A stretch of DNA of 64,000 bases, taken from sequence record MK773491.1. One strand, 5' to 3'. The notes beneath the pieces are model-generated. The model saw only the letters and a program-made list of their open reading frames with translations. It had not been told where the DNA came from and did not search any database. This document shows positions 1 to 64,000 of the stretch, in pieces; positions within the stretch are counted from its first letter, which is position 1, and each line of letters opens with the position of its first letter. A program made the position numbers and the translations under genes.

Positions 1-1
1 A

Positions 2-340
2 AGTACTATGGGTACTCCCGGAATGCGTCTAGCTGGTAAACGTGCTCAAATTATGGCACACCAAGTATCATCTGGTACACAAGGTACACTAGCTGACCAG
101 AAAATCTCACTAGCACACAGCGAACTACTAGATGAAATGCTAGCACGTGAAATCGCAGAAGCTGTAGGGGTATCCTATGAACAGTACAAACTAGATACTG
201 CTCGTGATATGTGGATGACTGCTGAACAAGCACTAAACTATGGTGAGAAGGGTTTCATTGATGGTATTATCATCGGTGATAAGAACGAAGATGGTAAACT
301 ACTTGTTAAACGCCGTGGCGGTGTTGAGGAATGGGTATAA
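2..340 (+). CDS. clpP: ClpP-like ATP-dependent protease proteolytic subunit, C-terminal part (5' truncated by window)
   Basis: IMAHQ catalytic-His motif, D-TARDMWMTAEQALNYG..GFIDGII typical of the ClpP C-terminus; frame is open to the window edge. Confidence 0.85.
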   Translation, partial: STMGTPGMRLAGKRAQIMAHQVSSGTQGTLADQKISLAHSELLDEMLAREIAEAVGVSYEQYKLDTARDMWMTAEQALNYGEKGFIDGIIIGDKNEDGKLLVKRRGGVEEWV

Positions 341-633
341 TGGACAAACTACTAGTGCGGGGCGTAAATGCCCCACAAGATGCAGAAGTTGTCAGTACTG
401 AAGAGTTTATTACTCTAGCATTTGATCAAATTTCTGCAATTAGCTTGGATCTATCTTTTAGTAAAGAAAGCGGTGAAGTACTAGAAGGTATGAGTGATAT
501 GCTTGAACTAATGAAAGCAATTCTTATCGCTAAGAACATCAATCCTATCAATTTATTTGTTACAGCAGAAAAACTACGTTCTGAAGAAGGAACTTTTTCA
601 GACAAGAAAGCAGTACAACAGGAGCAAGAGTAA
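340..633 (+). CDS. hypothetical protein
   Basis: ORF track; ATG overlaps the clpP stop (TAATG). Confidence 0.7.
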   Translation: MDKLLVRGVNAPQDAEVVSTEEFITLAFDQISAISLDLSFSKESGEVLEGMSDMLELMKAILIAKNINPINLFVTAEKLRSEEGTFSDKKAVQQEQE

Positions 634-1076
634 TGAGTACTAATCAGCAATACAAAGAAGGTTATCAATATTTCAAAGAAAACGGTGCAATGGATCTAGA
701 TCTACTAAAACAACGTAGTCCTCTATTCCGTAGTGGTTACCGTAGTGCACAAGAAGAAGCTGCTAAGAAAAACAATGGCACCTTCCCAACTACGCTATAT
801 GATATTCCTCGTCGTCCAGAAAACTTTGTTCCTACTTGGAATGATATTCTAGCAGCAACTCGTCGTCCACGTATGCGTAAGCTACACGCAGATCATATGA
901 TTCCTCTACTAAATCTACTCATTCGTGAAGTAGAAAAGAATTGTGCTGACGTTACTCGCTATTCTGATGTACTTAAAAAAGTTGACACAGCTTTCGATAT
1001 CATGCTACAATATGGCTATGATGAAGGCATTCTAGACGAACGTGACCTAAAGCAATACGATTACGTTCCTAAGTAA
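633..1076 (+). CDS. hypothetical protein
   Basis: 147 aa ORF, TAATG coupling, phage-type codon usage. Confidence 0.75.
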   Translation: MSTNQQYKEGYQYFKENGAMDLDLLKQRSPLFRSGYRSAQEEAAKKNNGTFPTTLYDIPRRPENFVPTWNDILAATRRPRMRKLHADHMIPLLNLLIREVEKNCADVTRYSDVLKKVDTAFDIMLQYGYDEGILDERDLKQYDYVPK

Positions 1077-1084
1077 ACACAAAA

Positions 1085-1101
1085 GGCCGCTTCATGCGGC
1101 C
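1085..1101 (+). terminator. hairpin, probable intrinsic terminator
   Basis: GGCCGC-TTCAT-GCGGCC after the stop codon; weak U-tract. Confidence 0.55.
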
Positions 1102-1120
1102 TATATTGTTCGAGGTGAAT

Positions 1121-1642
1121 ATGAAACTTAAAGTCTTTACAATGGAAGAAACTAAACAATTAATTGATGACCTGAATAAGTACTGGAAACTTTGTGCTGA
1201 AGTTACTAGTATTGCAAGGTTCCGTATTACTGAGGGTTTTGAATCTCATGTTCGTGATTACAAATGGGATTGGCGTTCGCCATTCACTCGCCGTGTTAAG
1301 TCTGTTGAAGATATGACTTATAAGATTTGTGGTGGACAGTTTCGTAGTACGTATTATGAATTCATGGAAAGTAAGGGATTTTCCGAATACCTTTCTTGCT
1401 GGTTTGGTGATTCAGATCCAAAATATTATTTTGTCCAAAAGCCATACAATGATATTGTAGAGGCTGCGGCACGTATTGGTTATTGGAAACAAGAACATAT
1501 TGCAACATTCCACGAATTACTAGAATTGTATGCTGAACATCCTCTAGTGCCGGAAGATAAAGATATTGAAATTATCAAGACTGTTCGTTCCCGTCTTGAA
1601 ATTCTTGAACACATGATGGAAGAATATAATAATGCAATATAA
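1121..1642 (+). CDS. hypothetical protein
   Basis: ORF track 1094..1642; start moved to the ATG after GAGGTG. Confidence 0.7.
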   Translation: MKLKVFTMEETKQLIDDLNKYWKLCAEVTSIARFRITEGFESHVRDYKWDWRSPFTRRVKSVEDMTYKICGGQFRSTYYEFMESKGFSEYLSCWFGDSDPKYYFVQKPYNDIVEAAARIGYWKQEHIATFHELLELYAEHPLVPEDKDIEIIKTVRSRLEILEHMMEEYNNAI

Positions 1643-2156
1643 TTTAACAGAAGAACAAAGTACTAAATTCTATGAAGAATTGGTAGATGCAATCGAAACA
1701 ATCGATACTCTAAATGAACTTGCTATTGATACATTCAATAATTGGCATATTCAATACTTGGCTAATCACAAAAGTATTTTTGGATTTAAACCTTATAGTA
1801 TTGAAAAGTTCGGTAAGAAGATTACAATCGGTAAGGGTATTGAAATTGGTCAAAATCAAAAAAGACGTGTAATCTATAATGCTGATGGTTGGGGTGCTAA
1901 TCTCCGTACTACAAAGATTGCCAAACTAACCGGACGTTCATTCTTGGATGTATTGGGTGAAGTCAATCTAGTAAGTGCTGCATGTACATCATTTGTTTAT
2001 AAAAGCTATGAATATGATGAGTGGTGTGAAATCCGTGAAAAAATGGAAAAATATATGCAAATTCCATATACCATTGATAATGAATGGTTGGAAGTACTCG
2101 AAAGTCTACCAACCAAGATGTACTACTATAAACATGTACTAGGGGATATTGAATGA
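1632..2156 (+). CDS. hypothetical protein
   Basis: 174 aa ORF overlapping its neighbours in the operon. Confidence 0.7.
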   Translation: MQYNLTEEQSTKFYEELVDAIETIDTLNELAIDTFNNWHIQYLANHKSIFGFKPYSIEKFGKKITIGKGIEIGQNQKRRVIYNADGWGANLRTTKIAKLTGRSFLDVLGEVNLVSAACTSFVYKSYEYDEWCEIREKMEKYMQIPYTIDNEWLEVLESLPTKMYYYKHVLGDIE

Positions 2157-2653
2157 TTTTAAAAACATTAACACCTAAACAAACAGGCATTTGGATAAAA
2201 AATCTCCAAAAACTATTGTCATTGCGTAATGCCGTTAAAAAGTATCATAATTCTGAATATGATCGTGCAGAAAAATTATTCAACGAATCATATGGGTGGT
2301 TATATAAGGCATGGCATAGTATTGATGGTTATGAAGATTTACATCTAATGTGGAACGGTACTTATCATGTTCCAATGTCCATGATTTGTAGCCATGTTAA
2401 AAAACTAGAAACTGTTCCACCACATATGGTTGAATACAGAAAGCGTCTTATCTATGAATATCGTGACACACGCGACACTTTACTCAAACGTTTACAACAG
2501 AAATGGGAACGTTATGCCGAGCAACCTTTCCAAATTCAGGAAGGTGATTTGGAAATGTATGAGAACTTAAAAGTATGGCACCAAGAACTTAAAAATGTAC
2601 TAGTAGAGGGGGGCGTATACGATGAAACACTCGACTTGGATGAAGATTGCTAA
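2153..2653 (+). CDS. hypothetical protein
   Basis: 166 aa ORF, ATGA coupling. Confidence 0.7.
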   Translation: MILKTLTPKQTGIWIKNLQKLLSLRNAVKKYHNSEYDRAEKLFNESYGWLYKAWHSIDGYEDLHLMWNGTYHVPMSMICSHVKKLETVPPHMVEYRKRLIYEYRDTRDTLLKRLQQKWERYAEQPFQIQEGDLEMYENLKVWHQELKNVLVEGGVYDETLDLDEDC

Positions 2654-3095
2654 AGATGTAGCTGATGAGAGTAAATGTATCTCTCATCACGTAGGAGCAG
2701 TAATTGTACAGAATGATCGCATTGTCAGTACTGGATACAATGGCACACCAACGAAGCAGGTAAATTGTTGTGATGCAAATGCACATTTAGTACACAATGG
2801 TGAATTACAAAATTGGGTATCAGATGAAGCTAAAGTAGAACATCATAACTGGAGTCTAATGCATGAAATTCATGCTGAAATGAATGCATTGCTTTATAGT
2901 TCACCAAAAGACCGTATTGGTGCAACTCTTTACAGTACTCTTCAACCATGCTATACTTGTTCTCTATTGATTGCTGGAAGTGGCATTACGAAAGTAATCT
3001 ACGAGAAAGAATATCCACGTACACCAGAACAAGCGATTAATGTTCTACGTAATGCTGGTATTCAAGTTCATAAATTATCAGATTTGGGAGAATAA
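2622..3095 (+). CDS. cd: dCMP deaminase
   Basis: VGAVIV..DRIVSTGYNGTP, HAEMNA and PCYTC Zn-deaminase motifs. Confidence 0.9.
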   Translation: MKHSTWMKIAKDVADESKCISHHVGAVIVQNDRIVSTGYNGTPTKQVNCCDANAHLVHNGELQNWVSDEAKVEHHNWSLMHEIHAEMNALLYSSPKDRIGATLYSTLQPCYTCSLLIAGSGITKVIYEKEYPRTPEQAINVLRNAGIQVHKLSDLGE

Positions 3096-3098
3096 TAT

Positions 3099-3374
3099 AT
3101 GTATCTATTGTTTTCAGTACTTGTTATGATTGGAATATCTTTTGCTACATATATTATAATGAAAATTATCAATTATAGCGTAAATGTTGATATGAATGGT
3201 AATTCACGTAACTTTAAAGTTCGTTATAATCCATCAAACCATAAGTACTACTTAACAAATGCATCACGCTTTGGTGATATTGATGTATGCAGATTTGGCC
3301 CATTCTTCCGTGTATATTACAAAAGTAAGATTGATGCTGATTTAGTAATGCAAAAATTAAATGATTATCAATAA
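3099..3374 (+). CDS. hypothetical membrane-anchored protein
   Basis: N-terminal hydrophobic helix. Confidence 0.65.
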   Translation: MYLLFSVLVMIGISFATYIIMKIINYSVNVDMNGNSRNFKVRYNPSNHKYYLTNASRFGDIDVCRFGPFFRVYYKSKIDADLVMQKLNDYQ

Positions 3375-3398
3375 AAAGGAGGCCACTTGGCCTCCTTT
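3375..3398. terminator. bidirectional intrinsic terminator between convergent genes
   Basis: AAAGGAGGCC-ACTT-GGCCTCCTTT. Confidence 0.8.
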
Positions 3399-3506
3399 AA
3401 TGTATACACTAATTAATTGGAAAAAATCTGTATTTCATTAATTATATGTTTTTAGAGTAAATTAATATATGTAAAAATTCACCAATATATGAGTATTTTT
3501 TATATA

Positions 3507-4181
3507 TTATGATACGGTTACAGCAGCAATAGCTTGTTTTGCACCATCAGTAGTTACTACAGTGATATTAGCAGTTCCGGTAGAGATGAATTTCACTAAT
3601 CCGGTACTACTTATAGTAGCAACTTCAACATTATCCGATTCCCATGATACTGATTTATCAGTTGCATTTTCTGGTAATATAGTAGCAACTAATTGTACAT
3701 CAGGGTCACCGACTGCCCCAGAAACTGTACTTGGTTCAACTGAAACACTTTCAACATTCACAACGGTTGGTTCAGGTGGAACTGCTTCTGTGGTTTGTGC
3801 ATTATAATCCACTATATCTACTTCTAAACCATTTGACAAAATGATTTTATGAGTGAAGAATTTGTATGCATAACCAAGTACATCACCAGATTCAAGATCA
3901 TATACTTTCACGACATATTGATTCTTTCCAATAGATTGTTTAATTTCTTCCGCAGTAGCTGATAATGGTAGATCTTTGAAATTCTTATCTTTACTAACCA
4001 TTTTCATGAAAGAATAGATTTTATCAGTTCCTTCATTAACTAGATCAAAAATACGGGTAGAACGTTCATTAATGATGAATAATTTATCATCAATTGGGTT
4101 TGCTTCATTATCTACTGCTGCAAATACATTAATGCCACCTACATTAAATGGCAATTCTCCAAATTTAGCGATAGGCTTCAT
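3507..4181 (-). CDS. Ig-like (Big_2) domain protein, probable virion decoration/adhesion protein
   Basis: C-terminal VESVSVEP..VQLVATILPENATDKSVSWESDN..VATISSTGLV..GTANITV.T.DG Big_2 pattern; start set to the ATG after AGGAG. Confidence 0.8.
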   Translation of the reverse strand: MKPIAKFGELPFNVGGINVFAAVDNEANPIDDKLFIINERSTRIFDLVNEGTDKIYSFMKMVSKDKNFKDLPLSATAEEIKQSIGKNQYVVKVYDLESGDVLGYAYKFFTHKIILSNGLEVDIVDYNAQTTEAVPPEPTVVNVESVSVEPSTVSGAVGDPDVQLVATILPENATDKSVSWESDNVEVATISSTGLVKFISTGTANITVVTTDGAKQAIAAVTVS

Positions 4182-4230
4182 TGGCTTTCTCCTATTATTA
4201 AAGTACTTTATAATATTTACCAAAAAAGTC

Positions 4231-4259
4231 TTGACATATGGAACAAAACGTCATACAAT
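4231..4259 (+). promoter_or_regulatory. sigma70-type promoter
   Basis: TTGACA-17 nt-TACAAT. Confidence 0.65.
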
Positions 4260-4297
4260 GTACCTCATATCACGATAACATCCCCTTGAAAAATCTT

Positions 4298-4325
4298 GGG
4301 ACAAACTAAAAAAATGTGATATAAT
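4298..4325 (+). promoter_or_regulatory. GGGACAAA-class promoter (copy 1)
   Basis: GGGACA-16 nt-TATAAT with TGTG extended -10, upstream of natV. Confidence 0.7.
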
Positions 4326-4381
4326 AAAGATGTAGCCGATGATGTAGTCGGTGTTAAAATAGTAACTAAGGAGTACTTAGA

Positions 4382-5497
4382 ATGAAAGAAAAAGTCTATG
4401 TTTATATTGGTCGTTTTCAAATGACTCATGGTGGTCATGAAGCTGTCATTAAACATGCATCACAAAAAGCAGACCGTTTAGTATTGCTAGTTGGTTCTTC
4501 TGAACTAGCTCGTGATCCTAAAAACCCATTTACGTTTGAAGAACGTAAATCAGTGCTAGAAGCAATGTCCCAACGTATCGTAAGTGAAGAATGGTCTAAA
4601 GGTCGTTCTGTGAAAGTAGATATCCTACCAATTCATGATTATACTTACAATAACACGAAATGGCTAAAAGAAGTACAAAACCAAGTACGTTCGGTTACTA
4701 ACAGTACCGATATTACTCTTGCAGGTTGCCGTAAAAACGGTGATGAAAGTACATTCTATCTTGACTTCTTCCCACACTGGAAACAAGATTTTATTGAAGA
4801 AGTAACAAAAGTGAATCATGCGGTTCCAAAAGAATATCGCGAAATGGATTCTAAAGTAAATCCGAACCCTGCTATCAGCAGTACTGAATTACGTAATCAA
4901 TTCTTCAGTACTAAGCAAGTGCCAGTTAATCTTCCACCCGAAACTACAGAGTTTCTAGAGAAGTTTAAAGTACGCAACGCAGACATTCTTGATAATCTAG
5001 TTAATGAGCACAACTTTGTAGTACGTTATCGTCAACAGATGAATGAACAACTACCGTACACCAACATTCCATTTCTAACTGGTGATGCATTGGTCGTTTG
5101 TGCTGGTCACGTATTACTAGTGAAGCGTCGTACTTATCCCGGTAAAGGTCTATGGGCGTTACCCGGTGGATTCTTTGATGCATGGCAAGACCAAACTCAA
5201 GTAGATACTGCTCTACGTGAACTAAAAGAAGAAACTAAAATCGATGTTCGTTATAAAGAATTGAAAGGTTCCATTGATAAGGTAGAAGAGTTTGGTGACT
5301 TTAACCGTTCACTACGTTGGCGTATTATTACCAAGTGTGCTTACATCAAACTCAATGGGAATAAACTACCAAAAGTTAAAGGTAGTGATGATGCTGAGAA
5401 AGCGTTTTGGGTTCCACTATCTGAAATTGCCAACAATCGTCACATGTTCTTTGAGGATCACCTAAGTATCATCGACACATTCCTTGGGATTCTATAA
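4382..5497 (+). CDS. natV: bifunctional NMN adenylyltransferase / ADP-ribose pyrophosphatase (NadM-NUDIX)
   Basis: GRFQMTHGGH (HxGH-type), KNPFTFEER, ISSTELR; C-terminal LWALPGGF..ALRELKEET NUDIX box, FFEDH. Confidence 0.9.
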   Translation: MKEKVYVYIGRFQMTHGGHEAVIKHASQKADRLVLLVGSSELARDPKNPFTFEERKSVLEAMSQRIVSEEWSKGRSVKVDILPIHDYTYNNTKWLKEVQNQVRSVTNSTDITLAGCRKNGDESTFYLDFFPHWKQDFIEEVTKVNHAVPKEYREMDSKVNPNPAISSTELRNQFFSTKQVPVNLPPETTEFLEKFKVRNADILDNLVNEHNFVVRYRQQMNEQLPYTNIPFLTGDALVVCAGHVLLVKRRTYPGKGLWALPGGFFDAWQDQTQVDTALRELKEETKIDVRYKELKGSIDKVEEFGDFNRSLRWRIITKCAYIKLNGNKLPKVKGSDDAEKAFWVPLSEIANNRHMFFEDHLSIIDTFLGIL

Positions 5498-6039
5498 TGC
5501 TATATTGTCTCACGAGAGATGTATACAATGATTTGATGGCAATGCAAATGCATTTATCTGCCAAATACGATACAACGAACTGTAAATATCTTGACATTAT
5601 CCCACATAATGTTAGATTATGTAAAACAGAATCGTTAATCTTTAAAGCAGTTAGTAAACTGTACAATAATGGTGATTACTATAATCACCATCTAATCATA
5701 AGGAACTGGTGTAGTACTATTCACCCGTTCACTAGTGATACAACTGATATGCATTTTCAGTATCCAGAAAATGATATTGGTTTTTGGGAATACACTTATG
5801 TTGCTCTTGGTGCTAAGAAAGTATTCATTAGTAATACAATGTATTCCAAATATATTTCAGTTAATGGTGGAGTTCCATACTACCGGATAGACGATGGGCT
5901 ATCGGAAAAAGAATATACATTAGCTGAGATAGCAGCGAGTAATCAAAAATTCAAATTGGATGCAGTTTTTCCTGCTGAACCAAATATGTTCTCAGAAACT
6001 AATCTTGAATATATGATTCCTTACTCACTTATAATCTGA
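5497..6039 (+). CDS. hypothetical protein between natV and nadV
   Basis: 180 aa ORF, TAATG coupling. Confidence 0.65.
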   Translation: MLYCLTRDVYNDLMAMQMHLSAKYDTTNCKYLDIIPHNVRLCKTESLIFKAVSKLYNNGDYYNHHLIIRNWCSTIHPFTSDTTDMHFQYPENDIGFWEYTYVALGAKKVFISNTMYSKYISVNGGVPYYRIDDGLSEKEYTLAEIAASNQKFKLDAVFPAEPNMFSETNLEYMIPYSLII

Positions 6040-6085
6040 AAGGCGAAGTAGCTTTTCTTAACAACTTCCAAAGAGGTAATAAAAT

Positions 6086-7564
6086 ATGAAAAATCTAAAT
6101 GTAAACTTCATCCTAAACGTAGATAGTTACAAAACCGCACATGGTATGATGATGAAAGATGGTGTAATCGCACTAGAATCAAATATCATTGCACGTAAGC
6201 CAACACCATACACTACTCACGTAGTAATGATGGGTCTACAAATCTATCTACAAGAATACTTAGATATTACTATCACCGTAGATGATATCGATGAGGCTGA
6301 AGAAGAGACACGTTCTCGTGGAGATTATTTCGACCGCCCATTCTGGGAACATATTGTAGAAGTACACAAAGGTCGTGTACCACTACATATCCGTGCAATT
6401 CCTGAAGGTACAGTAGTACCAGTAGGGATGCCATTAGTACGCTCTATGAGTACTGATCCAGCAGTTGTAGTCATTGCTAGCTATATTGAAACTCAACTTC
6501 AACGTGCAGTGCATTATCCTACAACCGTTGCAACCAATGCTCGTAGTATCAAATCCTTTTTAGCTGACACTATGGAACGCCATGCTGGTCATCGCAACGT
6601 TGACTATCATTTGCATAACTTTGGTGATCGCAGTGCTTCTAGCTATGAATCCGCATGGTTAGCAGGTGTATCACACGCAGTAATGTTTAACGGTTCTGAT
6701 TGTCTATTGGCAAACCGTTATATCAAACATTTCTATCACACTAAGAAAAATTATCTAAGCAGTGTAATGGCAACTGAGCATAGTGCAACTTGTTCAAACT
6801 CGGATGCAAACAAGCGTGATGATTTTAACATGGCCTTGAAAATGGTTCGTATTTGGGAAAAGATGTGTGATGATTATATTGCAAAAGGTTCAGTTGGTGT
6901 TCCACCAATCGTATCTATTGTAATTGATACTTATGATGCATATCGCTTTGTTCGTGAGTTTATCGGTACTCGTTTAAAATCAACTATCGAATCAATTGCT
7001 CGTAAATGTCCGGGTGCTAAACTAGTAATGCGTCCTGATAGTGGTGACCCAACAACAATGCCAATCGAAATTCTAGAGATTCTAGCAGATAAGTTCGGTA
7101 CTACTTTGAATGGAAAAGGTATGCGTGTACTACCACCATTTATTGGTGTAATTCAAGGTGATGGAATTATGGAAGAATCTATTCGTGACATTGTTTCGAA
7201 CCTAGATAAACATAACCTATCACTTGAGAACATTGTGTTTGGTATGGGCGGTAAACTAGTACATCCACCAAAAGGCCGTGACCAATTCAGTTTTGCAATG
7301 AAAGGTTCTGCACAACAACTAGAAGATGGTACGTGGGAAGATCTATTTAAAGACCCAATCACTGATGTAGGTAAACGTAGTCTTCGTGGTCGTGTAACTA
7401 CTTTCAAATGTAAACAAAGTGGTAAAATTATGGCTGAACGTATCGAGCTAGCAGAAGTAAACCCTTTCTTAGAAGACATGATGGTTGATGTTTATAAGGA
7501 TGGTGTAATTATGAACTTAAGTACTTTCGACGAAGTTCGTGAACGTGCTAACAAAGGTTTATAA
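6086..7564 (+). CDS. nadV: nicotinamide phosphoribosyltransferase (NAMPT)
   Basis: DSYKTAH, LHNFGDR, ATEHS, IVIDTYD, RPDSGDP, VIQGDG, VFGMGG, FKDPITDVGKRSLRG motifs. Confidence 0.93.
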   Translation: MKNLNVNFILNVDSYKTAHGMMMKDGVIALESNIIARKPTPYTTHVVMMGLQIYLQEYLDITITVDDIDEAEEETRSRGDYFDRPFWEHIVEVHKGRVPLHIRAIPEGTVVPVGMPLVRSMSTDPAVVVIASYIETQLQRAVHYPTTVATNARSIKSFLADTMERHAGHRNVDYHLHNFGDRSASSYESAWLAGVSHAVMFNGSDCLLANRYIKHFYHTKKNYLSSVMATEHSATCSNSDANKRDDFNMALKMVRIWEKMCDDYIAKGSVGVPPIVSIVIDTYDAYRFVREFIGTRLKSTIESIARKCPGAKLVMRPDSGDPTTMPIEILEILADKFGTTLNGKGMRVLPPFIGVIQGDGIMEESIRDIVSNLDKHNLSLENIVFGMGGKLVHPPKGRDQFSFAMKGSAQQLEDGTWEDLFKDPITDVGKRSLRGRVTTFKCKQSGKIMAERIELAEVNPFLEDMMVDVYKDGVIMNLSTFDEVRERANKGL

Positions 7565-7570
7565 GTTATT

Positions 7571-7598
7571 GGGAGGCAAATTGCCTCCCCATTTTTTT
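7571..7598 (+). terminator. intrinsic terminator
   Basis: GGGAGGC/GCCTCCC GC-rich stem followed by a T-run. Confidence 0.8.
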
Positions 7599-7618
7599 AA
7601 CTAATAAAAGGAAAAATA

Positions 7619-8041
7619 ATGTTGGATTTCCTTAAATGTCTTGAGCGTCAAAATTATTTGTACACTGAAATTCAAAAACAAACAACTACATATGATGACC
7701 GTCATCATTACTACACTCAATTATATGCCCTAAAAAGACAACAAGAATTTGTGAATGCTAAATTACCTTATAAATGTGGATTTGTTACTGCGAAGCGTAA
7801 TACTGGCGATTGTGTATATTTTCAAGTTCAAGATGAATGGTACAAAATCGATACATCATTATTTTATCTAGAACGTTGTTATATAACAGATTACTATCAG
7901 TTTTGTGGAATCCTATATATTGTATACCAAGATGGCTACGCTAGAAAGATTTACACGGTTGCTGCTGATATTGAAAAGATTGAAAATGATGCTTGCATTC
8001 CTGAGCAAGAAACTATATACTATTATTTCAATAGTAATTAG
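7619..8041 (+). CDS. hypothetical protein
   Basis: 140 aa ORF with AAGGA upstream. Confidence 0.7.
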   Translation: MLDFLKCLERQNYLYTEIQKQTTTYDDRHHYYTQLYALKRQQEFVNAKLPYKCGFVTAKRNTGDCVYFQVQDEWYKIDTSLFYLERCYITDYYQFCGILYIVYQDGYARKIYTVAADIEKIENDACIPEQETIYYYFNSN

Positions 8042-8052
8042 AGGATTAGAAA

Positions 8053-8292
8053 ATGGTAATTTCCCTGTCCGTAATATTCATGGTAATCTGGTGGTTTGGT
8101 GTTGGCCCGTTTCTTTTAGTACTTAATGCTATTGCACATAGCGATACTAACTTACTATTAGGTTATGCAAAGAAAGAACAGAAAAGTACTTTTAAGTTTC
8201 GCGTTTACCAAGTACTACACTGTATTGGTTATCTATCATGGGTGGTTGGTTTCATTTCCATATATCCACTCGTTTCACATTTTATGAAATAA
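8053..8292 (+). CDS. small membrane protein
   Basis: two hydrophobic segments, GAGGA upstream. Confidence 0.65.
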   Translation: MVISLSVIFMVIWWFGVGPFLLVLNAIAHSDTNLLLGYAKKEQKSTFKFRVYQVLHCIGYLSWVVGFISIYPLVSHFMK

Positions 8293-8301
8293 GGAATAAC
8301 A

Positions 8302-8895
8302 ATGACTTGTATTATCGCATATACTAATGGGGAATCATCTTTCATTGCTGGTGACAAACTAGGTTCTAACGGGTTTACTAAGTCCGTGATGGTTGAACCT
8401 AAAATCTTTGAAAAGAAATTCATCAAAGTACTTTCTGATGGTGTACAACGTGAAGAACAAACAATCGCAATGGGTGGAACAACTTCTTTCCGTATGCTTC
8501 AACTTCTAGACCACAAATTGGTTCTACCAGTACAAGAAAAAGATACAACAACCATTCAGTATTTGGTTCATCAGGTTATTCCTGAGATTCGTCGCCTCTT
8601 TAAAGAAGAATGGGGTTCTCGTGACAATACACAAGAAGTTGGTGGTGGGCAGTTCATTATTCTCCACAATCATGTGATTTATGAAGTTCAAGAAGACTTT
8701 TCAGTACTACAACCTAAAACTAATATTACATCTGTTGGTAGTGGTACATATCATGCAATCGCTTCAATGCAAGCATTTTTGATTGCTGAAAAGGATAGTA
8801 AAGTAAAACTAATTGATCGTGTAACTGATGTATTTGAAATTGTAAGTGCTAACGTAACTAGTGTAAGTGCTGAATATGACATTTTCAAATATTGA
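8302..8895 (+). CDS. Ntn-hydrolase, proteasome-beta/HslV-like peptidase
   Basis: M-T-CIIA start (Thr1 nucleophile), GDK..., KIF (Lys33 equivalent) and SVGSG motif. Confidence 0.7.
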   Translation: MTCIIAYTNGESSFIAGDKLGSNGFTKSVMVEPKIFEKKFIKVLSDGVQREEQTIAMGGTTSFRMLQLLDHKLVLPVQEKDTTTIQYLVHQVIPEIRRLFKEEWGSRDNTQEVGGGQFIILHNHVIYEVQEDFSVLQPKTNITSVGSGTYHAIASMQAFLIAEKDSKVKLIDRVTDVFEIVSANVTSVSAEYDIFKY

Positions 8896-8905
8896 TGATA
8901 GAAAT

Positions 8906-9304
8906 ATGCGTATACATTATTGGTTAAGATGGGCTTATGAAAGAACGGAAATGGAAAAATCATTCCAGACACGTGCACAAGCAATTCATAAGTTAGTACA
9001 TACCAATAAGGAAATTCATGATATTTTAATGGATTCAAAAACGCATACAGTATCGTTTGATGTACTTGCTGGTGTTAGTCAGACGGCATCATTTGAAAGA
9101 TATCTAACTATAATAGCTACGAGAAATTTCAAATATGAAATATCATCTTCTGAGTTTTTCGAAGTTATGAAGTTAAACAATAGAGGTACTTGGATTTTTT
9201 ATTCCTTCAATGTACCCTGTGAAAACAGTAAACAAGAGTGCTTGCACATTCTATCCAGTGATGGAGTTTACGTGTACCGGGGTGCTCTAACCTTTGTCCA
9301 GTAA
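8906..9304 (+). CDS. hypothetical protein
   Basis: ORF track 8867..9304; first non-overlapping ATG used. Confidence 0.55.
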   Translation: MRIHYWLRWAYERTEMEKSFQTRAQAIHKLVHTNKEIHDILMDSKTHTVSFDVLAGVSQTASFERYLTIIATRNFKYEISSSEFFEVMKLNNRGTWIFYSFNVPCENSKQECLHILSSDGVYVYRGALTFVQ

Positions 9305-9307
9305 ATA
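9301..9307 (+). promoter_or_regulatory. possible late promoter (TAAATA) before acb1
   Basis: GTAAATA about 30 nt before the start codon. Confidence 0.4.
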
Positions 9308-9337
9308 CATATAGTTAACCAATTAAAGGAACACATT

Positions 9338-9784
9338 ATGTCAGGAAAAGGTTTTGTGGCATTGAAGTTAGATTCGGTGCAAGGAAAAGAAATTCAAAAA
9401 ATATTTAAAACTGCTGGAATAAAATGCTTGACACCAGCAAAATTCCATGTTACCTTAGTATACGATGAGTCAGATCCAGAGATCGATCTTCCTTCCAACA
9501 CTAAGGTATACAATGCGGAGATCGTCGGTGTCGAGCGATTGGGTAAGAAAGGATCGAAGTATGAAGCAATCGCTTTAATACTTCGTTCGCCAGAAATAGA
9601 GAAAAGACATAAAGAGTTGAAGAAGGCTGGTTTCAACCACAAACATCCAAGTTTCAAATGTCACATGAGTGTAGTATACCAACCCGGTGAAACCGATGAA
9701 GACATTATAGATCTGATCTATAAACTTGGTGTACTTCCGAAAACTCTAAAATTTGGTAAGGAATATATGGGTACTACTAAGTGA
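9338..9784 (+). CDS. acb1: Acb1 / T4 gp57B-like 2H phosphoesterase (anti-CBASS nuclease family)
   Basis: HVTLVY and HMSVVY 2H motifs; LILRSPEIEKRH..L...G..H..P spacing matches T4 57B. Confidence 0.75.
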   Translation: MSGKGFVALKLDSVQGKEIQKIFKTAGIKCLTPAKFHVTLVYDESDPEIDLPSNTKVYNAEIVGVERLGKKGSKYEAIALILRSPEIEKRHKELKKAGFNHKHPSFKCHMSVVYQPGETDEDIIDLIYKLGVLPKTLKFGKEYMGTTK

Positions 9785-9792
9785 GGTAAAAG

Positions 9793-10554
9793 ATGGATTT
9801 ACAAAAGTTTTTGGATAACGCAGGACAACGTAGAATTCTAGTTATATCTGGTGCTGGTCTTTCCGCAGAATCAGGGATAAGTACTTTCAGATATGACGAA
9901 GATGCTTTATGGGAAAATGTCAACGTTAACCATGTTTGTAATATAGCAAATCTCTCACAGTATTACCCAACCGTACATGCGTTTTACAACACATTGCGGG
10001 TAAATTTGAAAGACAAACAACCTAACGCTGCTCATCAATCAATTGCTGAATTAGAACAAAAGTACGGTGATGGGTTATTCTTACACATGACAACTAATGT
10101 TGATGATCTTTACGAAAGGGCTGGCGGTACTGCCATGCACTTACACGGAAATCTTCTAGAAGTCATTGAGAACTATTCACTTGCAGACAACGCATATACT
10201 GTTATAAATGTAGGTTATGAAGCCTATATTCCACAGGAAGGAGTTTATGCAAAACCAAATATCGTAATGTTTGGGGAATCCGAACGTTATGTAGATGGCA
10301 AACGCTTGCCACTATATGAAGATCGTAATAAAGTACTAGCATCCTTAACGGAGTTAGATACTGTTATTGTTGTAGGTTCTTCTGATACAGTAATCCAATG
10401 GTCTGCACTTGCTGGTACTTCACCTGCATATTCATACAACATCAATATTCGCAAAAACGAATATGATTGGATGTTTACGGAGAAGATTTATGATCCAGCA
10501 AGTAAGGCTATCCCAAAATTAAAAGATACTATTTTACAAAGGATGGATTTATGA
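9793..10554 (+). CDS. cobB: Sir2/CobB-like NAD-dependent deacylase
   Basis: GAGLSAESGISTFR, PNAAH, TTNVDDLYERAG, HLHG, KPNIVMFGE, VVGSS. Confidence 0.88.
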   Translation: MDLQKFLDNAGQRRILVISGAGLSAESGISTFRYDEDALWENVNVNHVCNIANLSQYYPTVHAFYNTLRVNLKDKQPNAAHQSIAELEQKYGDGLFLHMTTNVDDLYERAGGTAMHLHGNLLEVIENYSLADNAYTVINVGYEAYIPQEGVYAKPNIVMFGESERYVDGKRLPLYEDRNKVLASLTELDTVIVVGSSDTVIQWSALAGTSPAYSYNINIRKNEYDWMFTEKIYDPASKAIPKLKDTILQRMDL

Positions 10555-10919
10555 GCGAGATAGCAGCACAAACTTATGTATTGTACGGAACAGAGGTTGA
10601 TGTTACTAAATTCGATAAGGAACGTTTTGAAAATTTCGAAGAGTACATTGACCATGTTTATGACGTAATCAATAAAGAAAATTCACCATTTACTATGATT
10701 TATGATGAATTCAATGACAAACACTTTTTTGGTTATGTACTAGATAGGGCCGAAGATACAAAATGGCAAACACAACATTTAAACACTGTTAGTTTTAAAA
10801 GTCTACAAAGCAAAATCACAATTGATATACAAGAAGCACTAGACTGGATACTATTAGTTTATTTTGGAACCCGCTCACGCGATTGCAATGTAGATTTTTG
10901 GATCTTGTCAGTGTATTAA
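10551..10919 (+). CDS. hypothetical protein
   Basis: 122 aa ORF, ATGA coupling. Confidence 0.65.
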   Translation: MSEIAAQTYVLYGTEVDVTKFDKERFENFEEYIDHVYDVINKENSPFTMIYDEFNDKHFFGYVLDRAEDTKWQTQHLNTVSFKSLQSKITIDIQEALDWILLVYFGTRSRDCNVDFWILSVY

Positions 10920-10931
10920 TAAGAAGGTATA

Positions 10932-11495
10932 ATGAGTTATAGAGAATTACCATTCGGATTACGGTCAAAACGTGGCGACTGTGTATTCGTCTGGATATAT
11001 GCGAAGAATTGCACACCATATGCTAATTATCCTTATAATGACATTCCCAACGTTACTTTAGTTTTATCTGAATTGCGTTGGGATGGACTTATGGGAGCAG
11101 TCGGTGGTGCCGTTGAAGATGATGATGTATCATTAGAAGCAGCAGTCAAAAGGGAAGCATACGAAGAGATTCATTATGACCTACCAATAGACCGTTTAGA
11201 ACCACTGCTTACGTTAAAAAATGGAAATGGTTCACACAATCACAGTTTTTCATTAGAAGTTACATATGAAGAACTATTACAAATTCGAAATAATGCTCAT
11301 TTGGGTGAGCATTTTAGTGCAGAGAATGCAGGTGTAAACCTAATGCATATCTGTAGATACCAGAAACCAAGCAAAGTTGAATGCGGATACAATATACTTC
11401 TTGGTCAAGATTTTATTGGTTCTGCTAAAATTGAGCTTCAACACCTAGTAAGTACTAAAGACTTATTAGTAAGTTACTTAGACAAGGATAACTAA
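10932..11495 (+). CDS. NUDIX-fold hydrolase
   Basis: GAVGGAVEDDDVSLEAAVKREAYEEI matches the NUDIX box GX5EX7REUXEE. Confidence 0.7.
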   Translation: MSYRELPFGLRSKRGDCVFVWIYAKNCTPYANYPYNDIPNVTLVLSELRWDGLMGAVGGAVEDDDVSLEAAVKREAYEEIHYDLPIDRLEPLLTLKNGNGSHNHSFSLEVTYEELLQIRNNAHLGEHFSAENAGVNLMHICRYQKPSKVECGYNILLGQDFIGSAKIELQHLVSTKDLLVSYLDKDN

Positions 11496-11496
11496 A

Positions 11497-11826
11497 ATGT
11501 ATAAGTTGTTCCTAGATGATTTACGAGACGCAGAAAAATACTACCCGAATCAAGGATTTGTAACTATGCGTACTTATTACGATGCTGTTCAATATGTCAA
11601 AGAGCATGGTGTTCCTTCTTTTATTTCGTTCGACCATGACTTGGCAGATGAATGCGAAGATGAGAAAACTGGTTACAGTTTTGCAAAATTTATCATTGAC
11701 TTCATCATTGATAATGAGCTACAATGTGTTTTTGATTACGTGGTACACAGTGCTAATCCAGTAGGAAAGGCAAATATCGAGTGTTACTTGGAGAATGGTT
11801 TTAAATTTATCAGGGGCAACAAATGA
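11497..11826 (+). CDS. cyclic-phosphate-processing receiver-domain protein
   Basis: LFLDDLRD, ISFDHDL and VHSANPVG motifs of this stand-alone receiver family. Confidence 0.75.
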   Translation: MYKLFLDDLRDAEKYYPNQGFVTMRTYYDAVQYVKEHGVPSFISFDHDLADECEDEKTGYSFAKFIIDFIIDNELQCVFDYVVHSANPVGKANIECYLENGFKFIRGNK

Positions 11827-12125
11827 TTAAAGTTATCATCGCAGCAGTGATCACGGCAGGAATTTCTTTTTTGGTTTCTTCTTGTAATGATCAAATCGAA
11901 AACACCCGGAAGCACGATATTTACTACAATACGGCTACTGTTATTGAAATCGGTCAGTGTAAAGAAAGTAAATGTTCTTTCAAGTACAAAACAAGTGATG
12001 GTGAAACTAAATTTGGTTTAGCTGACACACCAATGACTATCGGGCAACTAGTCTATCAGCAATGTTGGACTGAAAAGGTGAAAGGCGTACAGTGTTACGT
12101 TGATTATACACCTTCTAAAAGCTAA
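11823..12125 (+). CDS. secreted/lipoprotein-like hypothetical protein
   Basis: hydrophobic leader ending LVSSC; several cysteines. Confidence 0.6.
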   Translation: MIKVIIAAVITAGISFLVSSCNDQIENTRKHDIYYNTATVIEIGQCKESKCSFKYKTSDGETKFGLADTPMTIGQLVYQQCWTEKVKGVQCYVDYTPSKS

Positions 12126-12183
12126 AAGTATCGTACCTAAATACGATTGAAGAGACAAGGAAAGTCTCAATACATAGATAAGG

Positions 12184-13647
12184 ATGTTTATGAAAAAATA
12201 TGCTCTAGACACTAACGTAATTCTTGGCGATCCATCTGCTATCCAAGCATTTGATGGAGCTACAGTAATTTTACCATTCACAGTACTAGAAGAGTTAGAT
12301 TCTATCAAAGGCCGTAATGTCGATGTTAGTCGTGATGCTCGCATTGCTATCCGTAATATCTCAGATATTTTGGAAACAGCGACCCATGAAGAAATCTCAA
12401 GTACTGGAGTGGACGTTTCTAAGATCCATAAACACATGGATTCTCAGAGCCGTCTATTCGTTGCTACAGTGGAAGAAGCGGAAGCACTTCTTCGAACCTC
12501 TATCGATGAAAATGATGAAGAATTCCACAAAGTACAGACACTAATTAATAGTACTGTACCAGACGATAAAATTATCCTAGTTGCAAAAGCTACTAAAGCT
12601 ATTCTAGTAACTCGTGATATTAACATGCGTATCAAAGCACTAGCTTATGGTGTTGAAGTACAAGATTATCGTCATGATGTAACAATCGAAGACTCAGACC
12701 TAATTCACACAGGTCATCATGAACTAGAAATTGACTTATGGGAAACTTTATCTAATAATAATGTTGAAGTTTATTGTGGTCAAGCTGGTCGTAAACTATT
12801 CCAGTATATCCCAGAAGATGCTATTAAGAGCCTACTTCCAGAAAACATTTGCATTGGTGATTACATCTATGACCAAGCAGACGTAATGTTTGTATTTGAA
12901 GGTTGGGGTCATCGTGAAGAAATTGATGAAACCGCTGATGATGATACTACATATATGGTATTTCTAGATGTTGGTCAAGCCAAATCTTTACGTACTAAAG
13001 TCTGGGATATTAAGGCTAAAAACATTCAACAAGCAATGGCGATTAATAGTATTCTTGATCCTGATGTACATATTACAGTACTACTAGGTTCTGCTGGTAC
13101 AGGTAAAACACTAATCACCCTTGCAACAGCACTAGATTTAGTACTAAATCAGAAGACTGCATACCAACGTATCATCTTCTCAAAAACACAAGATTCACAA
13201 TTCGAAGATATCGGCTTCTTGCCCGGTACTGAAATGGAAAAAGTAATTCCATTCTGTGGAGCAGCAATTGATGCATTAGAATTCCTCCACAAAGATGATG
13301 CAAACCCACAAGGTAGTATCGAAGAAATCATGAAACGTAATGTAATGCAATTCAAAGCATTGAACTTCATTCGTGGACGTAGTTTCATCAACACTATCCT
13401 AATCGTGGATGAGTTTCAAAACATTACACCTGCACAGGCAAAAACTATCTTGACACGTGCTGGTGAAAACTGTAAAGTAATCATTATGGGTAACCTAAGT
13501 CAGATTGACTCCCGCTTTATTAGTCCTGTAAATAGTGGCCTAACCTACGTTACAGAAAAATTTAAAGATTGGGAAGGTTGCCGTATCATTGAGCTAGAAG
13601 GTGTTGTTCGTTCAGCCCTAGCAGCTTTCGCAGAAGAAAATTTATAA
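12184..13647 (+). CDS. phoH: PIN-PhoH (PhoH2-like) ribonuclease/ATPase
   Basis: N-terminal LDTNVIL..ELD..PDDKI..LVTRDINMRIKA PIN domain; GSAGTGKT Walker A, IGFLPG, FIRGRS, IVDEFQN, GNLSQID. Confidence 0.9.
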   Translation: MFMKKYALDTNVILGDPSAIQAFDGATVILPFTVLEELDSIKGRNVDVSRDARIAIRNISDILETATHEEISSTGVDVSKIHKHMDSQSRLFVATVEEAEALLRTSIDENDEEFHKVQTLINSTVPDDKIILVAKATKAILVTRDINMRIKALAYGVEVQDYRHDVTIEDSDLIHTGHHELEIDLWETLSNNNVEVYCGQAGRKLFQYIPEDAIKSLLPENICIGDYIYDQADVMFVFEGWGHREEIDETADDDTTYMVFLDVGQAKSLRTKVWDIKAKNIQQAMAINSILDPDVHITVLLGSAGTGKTLITLATALDLVLNQKTAYQRIIFSKTQDSQFEDIGFLPGTEMEKVIPFCGAAIDALEFLHKDDANPQGSIEEIMKRNVMQFKALNFIRGRSFINTILIVDEFQNITPAQAKTILTRAGENCKVIIMGNLSQIDSRFISPVNSGLTYVTEKFKDWEGCRIIELEGVVRSALAAFAEENL

Positions 13648-13652
13648 TTTAT

Positions 13653-13679
13653 TGGGGCAGTACTTGCCCCATTTCTTTT
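13653..13679 (+). terminator. intrinsic terminator
   Basis: TGGGGCA-GTACT-TGCCCCA followed by T-rich tail. Confidence 0.75.
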
Positions 13680-13692
13680 AAAGTGATATAAT

Positions 13693-13923
13693 ATGTCCAA
13701 GAAAATAATGGTGTTTGGCTGTCCTTTATGTGGCTCGAAAGCTCACTGGACAAAGGGAAATGCTGAAACCAGAATGAATGATCGAGTACAATGCTTGACT
13801 TGCTTTCTAGAAATGGAAGGTGATTACGAACCCATGTCAGCAGTTTTGTCATGGAACATGCGAGTACACGATAGTTATATTCAAGATTCCGTCTACAGCA
13901 TTGACGGTGAAAGAATTGAATAA
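13693..13923 (+). CDS. small Zn-ribbon protein, Lar (restriction alleviation)-like
   Basis: CPLCG..A...RVQCLTC..W N pattern. Confidence 0.5.
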   Translation: MSKKIMVFGCPLCGSKAHWTKGNAETRMNDRVQCLTCFLEMEGDYEPMSAVLSWNMRVHDSYIQDSVYSIDGERIE

Positions 13924-13928
13924 AAGTT

Positions 13929-13957
13929 GGGACAAACACTCAACAATGTGATATAAT
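13929..13957 (+). promoter_or_regulatory. GGGACAAA-class promoter (copy 2)
   Basis: GGGACA-17 nt-TATAAT with TGTG. Confidence 0.7.
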
Positions 13958-13988
13958 ATAGATGTTATCTAAACAAGAGGAAATTAAA

Positions 13989-14237
13989 ATGGAAAAGAAT
14001 AAAAAAGAAGCTCAGAACACCCGCCGTGCACAGATGGATAAAAACACTGCTCTAGAGAGCTTCAAGAAGCTACGCCAACAGGGTATTCTAACCCGCCAGC
14101 AGTTCCGTACCATTACCTTTGATAAAGGTCTACAAGGTAGTACCAAAGGTTCCCCTCTAATCACCACTTATGAAGTGGTCAAACAGGGCAAGAAAAAGGT
14201 GCTTGAGGTTAAAACCCAGCAATGGACTCGCATCTAA
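13989..14237 (+). CDS. basic hypothetical protein
   Basis: ORF track 13962..14237; start moved downstream of the promoter and GAGG. Confidence 0.7.
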   Translation: MEKNKKEAQNTRRAQMDKNTALESFKKLRQQGILTRQQFRTITFDKGLQGSTKGSPLITTYEVVKQGKKKVLEVKTQQWTRI

Positions 14238-14311
14238 TTTGATGCCTGTTTCGAACAACATTGATAAATAATGTTATAACAATAATAACATTTTGACTCC
14301 ATGTTGTTTTT

Positions 14312-14340
14312 AGGCCACTACTTTAGTGGCCTTTTTCTTT
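14312..14340 (+). terminator. intrinsic terminator
   Basis: AGGCCACTA-CTT-TAGTGGCCT + TTTTCTTT. Confidence 0.8.
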
Positions 14341-14349
14341 GGAGAATGT

Positions 14350-15063
14350 ATGGATATTAAACACATCTTAACAACACTTGAAAAGTTCTTACTTGATGAA
14401 TATGATGTAAATGTTTATATCATGTATGGTTCTTTCGCTGAGTACAGATACGGTTTATTCACTGAACCAAAAGATATTGATATTAATGTATTTGGTATGA
14501 ATGATTGTACTGAACCATTCGAAGTTAATATTCCGGGTATTCCAATTCCAGTATCTATCACACCAATGACATTTTCTGATTTCGACAGAGAAATTGATGC
14601 ATTTGAGCCTAAGTACTTTGTGTACTGGAATCATTCACTTGAAACATCTCAGTATATTAGAAATAGACTCTATCAAATGCATTATGATACAAAACCAGAA
14701 CATATACGCAAATGTGTTAGTTCATTCTCCAGCAAAGCCTATAATAAGGGTAAGAAAAAACTCATAGTAAAAGATGATTATGATGAGTATCTAGGATTAA
14801 AAAATTTGTATCATGCATTTAAATTTGCAAGATTGGCAATAGATACTTTTGGTTCAAATAAACCTTTTGATATATCATTTGCGTTAATGCACAAACATCG
14901 TCTTATGTGGGATTTAAAAGATACATACGATCTCATTTTTGATACATATCATAATAGTACTGGAACATTAGAAGAAAGATTTAAACATCTTGACAACATC
15001 ATAAAACCAAGATATAATGCACTCATGACAGAATTTCGTAAATACTTTCCGAAGGGGAATTAA
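14350..15063 (+). CDS. DNA polymerase beta-superfamily nucleotidyltransferase-like protein
   Basis: YGS...KDIDI (GS + DxD); C-terminal helical region KNLYHAFKF. Confidence 0.6.
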   Translation: MDIKHILTTLEKFLLDEYDVNVYIMYGSFAEYRYGLFTEPKDIDINVFGMNDCTEPFEVNIPGIPIPVSITPMTFSDFDREIDAFEPKYFVYWNHSLETSQYIRNRLYQMHYDTKPEHIRKCVSSFSSKAYNKGKKKLIVKDDYDEYLGLKNLYHAFKFARLAIDTFGSNKPFDISFALMHKHRLMWDLKDTYDLIFDTYHNSTGTLEERFKHLDNIIKPRYNALMTEFRKYFPKGN

Positions 15064-15065
15064 TC

Positions 15066-15203
15066 TTGGCAGAACTAATAGAAGCTATATTAGAATTTGT
15101 AGTTGCAATCCTAGCTAACACACGAAATGGTGGTAAGTGGATTCTAATAATCATAGTATTATGTTTGTTAATATGGTTTTGTACTGTTTTATTCTGGAGT
15201 TAA
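15066..15203 (+). CDS. small membrane protein, 45 aa (below ORF-track cutoff)
   Basis: TTG start; MAELIEAILEFVVAILANTRNGGKWILIIIVLCLLIWFCTVLFWS translated by hand. Confidence 0.5.
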   Translation: MAELIEAILEFVVAILANTRNGGKWILIIIVLCLLIWFCTVLFWS

Positions 15204-15270
15204 TATGAAAAAGAAACATAAAGGACGAATGACTTTCCATTAAGGTACTTTAACTTAATAGGAGAATAAT

Positions 15271-15822
15271 ATGTTCTTTGACCAAACATTCGTGATCTAC
15301 CACGATACAGGTAAAACTGAAATTGTAGATAATCTTTACGAATACATCTATGCATTTGGTGGTATCAGACGTTTTCATTGTCTAATGAAATTCAACTTAG
15401 GTGCATTTCAGAAACATGAAGGTCGTGACTACTACCGAATCCACGGATGGTGGTATTCCAGAAGTGATTGGGTTTACCACAACCATATGTCGTTCTTTCT
15501 ATACACACAAAAAGGTATGATGATTTCCCCAGACCTCCTTCTAACAGAATTCAGTAATGAAAATGCAAGACGTTGGTACGGGAACACGAAAGCGTCAAAA
15601 CGGCAATATAAAGCTAGCCACACGTCTTATCATTTCAAACGTCCTAAGACACAACAATCCCGCCGCATCGCAGCAGGAGTTGTTTCTGAGGAAGGGGAGC
15701 CAGAATTTCGTGGTGCTCGCAGATATGCACAATTACGTACCTATTGGGACGATGTACATGTACGTACAAGCTGTTCTTGGAAAGACTGTACAAAACGTAA
15801 ACGACAATACAAAGGGAGCTAA
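15271..15822 (+). CDS. hypothetical protein with basic C-terminus
   Basis: 183 aa ORF, AGGAG upstream. Confidence 0.7.
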   Translation: MFFDQTFVIYHDTGKTEIVDNLYEYIYAFGGIRRFHCLMKFNLGAFQKHEGRDYYRIHGWWYSRSDWVYHNHMSFFLYTQKGMMISPDLLLTEFSNENARRWYGNTKASKRQYKASHTSYHFKRPKTQQSRRIAAGVVSEEGEPEFRGARRYAQLRTYWDDVHVRTSCSWKDCTKRKRQYKGS

Positions 15823-15836
15823 TGCTCCCTATTTTT
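15813..15836 (+). terminator. intrinsic terminator
   Basis: AGGGAGC-TAAT-GCTCCCT + ATTTTT. Confidence 0.65.
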
Positions 15837-15850
15837 ATGAGGATATAAAA

Positions 15851-16204
15851 ATGACTCAAAAACGTATATTATATCGTGAAGTATTGACAATGGATCTAGA
15901 AGATTGCACACTTGATGAAATGTTACAAAAGTTAAATGAATGCAAACATCAGCATCCAACTGAAGTTCTTCAAATAGAATTTGACTGCGAATTTGGTGGT
16001 GGATATAGTGGCCCAGATTGTATGAAAATTTGTTATTATAGTGAAGAAACTGATAAAGAATTCACAATGCGTATGAATTATGAACGCGAGAAGCTAGAAG
16101 AAAAAGAACGTAAAGAGCTAGGTCGTTTAATATCTGCAAAGAAATTGAATCCAGCTAACCAACAACGCCTACAAGAATTATTGGAGAAATATCATAATGG
16201 ATAA
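15851..16204 (+). CDS. hypothetical protein
   Basis: 3' part of track ORF 15557..16204; ATG after GAGGA. Confidence 0.7.
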   Translation: MTQKRILYREVLTMDLEDCTLDEMLQKLNECKHQHPTEVLQIEFDCEFGGGYSGPDCMKICYYSEETDKEFTMRMNYEREKLEEKERKELGRLISAKKLNPANQQRLQELLEKYHNG

Positions 16205-17045
16205 AGAGAAAATTCTGTACCATGCTAAACATAATGGTGCCTTTACTATTCGTTCGTGTGAATATCAAGGTAAATGGTCAGAGAATCTTGATTACTTAAT
16301 TGAGAACAAAATGCTTAATTGGACTACGAGTGGCCTATGGGATGAGTACAATTCATGTGGTCAACAGGATTTGTACGATCAAGCATTGCATGAGTACAAG
16401 ATTACTCCTGATGGTGAAGTACTACTATCGTTATATCGTCTTGCTTATGCACATAAGAATCACTTAAACGAAGAGAAACATATTCGTCGTATTCAAGAGT
16501 TCGAACAACTACTAGAAGCCTGTGGAAAATCTTCTCAATATTTCGAAAAATATCTAACAAAGAATCAAAAGAAAGCACTTGAATATGCTCGCAAAGTGCG
16601 TGAACTACCTAAATTTGATACTACTCTTTTAGATGAACCTGAACTCAGTCCATTCAACATTGTACCACATGATGAATGGCGACAAATGGAAAAATCCAAT
16701 AGACTAGATAAAATTGATTTAGATGAACCAGTACTAACATCTATGTTCAATATGAGTGTTGGACTTGGCCCAAAGAATTCCGATTCTTACCGTTCTGAAA
16801 ACTATGTTCTACGTAAAATAAATGAAGAACTCGGTGAAATGACATTAGAAATGAATATTGCTGATGGCTTATCATATAAAGAAGCTGGAACTGATGGTGT
16901 AAAAGGTGAAGCAGTTGACTTGGCAATTTGTGCTATGGATATGTTTGCATTACAATGTCCAACTATGAGTCCAGAAGAAATAGAGCGTGAATTCCTATCG
17001 TACATGATTGTTAAACTTAATAAATGGCGTAACACCTTAAAATAA
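16197..17045 (+). CDS. protein with C-terminal MazG-like NTP pyrophosphohydrolase domain
   Basis: KINEELGEM ... GEAVDLAICAMD: ExxE / ExxD acidic helices. Confidence 0.55.
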   Translation: MDKEKILYHAKHNGAFTIRSCEYQGKWSENLDYLIENKMLNWTTSGLWDEYNSCGQQDLYDQALHEYKITPDGEVLLSLYRLAYAHKNHLNEEKHIRRIQEFEQLLEACGKSSQYFEKYLTKNQKKALEYARKVRELPKFDTTLLDEPELSPFNIVPHDEWRQMEKSNRLDKIDLDEPVLTSMFNMSVGLGPKNSDSYRSENYVLRKINEELGEMTLEMNIADGLSYKEAGTDGVKGEAVDLAICAMDMFALQCPTMSPEEIEREFLSYMIVKLNKWRNTLK

Positions 17046-17048
17046 ATG

Positions 17049-17077
17049 TTGACATGGGGTGTAGTTTTTGCTATACT
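17049..17077 (+). promoter_or_regulatory. sigma70-type promoter
   Basis: TTGACA-17 nt-TATACT with TGn extension. Confidence 0.75.
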
Positions 17078-17105
17078 CCAAATCATCACATCTCAGGAGA
17101 CAAAT

Positions 17106-17615
17106 ATGAAATTTTTAGTTGCTATTGATTCATCAGCTTCATTCATTTATGATTATCAGTGGGATTATATTAAGAACGTAGTAAATGAAACTGTACAATC
17201 ACTATCATCACAAGGTGAAGTTCAATTAGCTAAGATTGGTCTTGAACTAAATCTATGTACTCTAGAAGAATTCAATAATGGTTGGAGTACTACCGATGGT
17301 GCTGGAATGGATGAAGATAAGTTACTTGAAGTAATTGATGAATACAATTCAGTACTTTTAGTTACAGATGGATTCGTTGATACCAAAGCACTAAAATCGA
17401 AAGTCTCTTTGATGATTCTAGAAGACCCTGATTATGTTGAAAATCCTTTACCTATTGTTGGATTTAAATGTAATAACTGTGGTCATGAAAAAAATGAGCA
17501 CAGAGCAAAAACATTTGACTGTCCAGTGAAAGAGCGTTATAATGCGGTTACATTCAGTGATAAAACCAAATTTACACCTGATATGTCTAAACCCATTCGT
17601 CGGAGAACTATCTAA
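17106..17615 (+). CDS. vWA-like domain protein with C-terminal Cys/His cluster
   Basis: AIDSSAS (DxSxS MIDAS) and LLVTDG; CNNC..H..C tail; start moved past the promoter. Confidence 0.5.
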   Translation: MKFLVAIDSSASFIYDYQWDYIKNVVNETVQSLSSQGEVQLAKIGLELNLCTLEEFNNGWSTTDGAGMDEDKLLEVIDEYNSVLLVTDGFVDTKALKSKVSLMILEDPDYVENPLPIVGFKCNNCGHEKNEHRAKTFDCPVKERYNAVTFSDKTKFTPDMSKPIRRRTI

Positions 17616-17800
17616 TGAAATATGTTATTCTAACACTATCAGTACTTCTTAGTGGTTGTGTAACCAACTTTACACCATCTAGTTATACTGAATATCACCC
17701 ATTCAGTAAATCCGCACCTAAAAACTGTGCAGTTGTTGATAGTAACATCATTGTAATTAATGGTGTACCATCCTTTGAGTACATCTGCAATAAGGAATAA
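17615..17800 (+). CDS. small lipoprotein
   Basis: lipobox LLSGC. Confidence 0.65.
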   Translation: MKYVILTLSVLLSGCVTNFTPSSYTEYHPFSKSAPKNCAVVDSNIIVINGVPSFEYICNKE

Positions 17801-17802
17801 TT

Positions 17803-18141
17803 ATGACTGAAAAAGATTTTCTAATTGAATACATGAAAGGTGTTGGTGAAAGTGAAATGCGTTATCTTTTTGAAGAAGACCGCATTATTGAAAGTGATTT
17901 CGCTAACGTTACAGAAGAATATGTATGGGTAGAAATAGATACCGATAGTCGTTCTGATGCCGATGTGCCGGATTTTGGTTTTGATTTAGATGGTGAATGC
18001 TATGATGTACAAATGAAAGATATTCGTAGCATTACTGAGTACTACTTTGAAGATGATACTGATTTTGATGGTGAAGTAGAAATTCAAGTACTTCGCATGA
18101 AAGATGGTACGTTCCTCATCGGTGACTTTGGTCGCAGATAA
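17803..18141 (+). CDS. acidic hypothetical protein
   Basis: 112 aa ORF, AAGGA upstream. Confidence 0.7.
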   Translation: MTEKDFLIEYMKGVGESEMRYLFEEDRIIESDFANVTEEYVWVEIDTDSRSDADVPDFGFDLDGECYDVQMKDIRSITEYYFEDDTDFDGEVEIQVLRMKDGTFLIGDFGRR

Positions 18142-18290
18142 AAAATACGAAAGTACTATAAGCCGTGCTTCTGGCAAAATCCAGTATAAGCCCGTACCTC
18201 ATAGAGAATACATTGATATCCCTACTCAAGTGATACTACCAATCAATGGGCGATAGTACTTTTCCTTTAATTAACACTAACGAGGTTACA

Positions 18291-18671
18291 ATGATTCACG
18301 CAAATGATGTACATGAAGCTGCCTGTAAACTTTATGAAGAAAGTACCGATAATATTTCAGAACAAAATATGGTCAAATTGAATAAACTTTTTGAAGAGAA
18401 TTATTATCTTTTTAAAGATTATACTTGTATCTTTTTAGATCACAGTAATGTAGATCCTGAACTATATGATGGTGATTATTATCCTTGTGGTAATAACAAT
18501 GAAAGATTTTATATTGATAACAATACTGATGTTAGTCAGTACTTTAAAAGTTATGGGTATTTTGTAGAAACAATCAGTGAGTATGATTGTGGTTTCTTGA
18601 TTGCTACTCACCCAATCAGTGACGAAAATCGTGTTACACATCATACATTTACCCCACACAACAAACGTTAG
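18291..18671 (+). CDS. hypothetical protein
   Basis: track 18246..18671; ATG after GAGG. Confidence 0.65.
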   Translation: MIHANDVHEAACKLYEESTDNISEQNMVKLNKLFEENYYLFKDYTCIFLDHSNVDPELYDGDYYPCGNNNERFYIDNNTDVSQYFKSYGYFVETISEYDCGFLIATHPISDENRVTHHTFTPHNKR

Positions 18672-18680
18672 AGGTGTATA

Positions 18681-19319
18681 TTGAATACATGTAAAAAGTA
18701 CTGGTGGGTTATTGAACACCCTGCTTTCATAAACAAAGATGGTCAAATAGTTATAGTTGAAATTGAACCACATATGGTTTGTCCAATGACTAATCGTATA
18801 GAATCGTATGAACCACTCAATACCAAATTACAGTTATGGATTGAGCTTATGATCCCATACAAAGAAGAAGGTGAGACCAATTATACCCAAGCACATGATT
18901 GGGAATTAGATTGTGGTGGTTTCACATATGAAGAAGCAATTGAGAATTTATACGAAGGTGTAAAAGCAAAGTACGGAGACTATACCGAAGAAGAACGTCA
19001 AGAAAAGTACGATGCAGTATATAACCTCAAGGCAAATCGTCAAAATATGTTCAATCAGTATTTCAAAAGTAAACCTTTAGCTACTAACAGAGCAGAACTA
19101 ACTAAGTGGTCTAAAGATATCTTAGAAGATTATGAATATGAGAAATACCAACACGAAATCAAAGAGATGAAAGATACAATTGCAGCCTTGACAGAGCACC
19201 GAAAAACGTGTAATATAGAAGAATATGATGAGATTGACACTCACATAGAATCGGAACGCTTCAAGATTTTCGAAGCTGAATTGTCTTTAAGATATTATAT
19301 TGACTTGGTGAGGGTATGA
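18681..19319 (+). CDS. hypothetical protein
   Basis: 212 aa ORF, TTG start after GAGGTG. Confidence 0.65.
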   Translation: MNTCKKYWWVIEHPAFINKDGQIVIVEIEPHMVCPMTNRIESYEPLNTKLQLWIELMIPYKEEGETNYTQAHDWELDCGGFTYEEAIENLYEGVKAKYGDYTEEERQEKYDAVYNLKANRQNMFNQYFKSKPLATNRAELTKWSKDILEDYEYEKYQHEIKEMKDTIAALTEHRKTCNIEEYDEIDTHIESERFKIFEAELSLRYYIDLVRV

Positions 19320-19690
19320 CGGAGATTCAGAAATTAGTTAAAGTACTTAACAATATGCCTAAGCTGGAACAGAGCGGTGAACGTAGACGTTTTCGTGTCA
19401 TCGCTCGTGCTTTGGATAAGAAAGGCCGAGTTCTGGCAACTAAAACTAATTCCTATACTTTGTCACATCCAGTACAGAAACACTTTGCAGTACTTGCGGG
19501 ACGACCAGAGGCAATCTTTGTACATGCAGAGATTGCTACGCTGGTTGCAGCTAAAGCCAATAGAAAAGATGTACACACGTTATTAATAGCTCGTGTTGAT
19601 AATGCTGGTAATCCAATTACTGCTGCTCCGTGTGAGATTTGTTCTATTGCTATAAAGAAATTCGGAGTAAAGAAAATTATTCACACATAG
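19316..19690 (+). CDS. Zn-dependent cytidine/nucleotide deaminase-fold protein
   Basis: HAEIA and APCEIC motifs. Confidence 0.7.
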   Translation: MTEIQKLVKVLNNMPKLEQSGERRRFRVIARALDKKGRVLATKTNSYTLSHPVQKHFAVLAGRPEAIFVHAEIATLVAAKANRKDVHTLLIARVDNAGNPITAAPCEICSIAIKKFGVKKIIHT

Positions 19691-19699
19691 GAGTTATCT

Positions 19700-20140
19700 A
19701 TGAGATTAGATATTAATGATGTAGTAGGTTCTGAAAAGTATGTTGGTCAAAAGTTATGGGTTTGCGATTACCGTAAAGATATAGATAAAAAAGCAACCAG
19801 ACATGTAAAGCCAACACAGGTATACATTGCCGGAAGTAGGGATTTTTGTGATGCAGGTTTAGAACCCCGAATCTATTATAGTTATGTTGGATTTGCTAAA
19901 CTAAAGAAAAATGGCGAACCAAATCTAAAACAACTAATCCCACCATTCGATACATCTGGATATCGTTCATATGCTGGTATTGGGGTGGAAGTGTACGATA
20001 ATGAAGAAGAATGTATTGAGGCTTATAACAAAGCAGTTGATGAAGTTGTAGAGAAGTATGAGACAGAATTACGATATGTAATGCAACGTCTTGCGGCTGA
20101 AATGAACGAAATAAGAAACCTTAAAATCACTAAGGAATGA
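19700..20140 (+). CDS. hypothetical protein (paralog of the next gene)
   Basis: VKPTQV and V.VYDNEEEC..AYN motifs shared with 20142..20504. Confidence 0.7.
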   Translation: MRLDINDVVGSEKYVGQKLWVCDYRKDIDKKATRHVKPTQVYIAGSRDFCDAGLEPRIYYSYVGFAKLKKNGEPNLKQLIPPFDTSGYRSYAGIGVEVYDNEEECIEAYNKAVDEVVEKYETELRYVMQRLAAEMNEIRNLKITKE

Positions 20141-20141
20141 T

Positions 20142-20504
20142 ATGATTTATACAAGCCTTTCTCAATTTGTACAGATGGACATTGGTGCTGGAAAAGTATT
20201 CTACGTCAGCGGTTATGCTAATCCCAAATTACGTACAAAACCACTAGCAAATGTAAAACCAGTACGTGTTACATTACACAACAATGACCCAGCCAATCCT
20301 TATCGTACTGGTATGTACTATCATGATAAACAATTAAAATTTTTATTAGCTAAAACCGATGATGGCAAAGTAGTCAGTGCTGTTAGTGATGTTTTAGTCT
20401 TCGATACAGAAGAAGAAGCTAAAAGCTGGTACAATCAAGAAGTACAAAAAGTTGCTGACCAATATAAAGAAAAATATGAAAAAGTATTAGGGAACTTACT
20501 ATGA
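20142..20504 (+). CDS. hypothetical protein (paralog of the previous gene)
   Basis: VKPVRV and LVFDTEEEA..WYN. Confidence 0.7.
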   Translation: MIYTSLSQFVQMDIGAGKVFYVSGYANPKLRTKPLANVKPVRVTLHNNDPANPYRTGMYYHDKQLKFLLAKTDDGKVVSAVSDVLVFDTEEEAKSWYNQEVQKVADQYKEKYEKVLGNLL

Positions 20505-21058
20505 AATCTACTACAATTGTAAATTTAGTCGGCGGCCCATGTTGCGGCAAAAGTACTACAGCCGCTGGTCTATTTGCTGCTATGAAGCTAAAAACCAAAC
20601 AAAAAGTTGAAATCGTCACTGAAGTAATCAAAGACTTTGTGTACGACGACAACAAAGGTGCAATGGCTGATCAGATTCTAATAACTGCACAGCAGAACCA
20701 TCGTCTACGTCGCCTACAAGGGAAGGTTGATTTTGTTATCAGTGATGCATCTCTTCTTAATGCTGTCATTTATAATGAATTCTACAAAGATCCACACAAC
20801 CTCAGTACGCAATTATCTAAAGATTTATATGATGAATATGATGATAACGTTGTGTTCTTGCTACCTCGCAAACCAGAATATGACCAATATGGTCGTACTC
20901 AGAGTCTAGAAGAGGCCAAAGAGTTAGATCGCATTTTCGTTAATAAACTTAACGAATTAGAAATTGATTACTTTGATATGCGTGATTATACACACGAAAT
21001 GATGCCAGAAAAGATTCTACACATTCTAGGCAGCGTCTACAAATTTGATATAAAATAA
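20501..21058 (+). CDS. NadR/AAA_28-like P-loop kinase-ATPase
   Basis: NLVGGPCCGKSTT Walker A, VISDASLL, YDQYGRTQ. Confidence 0.65.
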   Translation: MKSTTIVNLVGGPCCGKSTTAAGLFAAMKLKTKQKVEIVTEVIKDFVYDDNKGAMADQILITAQQNHRLRRLQGKVDFVISDASLLNAVIYNEFYKDPHNLSTQLSKDLYDEYDDNVVFLLPRKPEYDQYGRTQSLEEAKELDRIFVNKLNELEIDYFDMRDYTHEMMPEKILHILGSVYKFDIK

Positions 21059-21065
21059 TGAGGTC

Positions 21066-21254
21066 ATGATGAAGACTATCTTCCAAAAAGAGTATGATGG
21101 TGAAAGCATCCATGATGTTCAACGGGACGTAATGGAAGCATTTAATGCTAAATTTAATCCAGTGGTTTCTGATATACCCCAAGATGAGAATGGATTTCAA
21201 GAGGGACAATTTATTGTGACCGTCAAGTGGAGTCCATATGCCGAGGAAGAATAA
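21066..21254 (+). CDS. small hypothetical protein
   Basis: 62 aa ORF, GAGG upstream. Confidence 0.6.
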   Translation: MMKTIFQKEYDGESIHDVQRDVMEAFNAKFNPVVSDIPQDENGFQEGQFIVTVKWSPYAEEE

Positions 21255-21274
21255 TAAATCTATTAACAAAAAAA

Positions 21275-21658
21275 ATGAAATTGCTCGCTAAAAAAGTGGC
21301 TTCAGTACTGAATATTGAACTCAATACTGAACCGACAAAGGAAATGGGTTTCCTTAATTATGAGATTATGAGCAATAGTACTCTTAATATTGGCACTGTC
21401 CATAATAGTAAATCCAAATCATTATATATCAATGTAGGTTCATATGATTTACTATCATATAAAAAGAATGTGTTTGATGAATCAGACAAATCTTTTATCC
21501 CATCAGAAGAAGAGTACTTTATGCAAAGTACTTTGAGAGATCTTGTAATTTCTCGTGAAAAATTACAAGAACTTGAAAAATTGATGAATGAATATAAAGA
21601 TAGCGTTTGTGTTGGAATTGGACTACACGAAGAAGGATGTTATGCTACTACAGATTGA
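21275..21658 (+). CDS. hypothetical protein, EEExFQES paralog family
   Basis: SEEEYFMQSTLRDL motif. Confidence 0.65.
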   Translation: MKLLAKKVASVLNIELNTEPTKEMGFLNYEIMSNSTLNIGTVHNSKSKSLYINVGSYDLLSYKKNVFDESDKSFIPSEEEYFMQSTLRDLVISREKLQELEKLMNEYKDSVCVGIGLHEEGCYATTD

Positions 21659-22085
21659 AGATCACATAGAAGTACCTCGTTATTACATGTCACGATGTGA
21701 AAATGATGAACTGCTAGGATTTCTTCCAGTATTAGATCCAGACCAGCATTCATACTACACAGTAGAGAATATTTCACCATCAAGAGAATTTGATCGTGTT
21801 TCTCCCGTCTTTGGTTCATACAGTGATGTAATTACCGATTCTGAATATTGGTATCAGAAACCCATTCATAAAAATGCTCGTGAAGAAGATAAACTACAGC
21901 ACGAGTACTACAGAGATGAGTTCTTAGAGCGTTTAGAAACTCACAAATACTGCGTATGGTTCGTAGGTTGTGATGATGGTGATAACTTCATACGGTTTGA
22001 AAGCAAAGATAAAGCACTAGAATATCTTTCTAGTATTGAATATTTTGAAGAAATATATAATAATCCACACTGCCAGTTGTGGTAA
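21642..22085 (+). CDS. hypothetical protein
   Basis: track 21588..22085; ATG after AAGGA. Confidence 0.65.
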   Translation: MLLQIEDHIEVPRYYMSRCENDELLGFLPVLDPDQHSYYTVENISPSREFDRVSPVFGSYSDVITDSEYWYQKPIHKNAREEDKLQHEYYRDEFLERLETHKYCVWFVGCDDGDNFIRFESKDKALEYLSSIEYFEEIYNNPHCQLW

Positions 22086-22088
22086 TAA

Positions 22089-22113
22089 AAAAGCACCCAT
22101 CGGGTGCTTTTTT
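22089..22113 (+). terminator. intrinsic terminator (left copy of a 25-bp repeat)
   Basis: AAAAGCACCC-ATC-GGGTGCTTTTTT. Confidence 0.85.
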
Positions 22114-22161
22114 CGTTTGTTTCTTTATTAGCCAATGTACACTTTCCTTGATCTAGATCAA

Positions 22162-22190
22162 GGGACAAACCGGGGTATTGGTGATATAAT
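22162..22190 (+). promoter_or_regulatory. GGGACAAA-class promoter (copy 3)
   Basis: GGGACA-17 nt-TATAAT, upstream of nrdD. Confidence 0.65.
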
Positions 22191-22237
22191 AATTGTGTAC
22201 TATCTAAATAAATCACCACAATGACACGGAGAGTCGA

Positions 22238-24043
22238 ATGAAAAAAGATAATTTATATAATGACGTTTCTGATTTTTTAAATCAAAGCAACCAAGATTTA
22301 TTAAATGAAAACGCCAATAAAGATGCAAAGATAGTCAATACACATCGTGATTTACTAGCAGGAATACTTTCTAAACATTATGCAGAAGATGTTATTTCTG
22401 AAGATTTAATGAAATGGCATACCGATGGATATGGTCACATTCATGATCTTGATTATTATATTAGTCCATTAACTAATTGTTGTTTAGTAAACTACGAAGA
22501 TATGTTAGAGAATGGATTTAAAATTGGAAATGCACAAGTTGGTACTCCTAATAGCATAGGTGTTGCAAGTACAATACTAACACAAATTGTTTTAGCAGTA
22601 TCTGCTAGTCAATATGGTGGACAATCATTACCACATATTGACAAAGGCTTGGAACCATATGTTGAAAAATCATATAAAAAACTTTTAAAACTTCAACAAC
22701 AGTTCAATCTTAGTGATGATTTTGTAGAATATTCATTGAAAAAAGAAGTTTATGATGCAATGCAAGCATTATTATATCAAGTCAATACAATAACATCTAG
22801 TAACGGACAAACACCTTTCGTTACTATAAGCCTAGGATTAAGCACTTCTAAATTTGGTAGAATGATAACAGATGCATATTTGGATGTGCATGAAAAGGGA
22901 TTAGGAGTTGACGGGGCAACACCAGTTTTTCCAAAAGTTGTTTTCTTTTTACAAGAAGGTATCAATATGAATAATAATGATATCAACTATGACTTGAAAC
23001 AAAAAGCATTAGCATGTGCTTCTAAACGTATATACCCTGATTTTGTTTCAGTACCATTAAATTTAAAAGTTACAAAAAGTACAAGTGAAGCTGTCACACC
23101 AATGGGTTGTCGTTCATTCCTTTCTCATTGGACTGATAATAACGGACATGAAAAATATAATGGTCGATTTAATTTGGGTGTGGTTAGCATTAATCTTCCA
23201 CTATTGGCCTTAGAATCATCGTCTGATGGGGATTTTTTCACTAAAGTGGATTATCACATGCAAATGGCATATCGTGCACATATGAATCGGGTTGAACGTA
23301 TCAAAAACATGAAAGCCAAGCAGAACCCAATTTTATTCACCGAAGGAGTACTAGCAAGATTAAATCCAGAAGACACCATTGAATCATTGTTCTATGATGG
23401 TTATGCAAGTATTAGTATTGGTTATGTTGGTTTAGCAGAATGCTCGGAAATTTTAAAAGGAAATATTGATAAAACTTTTTGTAAATCAATCTTATCATAT
23501 ATGAAATCAAAATGTGAAGATTTCAAAGCTAAAAGTAAATTATCATTTAGTTTGTATGGAACACCAGCAGAAAGTCTATGTTATAAATTCGCTAGAACAA
23601 TTGAGAAAAAATACCCAGCAGTACTTAAACGAGATTTCATAACAAACTCATTCCACCAACCAGTATGGATTGATAGTTCTCCATTTGAAAAATGGAATTA
23701 TGAAGAAGGTTTTGCATTCTTGAGTAATGGTGGAAACATTAGCTACGTAGAAGCTCCAAATCTATCCAACAATTTAAAAGCATTAGAAACACTAGTTGAT
23801 TATGCATATGAACGAGTTCCTTATTTTGGTATAAACCAACCGGTAGATCGGTGTTATGAATGCGGTTTTGAAGGTGAATTTGTAGTTGATAAAAACGGGT
23901 TCCACTGTCCGAATTGTAATAATAGAAATGACAAAACAATGTCTGTCATTAGGAGGGTTTCTGGATACCTAGGAAATCCATCTTCTAGAGGATTTAACAA
24001 AGGCAAGCAACAAGAAGTAATTCAAAGAACTAAACATATATAA
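22238..24043 (+). CDS. nrdD: anaerobic (class III) ribonucleotide reductase, no ATP cone
   Basis: HIHDLD, TNCC, GQTPFVT, MGCRSFL, YGTPAESL, CxxC..CxxC Zn site, RRVSGYL glycyl-radical loop. Confidence 0.95.
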   Translation: MKKDNLYNDVSDFLNQSNQDLLNENANKDAKIVNTHRDLLAGILSKHYAEDVISEDLMKWHTDGYGHIHDLDYYISPLTNCCLVNYEDMLENGFKIGNAQVGTPNSIGVASTILTQIVLAVSASQYGGQSLPHIDKGLEPYVEKSYKKLLKLQQQFNLSDDFVEYSLKKEVYDAMQALLYQVNTITSSNGQTPFVTISLGLSTSKFGRMITDAYLDVHEKGLGVDGATPVFPKVVFFLQEGINMNNNDINYDLKQKALACASKRIYPDFVSVPLNLKVTKSTSEAVTPMGCRSFLSHWTDNNGHEKYNGRFNLGVVSINLPLLALESSSDGDFFTKVDYHMQMAYRAHMNRVERIKNMKAKQNPILFTEGVLARLNPEDTIESLFYDGYASISIGYVGLAECSEILKGNIDKTFCKSILSYMKSKCEDFKAKSKLSFSLYGTPAESLCYKFARTIEKKYPAVLKRDFITNSFHQPVWIDSSPFEKWNYEEGFAFLSNGGNISYVEAPNLSNNLKALETLVDYAYERVPYFGINQPVDRCYECGFEGEFVVDKNGFHCPNCNNRNDKTMSVIRRVSGYLGNPSSRGFNKGKQQEVIQRTKHI

Positions 24044-24055
24044 GAGGTAATTATT

Positions 24056-24418
24056 ATGACTATTAAAGCAAAACAAATTTTATCTGGTGAACATACTGGA
24101 ACTATTCTAATTCATGATGGAGAAGTTGCACGTATTATTGTTTCAAAAACATTTTCAGAAAATGATGAAGTACTTTTGAATATTTTTGACAATGAAGAAA
24201 TGCGTGATGTAATGATTGAAGAAACACCAAATGTCGAAGGCGGTCAACATTTAAATGTTAATGTGTTATCACGTGAACAATTAGAAGATGCTCAAAAACA
24301 TCCTGAAAAATATCCACAACTAACTATTCGTGTTTCTGGATATGCAGTTCGTTTTAATTCCCTAACAAAAGAACAACAAGACGATGTTATTAGTCGTACA
24401 TTTACGAAATCACTATGA
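24056..24418 (+). CDS. grcA: autonomous glycyl radical cofactor GrcA/YfiD
   Basis: [53 protein letters not shown], near-identical to the known GrcA C-terminus. Confidence 0.95.
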
Positions 24419-24885
24419 ATTATCAAACAATAATTAAAGATGACTTAATAAATGGGGAGGGAGTTAGATGCTCCCTTTTTGTTTCAGGATGTAGTCATGG
24501 GTGTGTAGGTTGTTTCAATGAAAAAGCATGGGATTATCGTTCAGGTCAAAAATTTAGTACTGAAACAATAGAAATCATACGAAGCGAATTATCAAAACCA
24601 CATGTATCTGGTTTATCGTTACTTGGTGGTGATCCACTTATGCCAAAAAATATAAGTACTGTTATAGATTTATGCAAACTCATTAAAGATGAATTTCCAG
24701 AAAAGAATATATGGTGTTGGAGTGGTTATACATTAGATGAAATACAAAATAATCATGCAAAACCTATTTTAAAATACATTGATGTTTTAGTTGATGGGAA
24801 ATATATTGATAGTGAGAAAAATCTAAAACTTCCATATCGTGGTTCTAATAACCAACGCATTTTGAAGAAAGATATAGATTATTAA
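24415..24885 (+). CDS. nrdG: class III RNR activating enzyme (radical SAM)
   Basis: [43 protein letters not shown]. Confidence 0.95.
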
Positions 24886-24915
24886 ATACATAGAACTATT
24901 GTTATAAAATAAACT

Positions 24916-24940
24916 AAAAGCACCCATTGGGTGCTTTTTT
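24916..24940 (+). terminator. intrinsic terminator (right copy of the 25-bp repeat)
   Basis: AAAAGCACCC-ATT-GGGTGCTTTTTT. Confidence 0.85.
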
Positions 24941-24947
24941 TATTTCC

Positions 24948-24956
24948 ATATAAATA
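24948..24956 (+). promoter_or_regulatory. T4-type late promoter
   Basis: TATAAATA about 35 nt before the first fibre-like gene. Confidence 0.65.
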
Positions 24957-24988
24957 CAGTATGGATACCTTTAATATAGGGATATAAT

Positions 24989-27682
24989 ATGACAAAGAAA
25001 ATACATGGTGGCCTAGATGTTACACATAATGTAACAGCACAAGGTAAACGCACAGTACAAGGAATCAATAATCAAACATTCGACGATAGCGGAAATATGA
25101 ATATTGATACTTATACAAAACAAGAATTATTAGATATAGTGAGTTTAATACCTTTATCTCACTACGGTACACATAACTACTTACCAGCAGGTGTAAGTGG
25201 TTCTTTTGATGGTGCCGCTGAAAACCAAAACTATCGGTTCAATAAAGTATTTTTAGAAAATGATGGTACTTTAGTAATATTACGTGCAGGTACTAATGGT
25301 AGTAATGAAGGTGTATACTATGCTTACTTGCAAAATGCTTTAAATGTAGTTGATATGAATTTATCAGTTAATACAAATAAAGAATACCGTCCGGGATATT
25401 TCGGTTCTGATAAGTATGCAAAAGGTGTTATTAGTACTGATGATAAAATTGTTGTTGGTATATATGGAAGCCGTACTACAACCGAAACTGGCGTGTTTGT
25501 TTCAATTATGAAAGGAACACTTGATGATACGCAGCATTCTGGATTTTTTATTCCTTATTCAACTGTAGCACCTGACGGTGGTTTACAATTTGCAATGCAA
25601 GCGAACGATGGTTCTATATATTTCTTTGGATTGAATAGAAATTCCAATCGTTTAGAATCGTCAGTTGTTAGAGTAGTATTTAATGAATCGGCTGGAACAT
25701 ACACATCCACACGCATTACTGGTTGGAATAATAAAGTATTTTATAATAGTACTGAAAATGGTACTACCAATTTGGTGTTTTTGCAAAATGTTCTTTCAAA
25801 AGATATTTCACAAAAACCATACATGTATATACCACCATCATCAATAGGTGCTGATCCTTTCACGGTTGCAGTGGATATATTTGCAGCACAAGAACCAAAT
25901 TCACAAAATATAAGGATTAAAATTAATGGTGATGCATGGTGTACCAGTACAACGTACAATACAAGACCACAACACGGTTTCAGTTATGTAATCAATGTAT
26001 CAACAAAACAAAATACGTTAGATGCAGGAAATGATATAACTAATACCCCAGCACCATTGACTATTACTGATACTGGTTCTTCTTATACAGTTTCTGGGAA
26101 TGTGTTGAACCAAGATCCATTATATGACCACAGTGGTGCAAGAAATATTGGAACTGTATATAATTATCTTCCTACTGGTGTTGTTTTTGCATGTAGTTCT
26201 CCTAATTTATCTGAACCATTAATTATGCAATCATCAAAATTTCCCGAAGGAAATGTTTTTGATTTATTAAATGTTAGAAAATATATTTCTAGTGCTTATA
26301 AATCTGGTAGATTAAAACCAACATTTGGTTCAGCAATCGGCTCTTACATACGTGGTATAGAATTGTTACCAAATAATAGTACTAAAACTTATTCCATCAC
26401 AACAGGTGGTTCTATTAGACCAGCATACTCAGTACACAAGCCAACACCAACCTTTACATTTAAATCAATAGATTTAGGAACAATTAAAGGTTATGAACCA
26501 ACTACAGATAGAAATTTTATTGCTGACAATATTGATAATCAAGGTATTATAAGTACAGTATCGGGAAATAATGTTGTTTCTAATGGTGGTATTTTTGCAT
26601 GTGATCAAAGATATACCCAATCATTTTCATATGATTATAAAATGAATGGTGTCGGGACGATATCAGTAGATAAAACAGTACTTGATAATTTTAGAAATTC
26701 TGAATATTCTAAAGTGGCTTCTTCTTGGAATTTATCTTCATCAGCAACAAAAGCATGTATACTTTATGTACCACAACAAGCAGATATACCCGCTTTTGTA
26801 TTATTAAGTACTGTTACTACCGGATTAGCCAATTACACAAGAGTTGTTGAAGTTGATGTTAATACACGAGTTGGAAATATCACATCCATAACTGCACGTA
26901 GAGTAATATTAGAAAGTGCTCAGAATGGTGATTTCGCATTGAATAGTGGGGCTTATTTTGCACAAGCAACGGTTGGAATGACAATATATGACGGAGGTTC
27001 GTTCTATTTTGTTGGTTTTTCAAATATACTTTTTCATAATACTATTGGGAATACAAATACTCCAATGTTCCGTGGAATTGTTGATAAATCTAGTAGGCAA
27101 TTTAGTAATATTGTTATTAATGGATATCATCCATCATATGCAATTGGTAACCAACCAGCCGCATTACCGGGTATAGGATTTGGGGATTTCACGTCTCTTG
27201 ATCAATCTAATAAAGTTGTATTCCGTCCAGTTGGGACAACTATTGCTGAATATAATGCATGGACATATAAAGGAGATCCAATATCAGTAATATCACAAGA
27301 TGTAGCACAAGGATTTATTGTTTATTTTACGGAAGAAACACCAGTACTATTAAGTGGTAAATCATTTACGTTACCAATTACTAATATTGATTTAAGAACT
27401 GTTAAATCAAACCCAGCCAATAGTACTTTTTTCATTTATGTTAAAATGAATCAAGGTAATGCAGAATATCATATTACATCTGAAGTTATTTCTGAAACAG
27501 GAACGACAGCTTATAATATATTCTGGATTGGTACGATAAAAACAAACTCTATACAAATTGCATCAATCGATGTGTTTAAGAGATCTAGATTGGATGTATT
27601 TGGTGCTTCATTGGAAGCGGCTGGTTCATCATTCCCGGTTAGTTATGGTCTTCCATCAAATAATGGCACAATAAACTGGTAA
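24989..27682 (+). CDS. large virion structural / tail-fibre-like protein (paralog A, 897 aa)
   Basis: S/T/G/N-rich beta-type sequence, late promoter; shares N- and C-terminal domains with the next two genes. Confidence 0.65.
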   Translation: MTKKIHGGLDVTHNVTAQGKRTVQGINNQTFDDSGNMNIDTYTKQELLDIVSLIPLSHYGTHNYLPAGVSGSFDGAAENQNYRFNKVFLENDGTLVILRAGTNGSNEGVYYAYLQNALNVVDMNLSVNTNKEYRPGYFGSDKYAKGVISTDDKIVVGIYGSRTTTETGVFVSIMKGTLDDTQHSGFFIPYSTVAPDGGLQFAMQANDGSIYFFGLNRNSNRLESSVVRVVFNESAGTYTSTRITGWNNKVFYNSTENGTTNLVFLQNVLSKDISQKPYMYIPPSSIGADPFTVAVDIFAAQEPNSQNIRIKINGDAWCTSTTYNTRPQHGFSYVINVSTKQNTLDAGNDITNTPAPLTITDTGSSYTVSGNVLNQDPLYDHSGARNIGTVYNYLPTGVVFACSSPNLSEPLIMQSSKFPEGNVFDLLNVRKYISSAYKSGRLKPTFGSAIGSYIRGIELLPNNSTKTYSITTGGSIRPAYSVHKPTPTFTFKSIDLGTIKGYEPTTDRNFIADNIDNQGIISTVSGNNVVSNGGIFACDQRYTQSFSYDYKMNGVGTISVDKTVLDNFRNSEYSKVASSWNLSSSATKACILYVPQQADIPAFVLLSTVTTGLANYTRVVEVDVNTRVGNITSITARRVILESAQNGDFALNSGAYFAQATVGMTIYDGGSFYFVGFSNILFHNTIGNTNTPMFRGIVDKSSRQFSNIVINGYHPSYAIGNQPAALPGIGFGDFTSLDQSNKVVFRPVGTTIAEYNAWTYKGDPISVISQDVAQGFIVYFTEETPVLLSGKSFTLPITNIDLRTVKSNPANSTFFIYVKMNQGNAEYHITSEVISETGTTAYNIFWIGTIKTNSIQIASIDVFKRSRLDVFGASLEAAGSSFPVSYGLPSNNGTINW

Positions 27683-27692
27683 GGAGAAAGTT

Positions 27693-28280
27693 ATGTCCAT
27701 GAAATATATCACTGATGTTAATGCAGCATCACAAATTAAGGTACAAAATAAAAATACTGGTTTATCTATTACTGCTGGTACTGGTCAGGTTTTTAATACT
27801 AATTCATCCGGGGAAATTACATTCCCCGTTTTAACCACCGATGATGTTAACTATATAACTTCAGAATTACCACTTTCACAATATGGCGAATTATATGATG
27901 ATAATTCATTGAATATAACTGCTACTGGATTTAATTTGAATTTCAATAGAGAAATACCACTCTTCATGAGTGGGAAGTATTTTAAAGTTCCTTTGCAGTC
28001 TATACCACTAGCACCACCATCTGGTGGTTCATATACATATTATATATATGTAAGACTAGTTTTAGGTGAACCAATCTATACAGCCTTACGTTCTGAGGGT
28101 CAAGAAACAGAAACTTCAATGTTTATTGGAACTGCAATCGTGAGCACCACTGGCATTACAAATATTAATGTAAATAGAGTATCAAGATTTAATATCTACA
28201 GACCTAATGTTACACAAAAAGGGGCATCATTCCCCGTCAGTACAGGGCATCCTGCTCAGTCTGGTACAATCAATTGGTAA
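27693..28280 (+). CDS. short paralog of the fibre-like proteins (paralog B, 195 aa)
   Basis: LPLSQYG and SFPVSTG.P...GTINW shared with A. Confidence 0.65.
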   Translation: MSMKYITDVNAASQIKVQNKNTGLSITAGTGQVFNTNSSGEITFPVLTTDDVNYITSELPLSQYGELYDDNSLNITATGFNLNFNREIPLFMSGKYFKVPLQSIPLAPPSGGSYTYYIYVRLVLGEPIYTALRSEGQETETSMFIGTAIVSTTGITNINVNRVSRFNIYRPNVTQKGASFPVSTGHPAQSGTINW

Positions 28281-28290
28281 GGAATTTTTT

Positions 28291-31056
28291 ATGTCATCCA
28301 AAAGAGTAATAGGAAATGTTGAGATATTAGGAAATTTAACAATCAACGGAAAGTACGCAATGCGTACTTTCAATCATACAAATCCAGATCCTAATACTGG
28401 TATTATTACATATCCATTTTACACAAGAGGTGAAGTACAAGATATTTTAGATATGCTACCAATATCAAGAATTGGTGAAATGGATTATCTTCCAATTAAT
28501 ATTAGTGGTTCTTTTAGTGGGGCAACATCGTATGCTAACGTAAAAAGAATCCAACCAACTATTTTGGAAGATGATGGAACATTTGTAATTCTTCGTCCGG
28601 GTACGAATGGTAGCCAGTTTAATTTTTATTATGCATATGTTAGAAATATTAGAAATATTGAAAATTTATCACAATCTGATATAGTTCAAACTAATACGAT
28701 ATATAAACCATCATATATGTCTAGTACTCAGAAAATTGAACAATTTTATGGTACAAATGGATACGAACTATTATGGTACAAATTAAGTAATACAGCAGGT
28801 TCAGATTCATATTCAATTACATTAACTAATGGTTCATTTAACGAAGTTGGTCACCAAAGTGTTTTGATTCCCACTTCATCGTTTCCAAATTATGCACCAT
28901 CATATGCACATGTGGTTAATGGCATCGTATATATGTGGGGATATGATACATCACTTGGACAAGGTAGGGCTTTAGTACTTTATACTATTCCTGTTGACAG
29001 CATTCGTGCAGGTAATACAAATGGATTTGTTAAGGTTACTGGTTTTAATGGTTCATCTATTAGAGGTGAAGTATATACTAATTCAGACACTGCATTAATT
29101 TATACAAAATTTCAAAGTAGAAATGATACAGGTGATAATCTATTTGCTATTATGAGCAATTTGATAACAGGTGTAGATTATCATGAGTATGCAATTACCA
29201 ATGCTTTAGCATTTGTAAATCCAGAAGGTAATAAAATACGATTTGCTATGTTTCCAACATATCGATATGGTACAAATTATAATTTTAGTGATGTAAGAAC
29301 TTATTGTATTAGTATGGTATATGATATTAGTACTAAAACATTTACATATGATACACCATTAAGAAGTCCTATATCGATTGATGCAGAAATGCAAAATAGC
29401 TCATCAGTAAGATTTATTGAAAATAATCCTTACAAAGTTCAAAGTGTTGTTTGGCGTGGTTTTAATGAAACGTTAGGAAATTGTGGTACTATTTGTCAAG
29501 CCAACGATGGGTTTATGGTGGCGACACGTTCAAGATGGCCTAGTGATGCATCCTTTGGTATTTCATCTAGTAAAATAAATTTATTTACAAACCAATTCGA
29601 TTCAATTAATATGACTAATCGTGCTATTAGTTTCAATACCCAATTAAGAGCAAACCCAACATATGGGTCGGCGGTTGGTGAGAACTTAATTGGGCCACGA
29701 TTCATTAGTAAGTCTCGTATAATTTTAGCATGTTCCGGTACATATGATGGTGTTACATATCCTAGTTATGATACAGTAGCTATTGCAGATGTTGGTACTG
29801 ACACTAATTTTACATATGAATCTCTCACTCGTGGTACACTTCAAGGGTATGCACCACAATCCTATCGTAAGATTTTAGCTAATCCGGGTTCTAAATTTAA
29901 TGGTTTAGTTACTTTAGTTGATGAATCAGGTAATGTTGCTTCTCATAGTACTTCATTTTGGGGGTCTGGTGCAGGTAAAGATGCTGGTTTAAATATAAAC
30001 CCTGATACATTAGAATATGATGGTAATACCGTTTCAGTAGGCGATGGTGTAATGGGTGCATTACGCGATGCTATTATAGCAAAAGCAGCAATACCAACTG
30101 ATGCGTCAGCTACGATAGGTTTATATTATGTGCCAGATCAATCTTTTTCCAAAAGTTTTGGCGTAGTCATGATTCGTTATCCTGATAACACAGGTAAGTT
30201 CGTTGTTGCTGAAGTTGATGTTACAACAAGCACTTCCAACAATCATATTACAATAACAGGAGCAAGTGTTTATAGTACTAGAGTTTGGAATCGTCAAAAT
30301 ATTTCATCGGTTGGTTATGTAAATTTAGACCGTTATCCGGGAATATATGTAGGTAAGTATAATGGTTTTAACTACGTCAGTGTTCACAGTGTTGCACAAT
30401 TCGGTATTCCGGGTGATGCTCGAACGTATACAATGATAGGTAAAATAAAGAATGGTGTAATACAATCAAACTTCTTTAATGAATCATACTACTTAGATAC
30501 TTATGGTCTTGTAGGTGGGGTATTACCGGGAATTGGATTTGGGTATTACGACAACGGAAAAGCAAATGACTATCAAACTAAATCAGTATTCCAGTTGTAT
30601 GGAACAACTGAAGCACAAATGGATGCAATGATAGCAAGAACCGGAACCCCAATACGTGAAGTTGTTGTCATTTCTCAAGAAGTTCCTGAAGGTTTTGATG
30701 TATATTTCACACAAGAGTTACCAGTGTTTCTTGGTGGTTTATACTACAAATTACCAATTCAAACTATGAATTTAAGGTCTATTAAAGATAATCCAGCCAA
30801 TTCAACATTTTACATATACATAACAATGGATCGTTCAGAGAAAAAAGCCAGTTATGTTATCAGTGAATCATTGTTGGATGAGACCTTGACAAGAGTCTAT
30901 ATTGGTCGTATAATAACAGGAAACGTTGGTATTGATACAATTGAATCTGAAAAGGTTACTCGATTTTTAACATACCGTCCAAGTACTACAAAACGTGGTT
31001 CGGCAATACCAGCAAGTACTGGTGTCCCTTCAGGAACTGGAGCACGCTGGAAATAA
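28291..31056 (+). CDS. large virion structural / tail-fibre-like protein (paralog C, about 921 aa)
   Basis: LEDDGT.VILR.GTNGS, NPANSTF.IY and GF.VYFT.E.PV.L shared with A; start after AAGGA. Confidence 0.65.
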   Translation: MSSKRVIGNVEILGNLTINGKYAMRTFNHTNPDPNTGIITYPFYTRGEVQDILDMLPISRIGEMDYLPINISGSFSGATSYANVKRIQPTILEDDGTFVILRPGTNGSQFNFYYAYVRNIRNIENLSQSDIVQTNTIYKPSYMSSTQKIEQFYGTNGYELLWYKLSNTAGSDSYSITLTNGSFNEVGHQSVLIPTSSFPNYAPSYAHVVNGIVYMWGYDTSLGQGRALVLYTIPVDSIRAGNTNGFVKVTGFNGSSIRGEVYTNSDTALIYTKFQSRNDTGDNLFAIMSNLITGVDYHEYAITNALAFVNPEGNKIRFAMFPTYRYGTNYNFSDVRTYCISMVYDISTKTFTYDTPLRSPISIDAEMQNSSSVRFIENNPYKVQSVVWRGFNETLGNCGTICQANDGFMVATRSRWPSDASFGISSSKINLFTNQFDSINMTNRAISFNTQLRANPTYGSAVGENLIGPRFISKSRIILACSGTYDGVTYPSYDTVAIADVGTDTNFTYESLTRGTLQGYAPQSYRKILANPGSKFNGLVTLVDESGNVASHSTSFWGSGAGKDAGLNINPDTLEYDGNTVSVGDGVMGALRDAIIAKAAIPTDASATIGLYYVPDQSFSKSFGVVMIRYPDNTGKFVVAEVDVTTSTSNNHITITGASVYSTRVWNRQNISSVGYVNLDRYPGIYVGKYNGFNYVSVHSVAQFGIPGDARTYTMIGKIKNGVIQSNFFNESYYLDTYGLVGGVLPGIGFGYYDNGKANDYQTKSVFQLYGTTEAQMDAMIARTGTPIREVVVISQEVPEGFDVYFTQELPVFLGGLYYKLPIQTMNLRSIKDNPANSTFYIYITMDRSEKKASYVISESLLDETLTRVYIGRIITGNVGIDTIESEKVTRFLTYRPSTTKRGSAIPASTGVPSGTGARWK

Positions 31057-31062
31057 TCAATT

Positions 31063-31093
31063 TGAGGTTGTCTATTGACAGCCTCATTTTTTT
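31063..31093 (+). terminator. intrinsic terminator overlapping a sigma70-type promoter
   Basis: TGAGGTTGTC-TATT-GACAGCCTCA + T-run; TTGACA 31075-31080 with TATTAT 17 nt later. Confidence 0.7.
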
Positions 31094-31123
31094 CGTGTAT
31101 TATAATGTAAAAAAGGAGGGATT

Positions 31124-31699
31124 ATGGCAAAAGTGGTAAAACCTATCACACCCGAACAGGCATATTTCAAGACCATCACACTATCACAAATTCCAGAAAA
31201 TGAAGAATCTCAACTTTACACTTTGATGTGTGTGAAGAGTGTGGTCATGCTTAAAAAATTTGTCCAAAAATGGGGAGATTGTGGTCGCAAATTGTTGGTA
31301 GAGGTTAAGTACAAGTTGAGTAATTGTCCTTTAACATATCTCATGATTAGGGATCTAGTACAAGATACTGAAAGATGGGACATTCCTGATGCACCACAAT
31401 TTGGTTTCGTTCGTTATCGTTTTGTTGATACAAAAACCAAACATGATTTCACTCTTTACAATCACAGTCGTGGTATACCACGTGGATATTACCGTGAAGA
31501 GAATGAAAAATATTCCAAATATGATTCTGCATCTATTAAATTGTACTTCAATGGAGAACATGAAATGTTCAATGACAATGAAAAAGTTATTGTTGCCAAA
31601 GTACTAGATACACATGCAGCCATGCGTGAAAACTTAAAAGAGTTAAAGCGTCAACAAAAGATCATTAAAAGTACAGATACACTGAAGGGGCTATATTAA
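31124..31699 (+). CDS. hypothetical protein
   Basis: 191 aa ORF, AGGAGG upstream. Confidence 0.75.
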   Translation: MAKVVKPITPEQAYFKTITLSQIPENEESQLYTLMCVKSVVMLKKFVQKWGDCGRKLLVEVKYKLSNCPLTYLMIRDLVQDTERWDIPDAPQFGFVRYRFVDTKTKHDFTLYNHSRGIPRGYYREENEKYSKYDSASIKLYFNGEHEMFNDNEKVIVAKVLDTHAAMRENLKELKRQQKIIKSTDTLKGLY

Positions 31700-32319
31700 T
31701 GAGTTCAGTTACTGAAGTTCTTTCCAATATGATGTATTCAGATAACCCATTCGTTGTAAAAAAGATTTATGAATATGACGATGATACAAACGTAGATAAT
31801 ATTAGAAAGTGTGCAATAAACATTAAGTACTGGTATGCTTCTATGCCAGAGGAATGTAAGAGTATATTTCATAAAGTCATTGAGAATAAAACTTTTAGTA
31901 TTCATGAAGGTTATACTCAGATCGATCTAAGGAACATAACACACGATATTGGTCTTAGTGGTCTATATCCACGTTATGAGAATGGGCCTAAAAAAGCCAA
32001 GTCATATAGTGAAGCACTTAATGATAAAACTCTTTTATGTCCAGATACACCAGATTATAAAAAATTCATGCTTTATGATGACGATAATAACTTCTATTTC
32101 TTGGTTACTATGAGTAAGATTTCTTTAGCTAATGCAGATGGAAGTGATATTGTAGTACTCAATTCTGAACCGCGTCATGCATTACTTATCTATTGTGCTA
32201 TCCGTGGTGTTAAACTCATTGAAAATAATATCAGAGAATGGGAAGAAAAACAAAAAGAACTTGAATTAAAACGGCAAATCGCGGAGACATACAATGTTCG
32301 GAAAAAAGAAAAAGCATGA
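31699..32319 (+). CDS. hypothetical protein
   Basis: 206 aa ORF, TAATG coupling. Confidence 0.7.
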   Translation: MSSVTEVLSNMMYSDNPFVVKKIYEYDDDTNVDNIRKCAINIKYWYASMPEECKSIFHKVIENKTFSIHEGYTQIDLRNITHDIGLSGLYPRYENGPKKAKSYSEALNDKTLLCPDTPDYKKFMLYDDDNNFYFLVTMSKISLANADGSDIVVLNSEPRHALLIYCAIRGVKLIENNIREWEEKQKELELKRQIAETYNVRKKEKA

Positions 32320-32788
32320 GTATGATGATTACTTTTATGGTTTAGTTATTTCTAAAAGTAAAGCTCTACTAAAATATGTTCAGGAACATCCTGAAGGTTC
32401 GGATTATGCACGTAAACAGATAGTGGATGCTAAGTACAATATTTCTAAAGTTCATCCAGTACTTTATGGTTTGTACAAACGTGCATTGCATAAACCACGT
32501 ATCATTGGAACACAGCATCAAAAATTTCTAATTAATATAGATACTATTGGTATTATGTTTACAATATCAAATGGTAGTGATATTTTTACTTTACATTTCA
32601 ATAATGATAAAATTAAGGCCAACAATCATTATGAATTGACAAGTGACGAATTAAATGCTAAAGTCTTCTTGAGTATCTACAAAGCAATTGGTGTTAAAAA
32701 GGAAAATGCAGAAATGATTGATTTCAATATTCAAAGTAGATTGGTAATCAATTCATTAACCGAGAAATACACAAGGGATTATCCATGA
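32294..32788 (+). CDS. hypothetical protein
   Basis: 164 aa ORF, GGAG upstream. Confidence 0.7.
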   Translation: MFGKKKKHEYDDYFYGLVISKSKALLKYVQEHPEGSDYARKQIVDAKYNISKVHPVLYGLYKRALHKPRIIGTQHQKFLINIDTIGIMFTISNGSDIFTLHFNNDKIKANNHYELTSDELNAKVFLSIYKAIGVKKENAEMIDFNIQSRLVINSLTEKYTRDYP

Positions 32789-33093
32789 ATTATATTACAC
32801 CAGTACTTGTAAATCGTCACAAAGACGAGTTTGATATCTATATTGGTCGGGGTACAAAATGGGGAAATCCATTCCCAATAGATAAAGCTAAGGGTCATAC
32901 CCGGCAAGTTGTTGTTGAAATGTACAGGCAATATCTTTATGAAGGTTTGGAGAATGGGGCATTTGAAATTGAGGACTTCTTAGAGCTTTCGGGTAAAAGA
33001 ATTGGTTGTTCATGTGCACCTTTAGTTTGCCACGGTGATGTTATTATTGAAGTTTTCAATACTATTGTTGAGATGCTAAATGACACAAAATGA
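32785..33093 (+). CDS. DUF4326-family protein
   Basis: DIYIGRGTKWGNPF ... LSGKRIGCSCAP..CHGDVI. Confidence 0.8.
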   Translation: MNYITPVLVNRHKDEFDIYIGRGTKWGNPFPIDKAKGHTRQVVVEMYRQYLYEGLENGAFEIEDFLELSGKRIGCSCAPLVCHGDVIIEVFNTIVEMLNDTK

Positions 33094-33469
33094 TGTTTAT
33101 AGATTAATAAGGACAATTAAAAATTGCGAAAAGATTAAAGACGAGGATACGTTCTATAGTGTAGATGATAATCGTGTACTACTATTTGAGTATAGTCATA
33201 CTGAAAATAGTTCTTTAAATTTCGTTTGTCCTAAAGACGAAAACGGCGACTTCATATTAGTTGAAATAACAGAAGAAGGAACCGAATTTACTAAAATTTC
33301 CAATAATGGAAGCAAATATGATATAATCGATTTAAGTACTGAAGATAATTTCTTCCAAGAAAGTACAGTATTAGATTTAGGATTTACTTATGATGAATAC
33401 TGTTCTATCAGGATGGATTTTTTAAAGTACTATAATGGATTTCTAGATGGGATGACAATTTTTATATGA
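33080..33469 (+). CDS. hypothetical protein, EEExFQES paralog family
   Basis: STEDNFFQESTVLDL. Confidence 0.65.
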   Translation: MTQNDVYRLIRTIKNCEKIKDEDTFYSVDDNRVLLFEYSHTENSSLNFVCPKDENGDFILVEITEEGTEFTKISNNGSKYDIIDLSTEDNFFQESTVLDLGFTYDEYCSIRMDFLKYYNGFLDGMTIFI

Positions 33470-34707
33470 GTGATAATTTTCTAAAAGGCCAGATCGTAAA
33501 ACATTACGCTGGTTCACATGCATATGGAACTAGTACTCCAGAAAGTGATGTTGACTTTCGGGGTATTTTTCTAGCTGACAAGAAGTATATTCTAACACCT
33601 TTCTTCAATGTACGGGAAGTGAATGATCCAAATGAAGAAGATACTAAATTCTTTGAACTTAATCACTTCATGGAATTATGCGTAGATGCCAACCCAAACA
33701 TCCTAGAAACTCTATGGGTAGATGATAAAGATATCGTAATGCGTACTGAAATGTACGATCATCTTCGTTCTTATCGTGATGAATTTTTGAGTACTAAAAT
33801 TGCGTACACTTATACTGGTTATGCTCACAACCAAGCAACACGTATGAAAAACCATCATGGTTGGATGGCTAAAGAACAAACAGGTGAACGCAGATTACGT
33901 GATATTTTTGATAAGTATCCTTGCCAACAAGTAATTGATTGGATGTATAACTATTTCCCTGAATATGTAGTTGATCGTATCGACACGTCCAAAGGTAAAG
34001 GTGTATACATTAAAGGACTTATTGATTTTGATAAATTCCTTCGTGATAGTTCACTCCAGCTTATTAGTACTGTACCATTGGCACAGCACCACTTCGTGCG
34101 TTTAGTTCATAACTATTTGCCAGAAAAAGTACTAGATCGCGATTTCAATTTAGCAAATTTCAATTACGATCATGAATTGATTCATTACGGTGATAACATT
34201 TTTGCTGTTGTTCCTAAGAAAAATAGTAAACTATTGGTGGGTTTGGGTGATTTACTATGGGATAGCAAGAAAGAAAGAACTACAGAAGAATTAAAAGTAG
34301 TTCCTTCTCTAATTGTTAAATTCAACAAGAAAGAGTATGAAGAACTAAATGAAAACCGTAAGCATTACCATGAGTGGAAGAAGAATCGTAACAGTAAAAG
34401 ATCTGAATTGGAATCCATCAATGGTTATGATACAAAACATGCCATGCACGTAGTACGGTTGCTCCGCACAGCAGAAGAAGCATTAACAACAGGTCAAGTA
34501 CAAGTACGTAGACCAGATGCAGAAGAACTACTTGCCATCAGAAATGGGGCTTGGAGTTATGAAGAAATGATGAAGTACTTTAGTGATAAAGAGAAGTATA
34601 TCCGTGAAGTACTTGTAAAATCATCTCCATTACGCAAAAAAGCTGATATTAAAGTTGCAGCTAAAGTAATGGAAGAACTATATGAAATGTACTGGTATAA
34701 AAAGTGA
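33466..34707 (+). CDS. predicted nucleotidyltransferase (YcgL/RlaP-like, pol-beta superfamily) with central insertion
   Basis: GSHAYGTSTPESDVDFRGIF, ANPNILETL, YDTKHAMHVVRLL, RPDAEELLAIRNG. Confidence 0.8.
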   Translation: MSDNFLKGQIVKHYAGSHAYGTSTPESDVDFRGIFLADKKYILTPFFNVREVNDPNEEDTKFFELNHFMELCVDANPNILETLWVDDKDIVMRTEMYDHLRSYRDEFLSTKIAYTYTGYAHNQATRMKNHHGWMAKEQTGERRLRDIFDKYPCQQVIDWMYNYFPEYVVDRIDTSKGKGVYIKGLIDFDKFLRDSSLQLISTVPLAQHHFVRLVHNYLPEKVLDRDFNLANFNYDHELIHYGDNIFAVVPKKNSKLLVGLGDLLWDSKKERTTEELKVVPSLIVKFNKKEYEELNENRKHYHEWKKNRNSKRSELESINGYDTKHAMHVVRLLRTAEEALTTGQVQVRRPDAEELLAIRNGAWSYEEMMKYFSDKEKYIREVLVKSSPLRKKADIKVAAKVMEELYEMYWYKK

Positions 34708-34714
34708 GGTCAAA

Positions 34715-35143
34715 ATGAGTTATATTCAAGATTACAGAATGCACGTTAACGCAGCAAAAGAACTAGTGGAAAAGCACGGTAAAGAAATGGTACAATCATT
34801 CTTCGAAGACCTATTCAACACGTATCCCAACTTAGATATGGTTTTCATTTATGGTTATACCCCCGGCTTTAACGATGGTGAACCATGCTATCATATTCAA
34901 TATAATATAATCGATTCTGATGAAATCCAAGATTATGTATATGATTATATTGATGATTTGGATGAAGATATTGAAATTAACCATAAAATTTCCAATGAAC
35001 AAAGTCGCGAAATTGACAAGGAAATAGATAGTATTGATGGCCTACTAGAAGAAGAGTACGGTACTGATTGGTACATCCTAGTAAAACGTAACGAAGATGG
35101 TTCAGTTGAGCTACAAGATGGAGATTATGACTGTGGCTACTAA
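34715..35143 (+). CDS. acidic hypothetical protein (GYTPxxNDGExC pair, copy 1)
   Basis: GYTPGFNDGEPCYH ... YGTDW. Confidence 0.7.
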   Translation: MSYIQDYRMHVNAAKELVEKHGKEMVQSFFEDLFNTYPNLDMVFIYGYTPGFNDGEPCYHIQYNIIDSDEIQDYVYDYIDDLDEDIEINHKISNEQSREIDKEIDSIDGLLEEEYGTDWYILVKRNEDGSVELQDGDYDCGY

Positions 35144-35606
35144 TATTGATAAAGAACTAAAAGAAATTGGCAAAAAGCGAGATCAACAAATCGAATATAT
35201 AAAAGAGGATGCCCGTCAAAAGGGCATTCAATTAGTACAGCAATTCTTCCAAAGTCTATTTGCTGAAAATGAAAAACTAACTCACGTATATGTTACTGGT
35301 TATACTCCAGAATGGAATGACGGTGAAGAATGTGTACATGATACTCGTGTGTATATCTTCAATGATATTAAAGGTTGGAGTGAAATGGGTGATCTTCTAG
35401 AATGTCATCTAGGATGGGATTTGGGTGACGAAGAGAATCCTAACCCAGAATATGCAGCAATAAATGATGGCCTATCCAAGAGCCAATGCAATGATATTGA
35501 AGACCAAATTCCAGTACATGCAATGTCAGAAGCATTCGGTACTAACTGGATTGTAATTGCAACAAGAGACAACGTTACTATTCAGGAGTTTGAGGTTGGC
35601 TACTAA
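35127..35606 (+). CDS. acidic hypothetical protein (GYTPxxNDGExC pair, copy 2)
   Basis: GYTPEWNDGEECVH ... FGTNW. Confidence 0.7.
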   Translation: MTVATNIDKELKEIGKKRDQQIEYIKEDARQKGIQLVQQFFQSLFAENEKLTHVYVTGYTPEWNDGEECVHDTRVYIFNDIKGWSEMGDLLECHLGWDLGDEENPNPEYAAINDGLSKSQCNDIEDQIPVHAMSEAFGTNWIVIATRDNVTIQEFEVGY

Positions 35607-35631
35607 TCTAAATCCAAAAGGTAGTGTGTTG

Positions 35632-36153
35632 ATGAATGTGTTTCAATTTAAACCACCACAACATACTATCGAAGATTTAGTTCTAAAGTACGAAAAACCT
35701 TCTAAAGTACTTTCGTTAGCCGATGATTCATTAAAACCCTTGATTGAAAGAATGATGAAAGTAATGAAACATTTTGATGATAGGGAAGTTGTTATTGACT
35801 ATAAAGTACGTTCGTTGAAGTTGGGTGATAGTGGTAGTGGTATCTATGGCTATCACCTTGACTGCTGTAATGATATATGGGATGATTTTGAGCCAGAAAC
35901 GCATCTCATTTACAGTACTGTTATTGGGACTAAATTTATACTTGACGAGATCGATATTACGGGCTATAATACGATTCATGATGTGTTATCAAATATTTCT
36001 TTTGATGAATTTAATGCACCAGTAAATTGGGTACATAAGTACACTAGTAAAGTTCTTCACAGTTGTCCGATTGTGGAGAGTGATTGTCAACGCATATTAA
36101 TCCGTGCTACTGCGGGTTTTAAAGACAGGATAAAACATGCAAAGGGTAAATGA
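35632..36153 (+). CDS. 2OG-Fe(II) oxygenase-like protein
   Basis: YHLD (HxD), distal LHSCP and RILIR in double-stranded beta-helix order. Confidence 0.5.
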   Translation: MNVFQFKPPQHTIEDLVLKYEKPSKVLSLADDSLKPLIERMMKVMKHFDDREVVIDYKVRSLKLGDSGSGIYGYHLDCCNDIWDDFEPETHLIYSTVIGTKFILDEIDITGYNTIHDVLSNISFDEFNAPVNWVHKYTSKVLHSCPIVESDCQRILIRATAGFKDRIKHAKGK

Positions 36154-36565
36154 ACTAATTGAAGCAATTATGGAAATCTACTTCGAAGAAGTAGATACCG
36201 TTAAACGTTATATGATTCTTTCTGAATTGGAAAAATCTATCAAAGAAGCACGTTCAGTTACAATAGAACAGATTGAGAGTTTAGAACATTTTCGGGATAT
36301 AGTAGATAATAAAGTACCACTAGAGATGCCACAACTTCCAGATGACTATTTTCTAGAAAAAATGTCTGAGGTTGTTTCTAAAGTCGGTGGTAATAGAGTA
36401 TTATTGTCTAAGACCTTTAAAATTGGTGATCTAACAGAACTAGAAAACATCGATTCACTTGATGTAGTGGAAATTATCTTGGAATTCGAAGAAATTCTTG
36501 GAATTGATATTGATCTAGAGATCGATGATGACACAACCCTAGGTGATCTTCTAAATCTACGTTAA
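36137..36565 (+). CDS. protein with C-terminal acyl-carrier-protein-like domain
   Basis: IDSLDVVEIILEFEEILGIDI..TTLGDLL matches the ACP phosphopantetheine helix (DSLD.VE....EE). Confidence 0.7.
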   Translation: MQRVNELIEAIMEIYFEEVDTVKRYMILSELEKSIKEARSVTIEQIESLEHFRDIVDNKVPLEMPQLPDDYFLEKMSEVVSKVGGNRVLLSKTFKIGDLTELENIDSLDVVEIILEFEEILGIDIDLEIDDDTTLGDLLNLR

Positions 36566-36570
36566 AAAAT

Positions 36571-36595
36571 AACCCAGCCATGTGCTGGGTTTTTT
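36571..36595 (+). terminator. intrinsic terminator
   Basis: AACCCAGC-CATGT-GCTGGGTT + TTTT. Confidence 0.8.
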
Positions 36596-36641
36596 CATAT
36601 GTCCTCCTAAATAATTATACATTAACTAAGGAGGATATATG
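36596..36641 (+). promoter_or_regulatory. late promoter inside an SD/start-sequestering hairpin (spanins)
   Basis: CATATGTCCTCCT pairs with AGGAGGATATATG (13 bp, one GU); CTAAATA at 36607-36613. Confidence 0.7.
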
Positions 36642-36992
36642 GACTTTACCTTATTGCGTAAGTTTTGGAAACCTATTGCAGTATTAGTACTAGTAATCGG
36701 GTCATTTTGGGGTGGTTGGAAGGCTAATGAAGTATATCATGGCTATAAAGAAAATCTAGAAGCCAGAATTGAGAAGAAGTTTGATGAAGGTCTATCTAAG
36801 ATCCAAGCACAAGGTGCACAGAACTTAATAGATACACAAGAACTTCTCAAGAAAAATAAAGCGAAAATCATTGAAAAAGAAGTTCCTATTATTATTGAGA
36901 GAAAAGTATATCAGAATCCATCACTTGATCAGGATGGTGTGGAAGTACTAAGGAAGCTCAAGGAAGAATCTGCTAAAAAGAGGACGAAATAA
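36639..36992 (+). CDS. inner-membrane spanin (Rz-like)
   Basis: N-terminal TM helix, coiled-coil periplasmic region, IIEKEVPIIIERKVY; followed by a lipoprotein gene. Confidence 0.65.
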   Translation: MDFTLLRKFWKPIAVLVLVIGSFWGGWKANEVYHGYKENLEARIEKKFDEGLSKIQAQGAQNLIDTQELLKKNKAKIIEKEVPIIIERKVYQNPSLDQDGVEVLRKLKEESAKKRTK

Positions 36993-37330
36993 TGAGAAAA
37001 ATATTTCTAGCAATAATCACTGCTTTTGCTATAATATTTGCACTTACTGGATGTGCTGATAAAGTACGAGGTGATGTTAAGCCCATAATTGTACAAGAAT
37101 CTCTTCTAAAGAAGTGTACTTCTGATACACCACTACCAGAAAACCCAGCACGGGATGCTAATGGGAAAATTATGGTTGACGAAGAAGGTCGAGTACTGTA
37201 TGATGGTAAGGAAACGATGAGAGTACTCATCAAATGGGATGATATTTACACAGATTGTGCAACTACACATGATTCGTTAGTAGATACAATTCGTAAACTT
37301 CAAGAAACAAAAGAAATCCAAACCAAATAA
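36992..37330 (+). CDS. outer-membrane spanin lipoprotein (Rz1-like)
   Basis: lipobox ALTGC, LLKKC..PLP, DCATTHDSL. Confidence 0.65.
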   Translation: MRKIFLAIITAFAIIFALTGCADKVRGDVKPIIVQESLLKKCTSDTPLPENPARDANGKIMVDEEGRVLYDGKETMRVLIKWDDIYTDCATTHDSLVDTIRKLQETKEIQTK

Positions 37331-37342
37331 GAGGCGACTACT

Positions 37343-37981
37343 ATGCTAGGTTATACCGTTAAGAAAGTACTACCACTTGAAGTTCTGGAATCATTAGAAA
37401 CTCATGGTTCTATGAAATCTGCAACTGTTGATGGGATTACATTTAATTATTTCCCAGAAAAGATTGCAACATTTCTTAAGAATAATAAATGTATTTGCTG
37501 TGGAATACAAGCACATGAAGTACGTTTAGAAGAAGGTAAAGGTACTCATGCCATCTATGGTAATGTTCACCTTAACGTGTATGCTAAACATATCACGACT
37601 TGGGGAGAGTATTGGGATCTAATGACAATAGATCATGCCATTCTCAAATCAAGAAACGGCCCTGATATTCAAGAAAACTTTAATACTATGTGTCGGAAGT
37701 GTAATAAACTTCGCGGTTCGCGTTATCCCAATCTTCAAGACTTTCTATCTCGCTATGCAGAGCACGGAGAGTCTTTGATTACAAGTCGTGCTACATCTCT
37801 TCATCATTACCGTTTACGTAAACGTGAACAGGGTACAGAAGAATATAAAGCTATCGTGAAGCATCGTAATGAGATGCGTGAAGCAAAGGTCGCTGAGTAT
37901 CTTAACGGTCTTTGTGCATCTCATGTAGGAGCTTACAATCGCCACAACAAAGCCTTGAAAAAAGCATTGACAGTAGGTTGA
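37343..37981 (+). CDS. HNH endonuclease-like protein
   Basis: CxxC then MTIDH....S.NG....N..TMCRKCN..RG. Confidence 0.7.
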   Translation: MLGYTVKKVLPLEVLESLETHGSMKSATVDGITFNYFPEKIATFLKNNKCICCGIQAHEVRLEEGKGTHAIYGNVHLNVYAKHITTWGEYWDLMTIDHAILKSRNGPDIQENFNTMCRKCNKLRGSRYPNLQDFLSRYAEHGESLITSRATSLHHYRLRKREQGTEEYKAIVKHRNEMREAKVAEYLNGLCASHVGAYNRHNKALKKALTVG

Positions 37982-37995
37982 AAATACGATATTAT
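37967..37995 (+). promoter_or_regulatory. sigma70-type promoter
   Basis: TTGACA-17 nt-TATTAT. Confidence 0.55.
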
Positions 37996-37997
37996 AA

Positions 37998-38026
37998 AGG
38001 GAAATCCACATGGGTTTCCTTTTTTT
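37998..38026 (+). terminator. intrinsic terminator
   Basis: GGAAATCC-ACAT-GGGTTTCC + T-run. Confidence 0.7.
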
Positions 38027-38037
38027 ATGGAGAAAAT

Positions 38038-38391
38038 ATGAAGACAAAACGTTTCCCACAAGATATAATGAAACAGATGGCATACGGTTGCAGTACTGTA
38101 ACAATGTTTGGTGAATATAACGACAAGATGGGTTGCTTTGATGATGATGTAGAATTAGAAGTATTACATAATGAGGAATGCAATACTACTCGTTGGAATA
38201 GCGTTCATGACCTTGTGTTTGTTGACAAACAGACAGGAGAAGCGTATCATACACAGTATGAAAAAGGTCTTACCGAATCACAGATGCTAGAACCATTTGA
38301 CTACGATAAAGATGGTGTTGATTGCGATATTGTTGATGTTTGGGAAGAAGAAGTTACATACAAAGTTATTAGGTGGAAAGATTCTAAATGA
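38038..38391 (+). CDS. hypothetical protein
   Basis: track 37912..38391; ATG after GGAG. Confidence 0.7.
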   Translation: MKTKRFPQDIMKQMAYGCSTVTMFGEYNDKMGCFDDDVELEVLHNEECNTTRWNSVHDLVFVDKQTGEAYHTQYEKGLTESQMLEPFDYDKDGVDCDIVDVWEEEVTYKVIRWKDSK

Positions 38392-38777
38392 TTAAAGATA
38401 TTGATTTTTCAGGACTTGAAATCGTTAGTGCAGTCAAGAACATTACTGACATGTATGATGAAAAAGGGGTGATTTGTACTATTACTTTTTTAAAAGAGGA
38501 AGATAGTATTTCGCATCTAACGGGAATTGAAGAATTAGTAGCTAAATTAGATTTAGAAGAAAATAAGAAGTATATTAAACTTTCTTATTCTTATACTATG
38601 GTTGAAAAAGAGATCGATACCGACCGCCCGGTGAAGGTGATTTTTACAGGAATAAATAAACCGTACAAAAAAATCTCCCGGTGCACTGAGGACAGTACTG
38701 AACTGATGCAGGACATTAAATTCATTGATGAGGTCTTTGAACGTTCACCTAATGAACTCAAACGCACATATCTATAA
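38388..38777 (+). CDS. hypothetical protein
   Basis: 129 aa ORF, ATGA coupling. Confidence 0.65.
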   Translation: MIKDIDFSGLEIVSAVKNITDMYDEKGVICTITFLKEEDSISHLTGIEELVAKLDLEENKKYIKLSYSYTMVEKEIDTDRPVKVIFTGINKPYKKISRCTEDSTELMQDIKFIDEVFERSPNELKRTYL

Positions 38778-38781
38778 TCTT

Positions 38782-38810
38782 GGGACAAACAGGTTTTTTT
38801 GTGATATAAT
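38782..38810 (+). promoter_or_regulatory. GGGACAAA-class promoter (copy 4) driving the candidate ncRNA
   Basis: GGGACA-17 nt-TATAAT with TGTG. Confidence 0.75.
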
Positions 38811-38816
38811 ATATGA

Positions 38817-39304
38817 TGAGGGATTACCCTCAGTCATACCAATCCTGAATGGCATGTGAAAGCATGAAAAATAAAAACCTGATCCTATCGAAAAGTAGAT
38901 GGCAGATGAGTAGTTCATTCAGTACGATGTGCAAAAGAAACCCGTCAGAAATAAAGCGTAAGTGTAGTCGATTCCAACGAGACGTAAATCACACGCATCA
39001 CGGCAATGCGGCACAATAAAGGCGTTAAGAAAACATAATCGCCCTAGATAGACATATGAGGCATACTCACCTAGTTGAAAGGGAGTCTCTTTACGGAGAG
39101 ACAGCAGTATTTGTTGCTGAATTAGCAAGTACTGTAAGCGTGTGAGGAACACGACCGTTGTATGCAGACTGTAGTAGCTGGAAACAGGACAACCCGCCAG
39201 CGATTACTTTTATTTCAAATGGATTGATCCGTCTGAAATTTGAGTGGAATCTACAAATTCAGATTGGTATGACTACCAGTGTCAGGTTTATCCTGATTTT
39301 TTTT
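38817..39304 (+). ncRNA. candidate large, highly structured non-coding RNA (about 490 nt), family unassigned
   Basis: promoter-to-terminator unit with no credible ORF; 13-bp end-closing helix 38832-38844/39262-39274; 10 or more internal helices; GNRA/UNCG loops; A-rich linkers. Confidence 0.75.
39282..39304 (+). terminator. intrinsic terminator ending the candidate ncRNA
   Basis: TCAGG-TTTAT-CCTGA followed by 8 T. Confidence 0.65.
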
Positions 39305-39378
39305 CGGCCCTCCCTTGTGGGGGGATGGAATTGGATCACAAACCGTGTCAATAATAAAAAGTACAAACAATATAATTT

Positions 39379-39428
39379 GAATTATTATTTCTATAAGCGA
39401 AGTATGAGCGTAAGAGAAATAATAATTC
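39379..39428. repeat. perfect 14-bp inverted repeat
   Basis: GAATTATTATTTCT (39379-39392) / AGAAATAATAATTC (39415-39428), 22-nt spacer. Confidence 0.8.
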
Positions 39429-39470
39429 TTAGACAATCGAAGATTGGCTAATCAAAAACAAGGATATGAC

Positions 39471-40058
39471 ATGAATTCACATGAATTAGCTAAAAAGCTA
39501 TTAGAGTTGCCAGAACACGAAGTGTTTATTGAAGTACAAACACCATCATCTAATGGTGTTGGTTTTGAATACAAAACAATAAAAATTTCTGAAAAGAATC
39601 AAATCACTCCTTCTGGTATTTTCCTTAAGCCTGATGTTTTCTTTAACCATACTAATGTAAAATCTCCTAACAGTGAACCAGTTATTGGTTCATATGCATT
39701 ATACTTCAAAGATAAAACGGTAGTGATTAATCGTTATGATGAAAGTCGAATTAGTACTGCAACAGTTAAATTGTTGAGTACTGGAGAAAGTCGTGTTCAC
39801 GAATATGGTACTTATAATATGACTATTCATGACAATTTCCAACATTTCAATCGTGGATTTGAAACTGATATTGTATTAGTAACTAATAAAGAAACATTTG
39901 GGGAAAAAGAACAAAAGCTATATCCAAATGCAGAGATTAGACATTTAGAAGATGTTGACTATGTTCGTGTATTAGTATCGTATGATAAAGATACATGGAC
40001 ACCAACTTATAAGAGAATGACTTATGCAGAAGCAATCGAATTCGGTAAAAGTCTATGA
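39471..40058 (+). CDS. hypothetical protein (paralog of 41724..42260)
   Basis: ELAKKLLELP, TPSGIF, SP..EPVIGS, YAEAIEF. Confidence 0.7.
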   Translation: MNSHELAKKLLELPEHEVFIEVQTPSSNGVGFEYKTIKISEKNQITPSGIFLKPDVFFNHTNVKSPNSEPVIGSYALYFKDKTVVINRYDESRISTATVKLLSTGESRVHEYGTYNMTIHDNFQHFNRGFETDIVLVTNKETFGEKEQKLYPNAEIRHLEDVDYVRVLVSYDKDTWTPTYKRMTYAEAIEFGKSL

Positions 40059-40449
40059 TTTAACTATTGAAACTGATGAATTCAATGCTTTAATGAATAT
40101 ATACATATTGTTATCTGGAGATCCAGCAGACCATATTTTTACATCATGCGACGATAATGTTTCCTTAATGGAGACTTTGCGATTTTGTATTCATCAGGCC
40201 GAATGTGGTGAAAATGTTTATATAGTAGGTTTCCCAAGAAGTATTCCTATTGAAAAAAGACCAAATACTCTTTTTTTCCTTAAAAGTTGGTATGAATTAA
40301 TGGATGTGTCTGATGAAGAACATATGTTGGTTATAGCAATTAGAGATATCTATGGTAATACTGGTGAGTACTATAAAATGGATGAAACCTTTAAACATTT
40401 AACACGAAATATACGAAGTCTAGTAAGCATATCTTTATATGCGGTATAA
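40024..40449 (+). CDS. hypothetical protein
   Basis: 141 aa ORF; start uncertain. Confidence 0.55.
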   Translation: MQKQSNSVKVYDLTIETDEFNALMNIYILLSGDPADHIFTSCDDNVSLMETLRFCIHQAECGENVYIVGFPRSIPIEKRPNTLFFLKSWYELMDVSDEEHMLVIAIRDIYGNTGEYYKMDETFKHLTRNIRSLVSISLYAV

Positions 40450-40452
40450 ATA
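40445..40452 (+). promoter_or_regulatory. T4-type late promoter
   Basis: TATAAATA inside the palindrome CGGTATAAATACCG. Confidence 0.6.
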
Positions 40453-40485
40453 CCGGTATGATTTAACTCTATAAGGAAAAATTTT

Positions 40486-40926
40486 ATGGATGAATATGAA
40501 GATATGCGTAGTATGATGGACTACGTTGATAGTACTGAACAATCTGACGATATTGATGCTGAATTACTAACTTTTGTTGATAACAGTATCTTTATGGAAT
40601 CCCAAGCCCATCATTGGCATCTGCAATGTAATTATTACTCTAAACATATGGAATTGGACGAATTCTACGAAGATTTACCAGAATTAGTTGATACATTTGT
40701 CGAAGGACTAATGAATACACGTGGCCCACTACCTATTGGTATGGATGCACAATACACTTTTGTTCCATTGGAAGATGCTATCAGTACTTTGGAAGTGTAT
40801 GTCGAACAAGCAAGACAGATTCATAGACTACTTGATGAACGAGAGGATTTCGGTTCTGTTAATAGTCTAGAAGATATTATTTCATTTGTAGAAGCTACAC
40901 TCTACAAATTAAAACATTTACAATAA
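40486..40926 (+). CDS. Dps/ferritin-like four-helix protein
   Basis: AHHWHL....KH.ELDEFYE.L.ELVD.FVE metal-ligand pattern; LYKLKHL C-terminus. Confidence 0.7.
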   Translation: MDEYEDMRSMMDYVDSTEQSDDIDAELLTFVDNSIFMESQAHHWHLQCNYYSKHMELDEFYEDLPELVDTFVEGLMNTRGPLPIGMDAQYTFVPLEDAISTLEVYVEQARQIHRLLDEREDFGSVNSLEDIISFVEATLYKLKHLQ

Positions 40927-40930
40927 AACA

Positions 40931-40957
40931 GGGACGCTTTTTGCGTCCTTTTCTTTT
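40931..40957 (+). terminator. intrinsic terminator
   Basis: GGACGC-TTTTT-GCGTCC + TTTTCTTTT. Confidence 0.75.
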
Positions 40958-40968
40958 GGACAAAAAAA

Positions 40969-41193
40969 ATGAAAGAATATGCATTTTATTCCGCAATGGA
41001 ACAGTCACCTCGAAAATTCAAACAAGCGGCCCATTCCTTGGCCTTTTTATGTAGATTTACACCAGTAAGTCATACTAAAATGAAAAACTGGAGTTTACGT
41101 CAATGCGTTAAACAAGCAAAGAAATATGGATGGGATGAATCTAAAAACTGGCGAGACCATCTTACTTTCAAAGGAGACGAATATGAGTATTGA
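40969..41193 (+). CDS. hypothetical protein
   Basis: 74 aa ORF. Confidence 0.55.
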   Translation: MKEYAFYSAMEQSPRKFKQAAHSLAFLCRFTPVSHTKMKNWSLRQCVKQAKKYGWDESKNWRDHLTFKGDEYEY

Positions 41194-41383
41194 CGATCTA
41201 TATGCACTAATTGAAGAAGTGGAACTAGAACAAAAATATTTGTTTGTAGTTTATGATATAGCACAGGATGATATCGGTATTGATGTACTAGACTATGAAT
41301 CCGAAGATTGTATAGATGGTGGATACTTTAATAGTATCGAAGAAGTAATTGAATTTGTAAAAGAACATAAGGGGAGTCTATAA
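41183..41383 (+). CDS. small acidic hypothetical protein
   Basis: ATG after AAGGAG. Confidence 0.6.
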   Translation: MSIDDLYALIEEVELEQKYLFVVYDIAQDDIGIDVLDYESEDCIDGGYFNSIEEVIEFVKEHKGSL

Positions 41384-41724
41384 TGAGTTCTGATCGCGTA
41401 ACTTATGGCCTAATGGCTGAACTACAATTTGAAGTACCTAAAGATAAACGAGATGAAGTATATGATGAACTTGAAGAACAAAACCTATTCATTAACTATG
41501 AAGGTACTTTGATTTATCATAAACAATTTGATGGGGAACCTTGGGAAACCGGATTCCTTTATGGAACCAAATCGTTTGGGGATATGCAAAAATTCATTGA
41601 CTTGTGCGATGAACATGGTATGATTGTTAAAGAAGAAACAGTTGAACCATTCCATGCAATTTGGTATGACGGGTGTGATGCACCAATGAATATCATTACG
41701 GTTAAAGAATTCCGGGAGGATTAA
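41383..41724 (+). CDS. hypothetical protein
   Basis: 113 aa ORF, TAATG coupling. Confidence 0.7.
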   Translation: MSSDRVTYGLMAELQFEVPKDKRDEVYDELEEQNLFINYEGTLIYHKQFDGEPWETGFLYGTKSFGDMQKFIDLCDEHGMIVKEETVEPFHAIWYDGCDAPMNIITVKEFRED

Positions 41725-42260
41725 TGACTGCCAAAGAATTAGCTGAATTACTATTACAAACCCCTGATTTGGAAGTATACACTGAAGAATGTCATGTACC
41801 AGATTTTTCTGATGCATACTATTCAGTTGAAAAAGTTATTGGGGTAACTAAAACTCCTGATGGTATTTTTATCAACAACGAGTACATTAGTGGTAAAGAA
41901 CCACGTTCTCCATCACAGAAACCACAAATTGGTTCAGTACGAATTATGCTAAAAGATGGTCAATGGTTTCGTCAAGGTAATGATGGTCTAAGTGTCCATA
42001 ATTTACATGATTTCATTGAATATGGTTTCTTCATCACTTACGGTGGATGGAATTCAGAAAATTGGTTAATGTATGATGAAAGTAGAGTAGATGATTACAT
42101 TAGTAGTAAAATTGAAGACACTGAAACCGAACCATATAGCAGTATTGAAGTACAATACATTGAAATTTTGACAGAAGTACATTCTGATACGTGGCATGAA
42201 ACATGGCAGAAATTTTCTTTTGAAGAAGCACTTGAATTTGTAAAAGCGAGGATTATCTAA
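41724..42260 (+). CDS. hypothetical protein (paralog of 39471..40058)
   Basis: ELAELLLQTP, TPDGIF, SP.QKPQIGS, FEEALEF. Confidence 0.7.
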   Translation: MTAKELAELLLQTPDLEVYTEECHVPDFSDAYYSVEKVIGVTKTPDGIFINNEYISGKEPRSPSQKPQIGSVRIMLKDGQWFRQGNDGLSVHNLHDFIEYGFFITYGGWNSENWLMYDESRVDDYISSKIEDTETEPYSSIEVQYIEILTEVHSDTWHETWQKFSFEEALEFVKARII

Positions 42261-42538
42261 TGGCAAAAGTATTAGTACTAGCATGTATGTCAGCATTCGA
42301 TGATGAAACACATTTCCATATTGATAATATGGGTGTAGTTGAAAGTATTGATGAAATGAATACATTTGTTAGAGATAATCGTGATCAAACCTTGGGTATT
42401 TATTTCAAGTACTTCTTTACTATAAACGAAAATTTGAATTTCGATTCTAGTATTGAAGACCTAATGCAAGAACTAAAACATGCTGAAGAAATAAATTATG
42501 CCCTAGCACTTTTAATACTATGCAATAAGGTTCTATAA
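42260..42538 (+). CDS. hypothetical protein
   Basis: 92 aa ORF, TAATG coupling. Confidence 0.65.
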   Translation: MAKVLVLACMSAFDDETHFHIDNMGVVESIDEMNTFVRDNRDQTLGIYFKYFFTINENLNFDSSIEDLMQELKHAEEINYALALLILCNKVL

Positions 42539-43038
42539 TGTATACAGTACTATTCACGAGAGAAGCGGGTGGGGAAACTGAAGAATATTATGGAACTTCG
42601 CCTAGTGTGTTTGAGGTGCATTACTTTAATACTGAATATGAAGTTAAAAACTATATTGTAACAGAAACGGCTTATCAGGAAAAGATAGCACATAACGATA
42701 CTGTTTATAATAAACGCAGGTTCTATTATGGTACTTATAGTTATGCTGTTCTACTCGATGGAGTACTAATCTCTAACGATTATAACTTTGATTGTTGTTT
42801 CAGTGAAGTAACACTTCCAGACGGCGATTATTATTTCAATGTTTATGATTTATGCGTTCAGGGTGTAAAACAATTTGATGAATATAAAAATTATCTTTTC
42901 AAATACATCAATGAAGAAGAAACTGCATATAAACGTGCATTGAAAAAAGAAACAGAAGAACGACTCTTGAAAGAAAAAGAGCGTGAAGAAAAAGAGAAGT
43001 TAAAAGAACTTCTCAAGAAATATCCCGATATAAGGTAA
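42538..43038 (+). CDS. hypothetical protein
   Basis: 166 aa ORF, TAATG coupling. Confidence 0.7.
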   Translation: MYTVLFTREAGGETEEYYGTSPSVFEVHYFNTEYEVKNYIVTETAYQEKIAHNDTVYNKRRFYYGTYSYAVLLDGVLISNDYNFDCCFSEVTLPDGDYYFNVYDLCVQGVKQFDEYKNYLFKYINEEETAYKRALKKETEERLLKEKEREEKEKLKELLKKYPDIR

Positions 43039-43046
43039 ATAAAAGT

Positions 43047-43415
43047 ATGGCTAGGGGATATTGGAGTAAGCGGGGTTATTCCCTAAATGGTTTAAACCCG
43101 AACGCTTATACATCAAAAACTGATAAAGATGGTAATCTTATCAACCTACCGAGTGCGTCTCTTATGAAGTTCTGGAAGATAAGAGATATGCCTTTTGGTT
43201 CTGAACGGAGACGAGCAGTAATCGAGTTGTTAAAAACTGGTTATTTGATTCCCGTAAATGGTATTGGTCAAATTCAATTGAAATGTGATCCTGATTTACG
43301 GAAATTGCTTAAAGATGAAAAGATACAAATGTACAATGAACGGAATCGTACATTTAAAAGAACTATAATAAGGTATAATGATGGAAGCGAAAGACGTAAG
43401 CGGAAAAGAAGTTAA
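43047..43415 (+). CDS. basic hypothetical protein
   Basis: 122 aa ORF. Confidence 0.65.
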   Translation: MARGYWSKRGYSLNGLNPNAYTSKTDKDGNLINLPSASLMKFWKIRDMPFGSERRRAVIELLKTGYLIPVNGIGQIQLKCDPDLRKLLKDEKIQMYNERNRTFKRTIIRYNDGSERRKRKRS

Positions 43416-43581
43416 AATTGATGATATCGTGGCATTTGGTCATGACAATGGTAGTACTCTTCTAATTGGTAAAATTTTCAAAGTAACCCCTAAAAAAGTT
43501 TGGATGTATCCAATTATAGAAGGTAAAGTTGTCGAAACTACCTACTGCCGCGATCATAATCGTGTCAGTAAGGTGGGATAA
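43378..43581 (+). CDS. small hypothetical protein, possibly SH3-like fold
   Basis: DVSGKEVKIDDIVAF..IGKIFKVTPKKV pattern common in phage proteins. Confidence 0.6.
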   Translation: MMEAKDVSGKEVKIDDIVAFGHDNGSTLLIGKIFKVTPKKVWMYPIIEGKVVETTYCRDHNRVSKVG

Positions 43582-43763
43582 TGACAAAAGAAGAAATAGA
43601 AGATTATATCAAGGAATTGATTCTTAGTAATATGACAGTACAAGTTGATATTAGTCCTGAGCCATATAGTAACAATGAATCCTATAATGTGCGTGTTGTT
43701 ATTGAATATGATGGCGAAGAGATTAGTAGTTATGGAGATTCAATAAGGGTGTCCAATGGCTAA
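43581..43763 (+). CDS. small hypothetical protein
   Basis: 60 aa ORF, TAATG coupling. Confidence 0.6.
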   Translation: MTKEEIEDYIKELILSNMTVQVDISPEPYSNNESYNVRVVIEYDGEEISSYGDSIRVSNG

Positions 43764-44325
43764 ATTGCATTTTAACTACGCTGCTATGAATAGTGGCAAA
43801 AGTACTGATCTATTGAGAAAGGCTTTTAGCTACAAAGAACGTGGTCATGAGGTGTTATATCTAACATCATCACTTGACACTAGATATCATGAAGGAAAGA
43901 TTACTTCAAGAATTGGTATAGAATCAGATGCATTTGTGATTAAACCAAATTCATTATTTGAACTTGATATATTTTACGATGAAATATCAAGATCTGATTA
44001 TAAGGCTGTTTTTGTAGATGAATGTCAGTTCTTGACTAAGGAACAGGTTGACAAGCTAGCAGAAATAGTGGATAATCTAAATGTGGATGTATTTTGCTAT
44101 GGACTCAGGACTGATTTCACAGGCAATCTATTTGAAGGTTCAAAGCATCTTATTGAGGTTGCTGATGAACTTGAAGATCTAAGTAGCATTTGTGATTGTG
44201 GAAACAAAGCTATAATGACTGCTCGTTTAGTATCCAGTACTGAACAAGTACTCATTGGTGGTAATGAAGCATACAAAAGCATGTGCAGAAAATGTCATAA
44301 ACAACACATGAGGTCTAAAACATGA
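43756..44325 (+). CDS. tdk: thymidine kinase
   Basis: YAAMNSGKSTDLL, VFVDECQFL, YGLRTDF..LFEGS, CDCG..A, GGNEAY..CRKCH. Confidence 0.95.
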   Translation: MAKLHFNYAAMNSGKSTDLLRKAFSYKERGHEVLYLTSSLDTRYHEGKITSRIGIESDAFVIKPNSLFELDIFYDEISRSDYKAVFVDECQFLTKEQVDKLAEIVDNLNVDVFCYGLRTDFTGNLFEGSKHLIEVADELEDLSSICDCGNKAIMTARLVSSTEQVLIGGNEAYKSMCRKCHKQHMRSKT

Positions 44326-44543
44326 CAGACGTAATTAAAGAAGTTGCTATTAAAGTTGCTACTACAGTTTGGGAGGGAGTACAAGATGTATTTTCTTCTG
44401 CTGCTGGTGCGTTAGTAGCTGTTGTAGTAGCAATTCTCCTAAGTATTGTTCCTACATTTCTTTTGATCGGTGTAGCTATTGTGCTATTTGTTGGAATTGT
44501 TTATTCACAAGTCCAAGAAAAACTTGACAAAGAATCAGAATAA
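44322..44543 (+). CDS. small membrane protein
   Basis: long hydrophobic segment. Confidence 0.65.
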   Translation: MTDVIKEVAIKVATTVWEGVQDVFSSAAGALVAVVVAILLSIVPTFLLIGVAIVLFVGIVYSQVQEKLDKESE

Positions 44544-44553
44544 TGTAATAATA

Positions 44554-44582
44554 AGCTCCTATATACATAGGGGCTTTTTTTA
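44554..44582 (+). terminator. intrinsic terminator
   Basis: AGCTCCTAT-ATAC-ATAGGGGCT + T-run. Confidence 0.75.
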
Positions 44583-44594
44583 TGGGAGATTTTT

Positions 44595-45050
44595 ATGTTA
44601 ATTTTCTTGAATTTGGTAACAGCGGTAATCGTACTCACATACGCTGCATATTACGGTTGGTTGGGTGAATCCCTTCAATCACGTTTTGTGCTAGATGTTA
44701 ATGAACAATATGACCGTGAATTGTTGATGGTCATGGCACAAGTCCAAGCTGGTAATGGTACGGCTTCTATGAATGATGAAGGTATGATTGTTCTAAAAAC
44801 TGGAAAGTATCGCTATAAGGTATATGCAACCGACTATAGTGATGAAAAATTTGGTATTTGCTATGTTCGTTACACATATCCTTATGAAGACAAAATATCA
44901 TATAGAACAGATAAAATTGATGGTGATCTATCTTTAAGTACTCGCAAGTACTTACTAGCATTTAAAGAAGAATATTTAGGAATTAAAGACCCATCTTCTG
45001 TAAGAAAATCTATTTTTCAATTTAAAAAAGAGAAGGTAACAATTAAATGA
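44595..45050 (+). CDS. membrane-anchored hypothetical protein
   Basis: N-terminal TM helix. Confidence 0.65.
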   Translation: MLIFLNLVTAVIVLTYAAYYGWLGESLQSRFVLDVNEQYDRELLMVMAQVQAGNGTASMNDEGMIVLKTGKYRYKVYATDYSDEKFGICYVRYTYPYEDKISYRTDKIDGDLSLSTRKYLLAFKEEYLGIKDPSSVRKSIFQFKKEKVTIK

Positions 45051-45391
45051 GTTTTGAACAAAAAAATTCTGTCCAAACATTTTATGCTAACATTCATATT
45101 GCAGGTGATTACAATACTTGCATTCGTAAGTGCCGCGAGATTGCATATTCTTTCGGATTTTGTTTCCAAGTACATGCAGTAGACTATGTTTATACTGGTG
45201 GTTCTGAAGCAGGAGTAATGGTTCGTGTTATTAACTATCCGCGTTTTCCACGAAATGAAGACGAAATAAAAAATCTTTGCATTCAGTTTGGTTCTCAACT
45301 TGCAACCGAAATGTGTCAAAAGAGCTTTACTGTTGAGACTAGTTCTGATACAATGTATTTTGAAAGTACACATCCATTGCACAGCAAATAG
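45047..45391 (+). CDS. conserved phage hypothetical protein
   Basis: 114 aa ORF; YVYTGGSEAG..V..INYPRFP. Confidence 0.7.
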   Translation: MSFEQKNSVQTFYANIHIAGDYNTCIRKCREIAYSFGFCFQVHAVDYVYTGGSEAGVMVRVINYPRFPRNEDEIKNLCIQFGSQLATEMCQKSFTVETSSDTMYFESTHPLHSK

Positions 45392-45399
45392 GAGTTCAT

Positions 45400-45978
45400 A
45401 TGATTGATATTATTGTATCATGTGCAGTAACAGCAGTTGCATCCTTTGGTGTACATTATGCATATATGAAATATTTTCCACAAAAAAGTATTTTACCTAG
45501 AATAAGTAAAACAAATCCAGAACCACCGTCTGGGTTAAGTACGGTGGATTATAATATCGAAGAAACCGAAGAACAGTACTTAAATCGTTTAAAGTACATT
45601 CATAGTACTGCATGGCAAGAATATTCACAACATGCAGATCGGGCAATTCATATTGACGGTGATCGTCATGTAAACCTACTTATTTTGAATGCCAGTAAGG
45701 GGTATATATCGTATAATGTAGGTCATCATACTCTTAATTTTGGTAGTGGTGAGGAAATTTGGATTGCAAACAAATACTTTGCTTATGGTCATATTCATCG
45801 CTCATCGTCCAAACCACATTTGCGGTTTTCATACACCGACCATCGTCTATCACCTTATACCTTCTTACGTTTAGTTGATTTTGAGTACGAACACACTAAT
45901 CCATTGGAATGGAAGCGTAAACATGATGAATATGGTAGGTATAGTCACCGCAACAGATTAAAGGCCCGGTTAAAATGA
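45400..45978 (+). CDS. membrane-anchored hypothetical protein
   Basis: N-terminal hydrophobic helix, AGGAG upstream. Confidence 0.65.
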   Translation: MIDIIVSCAVTAVASFGVHYAYMKYFPQKSILPRISKTNPEPPSGLSTVDYNIEETEEQYLNRLKYIHSTAWQEYSQHADRAIHIDGDRHVNLLILNASKGYISYNVGHHTLNFGSGEEIWIANKYFAYGHIHRSSSKPHLRFSYTDHRLSPYTFLRLVDFEYEHTNPLEWKRKHDEYGRYSHRNRLKARLK

Positions 45979-46478
45979 TTAGTCATAAAGCAATGTACGA
46001 TATGGTAACGCAATTTATGTCCACGATTGTACCAAATAATCTTTTCTGGAGTTCCGAAAAAGAATATACGGTGTACATGATGGAATCAATGGGGTATACT
46101 TTAAAAGATTGGTCATGGTATGATGGCCCTCTTGTTAATTTCGATTATCATAAAATTGATGGACATTCAACATCACTGTCATATGCAGCTACAACACATG
46201 GTTATCATTTTATAAATGAATGGTATTCAATTACGGTAAATGAGGTGCCAGTACTAGCATCATCTGCTAGAAAGAAATTACATGACTTTGAAAATGTAAG
46301 TATTCATAAACTTTCATTAGCATCAAATCAAAAATTAACATATGAGAATTCGTCAGATGAATTCAAAAAAATGGTAAACGACTTCACCAATTGGCAAAAA
46401 ACATTTGACATTGATGAAGATTATCAGTATAGTGTAGAGATATACTTAACAGCTAAGGGGAACGTCGATGAATTCTAA
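45975..46478 (+). CDS. hypothetical protein
   Basis: 167 aa ORF, ATGA coupling. Confidence 0.65.
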   Translation: MISHKAMYDMVTQFMSTIVPNNLFWSSEKEYTVYMMESMGYTLKDWSWYDGPLVNFDYHKIDGHSTSLSYAATTHGYHFINEWYSITVNEVPVLASSARKKLHDFENVSIHKLSLASNQKLTYENSSDEFKKMVNDFTNWQKTFDIDEDYQYSVEIYLTAKGNVDEF

Positions 46479-46626
46479 AGAATCTTTTAAATATGCGTTT
46501 GCAATAATTCTAGCAGCTTTTGGTGGGTATGGTTTCATTGCTGGTAACCCACAATGGTTTTGGTGGCTTATTGCATCGTTGGGTTACTTAACAGGAACCG
46601 CATTCTATAAAATACTAATGGACTAA
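46468..46626 (+). CDS. small two-helix membrane protein, 52 aa (below ORF-track cutoff)
   Basis: MNSKESFKYAFAIILAAFGGYGFIAGNPQWFWWLIASLGYLTGTAFYKILMD translated by hand; AAGGGG upstream. Confidence 0.55.
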   Translation: MNSKESFKYAFAIILAAFGGYGFIAGNPQWFWWLIASLGYLTGTAFYKILMD

Positions 46627-46630
46627 TATT

Positions 46631-46996
46631 ATGGCATTGAGTAAAAAATTACTTAAAAAACGTAATGTGAAATACCTTAATGGATTTGTTGCAACTCAAT
46701 GGAAATTAAGACGTGCTATTCTAGGAATAGGTACATATTATGGTCAAATAGAAGCAGAAATTCGTAAGAAACGTATTAGTAAAAAATGTATAACATATGT
46801 TGATTATGATGATCTAAGACCATTCCTATTTAGATGGAGTGTACCAGTGTATCGCACAAATCCATGTAAAAGAAGTCGGATAAAGAAATTCTGCACTGGA
46901 TACCAAATGATTCGCCGCGAAGATATGATAGGTACTGAACAAGAATACCGAAATGTTTATGTTGCCAGAGGGGGAGAAAAAGTTGACAGATTCTAA
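46631..46996 (+). CDS. basic hypothetical protein
   Basis: 121 aa ORF. Confidence 0.6.
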   Translation: MALSKKLLKKRNVKYLNGFVATQWKLRRAILGIGTYYGQIEAEIRKKRISKKCITYVDYDDLRPFLFRWSVPVYRTNPCKRSRIKKFCTGYQMIRREDMIGTEQEYRNVYVARGGEKVDRF

Positions 46997-47588
46997 GAAA
47001 AAACATAAAATGGGTGTATTACACGTTGAGCCACATATTCCAGAACCATATCGTACTGGAAATACTATTGTTGCGAATTGTTACGAAAAACGCGAAGAGA
47101 TTTCTAAAGGTCTAATAGCAATTTGCACTTGTGTAGACTACAAGACTAAAAAGGGACAATTGGTATCTGGATATGTACTTTCCATCAAGTACGAACAAAC
47201 TGCTGAACGTCTTCCAAATACATCTGACCTACTAAACATGACACTGAAAGAAGTAGAGTACTGGTGCTCATCTGAAATTGAAAGAGAAGAACCAGCATTC
47301 GTTAAGAATATGGCACGTCCTGTTTATCAGCGTAAATTTAAAGAAGCACACAAGATTCACCGTACAAAATTAAAGTTAACAATCAATCCAATTTTGCGTA
47401 AAATACAATTTTGGACAAATGAACCATACGTTATCGCATCTAAGTTCAATAACGGTGAATTTGTCTCCTATACTATTCAGCGTGTAAAATACAGTAAGTA
47501 CCCAGAACCATCCCGGCGTGAAGTTTATAACTTTGAAGTGAAAAATCCTATACTTAAAACTATTAAACATATTTTTGGAGTGAAATAA
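46983..47588 (+). CDS. hypothetical protein
   Basis: track 46953..47588; TTG after GGAG. Confidence 0.6.
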   Translation: MTDSKKKHKMGVLHVEPHIPEPYRTGNTIVANCYEKREEISKGLIAICTCVDYKTKKGQLVSGYVLSIKYEQTAERLPNTSDLLNMTLKEVEYWCSSEIEREEPAFVKNMARPVYQRKFKEAHKIHRTKLKLTINPILRKIQFWTNEPYVIASKFNNGEFVSYTIQRVKYSKYPEPSRREVYNFEVKNPILKTIKHIFGVK

Positions 47589-48796
47589 TGGCAGAACTAA
47601 TTAAAGAAGGTCGTAAACTAGTAACCATCCGTAAAATTAATGCTATCGACCCAATTGAGGGTGCAGATATGATTGTGAAAGCTACAGTTGATGGATGGGA
47701 TGTTGTTGTTAAAAAAGGTGAGTTCAATGCTGGTGATTTCTGTGTATTTTTAGAAATTGATTCTTTTGTTCCGGTTGAAACTCCACAGTTTGCATTCCTA
47801 ACTGGTAGTGCGGATAAAATTGATGAAACGGGAGTACGTCGCTTCCGTCTACGCACCCGCAAACTTCGCGGAGTTGTAAGTCAAGGGCTAGCACTACCAA
47901 CTTCTCATTTCCAGAATGAACTAGGACTAATTGCGGAATCATTAGAAGTACTAGAAGAATCTCGTGATGGTATTGAGCAATTTCTAAACGTAACTAAGTA
48001 TGAACGTCCTGATGAGCGTAATGGTGGGACTGGTGCACAGAAATGTAAGAGTGCTGGGAACTTCCCAATTACCATTCCAAAAACTGATGAAGATCGTATT
48101 CAGAACGTATTTGGTAAGTTCTCACAAACTATGAAAGGTGTTGGTTTCCGTAAGTCTCTAAAACTAGATGGTTCTAGTCAGACTATTGCATTCTTTAACA
48201 ATCCTGATTTCTTTGTTGAAAAAGTAGATGAAGAAGTACGTGCGTGGAATGAAGAAAAACAAGAACTAGAAATTGTGGAAGTTAAACCATATCCTTTCCA
48301 GTGGGCTGAATCTCAAATTGTGGTATGTTCTCGTAACCTAGCACTAAAATTTGATGCTGAATCTCACTTCTGGAAAGCAGCCCTAAAAGATGATATCCCT
48401 GCTCGCCTTAAAGAGTACTGTGAACGTCATGACCGCCAGCTTGCCCTCCAAGGCGAAGTTATGGGGCCGGGTATTCAAGGCAACCGCGAAGAACTAGAAG
48501 AACATCAGTTTTATCTATTCCGTGTGTGGGATATTGATAATAAGTGTTTCCTTGACGATGCAGAGTTTCAAGAATTAGCATCACTACTAGGCTTGACAAC
48601 TGTCCCACAAGGTGATATTGTATATTTCTTTGATGAGTATGAGACTATTAAGGATGCACTAGCATCTGCTGAACATGCTTCTATCAAACACAAAATCGCT
48701 GAAGGTGATGTATATAAGAGCGTAACTAAGGTAAATGGTCAAACTATTCACTTTAAAGTTATCAACAATAAATTCCTTCTAAAATGCGAGGACTAA
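47588..48796 (+). CDS. ATP-dependent RNA ligase (DRB0094/RnlA-like) with N-terminal OB/tRNA-binding-like domain
   Basis: PIEGAD, FLEIDS, SQGLALP; KLDGSS adenylation motif, SRN, LQGE..GPGIQGN, EGDVYK, FKVINN.FLL. Confidence 0.85.
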   Translation: MAELIKEGRKLVTIRKINAIDPIEGADMIVKATVDGWDVVVKKGEFNAGDFCVFLEIDSFVPVETPQFAFLTGSADKIDETGVRRFRLRTRKLRGVVSQGLALPTSHFQNELGLIAESLEVLEESRDGIEQFLNVTKYERPDERNGGTGAQKCKSAGNFPITIPKTDEDRIQNVFGKFSQTMKGVGFRKSLKLDGSSQTIAFFNNPDFFVEKVDEEVRAWNEEKQELEIVEVKPYPFQWAESQIVVCSRNLALKFDAESHFWKAALKDDIPARLKEYCERHDRQLALQGEVMGPGIQGNREELEEHQFYLFRVWDIDNKCFLDDAEFQELASLLGLTTVPQGDIVYFFDEYETIKDALASAEHASIKHKIAEGDVYKSVTKVNGQTIHFKVINNKFLLKCED

Positions 48797-48797
48797 G

Positions 48798-48989
48798 ATG
48801 CGTAAACTATTGAATATCTATTGTGCTGGTGCACCAAATTATTTTATCTATGGTGTATCAGAAGATTTGGATACGTATTGCTTGATTGATAACCAGTACT
48901 GGATTCTTGCTTCAATGGATATTTCCCGTGAAGAGTTATCAAAAATGATATTGGTTGATAAAGGACGGATGTGTAACGTTCAAAACTAA
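48798..48989 (+). CDS. small hypothetical protein
   Basis: 63 aa ORF. Confidence 0.5.
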   Translation: MRKLLNIYCAGAPNYFIYGVSEDLDTYCLIDNQYWILASMDISREELSKMILVDKGRMCNVQN

Positions 48990-49017
48990 AAAAATACGCA
49001 GTTTGTTTCAAAAACTT

Positions 49018-49046
49018 GGGACAAACTGCTTTTTATGTGCTATAAT
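49018..49046 (+). promoter_or_regulatory. GGGACAAA-class promoter (copy 5)
   Basis: GGGACA-17 nt-TATAAT with TGTG. Confidence 0.75.
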
Positions 49047-49108
49047 TAAATCATTAAGAAATGAGTCAACACTCAAACCTAATTATCCATTTCTGAGAGG
49101 TAGAATAT

Positions 49109-50626
49109 ATGTCCTTTAAACAAGCAGTTAATAATATGAACGTAAAAGCTGAAGATAACGTGAGTAGCACCGCAAACGGTGCAGTATCTCTAGCGAGTTC
49201 ACTAAATCCACTAGTTGATCTATTTGCAATCCTAGGTTCTGTTCGTGGTAAAGACTTTTCTACCTTTGAGAATCTTTTCGAACAAGCATATTCTATAAAC
49301 CGTAAGCTAACGCTACAAATGGTTTTATGGTTACGTGATGTTCGTGGTGGTGCTGGTGAGCGTGAAACCACACGTCAAATCCTTCGCCATCTAGAAGCAA
49401 AACACCCACAAGATTTGATCGATATTATCCCTGTACTTGCAGAGTATGGTCGTTGGGATGATCTATTAATCTTTACTATGCCTACTCTAAAAGAGATTGC
49501 ATATAAAACCATTGCAGAAAATCTAAAAGCTGGTAACGGGCTTTGTGCTAAATGGATGCCTCGCGTATATAAACTCAAAAAGAGTAAAGATGGTTCTGTA
49601 AACAAAGAATCTGTTGCAAACGTTAACCGTATCGCTAACAATCAAATTGCTCGTGAGCTAATGCAGGTGATGGGTCTTAACGAACGTCAGTATCGTAAAC
49701 TACTATCTTCAACTAGTAATACAGTTGAACAAAACATGTGTGCTAAAGATTGGTCTAACATTGAGTACTCACATGTACCTTCTGTTGCAATGAACCGTTA
49801 TCGTAATGCATTTATGCGTAACGATGAAGAACGTTTCACTACGTTTGGTCAGAAAGTCGCGAGTGGGGAAGTATCGGTAAATGCAAGTGCATTATTCCCA
49901 TATGATATTACGACCAAGATTCGTGGCGAACTTGATCCAGTACTAGTAGGTCAGTGGGATTCTCTACCGGACTATTTGAACGGAAGTAAAATTCTACCAA
50001 TGTGTGATACCAGTGGTTCAATGGGTGTTAGTGCAGGTGGTGGTAAAATGTCATGTCTAGATGTGGCAAAATCACTAAGCCTATATACGGCTGATAAGCA
50101 AAAGGGTGCATTTAAGGATGTATTCTTGACTTTCAGTGAAGAACCAGATTTGTTTGTACTTGAAGGTAATAACATCCATGAGAAATATCATGACCTTTGT
50201 CATTATGAAAATTATGAGTATTGGGGTGGTTCTACTGACATTGGTAAAGCATTTGACAAAGTACTAGAAGTTGCTGTGAAGCAAAATGTACCACAAGAAG
50301 ATATGCCAGAGTATCTAATCATTTATAGTGACATGGAGTTCAATGAAACTTATTGTGATGGAAACAATGGTAACTGGAGTGTAACCGCACATGAATATGC
50401 GAAAGCTAAATTTGCTGCTGCTGGTTATGAACTACCGCATGTTATCTTCTGGAACTTGAATGGGCGTGTTGGAAACAATCCTGTTCGTTTCGATGAAACA
50501 GGAACGGCTATGGTATCCGGGTTCAGTCCTGCTGTACTAAAAGCAATTCTATCTGGTGAGCAAGTAGATCCTGTATCTATTATGCTAGCAGCCATTGATG
50601 TGCCACGTTACAAGGTCATCGCATAA
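49109..50626 (+). CDS. TROVE/Ro60-like + vWA protein (DUF2828-type)
   Basis: TANGA, WLRDVRGGAGER, YGRWDDL, AKWMPR, CDTSGSM MIDAS, GSTD, YSDMEF, IFWNL, GFSP. Confidence 0.85.
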   Translation: MSFKQAVNNMNVKAEDNVSSTANGAVSLASSLNPLVDLFAILGSVRGKDFSTFENLFEQAYSINRKLTLQMVLWLRDVRGGAGERETTRQILRHLEAKHPQDLIDIIPVLAEYGRWDDLLIFTMPTLKEIAYKTIAENLKAGNGLCAKWMPRVYKLKKSKDGSVNKESVANVNRIANNQIARELMQVMGLNERQYRKLLSSTSNTVEQNMCAKDWSNIEYSHVPSVAMNRYRNAFMRNDEERFTTFGQKVASGEVSVNASALFPYDITTKIRGELDPVLVGQWDSLPDYLNGSKILPMCDTSGSMGVSAGGGKMSCLDVAKSLSLYTADKQKGAFKDVFLTFSEEPDLFVLEGNNIHEKYHDLCHYENYEYWGGSTDIGKAFDKVLEVAVKQNVPQEDMPEYLIIYSDMEFNETYCDGNNGNWSVTAHEYAKAKFAAAGYELPHVIFWNLNGRVGNNPVRFDETGTAMVSGFSPAVLKAILSGEQVDPVSIMLAAIDVPRYKVIA

Positions 50627-50634
50627 GTAATAAC

Positions 50635-50659
50635 AGCCCCATACATTTTGGGGCTTTTT
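50635..50659 (+). terminator. intrinsic terminator
   Basis: AGCCCCA-TACATTT-TGGGGCT + TTTT. Confidence 0.7.
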
Positions 50660-50675
50660 CATACAAGGACTAAAT

Positions 50676-50816
50676 ATGAAAAATGTACGTAATTTTCTCT
50701 TCGCTTCGTACCTTAACTTTCAGGTGTCGATGAAATTAAATCCTATTTTAACTGTTGCACTAGGTGCAATGTGTGTGGTATTCTTGTTCTCAATCTTATC
50801 AATATTTGGACTATGA
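50676..50816 (+). CDS. small hydrophobic protein, 46 aa (below ORF-track cutoff)
   Basis: MKNVRNFLFASYLNFQVSMKLNPILTVALGAMCVVFLFSILSIFGL; AAGGA upstream. Confidence 0.5.
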   Translation: MKNVRNFLFASYLNFQVSMKLNPILTVALGAMCVVFLFSILSIFGL

Positions 50817-50817
50817 C

Positions 50818-51234
50818 ATGAAAGAATACATTGAAATTGAGGGTGTAATTCGTTATGATCCTCCACGTGTTGGTATGAAAAAGAACACGGATTTTTGGTG
50901 TATTCTTGAACTACCACACGAACTAGTAAAGTACTACCAGTACTTCGTGAAAACTGATTTACATATCCCACTAGCAGATCCTTCATGGGGAGCACATGTT
51001 AGTATTGTACGTGGAGAAACACCACCAAAACCAGAGTTATGGAAAAAGTATGATGGTAAACGTGTGAAGATACGTTATTATCCTTATATTCATGTGAAGA
51101 AAGATCCGAAGAAAGCTGGATTGTACTGTTTTATTGATTTTGAAGTCCCGTTCTTTCGTAAAATCCGAGCAGAGCTAGGACTACAATCAAAATACACTTT
51201 CCACTTCACTATAGGAAGAACACATTATGACTGA
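50818..51234 (+). CDS. 2H phosphoesterase-like protein
   Basis: AHVSIV and FHFTIG (HxS/HxT pair about 65 aa apart). Confidence 0.65.
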   Translation: MKEYIEIEGVIRYDPPRVGMKKNTDFWCILELPHELVKYYQYFVKTDLHIPLADPSWGAHVSIVRGETPPKPELWKKYDGKRVKIRYYPYIHVKKDPKKAGLYCFIDFEVPFFRKIRAELGLQSKYTFHFTIGRTHYD

Positions 51235-51799
51235 GTATCGATACTGCTTGATGTATTCGGGTCAGCCGATTGAAGGTTTTTCGAGTTCCAACGGATATCC
51301 TATCTTTTCAGTACATGATAAGGTAATGCCAACATTATCTTTCACATCATTTGAAAGTGCACAAAGCTGTTTAGAATACATGTTATTAGAATCATTCAAT
51401 ACATTTACTATTGCTGATTTAGATTATAATAAATTGTCAGTTGGTATGATTGAAGTGAAATTCAATCAAATGTCACATATATCTGCATTTGATTCTATGT
51501 TCAAAAATGCATTGCTCGCAAACAATACAATAGCTTTAGCTAAAATTTTACATAAATGTGTTCAATGTGGGTTTAGAAAAATTCTACCCATGCATTGCGA
51601 ACAGTTATTGACAAATCCACAAATATTAGAGATTTACGAAAAGAATGTCCCTTACTATGTGCAACAAAACATGGAAAGGTTCATGGATGTTGGAATTAGT
51701 ACTTGCACTCCAGAAGAGTTTGGTGCTATAATTCTTACAACATCTGATGAGTTGCTTACAGCGATTCAATTAGATAGATATAATAAAGTTTCGAAATAG
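51227..51799 (+). CDS. hypothetical protein
   Basis: 190 aa ORF. Confidence 0.65.
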   Translation: MTEYRYCLMYSGQPIEGFSSSNGYPIFSVHDKVMPTLSFTSFESAQSCLEYMLLESFNTFTIADLDYNKLSVGMIEVKFNQMSHISAFDSMFKNALLANNTIALAKILHKCVQCGFRKILPMHCEQLLTNPQILEIYEKNVPYYVQQNMERFMDVGISTCTPEEFGAIILTTSDELLTAIQLDRYNKVSK

Positions 51800-51900
51800 T
51801 CATTTGACTAGTGTAGAAAGTCCAAAGAGGCTTTGTGCAGAACTTGGCCTCACTGAGTGTCCAGAATGTACGGAGTTTCCACAACAAGAAGGAGAAATCA

Positions 51901-52824
51901 GTGAGAGCGTTACAAGAACTCAAAACTTATGTAATAGTAGGTTTTCTGTTACTTGCCGCTGCTATTGGATTTATTGGTTATAACAAAAATGATAGTACAC
52001 CGTCATCGAATTTAGGTGTACAACAAAAACCACAAGTTATTCAAATTCAAAAGCAACCGCCCGTTACCACATTGCCTATCCAAAGGGCAACGGTGTATAA
52101 GACGGAAAGCAGAAAACAGTATGTTGTACAAAAAGGTGATACCTTTTGGGTAATTGCTCAAAAGAAGAAACCTGATAACGTAGAAATGTATCCATACATT
52201 GACGTGTTTAAAAAAGTCAACAGGGGTATTAAAGTACTACATGTTAATAAAGAAGTACAACTACCAAATGAGAATGATTTGAAGTCGGTTATTCTACCTG
52301 ATGTGAAAATTCATTTTGAGATTTTAGATCAAGAAATAATTAACCACATCAAACAAGCTGAGGGTTCTAAAGAATCCCAAGCGACATTAAAAAGAAAACT
52401 ACTAGGTGGGGTTACTGGCCCATCTTACAAGAATTCCAAGTTCTATCCTTACAAGGATATGAAAGGTAACTATACTATTGGGTATGGTCACTATCTTGGA
52501 AAAAAGGATTCCGATGCAATCAAGTACAAACATGGTATTACTGAACGTGAAGCACAGAGGATGTTAGTAAAAGACATGAAACGTACTTATGATGACTTCA
52601 CTTTACTATTGCAACGGAAGAATGCAGTTAACCTATCAAAAGAGCAACAACGTTTATTATATGAAATGGCATTTACTTTAGGTGTTGACAAATTATCCAC
52701 TTTCGAAAAGATGTGGACGAGTGTTAAACATGGTAATGATGTTAAATTTAAAAAAGAAATAGAAAATTCTTTGTGGTTCCGTCAAGTAGGTAAACGTGCA
52801 CATATATTAGTTGATAATTTGTAA
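51901..52824 (+). CDS. membrane-anchored LysM + T4-lysozyme-like (GH24) peptidoglycan hydrolase
   Basis: TM helix, YVVQKGDTFW.IA LysM, KQAEG..YKD.KGNYTIGYGH, EMAFTLG, SLWFRQVGKRA; GTG start after AAGGAG. Confidence 0.8.
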   Translation: MRALQELKTYVIVGFLLLAAAIGFIGYNKNDSTPSSNLGVQQKPQVIQIQKQPPVTTLPIQRATVYKTESRKQYVVQKGDTFWVIAQKKKPDNVEMYPYIDVFKKVNRGIKVLHVNKEVQLPNENDLKSVILPDVKIHFEILDQEIINHIKQAEGSKESQATLKRKLLGGVTGPSYKNSKFYPYKDMKGNYTIGYGHYLGKKDSDAIKYKHGITEREAQRMLVKDMKRTYDDFTLLLQRKNAVNLSKEQQRLLYEMAFTLGVDKLSTFEKMWTSVKHGNDVKFKKEIENSLWFRQVGKRAHILVDNL

Positions 52825-52864
52825 TAATAGGGATGATCTACATCCCTTTTTAATTGGAGATGAT

Positions 52865-53482
52865 ATGGTTAATGGGTTTGGTATATATGATGGTGATTAT
52901 GTTGGTAAAAACACCACAAATAAAATATATCAAGTATGGAGAAGTATGATAAAACGTTGCTATTCTAAAAACGTAACAGAATCATACAAAAACACAACAA
53001 TACACGATGAATGGAAATATTATTCATCTTTTGAAAAATGGTATAATAATAACTATAAAGAAAATTATTCATTAGACAAAGATATAATAGGTGGTGAATT
53101 AAATCAATATTCATCAAGAACTTGTGCATTTGTGCCAAGAGAAGTAAACAATTGCATTTTAGATAGCAACACTATTGGTAGTAAATATCCAATTGGCGTG
53201 TCATATCATAAAAAAAGAAAAGATATGATTAATGAATATGCTAAACCATATTATTCACAGATAACAAAATATAATAAAAGAATTTTTCTTGGTTCGTATT
53301 CTACTCCAGAAGAAGCTCATAGAGCATGGCAATATGCTAAAAAAGAATACATTGAAGAAATTATCACAAAATATTACAATGATGTTAGTTCGGAAATCAT
53401 AGAAGGTTTGAAACGAAGAATAAAAATACTTGATAATGATATAAAATGTGGTAATATAACCAAAACGGTTAATAAAATTTAA
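52865..53482 (+). mobile_element. free-standing homing endonuclease-like gene (HNH-type / AP2 DNA-binding)
   Basis: YQVWRSMIKRCY, LDKDII, CAFVP..VN, PIGVSY, LGSYSTPEEAHRAW; very AT-rich insert between lysin and hpf. Confidence 0.7.
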
Positions 53483-53493
53483 AGGAGTTGTGT

Positions 53494-53814
53494 ATGATTA
53501 ATATTCAAGGTATCAATTTAGATGTGACTGACGCATTACGTGAACATGTTGAGCACTGTGCTGCTAAATTGAATAAATTCAACACAAAAAACGACCTTAA
53601 CCTTAAAGTCAATCTTACTGTAACGGCTAAAGATACATTTGATGTTGATGTAATCGTTGTTGGTAAGAGCATCACTGGTAGTGCAGCAAGTGATAATATG
53701 TATGATGCTATCACCGTAGCTTTTGAGAACGTAGAAACTATTCTATCCCGGCACAAAGGTAAAGAACTAGCGAAACGTCATCAAAAAATTGACTTGACAG
53801 AATCTGACGAGTAA
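53494..53814 (+). CDS. hpf: ribosome hibernation promoting factor (HPF/YfiA, S30AE family)
   Basis: MINIQGINLDVTDALREHVE....KL.KF ... DNMYDAI..A...VE..L.RHK.K. Confidence 0.85.
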   Translation: MINIQGINLDVTDALREHVEHCAAKLNKFNTKNDLNLKVNLTVTAKDTFDVDVIVVGKSITGSAASDNMYDAITVAFENVETILSRHKGKELAKRHQKIDLTESDE

Positions 53815-53822
53815 CGTATAAT

Positions 53823-53853
53823 AAAGGACATTCAAATGAGTGTCCTTTTTTTA
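53823..53853 (+). terminator. intrinsic terminator
   Basis: AAAGGACATTC/GAGTGTCCTTT stem + T-run. Confidence 0.8.
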
Positions 53854-53864
53854 TTGGAGATACC

Positions 53865-54275
53865 ATGAAAGACGATTTGATCATTGTACTAGAAGATATT
53901 AAGCAAAGTGAAGTAAAAGGAATAGAACATGGATGGAAAAGGTTATCAGACCATGTAACGGTAGCCTATTATCATCCTAGTACTGTATTTTTGTTTTCTT
54001 TTGTTTATCAGGATAACGAAGCCACATATAAAGATCAATTTCGTGTATATAAAAAGAAAATTATCTATACGAACTATATAATTGATAATCGTCAAGTGCC
54101 GTTTACAACAAAATGCAAAGAAGTTCATATTCGCAATAATATAAAGAGTGAAGAAGAGTACTTTCAAGAAAGTACATTATACGATTTGAATGGAATAGTT
54201 TACGATGATTACATTTATATCCAACAAATATCAGATGAAATTAGTAAATGGATGGGAGATTTGTGGAATGATTGA
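53865..54275 (+). CDS. hypothetical protein, EEExFQES paralog family
   Basis: KSEEEYFQESTLYDL. Confidence 0.7.
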   Translation: MKDDLIIVLEDIKQSEVKGIEHGWKRLSDHVTVAYYHPSTVFLFSFVYQDNEATYKDQFRVYKKKIIYTNYIIDNRQVPFTTKCKEVHIRNNIKSEEEYFQESTLYDLNGIVYDDYIYIQQISDEISKWMGDLWND

Positions 54276-54675
54276 TAACAAAAACATACAATCAGTACTT
54301 ACCCATCTTCAGAATAATGATCTTTTGTATAATGCTGATGATTGGGAAAAAACCAATAGTTTAACAGAAGTATATGTAAACACCTTTGCACATAGAATTA
54401 CCATAAACATTCATGTACCTGATGATAATACTTTAAAGGGAATTGCATTTTATTTGTTTAAAAACAAATTTGTATATATCTCTTACTATAACATTGATAC
54501 AGCCACTTTGAAATGTGAAAAATCAAGAGACGTATCGATCCGTTCTGACATTGAAACTGAGGAAGAATTTTTCCAAGAGTCTTGTATTTCTGATTTAAAT
54601 GATTTAGAATATTCAAACTATAAACTCCTTCGTGAAATAATTGATATGAACGAAGATTTTTTATGGAGTTCCTGA
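54268..54675 (+). CDS. hypothetical protein, EEExFQES paralog family
   Basis: ETEEEFFQESCISDL. Confidence 0.7.
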   Translation: MIDNKNIQSVLTHLQNNDLLYNADDWEKTNSLTEVYVNTFAHRITINIHVPDDNTLKGIAFYLFKNKFVYISYYNIDTATLKCEKSRDVSIRSDIETEEEFFQESCISDLNDLEYSNYKLLREIIDMNEDFLWSS

Positions 54676-54676
54676 T

Positions 54677-54820
54677 ATGATACATGTACTAGAAGAAGAT
54701 TGGGGTGTCAGCGATGATGATTTACGTCCAGACCGACGAACGGAATGGAATGAAGATGAATTGCGTGACCATCGTTCTTTATGGGAACGTGTAATAGATT
54801 GGTTAAATCAAAAATTCTAA
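54677..54820 (+). CDS. small acidic protein, 47 aa (below ORF-track cutoff)
   Basis: MIHVLEEDWGVSDDDLRPDRRTEWNEDELRDHRSLWERVIDWLNQKF; GGAG upstream. Confidence 0.5.
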   Translation: MIHVLEEDWGVSDDDLRPDRRTEWNEDELRDHRSLWERVIDWLNQKF

Positions 54821-54831
54821 TAGGAGTTAAA

Positions 54832-55956
54832 ATGAAAAAATATATTGTAGGTGGTTTCTGCCGTGATAAACTACTTGGTCTAAAGCCTAAAGATAAAGAT
54901 TATGTATTAGTTGGTGCTAATCAGAAAGATATCGACTATCTCATTTCACAAGGCTACGAACAAGTAGGTGCTGATTTCCCTGTGTTCCTGTCTCCACAAG
55001 GTGATGAGTATGCTCTCGCACGTGTAGAACGTAAATCAGGTTCAGGTTACAAGGGTTTCACTGTTGAAACCGAAGGAGTAACTATTGAGCAAGATCTATT
55101 TCGTCGTGATTTGACAATTAACGCAATTGCATACGATCCAGTATTCCAGAAACACGTTGACCCATACAATGGCAAGACTGACCTAGCAAACAAAGTACTA
55201 CGTCATGTTAGTGAACACTTTGCGGAAGACCCACTTCGTGTACTTCGTCTCGCACGGTTTGCTACACGTTATAGTGATTTTACTATTCATGAAAGTACAG
55301 AAGAAATGGTACGTAATATGGTATCCAGTGGTGATATTGATTCTCTAACACCAGAGCGTGTGTATGTAGAATTTGAAAAAGCATTTACTGAACGTCTTCC
55401 TAGTACTTTCATCTTTCATCTTAAAGCGTGGGGTGCTATTAAACGCCTCCTACCGGGTTTGGAGCGTTTTTCTAAGGCAGACGGGGAAACCATCAATAAA
55501 TTTGCTACGTTAAGCACAGAGGCTTACACAGCGGATTTCATGTGGTCTTACCTACTAAGTCTAACCACGGCTGAGATCAAGAAAGATTACACTGTCGGTC
55601 AGATTAAACTACCTGCACGTTTTGTGAAGTTTCATAATTTCATTAAAACGCATGAAGAAAGTATTAAAAACTTCAGGAAGAAAACACCAGAACAGATGGT
55701 AGATATTCTTTCTAAGATGAATATTCATAATAACGGCGGTGAAGCATTCCTATACAAAGTACTTGAATACTTTAATATTCAGCGTGAAACTGATGGTGAA
55801 TTAGAAGACCTAATTGTTAAAGTTTATGATCGTTATGAAAATACGGTTATTGGTGATATTGATGCAATGGTCAAAGACGGCTTACTAGAGCCTAAAGAAA
55901 TACGTTCCTACGTAGCAAACTTGCGTACTGTTGAGGTTGCAAAAATGTTCGCATAA
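54832..55956 (+). CDS. cca: tRNA nucleotidyltransferase (CCA-adding enzyme, class II)
   Basis: YIVGG.CRD.LLG..KDKDY, VGADFPVF, EYALARVERKSG.GY.GF, DL.RRDLTINA, EDPLRVLR.ARF, LTPERV..E..KA. Confidence 0.92.
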   Translation: MKKYIVGGFCRDKLLGLKPKDKDYVLVGANQKDIDYLISQGYEQVGADFPVFLSPQGDEYALARVERKSGSGYKGFTVETEGVTIEQDLFRRDLTINAIAYDPVFQKHVDPYNGKTDLANKVLRHVSEHFAEDPLRVLRLARFATRYSDFTIHESTEEMVRNMVSSGDIDSLTPERVYVEFEKAFTERLPSTFIFHLKAWGAIKRLLPGLERFSKADGETINKFATLSTEAYTADFMWSYLLSLTTAEIKKDYTVGQIKLPARFVKFHNFIKTHEESIKNFRKKTPEQMVDILSKMNIHNNGGEAFLYKVLEYFNIQRETDGELEDLIVKVYDRYENTVIGDIDAMVKDGLLEPKEIRSYVANLRTVEVAKMFA

Positions 55957-55960
55957 ATCT

Positions 55961-55989
55961 GGGACAAAAACATGAAAATGTGATATACT
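55961..55989 (+). promoter_or_regulatory. GGGACAAA-class promoter (copy 6)
   Basis: GGGACA-17 nt-TATACT with TGTG. Confidence 0.7.
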
Positions 55990-56013
55990 ATAGGTATCTG
56001 ATGATTTATTGAG

Positions 56014-56454
56014 ATGAAAAATATGCGATATACTTGCGGAATAATTTTTTATCGTGATGGTCAGATACTTATAGGTCATACTACCGGGCAAGAGCATTGG
56101 GATTTACCAAAAGGTAAAACTGAAGGTACAGAGACCTATGCTGAGGCGGCTGTTCGAGAGTGTTATGAAGAAACTGGTTTTGAGATAGATGAAAAAGATC
56201 TACTCTTTATTGGTGACGTATCGTATAGAAAAGGAAAGAGGCTTATACTGTTTTATTACACCGCTAAATATAAGCCTAATCCTAGTGAACTTAAATGTAT
56301 TAGTACTTACACAAATAAGTACGGACAAACGAAACCAGAATTGGACAAGTTTAAATACATTGATGTTGAGGACTGTGAATTGTATTTGACTAAACGAATG
56401 TGTGGCAGTATTATTAAAGCTGTCAAACAATTCCAGAATATGAAAGGAAAATAA
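56014..56454 (+). CDS. NUDIX hydrolase (T4 NudE-like)
   Basis: WDLPKGKTEGTETYAEAAVRECYEETG. Confidence 0.85.
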   Translation: MKNMRYTCGIIFYRDGQILIGHTTGQEHWDLPKGKTEGTETYAEAAVRECYEETGFEIDEKDLLFIGDVSYRKGKRLILFYYTAKYKPNPSELKCISTYTNKYGQTKPELDKFKYIDVEDCELYLTKRMCGSIIKAVKQFQNMKGK

Positions 56455-56456
56455 AA

Positions 56457-56723
56457 ATGAAAGTGAAGATTTATGGTCGGGCTGTCGGTTGCCCTTATTG
56501 CACTACAGCAAAACAAATCTGCGAACAGAATAAATTCGATATGGAATTTATCGATATGGAAGCTGTTGGAATGACTCGTGATGAACTAAGTGAAATTGTT
56601 GGTAAACCAGTTTCTACAGTTCCACAGATTTTTGTTGAAGGTGAATATATTGGTGGATGTACTGAATTCATTAAACACCTAACAACACTAGCAGAGAAGA
56701 AAAATGACACAGATAATCAATGA
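56457..56723 (+). CDS. glutaredoxin
   Basis: CPYC, TVPQIF, YIGGC. Confidence 0.9.
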   Translation: MKVKIYGRAVGCPYCTTAKQICEQNKFDMEFIDMEAVGMTRDELSEIVGKPVSTVPQIFVEGEYIGGCTEFIKHLTTLAEKKNDTDNQ

Positions 56724-56952
56724 TTTTCATGCCAAATGCACTTCACGTGCAGAACAGTTGGCAAAACAATTGGGTGTTGAATTCAAACCTTTAGATGTTT
56801 CAGCAATCGAAACATCTACTCGGAAGCGTATGGCAGCACTACAGAAGTACCGCGAACGTAAAGAAGAATATGATGCTCTACTTGAAGAAGTTTTCAAGGT
56901 TTGTACACCCCATGAGGTTCTAGAATTCATTAAGAATTCAAAAACTAAATAA
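56704..56952 (+). CDS. hypothetical protein
   Basis: 82 aa ORF. Confidence 0.6.
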   Translation: MTQIINDFHAKCTSRAEQLAKQLGVEFKPLDVSAIETSTRKRMAALQKYRERKEEYDALLEEVFKVCTPHEVLEFIKNSKTK

Positions 56953-57002
56953 TTATGAAGGAACAATCCTTCATGTTATAAAAAAATTTGGGAGAAAAGA
57001 CT

Positions 57003-57245
57003 ATGCTTAGTTTTCGTGAAAAATTAGCTCAAGGCATTTTTGAGAGCCAACCTAAAGTTGCAGACATTCCTCGCAAGTCAGCATTCTTAGGAACTATCAC
57101 CAACGAAGGTTTCTGTGATTATGAAGTACCCGAAGATGATTGGTATCTTACTAAATCCACAGAACGTAGCAATCGCCTCCACAAAAGTACAATAGCAAGA
57201 AAGCATCGCAAAGAAGTGAAGCGTATTCGTTTCGGTTCAGAATAA
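57003..57245 (+). CDS. hypothetical protein
   Basis: ATG after GGAG. Confidence 0.6.
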   Translation: MLSFREKLAQGIFESQPKVADIPRKSAFLGTITNEGFCDYEVPEDDWYLTKSTERSNRLHKSTIARKHRKEVKRIRFGSE

Positions 57246-57251
57246 TAATTT

Positions 57252-57278
57252 AAAGGACTCAATTAAGAGTCCTTTTTT
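57252..57278 (+). terminator. intrinsic terminator
   Basis: AAAGGACTC-AATTAA-GAGTCCTTT + TTT. Confidence 0.8.
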
Positions 57279-57292
57279 CATCCGAGGATATT

Positions 57293-57766
57293 ATGGTTAC
57301 AGAACACTTTGGTAATTTATTTGACAGATACAATGATGGATTTTCCGAAGGACATTTACATATTATTGTACATGGTTGTAATGCTCAAGGTCGTATGGGT
57401 TCAGGATTTGCAAAAGAACTTCGTGCCAGATACCCGGATGCATATGAAACCTACAAATCAGTACATGAATCTAGTGGTTTAAAACTTGGAAGTACTGTAT
57501 ATCACATTGTCGATGATAACTTGGTAATCGCTAATGCTATTACACAAGAGTATTATGGATATGATGGTGACAAATATGTTAGCTATGATGCTATAGATAC
57601 TGTCTTTAAAGACATGAATGATTTTATCGAACTAACAGGAAGGATGACGCACCTCCACTTCCCACGTATTGGGGCAGACTTAGGTGGTGGTAATTGGTCA
57701 GTCATTAAGAATATTATTGACCACCGCATCACTAATGCGTCGAAACATCTATATATTTTGAAATAA
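57293..57766 (+). CDS. macrodomain protein (ADP-ribose processing, T4 Tk.4-like)
   Basis: IVHGCNAQGRMGSGFAK, IANAITQ..YG, VSYDAI, FPRIGADLGGGNW. Confidence 0.85.
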   Translation: MVTEHFGNLFDRYNDGFSEGHLHIIVHGCNAQGRMGSGFAKELRARYPDAYETYKSVHESSGLKLGSTVYHIVDDNLVIANAITQEYYGYDGDKYVSYDAIDTVFKDMNDFIELTGRMTHLHFPRIGADLGGGNWSVIKNIIDHRITNASKHLYILK

Positions 57767-57789
57767 AATGCACAAAAGGATTGACAAAA

Positions 57790-58113
57790 ATGACAATGAA
57801 CGTTAAACTACTAAACATCACCAACATGGGGCCAGTACTAGCAGTTATGCAAGCACACAATGAAGAACAAGTCATTGTAACGAACCCAGCAATCCTAGGC
57901 ACTGATCCAGAAACTGGTGATCTAGCAATTAACGATTACCTAGGCGGTATTTCTGATCTAGATAAAGAAGTTGCTTTTATGAAGTACAACATTATCTCTA
58001 TCAGTACCCCTGAAGCTGGTCTAGCTGCTGCATACATTGGTGCACTAGAACAAGCTATTGAATCCAAACCTGAAATTTTCGTCCCAGACAATAAGATTGT
58101 CATTGCAAAATAA
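57790..58113 (+). CDS. hypothetical protein (possible Sm-like beta fold)
   Basis: beta-rich, PEIFVP tail; start after AAGGA. Confidence 0.65.
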   Translation: MTMNVKLLNITNMGPVLAVMQAHNEEQVIVTNPAILGTDPETGDLAINDYLGGISDLDKEVAFMKYNIISISTPEAGLAAAYIGALEQAIESKPEIFVPDNKIVIAK

Positions 58114-58122
58114 GAGGTAACA

Positions 58123-58500
58123 ATGAACCAGACTAACGAACGCATTTATCAAGCAGTTGTAATTCTAAAAGACACTCCACAAGATGTAGTTGCCAAAGAA
58201 CTAGTTCGTGGAACACAAGTCCTACTAGCACAATATACTCCCGGTAAAGCATCCAATCTTGGTAAGTTTGAAACTAAGCAGTTCCAAGAAACTTATCAGA
58301 AGTGGGTTGATGAAAACGAAGGTAATATTCGTGTATTCATCGCTGATGATCGTCTAGAACTTGATAGTATTGAATATCAAGCCGTTAGTCTAGAAACTGT
58401 ACCTGCAAGCGGATACGGTGAAGGTGAAAGCGTCCTAGTACTAGGCCCATTTGATGGTACACGCTTAGACTTCCACCTTCAGAATTGTACTGAAGTCTAA
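58123..58500 (+). CDS. peptidyl-tRNA hydrolase II (PTH2)-like fold, possibly degenerate
   Basis: YQAVVIL.D, W......IRVF.ADD..EL, VLVLGP...LD; the canonical GKxxAQxxH motif is not evident. Confidence 0.4.
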   Translation: MNQTNERIYQAVVILKDTPQDVVAKELVRGTQVLLAQYTPGKASNLGKFETKQFQETYQKWVDENEGNIRVFIADDRLELDSIEYQAVSLETVPASGYGEGESVLVLGPFDGTRLDFHLQNCTEV

Positions 58501-58507
58501 TTAGATT

Positions 58508-58549
58508 GCACCCCTATAAATATTGTAGATAATACAATAATAGGGGTGC
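58508..58549 (+). promoter_or_regulatory. late promoter inside an SD-sequestering hairpin (neck gene)
   Basis: GCACCCCTAT/ATAGGGGTGC (10 bp) + TATTGTA/TACAATA; TATAAATA at 58515-58522. Confidence 0.75.
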
Positions 58550-58553
58550 TTTT

Positions 58554-59342
58554 ATGTCTTATGATTATCAAGGCGGTGATCCTGAATCACCACAATACGA
58601 CCATAGAGAAAAGTTGAAAGACAAAATCACACAAATGCTTGGTGCTGGTGCAGTAACTGTTGAAATTACTGACGGGCAGCTTGAAATTGCGATTGATAAT
58701 GCCATTGAAAACTATCGTGCATGGTCAAGTGCTTCTAAAGAAGAAGCATTTCTACATATGAAACTATACCCTTCTGAATCAGTGTATGTACTTCCTACTG
58801 AAGTTGAAATTGTTCGCAGAATCTATCGTCGAGGTAACGGTGTAGTATCTGGGGAAGGTTCAACTGTTGACCCATTCTCACTAGCATATAGTAATACTTA
58901 TTTGCTAAGTGCTGTACGTGGTGCAACTGGTGGTGGGTTGTTAACATATGATCTCTATCACCAATTCGACGAAACGGTTGCAAGACTATTTGGGCGTGAA
59001 ATTATATTCCAATGGAATCCAGTTAATAAGAAACTAATTATTGACCGTGATATTCGTGGTACTGAAGAAGTACTTCTTCATGTGTACCAAAACGTACCAG
59101 AAGAAATACTATTCAGACAACAAATGTCTTATCCGTGGATTCGTGATTGGACACTAGCAGAAGCTAAGATTATGTTGGGTACAAACCGTTCTAAATTCGC
59201 AACTCTACCGGGGCCACAAGGTACATTCTCAATGGATGGTGATACTTTACGCCAAGAAGGTTTTGCATTACAAGAAAAATTAGAACAGCAATTACGTAAC
59301 TACAAAGATGGTGGTACACCTCTTGGTTTCATAATTGGGTAA
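58554..59342 (+). CDS. gp13: neck / head-tail adaptor protein (T4 gp13-like)
   Basis: VEITDGQLEIAIDNAIENY, WIRDWTLAEAK.MLG..RSKF..LPG..G..MDG..L. Confidence 0.75.
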   Translation: MSYDYQGGDPESPQYDHREKLKDKITQMLGAGAVTVEITDGQLEIAIDNAIENYRAWSSASKEEAFLHMKLYPSESVYVLPTEVEIVRRIYRRGNGVVSGEGSTVDPFSLAYSNTYLLSAVRGATGGGLLTYDLYHQFDETVARLFGREIIFQWNPVNKKLIIDRDIRGTEEVLLHVYQNVPEEILFRQQMSYPWIRDWTLAEAKIMLGTNRSKFATLPGPQGTFSMDGDTLRQEGFALQEKLEQQLRNYKDGGTPLGFIIG

Positions 59343-59351
59343 TACAAACAT

Positions 59352-59380
59352 GGAAGTACTTAACTGTACTTCCTTTTTTT
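59352..59380 (+). terminator. intrinsic terminator
   Basis: GGAAGTAC-TTAACT-GTACTTCC + 7 T. Confidence 0.85.
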
Positions 59381-59391
59381 ATAGGTATAAC

Positions 59392-60036
59392 ATGGAAAGA
59401 ATTATCGTAGCAATAAATGGAACAATTGGTTCTGGTAAAGACACATTTAGTGAAGAATTCATTAAAGCTGGATATCACCGTATGTCCTTCGCAACAGCAC
59501 TAAAAGATGCCGTTGCTGTAATCTTTGGATGGGATCGAGAAATGTTAGAGGGTAATACACCAGAAGCAAGAAAAATTAGAGAAACTAAAGATGAGTACTG
59601 GAGTGCTAAACTTGGTCGTGATATAACCCCACGATGGATACTCCAACATTTTGGTACGGATGTTGTTCGTAAGTACTTCGATGATAATACTTGGGTGTAT
59701 TCCTTAGAAAACAAGATGCGTCAGATTGATGGTAATATTATCATTACCGATTGTCGTTTCCCTAACGAATTAAGAATGCTTCGTGAAAATAATGCAACAA
59801 TTATTGAAGTACAACGAAATGTTCCATCATGGTATAATGATGCATATTCATATAATGTACTATTGTCCAAGGGACGTGACGTAAAACTTCCCGAATCACT
59901 CAAAGGTATTCATCGTTCAGAATGGGCTTGGATTGGTATTAATAAACCTGATTACACCGTAAAGAATGATAGTACTGTAGAAAAGTTACACTGGAATGCA
60001 TTTGTTATAAGACATGGTATAGAAGATTCAAAGTAA
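59392..60036 (+). CDS. deoxynucleoside monophosphate kinase (T4 gp1-like)
   Basis: GTIGSGKDT, SFATALKD, RWILQHFGTDVVR, IITDCRFPNE, H.SE. Confidence 0.85.
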   Translation: MERIIVAINGTIGSGKDTFSEEFIKAGYHRMSFATALKDAVAVIFGWDREMLEGNTPEARKIRETKDEYWSAKLGRDITPRWILQHFGTDVVRKYFDDNTWVYSLENKMRQIDGNIIITDCRFPNELRMLRENNATIIEVQRNVPSWYNDAYSYNVLLSKGRDVKLPESLKGIHRSEWAWIGINKPDYTVKNDSTVEKLHWNAFVIRHGIEDSK

Positions 60037-60058
60037 TCGCTTTCTATACATAAGTTTT

Positions 60059-60116
60059 AATCCTCCAATAAATAATGATATAACGAATATTCGAATACCA
60101 ATTATTTTGGAGGATT
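60059..60116 (+). promoter_or_regulatory. late promoter inside an SD-sequestering hairpin (tail sheath)
   Basis: AATCCTCCAA/TTGGAGGATT (10 bp) + AATAAT/ATTATT; AATAAATA at 60067-60074. Confidence 0.75.
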
Positions 60117-60120
60117 TTAA

Positions 60121-62778
60121 ATGGCTGATTTATTATCACCCGGTGTAAGTGTAACCGTCACTGATGAATCGATTTCTGCACAAGCCGCACCCGGTACTGT
60201 GCCACTTTTCGTCATTGCAACTGCTCAAGACAAGCTAGTTCCCGGTAGTTCAGCTATCGCTTCTGGTACATTAAAGGCAAATGCTGGTAAGTTACAACTT
60301 ATTACATCACAAAAAAACGCTCTTGATACTTTTGGAACACCAGTGTTTCAAAAACATCTAGGGTCTGTAGTTCAAGGTGATGAGCTAAACGAGTATGGCC
60401 TCCACGGTCTATACAGCTATATGGGAATTGCAAACCGTGCATATGTTGTACGTGCTGACCTTGACCTAAACCAATTAACACCAAGTGCTACTGAGCCTAC
60501 TGGTGATGTACCTAACGGTACTCTATGGTTTGATACTTTTGCTTCTCAAGTTGAAGCATATGTAGCAAATGTGGAAAACCCACAAAGTTTCTATGACTGG
60601 ACTCTAAAACCAGTTCGCATTGTAAGTGCTGAATTGATTACTGATGTAAGTACTGTAGGATTAAACGTTGACGATCTAGTAATCCGTCATGTTCCAAGTA
60701 CTGGTCAAATGCTAGTTTACAAATTTGAAAGTGCTGGTCTAGTTCAGGTTGAAACCTATCTATCACCAATCAACAAAGTACCTACTGGTACTGCTATCCA
60801 TGCTGGTGATATCTGGCTACGTGATGGTTATGTGAAGAATGGTTCTAACTACTTCGGCACTCGCTTTGTAATTAAGCGTTACGCTTCCCTAACTAAAACT
60901 TGGGTTCCTGTTGATACTTTCACTGGTACAAGTTTCTATGATATTGAAGCAAAAACTGGTGTATCTAGTAATGCATATATCGCTGCACTATTCGATTGGG
61001 ATAGCTATAGTTTCTCACTATACATGAAAACTGGCAACATTCCAACTATCAGTGCTTCTGCAACTCCACTAGGTCAAATTAACCTCGATATTGCACAAGC
61101 TGATTGCTTCCTAACTATTAGCTATCTTAACAAATCTGCTAAAGTACTTGCAGTACCAAAAGGTCAAATCAAGAATGCAGAAACTATTGTTGCTAATCTT
61201 AACAAAGTGGCAGCATTGATCAATGATGGTTTTAGTTTTAGTGTACAAAACAACGGTGTAACTATCACCAACAAACTAGGCTATAGTTTTAAAGTAACTC
61301 AAAGTGGTGAAGCACTATTCGATGCAGCTAATATGAATAAACTATCTACTGATAGTAGTAACTATTCACAAATCAATCCACGTATTATTCGTGTTTCTGA
61401 TTCTGCACCACGCTCTACTGCGTCCGAAGGTACATACTGGTACGATTTCAGTAATTCTGATAATCTAACTGTTACTCTTTATGTAGCGAACTTAAGTACT
61501 GAAGATTGGGATAAAGTACAATCCAACAACATGTATCTACAAGTTGATGAACCTGCCGCAGACCGTGATTTCTGGGTTCACCCACTATCACAAGGTGTTG
61601 ATGGTTATCAATTCTATCGTAATGTACGTGGTGAATGGGTTAAACTAGACCCAGCAGACCAAAGTACCCTAAACGGTATGATCTTTGAAGATTTTAACGG
61701 TGAAGTTCCAAGTGCTAACCTATACCAAAATGGTATGCTTGCAATTGATATGGGTAATACTGAGGGTGTTGTTAAGCAAATGGTTAATGGAAAATGGGTT
61801 GTTGTTAGTGGCGTCGCCATTGACGGAAGCGGTCTATTTGGTCGTCATGCACAACGTCAAATCATCGTAGAAGCACTAGCTGCTGTAATCGTGGGTAACG
61901 AAGCAATTCGTTCTGAATTCATCGATTTCAACCTAATGTGTTCACCGGGCTATGTAGAACTTCTAGATGAGTTTGTAACACTAAACACTGATCGCAAAGA
62001 AACTGCTTTCATCGTAACTGATGTTCCAGCACGTCTAACTCCAAGTGCTACTGCAATTCAAGAGTGGGCTACTAATGCTAATAATGCACCAAGTAATGGT
62101 GATATTGGACGTACTACTGCTTATGCTTATGCAGCACAATACATGGGTTGGTGCCTAAGTACTAACGTCGATGGTGAAGAAGTTGCAGTACCGGGTAGTA
62201 CTATCGCGATGCGTACCTATGCTTATAGCGACAGCGTAAGTTATGTTTGGTTCCCACCTGCTGGTACACAACGTGGCGTTGTAAGTAATGCTGCTTCTGT
62301 AGGTTACATCACTGATGAAGGTGAATATGCTCCAGTAGTATATAACAACGGTCAACGTGATACCATGTACGTTAACAAGATTAACCCAATTGCGATGCGT
62401 CCAAGTCGTGGTCTATTAGTATTTGGTGACAAAACACTAGCTGCTGATGAAGGAAGTGCACTAAGCCGTGTAAACGTAGCACGTCTAGTTGTTTACATTC
62501 GTCGTCAACTAGAGATTCTAGCAGATCCATTCTTGTTCCGTCTAAACACTGCAAGTACTCGTCAAGAGTTTACTGGTGTAGTTAACAGTTTCCTAGCTGA
62601 AATTCTACAACTAAATGGTCTATATGACTTCTTAGTAGTATGTGATGAATCAAACAACACCCCAACTCGTATCGATAGAAACGAATTGTGGATGGATATC
62701 GCGATTCAACCAGTACGTAGTATTAACTTTATCTACATTCCAATCCGTATTGAGAAAACTGCTTCAGCAGGTGCTTAA
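60121..62778 (+). CDS. gp18: contractile tail sheath protein
   Basis: LLSPGVSVTVTDES, VWFPPAG.QRG, RD.MY..KINPI, FGDKT, SALSRVNV.RL, F.LN...TR, CDESNNTP..IDRNEL..DI.IQP.RSI.FI. Confidence 0.93.
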   Translation: MADLLSPGVSVTVTDESISAQAAPGTVPLFVIATAQDKLVPGSSAIASGTLKANAGKLQLITSQKNALDTFGTPVFQKHLGSVVQGDELNEYGLHGLYSYMGIANRAYVVRADLDLNQLTPSATEPTGDVPNGTLWFDTFASQVEAYVANVENPQSFYDWTLKPVRIVSAELITDVSTVGLNVDDLVIRHVPSTGQMLVYKFESAGLVQVETYLSPINKVPTGTAIHAGDIWLRDGYVKNGSNYFGTRFVIKRYASLTKTWVPVDTFTGTSFYDIEAKTGVSSNAYIAALFDWDSYSFSLYMKTGNIPTISASATPLGQINLDIAQADCFLTISYLNKSAKVLAVPKGQIKNAETIVANLNKVAALINDGFSFSVQNNGVTITNKLGYSFKVTQSGEALFDAANMNKLSTDSSNYSQINPRIIRVSDSAPRSTASEGTYWYDFSNSDNLTVTLYVANLSTEDWDKVQSNNMYLQVDEPAADRDFWVHPLSQGVDGYQFYRNVRGEWVKLDPADQSTLNGMIFEDFNGEVPSANLYQNGMLAIDMGNTEGVVKQMVNGKWVVVSGVAIDGSGLFGRHAQRQIIVEALAAVIVGNEAIRSEFIDFNLMCSPGYVELLDEFVTLNTDRKETAFIVTDVPARLTPSATAIQEWATNANNAPSNGDIGRTTAYAYAAQYMGWCLSTNVDGEEVAVPGSTIAMRTYAYSDSVSYVWFPPAGTQRGVVSNAASVGYITDEGEYAPVVYNNGQRDTMYVNKINPIAMRPSRGLLVFGDKTLAADEGSALSRVNVARLVVYIRRQLEILADPFLFRLNTASTRQEFTGVVNSFLAEILQLNGLYDFLVVCDESNNTPTRIDRNELWMDIAIQPVRSINFIYIPIRIEKTASAGA

Positions 62779-62784
62779 TACTTC

Positions 62785-62808
62785 AAAAGGGGCTTATAAG
62801 CCCCTTTT
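62785..62808. terminator. perfect 24-bp palindrome, probable bidirectional terminator
   Basis: AAAAGGGGCTTATAAGCCCCTTTT. Confidence 0.8.
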
Positions 62809-62818
62809 ACTTTTGTAA

Positions 62819-62877
62819 CTCCAAATATGGAAAGTAATCTAATAAATATATTAAAGATATAATTCCAATTTTGGGAG
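62819..62877 (+). promoter_or_regulatory. late promoter inside an imperfect SD-sequestering hairpin (tail tube)
   Basis: CTCCAAA/TTTGGGAG + TGGAA/TTCCA; AATAAATA at 62841-62848. Confidence 0.55.
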
Positions 62878-62883
62878 AACAAT

Positions 62884-63570
62884 ATGGCAAATATGTTGGA
62901 TAAATATGGTGTTCCACTATCTGGTGGTGGTCGTATTGCAATGAAACAACCTAAAGCGAAATATAAATTTCGTGTTATTTTCTTTGGCTTTGGTGCTGCG
63001 GAAGATGGTGATTTTATTACAATTGATACCAACACAGTAGCATCACCACACGTTTCACACGAAAACGTAACTGTTCACAGTTACAACAGTAGTGCACACT
63101 ACAAAGGTAAGTATACTTGGAGTGAGATCGAACTTGCATTCCGTGATTCTGTAGGAAACTCTTCTTTAAAAGCATTATATAACCAAATGCGTAAAGAATT
63201 TAACTACTATACTCAAGAATCTCGTATTGCCGATGTACAATTTAAGTTCGAAATGTGGATTCAAGCTCTAGATGGTTCTAACAGTGAAAGTGTTACTAAC
63301 CTGTTCCAAGGTACACAACACACATGGGTATGCCAAGGTTGTTTCATCACTGATACTAACTTTGGTGATTGGGACTATTCCAGTTCTGATCCACAAGTAA
63401 TCACAGCAACAATTCAACCTGATGCATGTGCATTACTAGGCCCAACTGGTCTACCACTAGGTGATGAAGTTTCTGGTAACGGTACTCCTGCTAATGCAAG
63501 TACTATTTCTGGTGCTCAAACCTCTATCAGTACTACATCTCTACCTGATAAAAACTTCTTTAATAACTAA
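62884..63570 (+). CDS. gp19: tail tube protein
   Basis: follows the sheath; KYKFRV, GK..W....L.FRD, WVCQGCFI....FGD.DYSSSD..I...IQ.D. Confidence 0.8.
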   Translation: MANMLDKYGVPLSGGGRIAMKQPKAKYKFRVIFFGFGAAEDGDFITIDTNTVASPHVSHENVTVHSYNSSAHYKGKYTWSEIELAFRDSVGNSSLKALYNQMRKEFNYYTQESRIADVQFKFEMWIQALDGSNSESVTNLFQGTQHTWVCQGCFITDTNFGDWDYSSSDPQVITATIQPDACALLGPTGLPLGDEVSGNGTPANASTISGAQTSISTTSLPDKNFFNN

Positions 63571-63587
63571 TATTAAAATAGATCACT

Positions 63588-63613
63588 GCCCTAGACTTGT
63601 CTGGGGCTTTTTT
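63588..63613 (+). terminator. intrinsic terminator
   Basis: GCCCTAGAC/GTCTGGGGC stem + TTTTT. Confidence 0.7.
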
Positions 63614-63661
63614 ATGCTAAATAATAATATGATCCAAAAAATATTAAATAGGGGTTAATTT

Positions 63662-64000
63662 ATGGCAAATATGCTAAACAAATATGGTGTTCCTCTACCA
63701 AGTGGTAGAAATAAAACCATGCTTCAGCCAAAATCAAAATATAAATTCAGAGTGGTTGTATATAACTTTGGTACTGATATCAATGATCGTGATCACATAG
63801 CTCTAGATGTGGATCAAGTAGATAGACCATCGGTGACATTCAACACACAAAAAGTAGATATGTTCACTACTAATAGCTCATATGTTACTAAACATAACTG
63901 GAATCCTATTGTACTAACAATTAGAGATTCGGTAGGTAATGAATCCGCAAAAGCACTATCAAGACAGCTTCAAAAACAATTAGATTTTCCACGTAGAATT
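63662..64000 (+). CDS. second tail tube paralog (3' truncated by window; absent from the ORF track)
   Basis: MANMLNKYGVPLPSGR..MLQPKSKYKFRV..IRDSVGN, parallel to 62884 (MANMLDKYGVPLSGGG..MKQPKAKYKFRV..FRDSVGN). Confidence 0.8.
   Translation, partial: MANMLNKYGVPLPSGRNKTMLQPKSKYKFRVVVYNFGTDINDRDHIALDVDQVDRPSVTFNTQKVDMFTTNSSYVTKHNWNPIVLTIRDSVGNESAKALSRQLQKQLDFPRRI

Follow-up and report, generated by a model that had tools for sequence, protein, structure and literature searches.

What is encoded in positions 38778–39470 of a jumbo phage genome, a region of 693 nt? The DNA which we have analysed, called here the window, is a stretch of 64,000 nt from sequence record MK773491.1. Its source is a Rak2-like jumbo phage of the Salmonella phage 7t3/Munch type. 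The region is the longest one in the window with no + strand ORF of at least 70 aa. An earlier note on this DNA had described it as the only long gap; this is not so, since there is a second one of 574 nt in positions 3808–4381. The same note had proposed that the gap contains a large structured non-coding RNA encoded by the phage. The proposal is supported by the absence of a conserved ORF, by covariation, by a conserved promoter and by the lack of any match in Rfam. Two questions are then raised: to which class does this RNA belong, and what might it do?

Promoter and coding status

The RNA had been suspected to have its own promoter, which is indeed present and is kept at every copy of the family. 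It was located by a consensus scan, and an AT-rich spacer separates the RNA from the next gene (39471–40058):

38781–38810, + strand: promoter TGGGACAAAC-N10-TGTGATATAAT, with a -35-like TGGGACA and the extended -10 box TGTGATATAAT
39353–39450, + strand: AT-rich spacer, with a 14-bp inverted repeat (39380–39428), the conserved TTCTTAGAC and a hairpin CAATC-GAA-GATTG (39426–39446)

Transcription is predicted to start at about 38817. The + strand of the window has five promoters of this class. An equivalent box, TGAAAC/GGGACA plus TGnTATAAT, is found upstream of every phage and island copy, and the promoter of each family gene is of the sigma-70-like extended -10 type. This box corresponds to the 'TGAAACG' class described for CBB and GAP32, which in the CBB paper was linked to DNA-synthesis genes (PMC5259590).

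No ORF is conserved across the 38 homologues: the longest ones have 25–85 aa, with inconsistent positions and strands, and indels of 1 nt are found within the conserved blocks of the RNA. Short CDSs are annotated over it in the GenBank records of 7t3, PHA46, Hallingskeid and Yen9-03/04, and another label, repeat_region, is given to one copy. ARAGORN detects no tRNA or tmRNA in the 64-kb window. There is no second copy of the RNA within the window either: nhmmer gives a single match and blastn only promoter-like 30-mers.

A conserved fold

The + strand folds with a minimum free energy of -144.5 kcal/mol (z = -5.8), which was equalled by none of 100 shuffled sequences; the - strand has z = -4.8. 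In the 38 homologues 49 base pairs in ten helices can be followed, and 96.1% of the 1812 pair cells are paired, as against 37–46% in a control in which the pairing partners were slid. Changes on both sides are found in 38 of the 49 pairs and the observed covariation score was reached by none of 500 shuffles; the covariation is strong. The parts of the fold are the following:

38817–38832, + strand: 5' hairpin TGAGGG/CCCTCA, variable
38845–38922, + strand: domain 1, helix H1 (38845–38852 with 38915–38922) around two hairpins
38853–38866, + strand: H1a, CATGT-GAAA-GCATG, within H1
38884–38902, + strand: H1b, CCTATC-GAAAAGTA-GATGG, within H1
38928–39015, + strand: domain 2, H2 TGTGC/GCACA and the inner H2a CCGT (38942–38945) / ACGG (39000–39003)
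39021–39043, + strand: hairpin H3, GGCG/CGCC
39044–39160, + strand: central junction, with invariant GATAG (39047–39051), hairpin TGAG/CTCA (39057–39069) and invariant AAGGGAG (39079–39085)
39085–39102, 39105–39134 and 39139–39153, + strand: three junction hairpins, then invariant GACCGTTG (39153–39160), which closes the junction
39170–39255, + strand: domain 5, H5 TGTAG (39170–39174) / CTACA (39251–39255), enclosing H5a and H5b

Many helices had been found by eye in the single sequence of the window, and the homologues allow us to judge them. The 5' hairpin is kept in the window copy, but it is missing from several paralogue groups. In domain 1 both H1 (CTGAATGG with TCATTCAG) and the two GAAA-type hairpins inside it are conserved with compensatory changes: seven of the eight pairs of H1 vary on both sides, as do all four of H1a and all five of H1b. 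The junction AGATGAGTAG is also conserved. In domain 2 the outer TGTGC/GCACA (38928–38932 with 39011–39015) is found again, with both-sided changes in four of its five pairs; the CGCAT/ATGCG stem drawn inside it has to be replaced by H2a, which the homologues favour. H2 and H2a are parted by a near-invariant internal loop, AAAAGAAAC/CAATGCG, and a variable hairpin insert occupies 38949–38999; the helices of this domain are 100% paired. H3 changes on both sides in all its five pairs. The three junction hairpins are retained by the homologues with compensatory changes, and the same three-hairpin junction appears, with differing stem sequences, in each of 15 representatives folded separately. The outer CTAG/CTAG helix suggested for 39044–39074 is not conserved.

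Domain 5 required more revision. From the composite stem GTAGT-A-GCTGG/CCAGC-G-ATTAC only GCTGG/CCAGC (39177–39201) is conserved; this is H5a, whose loop has an invariant GAAAC..CAACCCGC. GTAGT/ATTAC is abandoned, as covariation favours TGTAG/CTACA instead. The pairing TGAA-TTTG/CAAA-TTCA does not hold either: TGAAAT pairs locally with ATTTCA in a GATCCGTC module (39226–39233), which is borne by H5b. In other paralogues this module is found in the first hairpin following AAGGGAG, which indicates that it has swapped position. Two more pairings are lost: a 13-bp helix joining both ends (38832–38844 with 39262–39274) is 45% paired across homologues and limited to the 7t3/Hallingskeid lineage, and a pseudoknot of CAACG (38975–38979) with CGTTG (39156–39160) has its 5' arm in the variable insert, missing from most homologues.

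Several unpaired blocks are invariant: GACCGTTG, CAACCCGC, GATAG, AAGGGAG, CGGCAAT and AGATGAG. Long-range pairing may occur between GCAAUG of the domain 2 loop and CGUUGU of GACCGUUG, and between ACG and CGU in the tail; in both candidates the bases are nearly invariant.

The 3' module

A hairpin followed by eight T had been taken as the end of the element. It is present, but conservation runs about 55 nt further than 39304, up to about 39352. The RNA gene has a length of about 540 nt. Its 3' part contains:

39273–39286, + strand: direct repeat R1, CTACCAGTGTCAGG; its GTCAGG doubles as the 5' arm of the terminator hairpin
39281–39304, + strand: intrinsic-terminator-like hairpin GTCAGG-TTTAT-CCTGAT plus T8, internal to the conserved unit
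39308–39330, + strand: hairpin P7, CCCTCCC-TTGT-GGGGGG, with an invariant G-run and GGATGnAA (invariant columns G510–G517)
39339–39352, + strand: direct repeat R2, CAAACCGTGTCAAT, the 3' end of the conserved unit

Beyond 39304 the CCCTCCC/GGGGGG hairpin is followed by GGATGGAA...CAAACCGTGTCA. One-sided C/U changes preserve pairing in P7; its invariant run of five to six G (39319–39324) is placed about 30 nt upstream of the conserved end. A hairpin with a T-run occurs at this place in four of the eight phage groups, and in groups 1–3 terminator and R1 do not overlap.

The two repeats, at a distance of 65–110 bp, vary together. Positions 39276 and 39343 are both C in 22 sequences and both T in another 22 (mutual information 1.0); 39280 and 39346 are both C in 41 sequences and both T in three. 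R1 and R2 thus co-vary in identity, not in complementarity, and they differ between paralogues of one genome. A search for a complementary partner in cis matched only the G-run and the GAUG beside P7 and gave no covarying partner. The 60 nt which follow R2 have a mean GC content of 26% in 38 copies, with a maximum of 33%, compared with 35% for 60-nt windows across the whole stretch and 40% for the RNA itself.

Distribution of the family

Members of the family are found in two kinds of carrier, Rak2-like jumbo phages and small integrative islands for anti-phage defence in Enterobacterales. Five paralogues per genome, all on one strand and with an identity of 55–63%, occur in GAP32, in CBB and in three complete genomes from metagenomes. 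They are spaced 53–85 kb apart, at sites which are syntenic across several genera of jumbo phages, and the probability of such an even spacing is 0.0004–0.005. Five diverged copies at regular intervals are an unusual genomic pattern. Their common orientation is largely due to the fact that nearly all neighbouring genes share that strand. The family is also present in 121Q, PBECO4, Munch and 7t3, lytic phages of E. coli and Salmonella which are in culture. In phages a copy directly follows a promoter and precedes genes of its own strand, with the exception of the 121Q copy flanked by endonuclease VII and the baseplate hub; this one has neighbours on the opposite strand only.

A different setting is found in the integrated islands, of about 10 kb, of Serratia, Silvania and E. 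coli. They have a single copy, which adjoins an integrase and a CI-like repressor. Their cargo is DarTG, Hachiman, AbiGi or a reverse transcriptase; serine recombinases and resolvases are also present, and we recognised no replication gene among the island proteins scanned. The RNA and the CI-like repressor gene, or ParB genes, are convergent in several islands. A blastn search among 72,556 plasmids gave no homologue of the island copy. Through the island copies, jumbo phages may be linked with mobile defence elements in a way that has gone unrecognised.

Neither among the RNA loci of one genome nor between phages and islands did we find a flanking protein that is paralogous or shared. A packaging site was considered and rejected: the genome ends are fixed terminal repeats of about 20 kb, and in CBB, where the repeat has 22 kb, all five copies are outside it. 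GC skew has no inflection at 39 kb; for replication that is unidirectional or T4-like this carries no information.

A new class of RNA

The search against Rfam which had been suggested (ROOL, GOLLD, OLE, HEARO, RNase P, tmRNA, introns) was run on the whole window with cmscan and Rfam 15; there was no match at the gathering score. Within 38600–39500, with E values up to 10, there are only four weak and unrelated matches: Spy1186876, nqrA-II, S15 leader and whalefall-1. No Rfam 15 model for ROOL, GOLLD, OLE, HEARO, raiA, introns, RNase P, tmRNA, 6S or SRP matched. Because of this lack of matches we consider that the RNA is a new class, one of the options left by the earlier note, and not a member of ROOL, GOLLD, OLE, HEARO, RNase P, tmRNA or introns. 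A group I intron is also rejected by the promoter of the RNA itself and by its location between complete genes, in some copies between genes of the opposite strand. Large, intricately folded RNAs of bacteria and phages without a known job are rare, and they have repeatedly given new biochemistry. The lncRNAs 002 and 004 of the Pseudomonas phage PA5oct, defined by RNA-seq (PMC7318152), are not homologous according to nhmmer at maximum sensitivity. In the literature we found no report of this RNA, nor transcriptome, R-loop or replication data for Rak2-like phages.

A possible origin of replication

Our preferred reading, to which we give somewhat less than an even chance, is that the RNA is a cis-acting, transcription-coupled pre-primer or R-loop origin, like ColE1 RNA II or T4 oriF/oriG. 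A role in cis is suggested by the even spacing of five syntenic copies on one strand and by the lack of any flanking protein shared by the RNA loci. It is also suggested by the conservation, which passes the internal terminator into the invariant G-run and the tail, by the covariation in identity between R1 and R2, with no complementary partner in cis, and by the AT-rich 60 nt after R2 in all 38 copies. The islands point in the same direction, as they hold one copy by an integrase, with no recognised replication gene.

The element would act on its own coding DNA as a start of replication coupled to transcription. The folded nascent RNA would favour a persistent RNA–DNA hybrid at the 3' module, formed by R1, the G6 run, R2 and the AT-rich stretch; the hybrid would supply or position the primer and melt the double strand for the T4-like replisome of the phage. 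The 350-kb genome would have its origins at the five co-oriented copies with their even spacing, and an island, with its single copy, could be amplified with no need of its own replication protein. The identity of R1 and R2 within a copy would enable the upstream RNA segment to pair with the template strand at the downstream repeat; these repeats point to a mechanism which can be tested. A fuller version is more doubtful: a family of RNA-primed origins with an elaborate conserved fold, used by jumbo phages in five evenly spaced copies and copied by small satellite-like islands, which would then be amplified with their defence genes by a phage during infection or by the host alone, R1 and R2 marking the hand-over from RNA to template. 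If they are origins, they would be the first ones known to us in this group of phages, and they would offer the islands a way to ride on phage infection.

One parallel is ColE1, in which a persistent hybrid needs a stretch of rG paired with a stretch of dC in the template. Both systems have their own sigma-70-type promoter, a folded RNA of about 550 nt with a G-run near its conserved 3' end and AT-rich DNA after the G-run; in both, upstream/downstream identity would permit pairing of RNA and template. No replication gene was recognised among the island proteins scanned. The distance from the promoter to the conserved end, about 550 nt, is similar in 38 of 38 homologues. The differences are the lack of a plasmid match and of an RNA I, a core in which many more unpaired nucleotides are invariant, and the setting, since the phage is lytic and has a T4-like replisome. 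An antisense promoter of the RNA I type is conserved at no aligned position (in the best one it appears in 8 of 38 sequences). T4 oriF and oriG consist of a middle-mode promoter with an unwinding element downstream (PMC4412123). The present element also has a promoter, of a class tied to DNA-synthesis genes in the CBB paper, followed by AT-rich DNA which may be easily melted. Several origins per genome, such as oriF (uvsY) and oriG (gene 34), are expected in a T4-related phage. It differs by the conserved structure of about 540 nt between promoter and AT-rich DNA; we know of no requirement for an elaborate conserved fold in T4 origin transcripts.

Other features count against an origin. The lack of a conserved antisense promoter means that there is no control of the RNA I type, and the absence of homologues in plasmids is also unfavourable. 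AT-rich DNA downstream of the element is also typical of ordinary intergenic DNA, and in the copies with a T-run hairpin termination at that point would remove the conserved 3' module. With its many invariant unpaired nucleotides and its swapped modules, the RNA resembles a ribozyme, a ribonucleoprotein or an RNA-only assembly more than a simple primer.

Alternative explanations

These last features lead to the main rival, somewhat less probable than an origin in our estimate: an 'ornate' RNA acting in trans through its three-dimensional fold, as ribonucleoprotein scaffold, RNA-only multimer or ribozyme, like ROOL, GOLLD, OLE and raiA. The five paralogues would then give dosage or sub-functions, and the island copies would be decoys or helpers of the island. 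At least ten covarying helices and the invariant unpaired blocks agree with such an RNA, as do a promoter for each copy, a terminator-like hairpin in half of the eight phage groups and the lack of any conserved neighbouring gene. The GATCCGTC module, which swaps between two peripheral hairpins, recalls the peripheral domains of RNase P and group I RNAs. ROOL and GOLLD also occur in phages, and they assemble from RNA alone (PMC12286853). They share with our RNA a large size, many covarying helices, conserved loops, their own transcription and carriage by phages or mobile elements. However there is no match in sequence or structure (Rfam 15), and ROOL and GOLLD come from Firmicutes, rumen or lake sources, not from jumbo phages of Enterobacterales. 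Five diverged, evenly spaced paralogues per genome and copies in integrative defence islands also set our RNA apart, together with the absence of tRNA genes in the window and a conserved module which extends past an internal terminator. A diffusible RNA has no need of even spacing at conserved sites, and the paralogues here have diverged instead of being kept alike. The most conserved 3' module lies beyond the T-run hairpin in four of the eight groups, and pairing between RNAs does not explain why R1 and R2 covary in identity.

A transcriptional leader acting in cis at the head of long units appears unlikely. Such a leader, of very large size, would modify RNA polymerase for processive antitermination, as HK022 put and Bacillus EAR do, or it would switch its own terminator. 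The position of phage copies, just 3' of a promoter and 5' of genes on the same strand, suits a leader, and the spacing could reflect transcription domains. The T-run hairpin, found in four of the eight groups, has in the window copy a 5' arm which overlaps R1; there the GTCA of R1 can also pair with an upstream TGAC, so that alternative pairing would be possible. Against this, terminator and R1 are separate in groups 1–3, and promoters of the same class drive other genes of the window without the RNA. A riboswitch, a T-box or a put-like element calls for a co-directional downstream gene at every copy, which is lacking in 121Q, where the neighbours are on the opposite strand only, and in several islands: an RNA which converges on repressor or ParB genes has no downstream gene to control. 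Elements such as HK022 put and Bacillus EAR are also promoter-proximal and structured, with a terminator after them, and act in cis; they have 70–120 nt, and the RNA described here is 5–8 times larger.

Still less probable is an element which acts as DNA, the RNA structure being secondary, with R1 and R2 as crossover sites for site-specific recombination or the whole as a dispersed repeat or mobile module. Core sites of recombination do show identity covariation between direct repeats, serine recombinases and resolvases are found on the islands, and a repeat_region is what one GenBank record calls its copy. However the compensatory changes in ten helices indicate selection on RNA or on single-strand pairing, the syntenic sites across genera show that the copies are not actively mobile, and R1 and R2 are a mere 65–110 bp apart.

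Finally, small protein-coding genes or a chance fold can hardly be entertained: short CDSs are annotated in the records named above, but no ORF keeps its position, frame or strand among the homologues, indels of 1 nt fall inside conserved blocks and the helices covary. The RNA gene corrects the GenBank records in which short hypothetical proteins are annotated over it.

The RNA gene and its promoter

The region is 100% identical in Salmonella phages 7t3, SE_PL and Munch and in Klebsiella phage fENko-Kae01, all of them Rak2-like jumbo myoviruses of about 350 kb. In Munch the interval from CPT_Munch_186 to CPT_Munch_187 has no annotation. The earlier note had singled it out as the only long gap: no other + strand stretch lacking ORFs of 70 aa or more is as long (38778–39470, 693 nt), but the gap is not the sole one. 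The second longest, of 574 nt (3808–4381), ends in a TGGGACAAAC promoter.

The promoter claimed for the RNA is indeed present, as TGGGACAAAC-N10-TGTGATATAAT. Five sites of this kind lie on the + strand of the window, and this is the only one of them which drives the RNA; its box is found in every RNA copy. The window promoters are a local version of the "TGAAACG -35" class known from phages CBB and GAP32, where it is concentrated upstream of DNA-synthesis genes (PMC5259590).

Features of the RNA locus and promoters of the class TGGGACAAAC-N9-11-TGTG(A/C)TATA(A/C)T
38388–38777, gene flanking the RNA
39471–40058, gene flanking the RNA
4297–4325, + strand, promoter
13928–13957, + strand, promoter
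38781–38810, + strand, promoter of the RNA
49017–49046, + strand, promoter
55960–55989, + strand, promoter
39273–39286, direct repeat R1, CTACCAGTGTCAGG
39339–39352, direct repeat R2, CAAACCGTGTCAAT

Some 0.8 kb upstream of the RNA, at 37343–37981, there is a free-standing gene for an HNH endonuclease, which is annotated in Munch. Other phages have two genes ahead of the RNA; in XaC1 their place is taken by an HNH gene.

Distribution in phage genomes

The syntenic gap is kept in Asteriusvirus (EJP2, Turkey5), Mimasvirus (GAP32, CBB, XbC2) and Eneladusvirus (fHe-Yen9-03, BF, pEa_SNUABM_49), and also in Hallingskeid, Kaldavass and XaC1. With blastn we find 3–5 places per genome; Munch has five, one of them at 182.0 kb, and the window has a single copy. 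A paralogue from phage 121Q used as query gave 293 places in 72 records. IMG/VR was scanned for the 3' motif and then searched with a profile, which yielded 45 full-length copies (39 unique) in eight sequence groups; identity to the window copy across groups is 55–63%.

Positions of the copies in phage genomes (kb)
GAP32: 35/99/178/262/341
CBB: 32/94/175/258/336
Complete metagenomic genome: 41/108/188/270/333
Complete metagenomic genome: 54/109/166/246/329
Complete metagenomic genome: 21/106/187/251/311

All copies within each genome are on one strand, separated by gaps of 53–85 kb. Five random points on a circle would be as even with a probability of 0.0004–0.005, although these genomes are syntenic and thus count as one evolutionary observation. 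The neighbouring genes are co-directional with most copies; this does not hold for the copy that 121Q has between endonuclease VII and the baseplate hub.

Three metagenome contigs with about 43% GC (L117 9215–9474, L114 and L122) match only the 3' half of the profile, in one of them next to T4-like portal and baseplate genes. They may represent a further, more diverged branch of the family, belonging to a different group of phages.

Conserved structure

There is good evidence that the element is a family of genes encoding a folded RNA. The + strand has a fold z of -5.8 with respect to dinucleotide shuffles, the - strand of -4.8. RNAalifold, applied to 38 sequences aligned with MAFFT, predicts 53 pairs, of which 36 have compensatory changes. 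Ten fixed helices (49 pairs) have 96.1% of their cells paired, as compared with 37–46% when the 3' partners are slid by 1–3 columns. The earlier note had proposed a search for covarying helices among relatives: 38 of the 49 pairs change on both sides, with a covariation score of 0.625 versus about 0.1, a value reached by none of 500 shuffles.

When 15 representatives are folded separately, an identical three-hairpin junction appears between the invariant AAGGGAG and GACCGTTG, the sequences of its stems being different, and the 3' half is also organised alike. Invariant unpaired blocks are AGATGAG, AAACCCGT, CGGCAAT, GATAG, AAGGGA, GACCGTTG, CAACCCGC, GGGGGATG and ACAAA. The window type has the GATCCGTC module in hairpin H5b, other paralogues in the hairpin that comes first after AAGGGAG, and the 121Q type in both places. 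RNAs with a defined three-dimensional fold typically show this kind of module swapping.

Among the helices drawn by eye in the earlier note, the homologues support H1 (38845–52/38915–22) with its two hairpins, H2 (38928–32/39011–15), GGCG/CGCC, the three hairpins at 39085–39153 and GCTGG/CCAGC. The 13-bp helix joining the ends is only 45% paired among homologues, being confined to the 7t3 and Hallingskeid lineage; the outer CTAG/CTAG pairing and the pseudoknot are not conserved. Three others are not conserved and have to be replaced: CGCAT/ATGCG by CCGT 38942–45/ACGG 39000–03, GTAGT/ATTAC by TGTAG 39170–74/CTACA 39251–55, and TGAA-TTTG/CAAA-TTCA by a local stem of the GATCCGTC module.

The 3' end and its direct repeats

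The hairpin followed by T8 is found as described, GTCAGG/CCTGAT at 39281–39304, but the RNA had been taken to end there and conservation runs on to about 39352. Conserved beyond T8 are CCCTCCC-TTGT-GGGGGG (39308–24), GGATGGAA and CAAACCGTGTCA. The hairpin and T-run, placed between CGTCAG and the 3' module, are found in four of the eight phage groups (7, 3, 2 and 1) and in the E. coli island copy; they are missing in groups 4, 5, 6 and 8 and in the Serratia islands. Since conservation continues past T8 and half of the groups lack the hairpin, this site appears to be an internal, optional terminator, with a functional unit extending beyond it.

The repeats R1 and R2 co-vary in identity, without complementarity, across paralogues and islands (41 to 44 sequences). 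Positions 39276 and 39343 are C,C in 22 cases and T,T in 22, with a mutual information of 1.0; on the tree at least three separate switches are needed, since neither group 2 nor group 6 agrees with its sister group. Positions 39280 and 39346 are C,C (n=41) or T,T (n=3), and in one island GTCA has become GACA in both repeats. Paralogues in one genome differ in their R1/R2, therefore the constraint acts within each copy. No covarying complementary partner of R1/R2 was found in cis. Domain 2 has a third similar motif, AAACCCGTCAG (38938–48).

Further downstream there is a perfect 14-bp inverted repeat, GAATTATTATTTCT...AGAAATAATAATTC (39380–39428), then TTCTTAGAC and a 5-bp hairpin CAATC-GAA-GATTG (39426–39446). 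A TTCTTGAC-hairpin-GGCA motif is found downstream of most paralogues, with compensatory changes; in some copies its hairpin loop contains the Shine-Dalgarno GGAG of the next gene.

Copies in bacterial islands

A strict core pattern detects the RNA in four bacterial genomes, including the complete chromosome of Serratia fonticola GTA-SR07; by profile search it is full length in all four. With blastn a copy is found in 2 of 5,426 complete E. coli genomes; the one examined, in LR-29-1, is full length. Metagenomes contribute further islands with the RNA.

Island loci
L086 3690–4211, Serratia fonticola chromosome
L094 13956–14555, E. coli LR-29-1
L084/L091, L085/L093, L092, L087, L083, L097 and L164, other islands

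The copies lie at the edge of integrated islands of about 10 kb, segments with 30–40% GC within chromosomes of 50–60% GC. They adjoin a large serine recombinase or a tyrosine integrase, often followed by a convergent CI-like S24 repressor. Most islands examined have a small serine resolvase several kb away, sometimes next to a DUF2188 protein. Integration sites vary (adjoining rof/tilS, thiM, arsC, a miaB-like gene or ffs), as does the anti-phage cargo: DarT together with an ADP-ribosyl glycohydrolase and a UvrD-like helicase; HamA of Hachiman and its helicase, accompanied by AbiGi; a 1780-aa AEP-reverse transcriptase with a second reverse transcriptase; HNH_2; Hcp-DUF4225; and DuOB-DUF488-DUF4326. 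Promoter, core, the 3' hairpin P7 and tail are all retained. In the tree the island copies form deep clades of their own, not nested in one phage group. Phage loci and islands have no protein in common.

Possible function

A role in cis on the DNA would explain the regular spacing, the divergence of paralogues, the conserved module past the terminator and the identity of R1 and R2. The best precedent for such a role would be R-loop priming of replication, and by this analogy we tentatively propose, at somewhat less than even chances, that the RNA is a cis-acting R-loop replication origin. The folded RNA of ColE1, some 550 nt long and made from its own promoter, forms a persistent hybrid, which needs an rG stretch of the RNA paired with a dC stretch of the template. 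In the present element all 38 copies have an invariant G-run and R2, and the next 60 nt are AT-rich, averaging 26% GC. An upstream RNA segment (R1) equal in sequence to a downstream one (R2) is what pairing of RNA to template in cis would require, and an origin would bring amplification to islands in which no replication gene is recognised. Against an origin we note that many unpaired bases are invariant, and that we found no plasmid homologue, no antisense RNA I-like promoter and no GC-skew signal.

A trans-acting ornate RNA, like ROOL or GOLLD, would explain the fold, but it leaves the four features explained by a cis role without explanation; we consider it only somewhat less likely than an origin. 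A transcriptional cis element is improbable and a recombination or repeat element at the DNA level even more so; a plain 5' leader is unlikely, as there are copies with no gene downstream that runs in their direction.

Relationship to known RNAs

No ORF is kept in position, frame or strand among homologues, the longest having 25–85 aa. Hypothetical-protein CDSs of about 32–38 aa and upwards are annotated over the RNA in MK773491 (7t3), PP191103, PQ464590 (Hallingskeid) and LT960551/2 (fHe-Yen9-03/04); their frame and position are not conserved and they are probably mis-annotations. In ON568341 (UE-S1) a paralogue is annotated as repeat_region.

ARAGORN found neither tRNA nor tmRNA. The comparison with Rfam proposed in the earlier note gave no known family: in Rfam 15 the 64-kb window has no match at the gathering score, and the RNA region has only four weak, unrelated matches with E up to 10. 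As far as we could find, the RNA is described neither in Rfam 15 nor in the searchable literature. It is a new class within a known kind, the large structured RNAs of mobile elements, and its genomic pattern is unusual.

Pseudomonas phage PA5oct, a distantly related jumbo phage, has lncRNA loci (L081 952–1402 and L082 817–1435) without sequence homology to this family. It expresses lncRNAs of 450 and 619 nt, the former reaching up to 5% of phage reads (PMC7318152). Large non-coding RNAs may be a recurrent feature of the jumbo-phage group which includes PA5oct.
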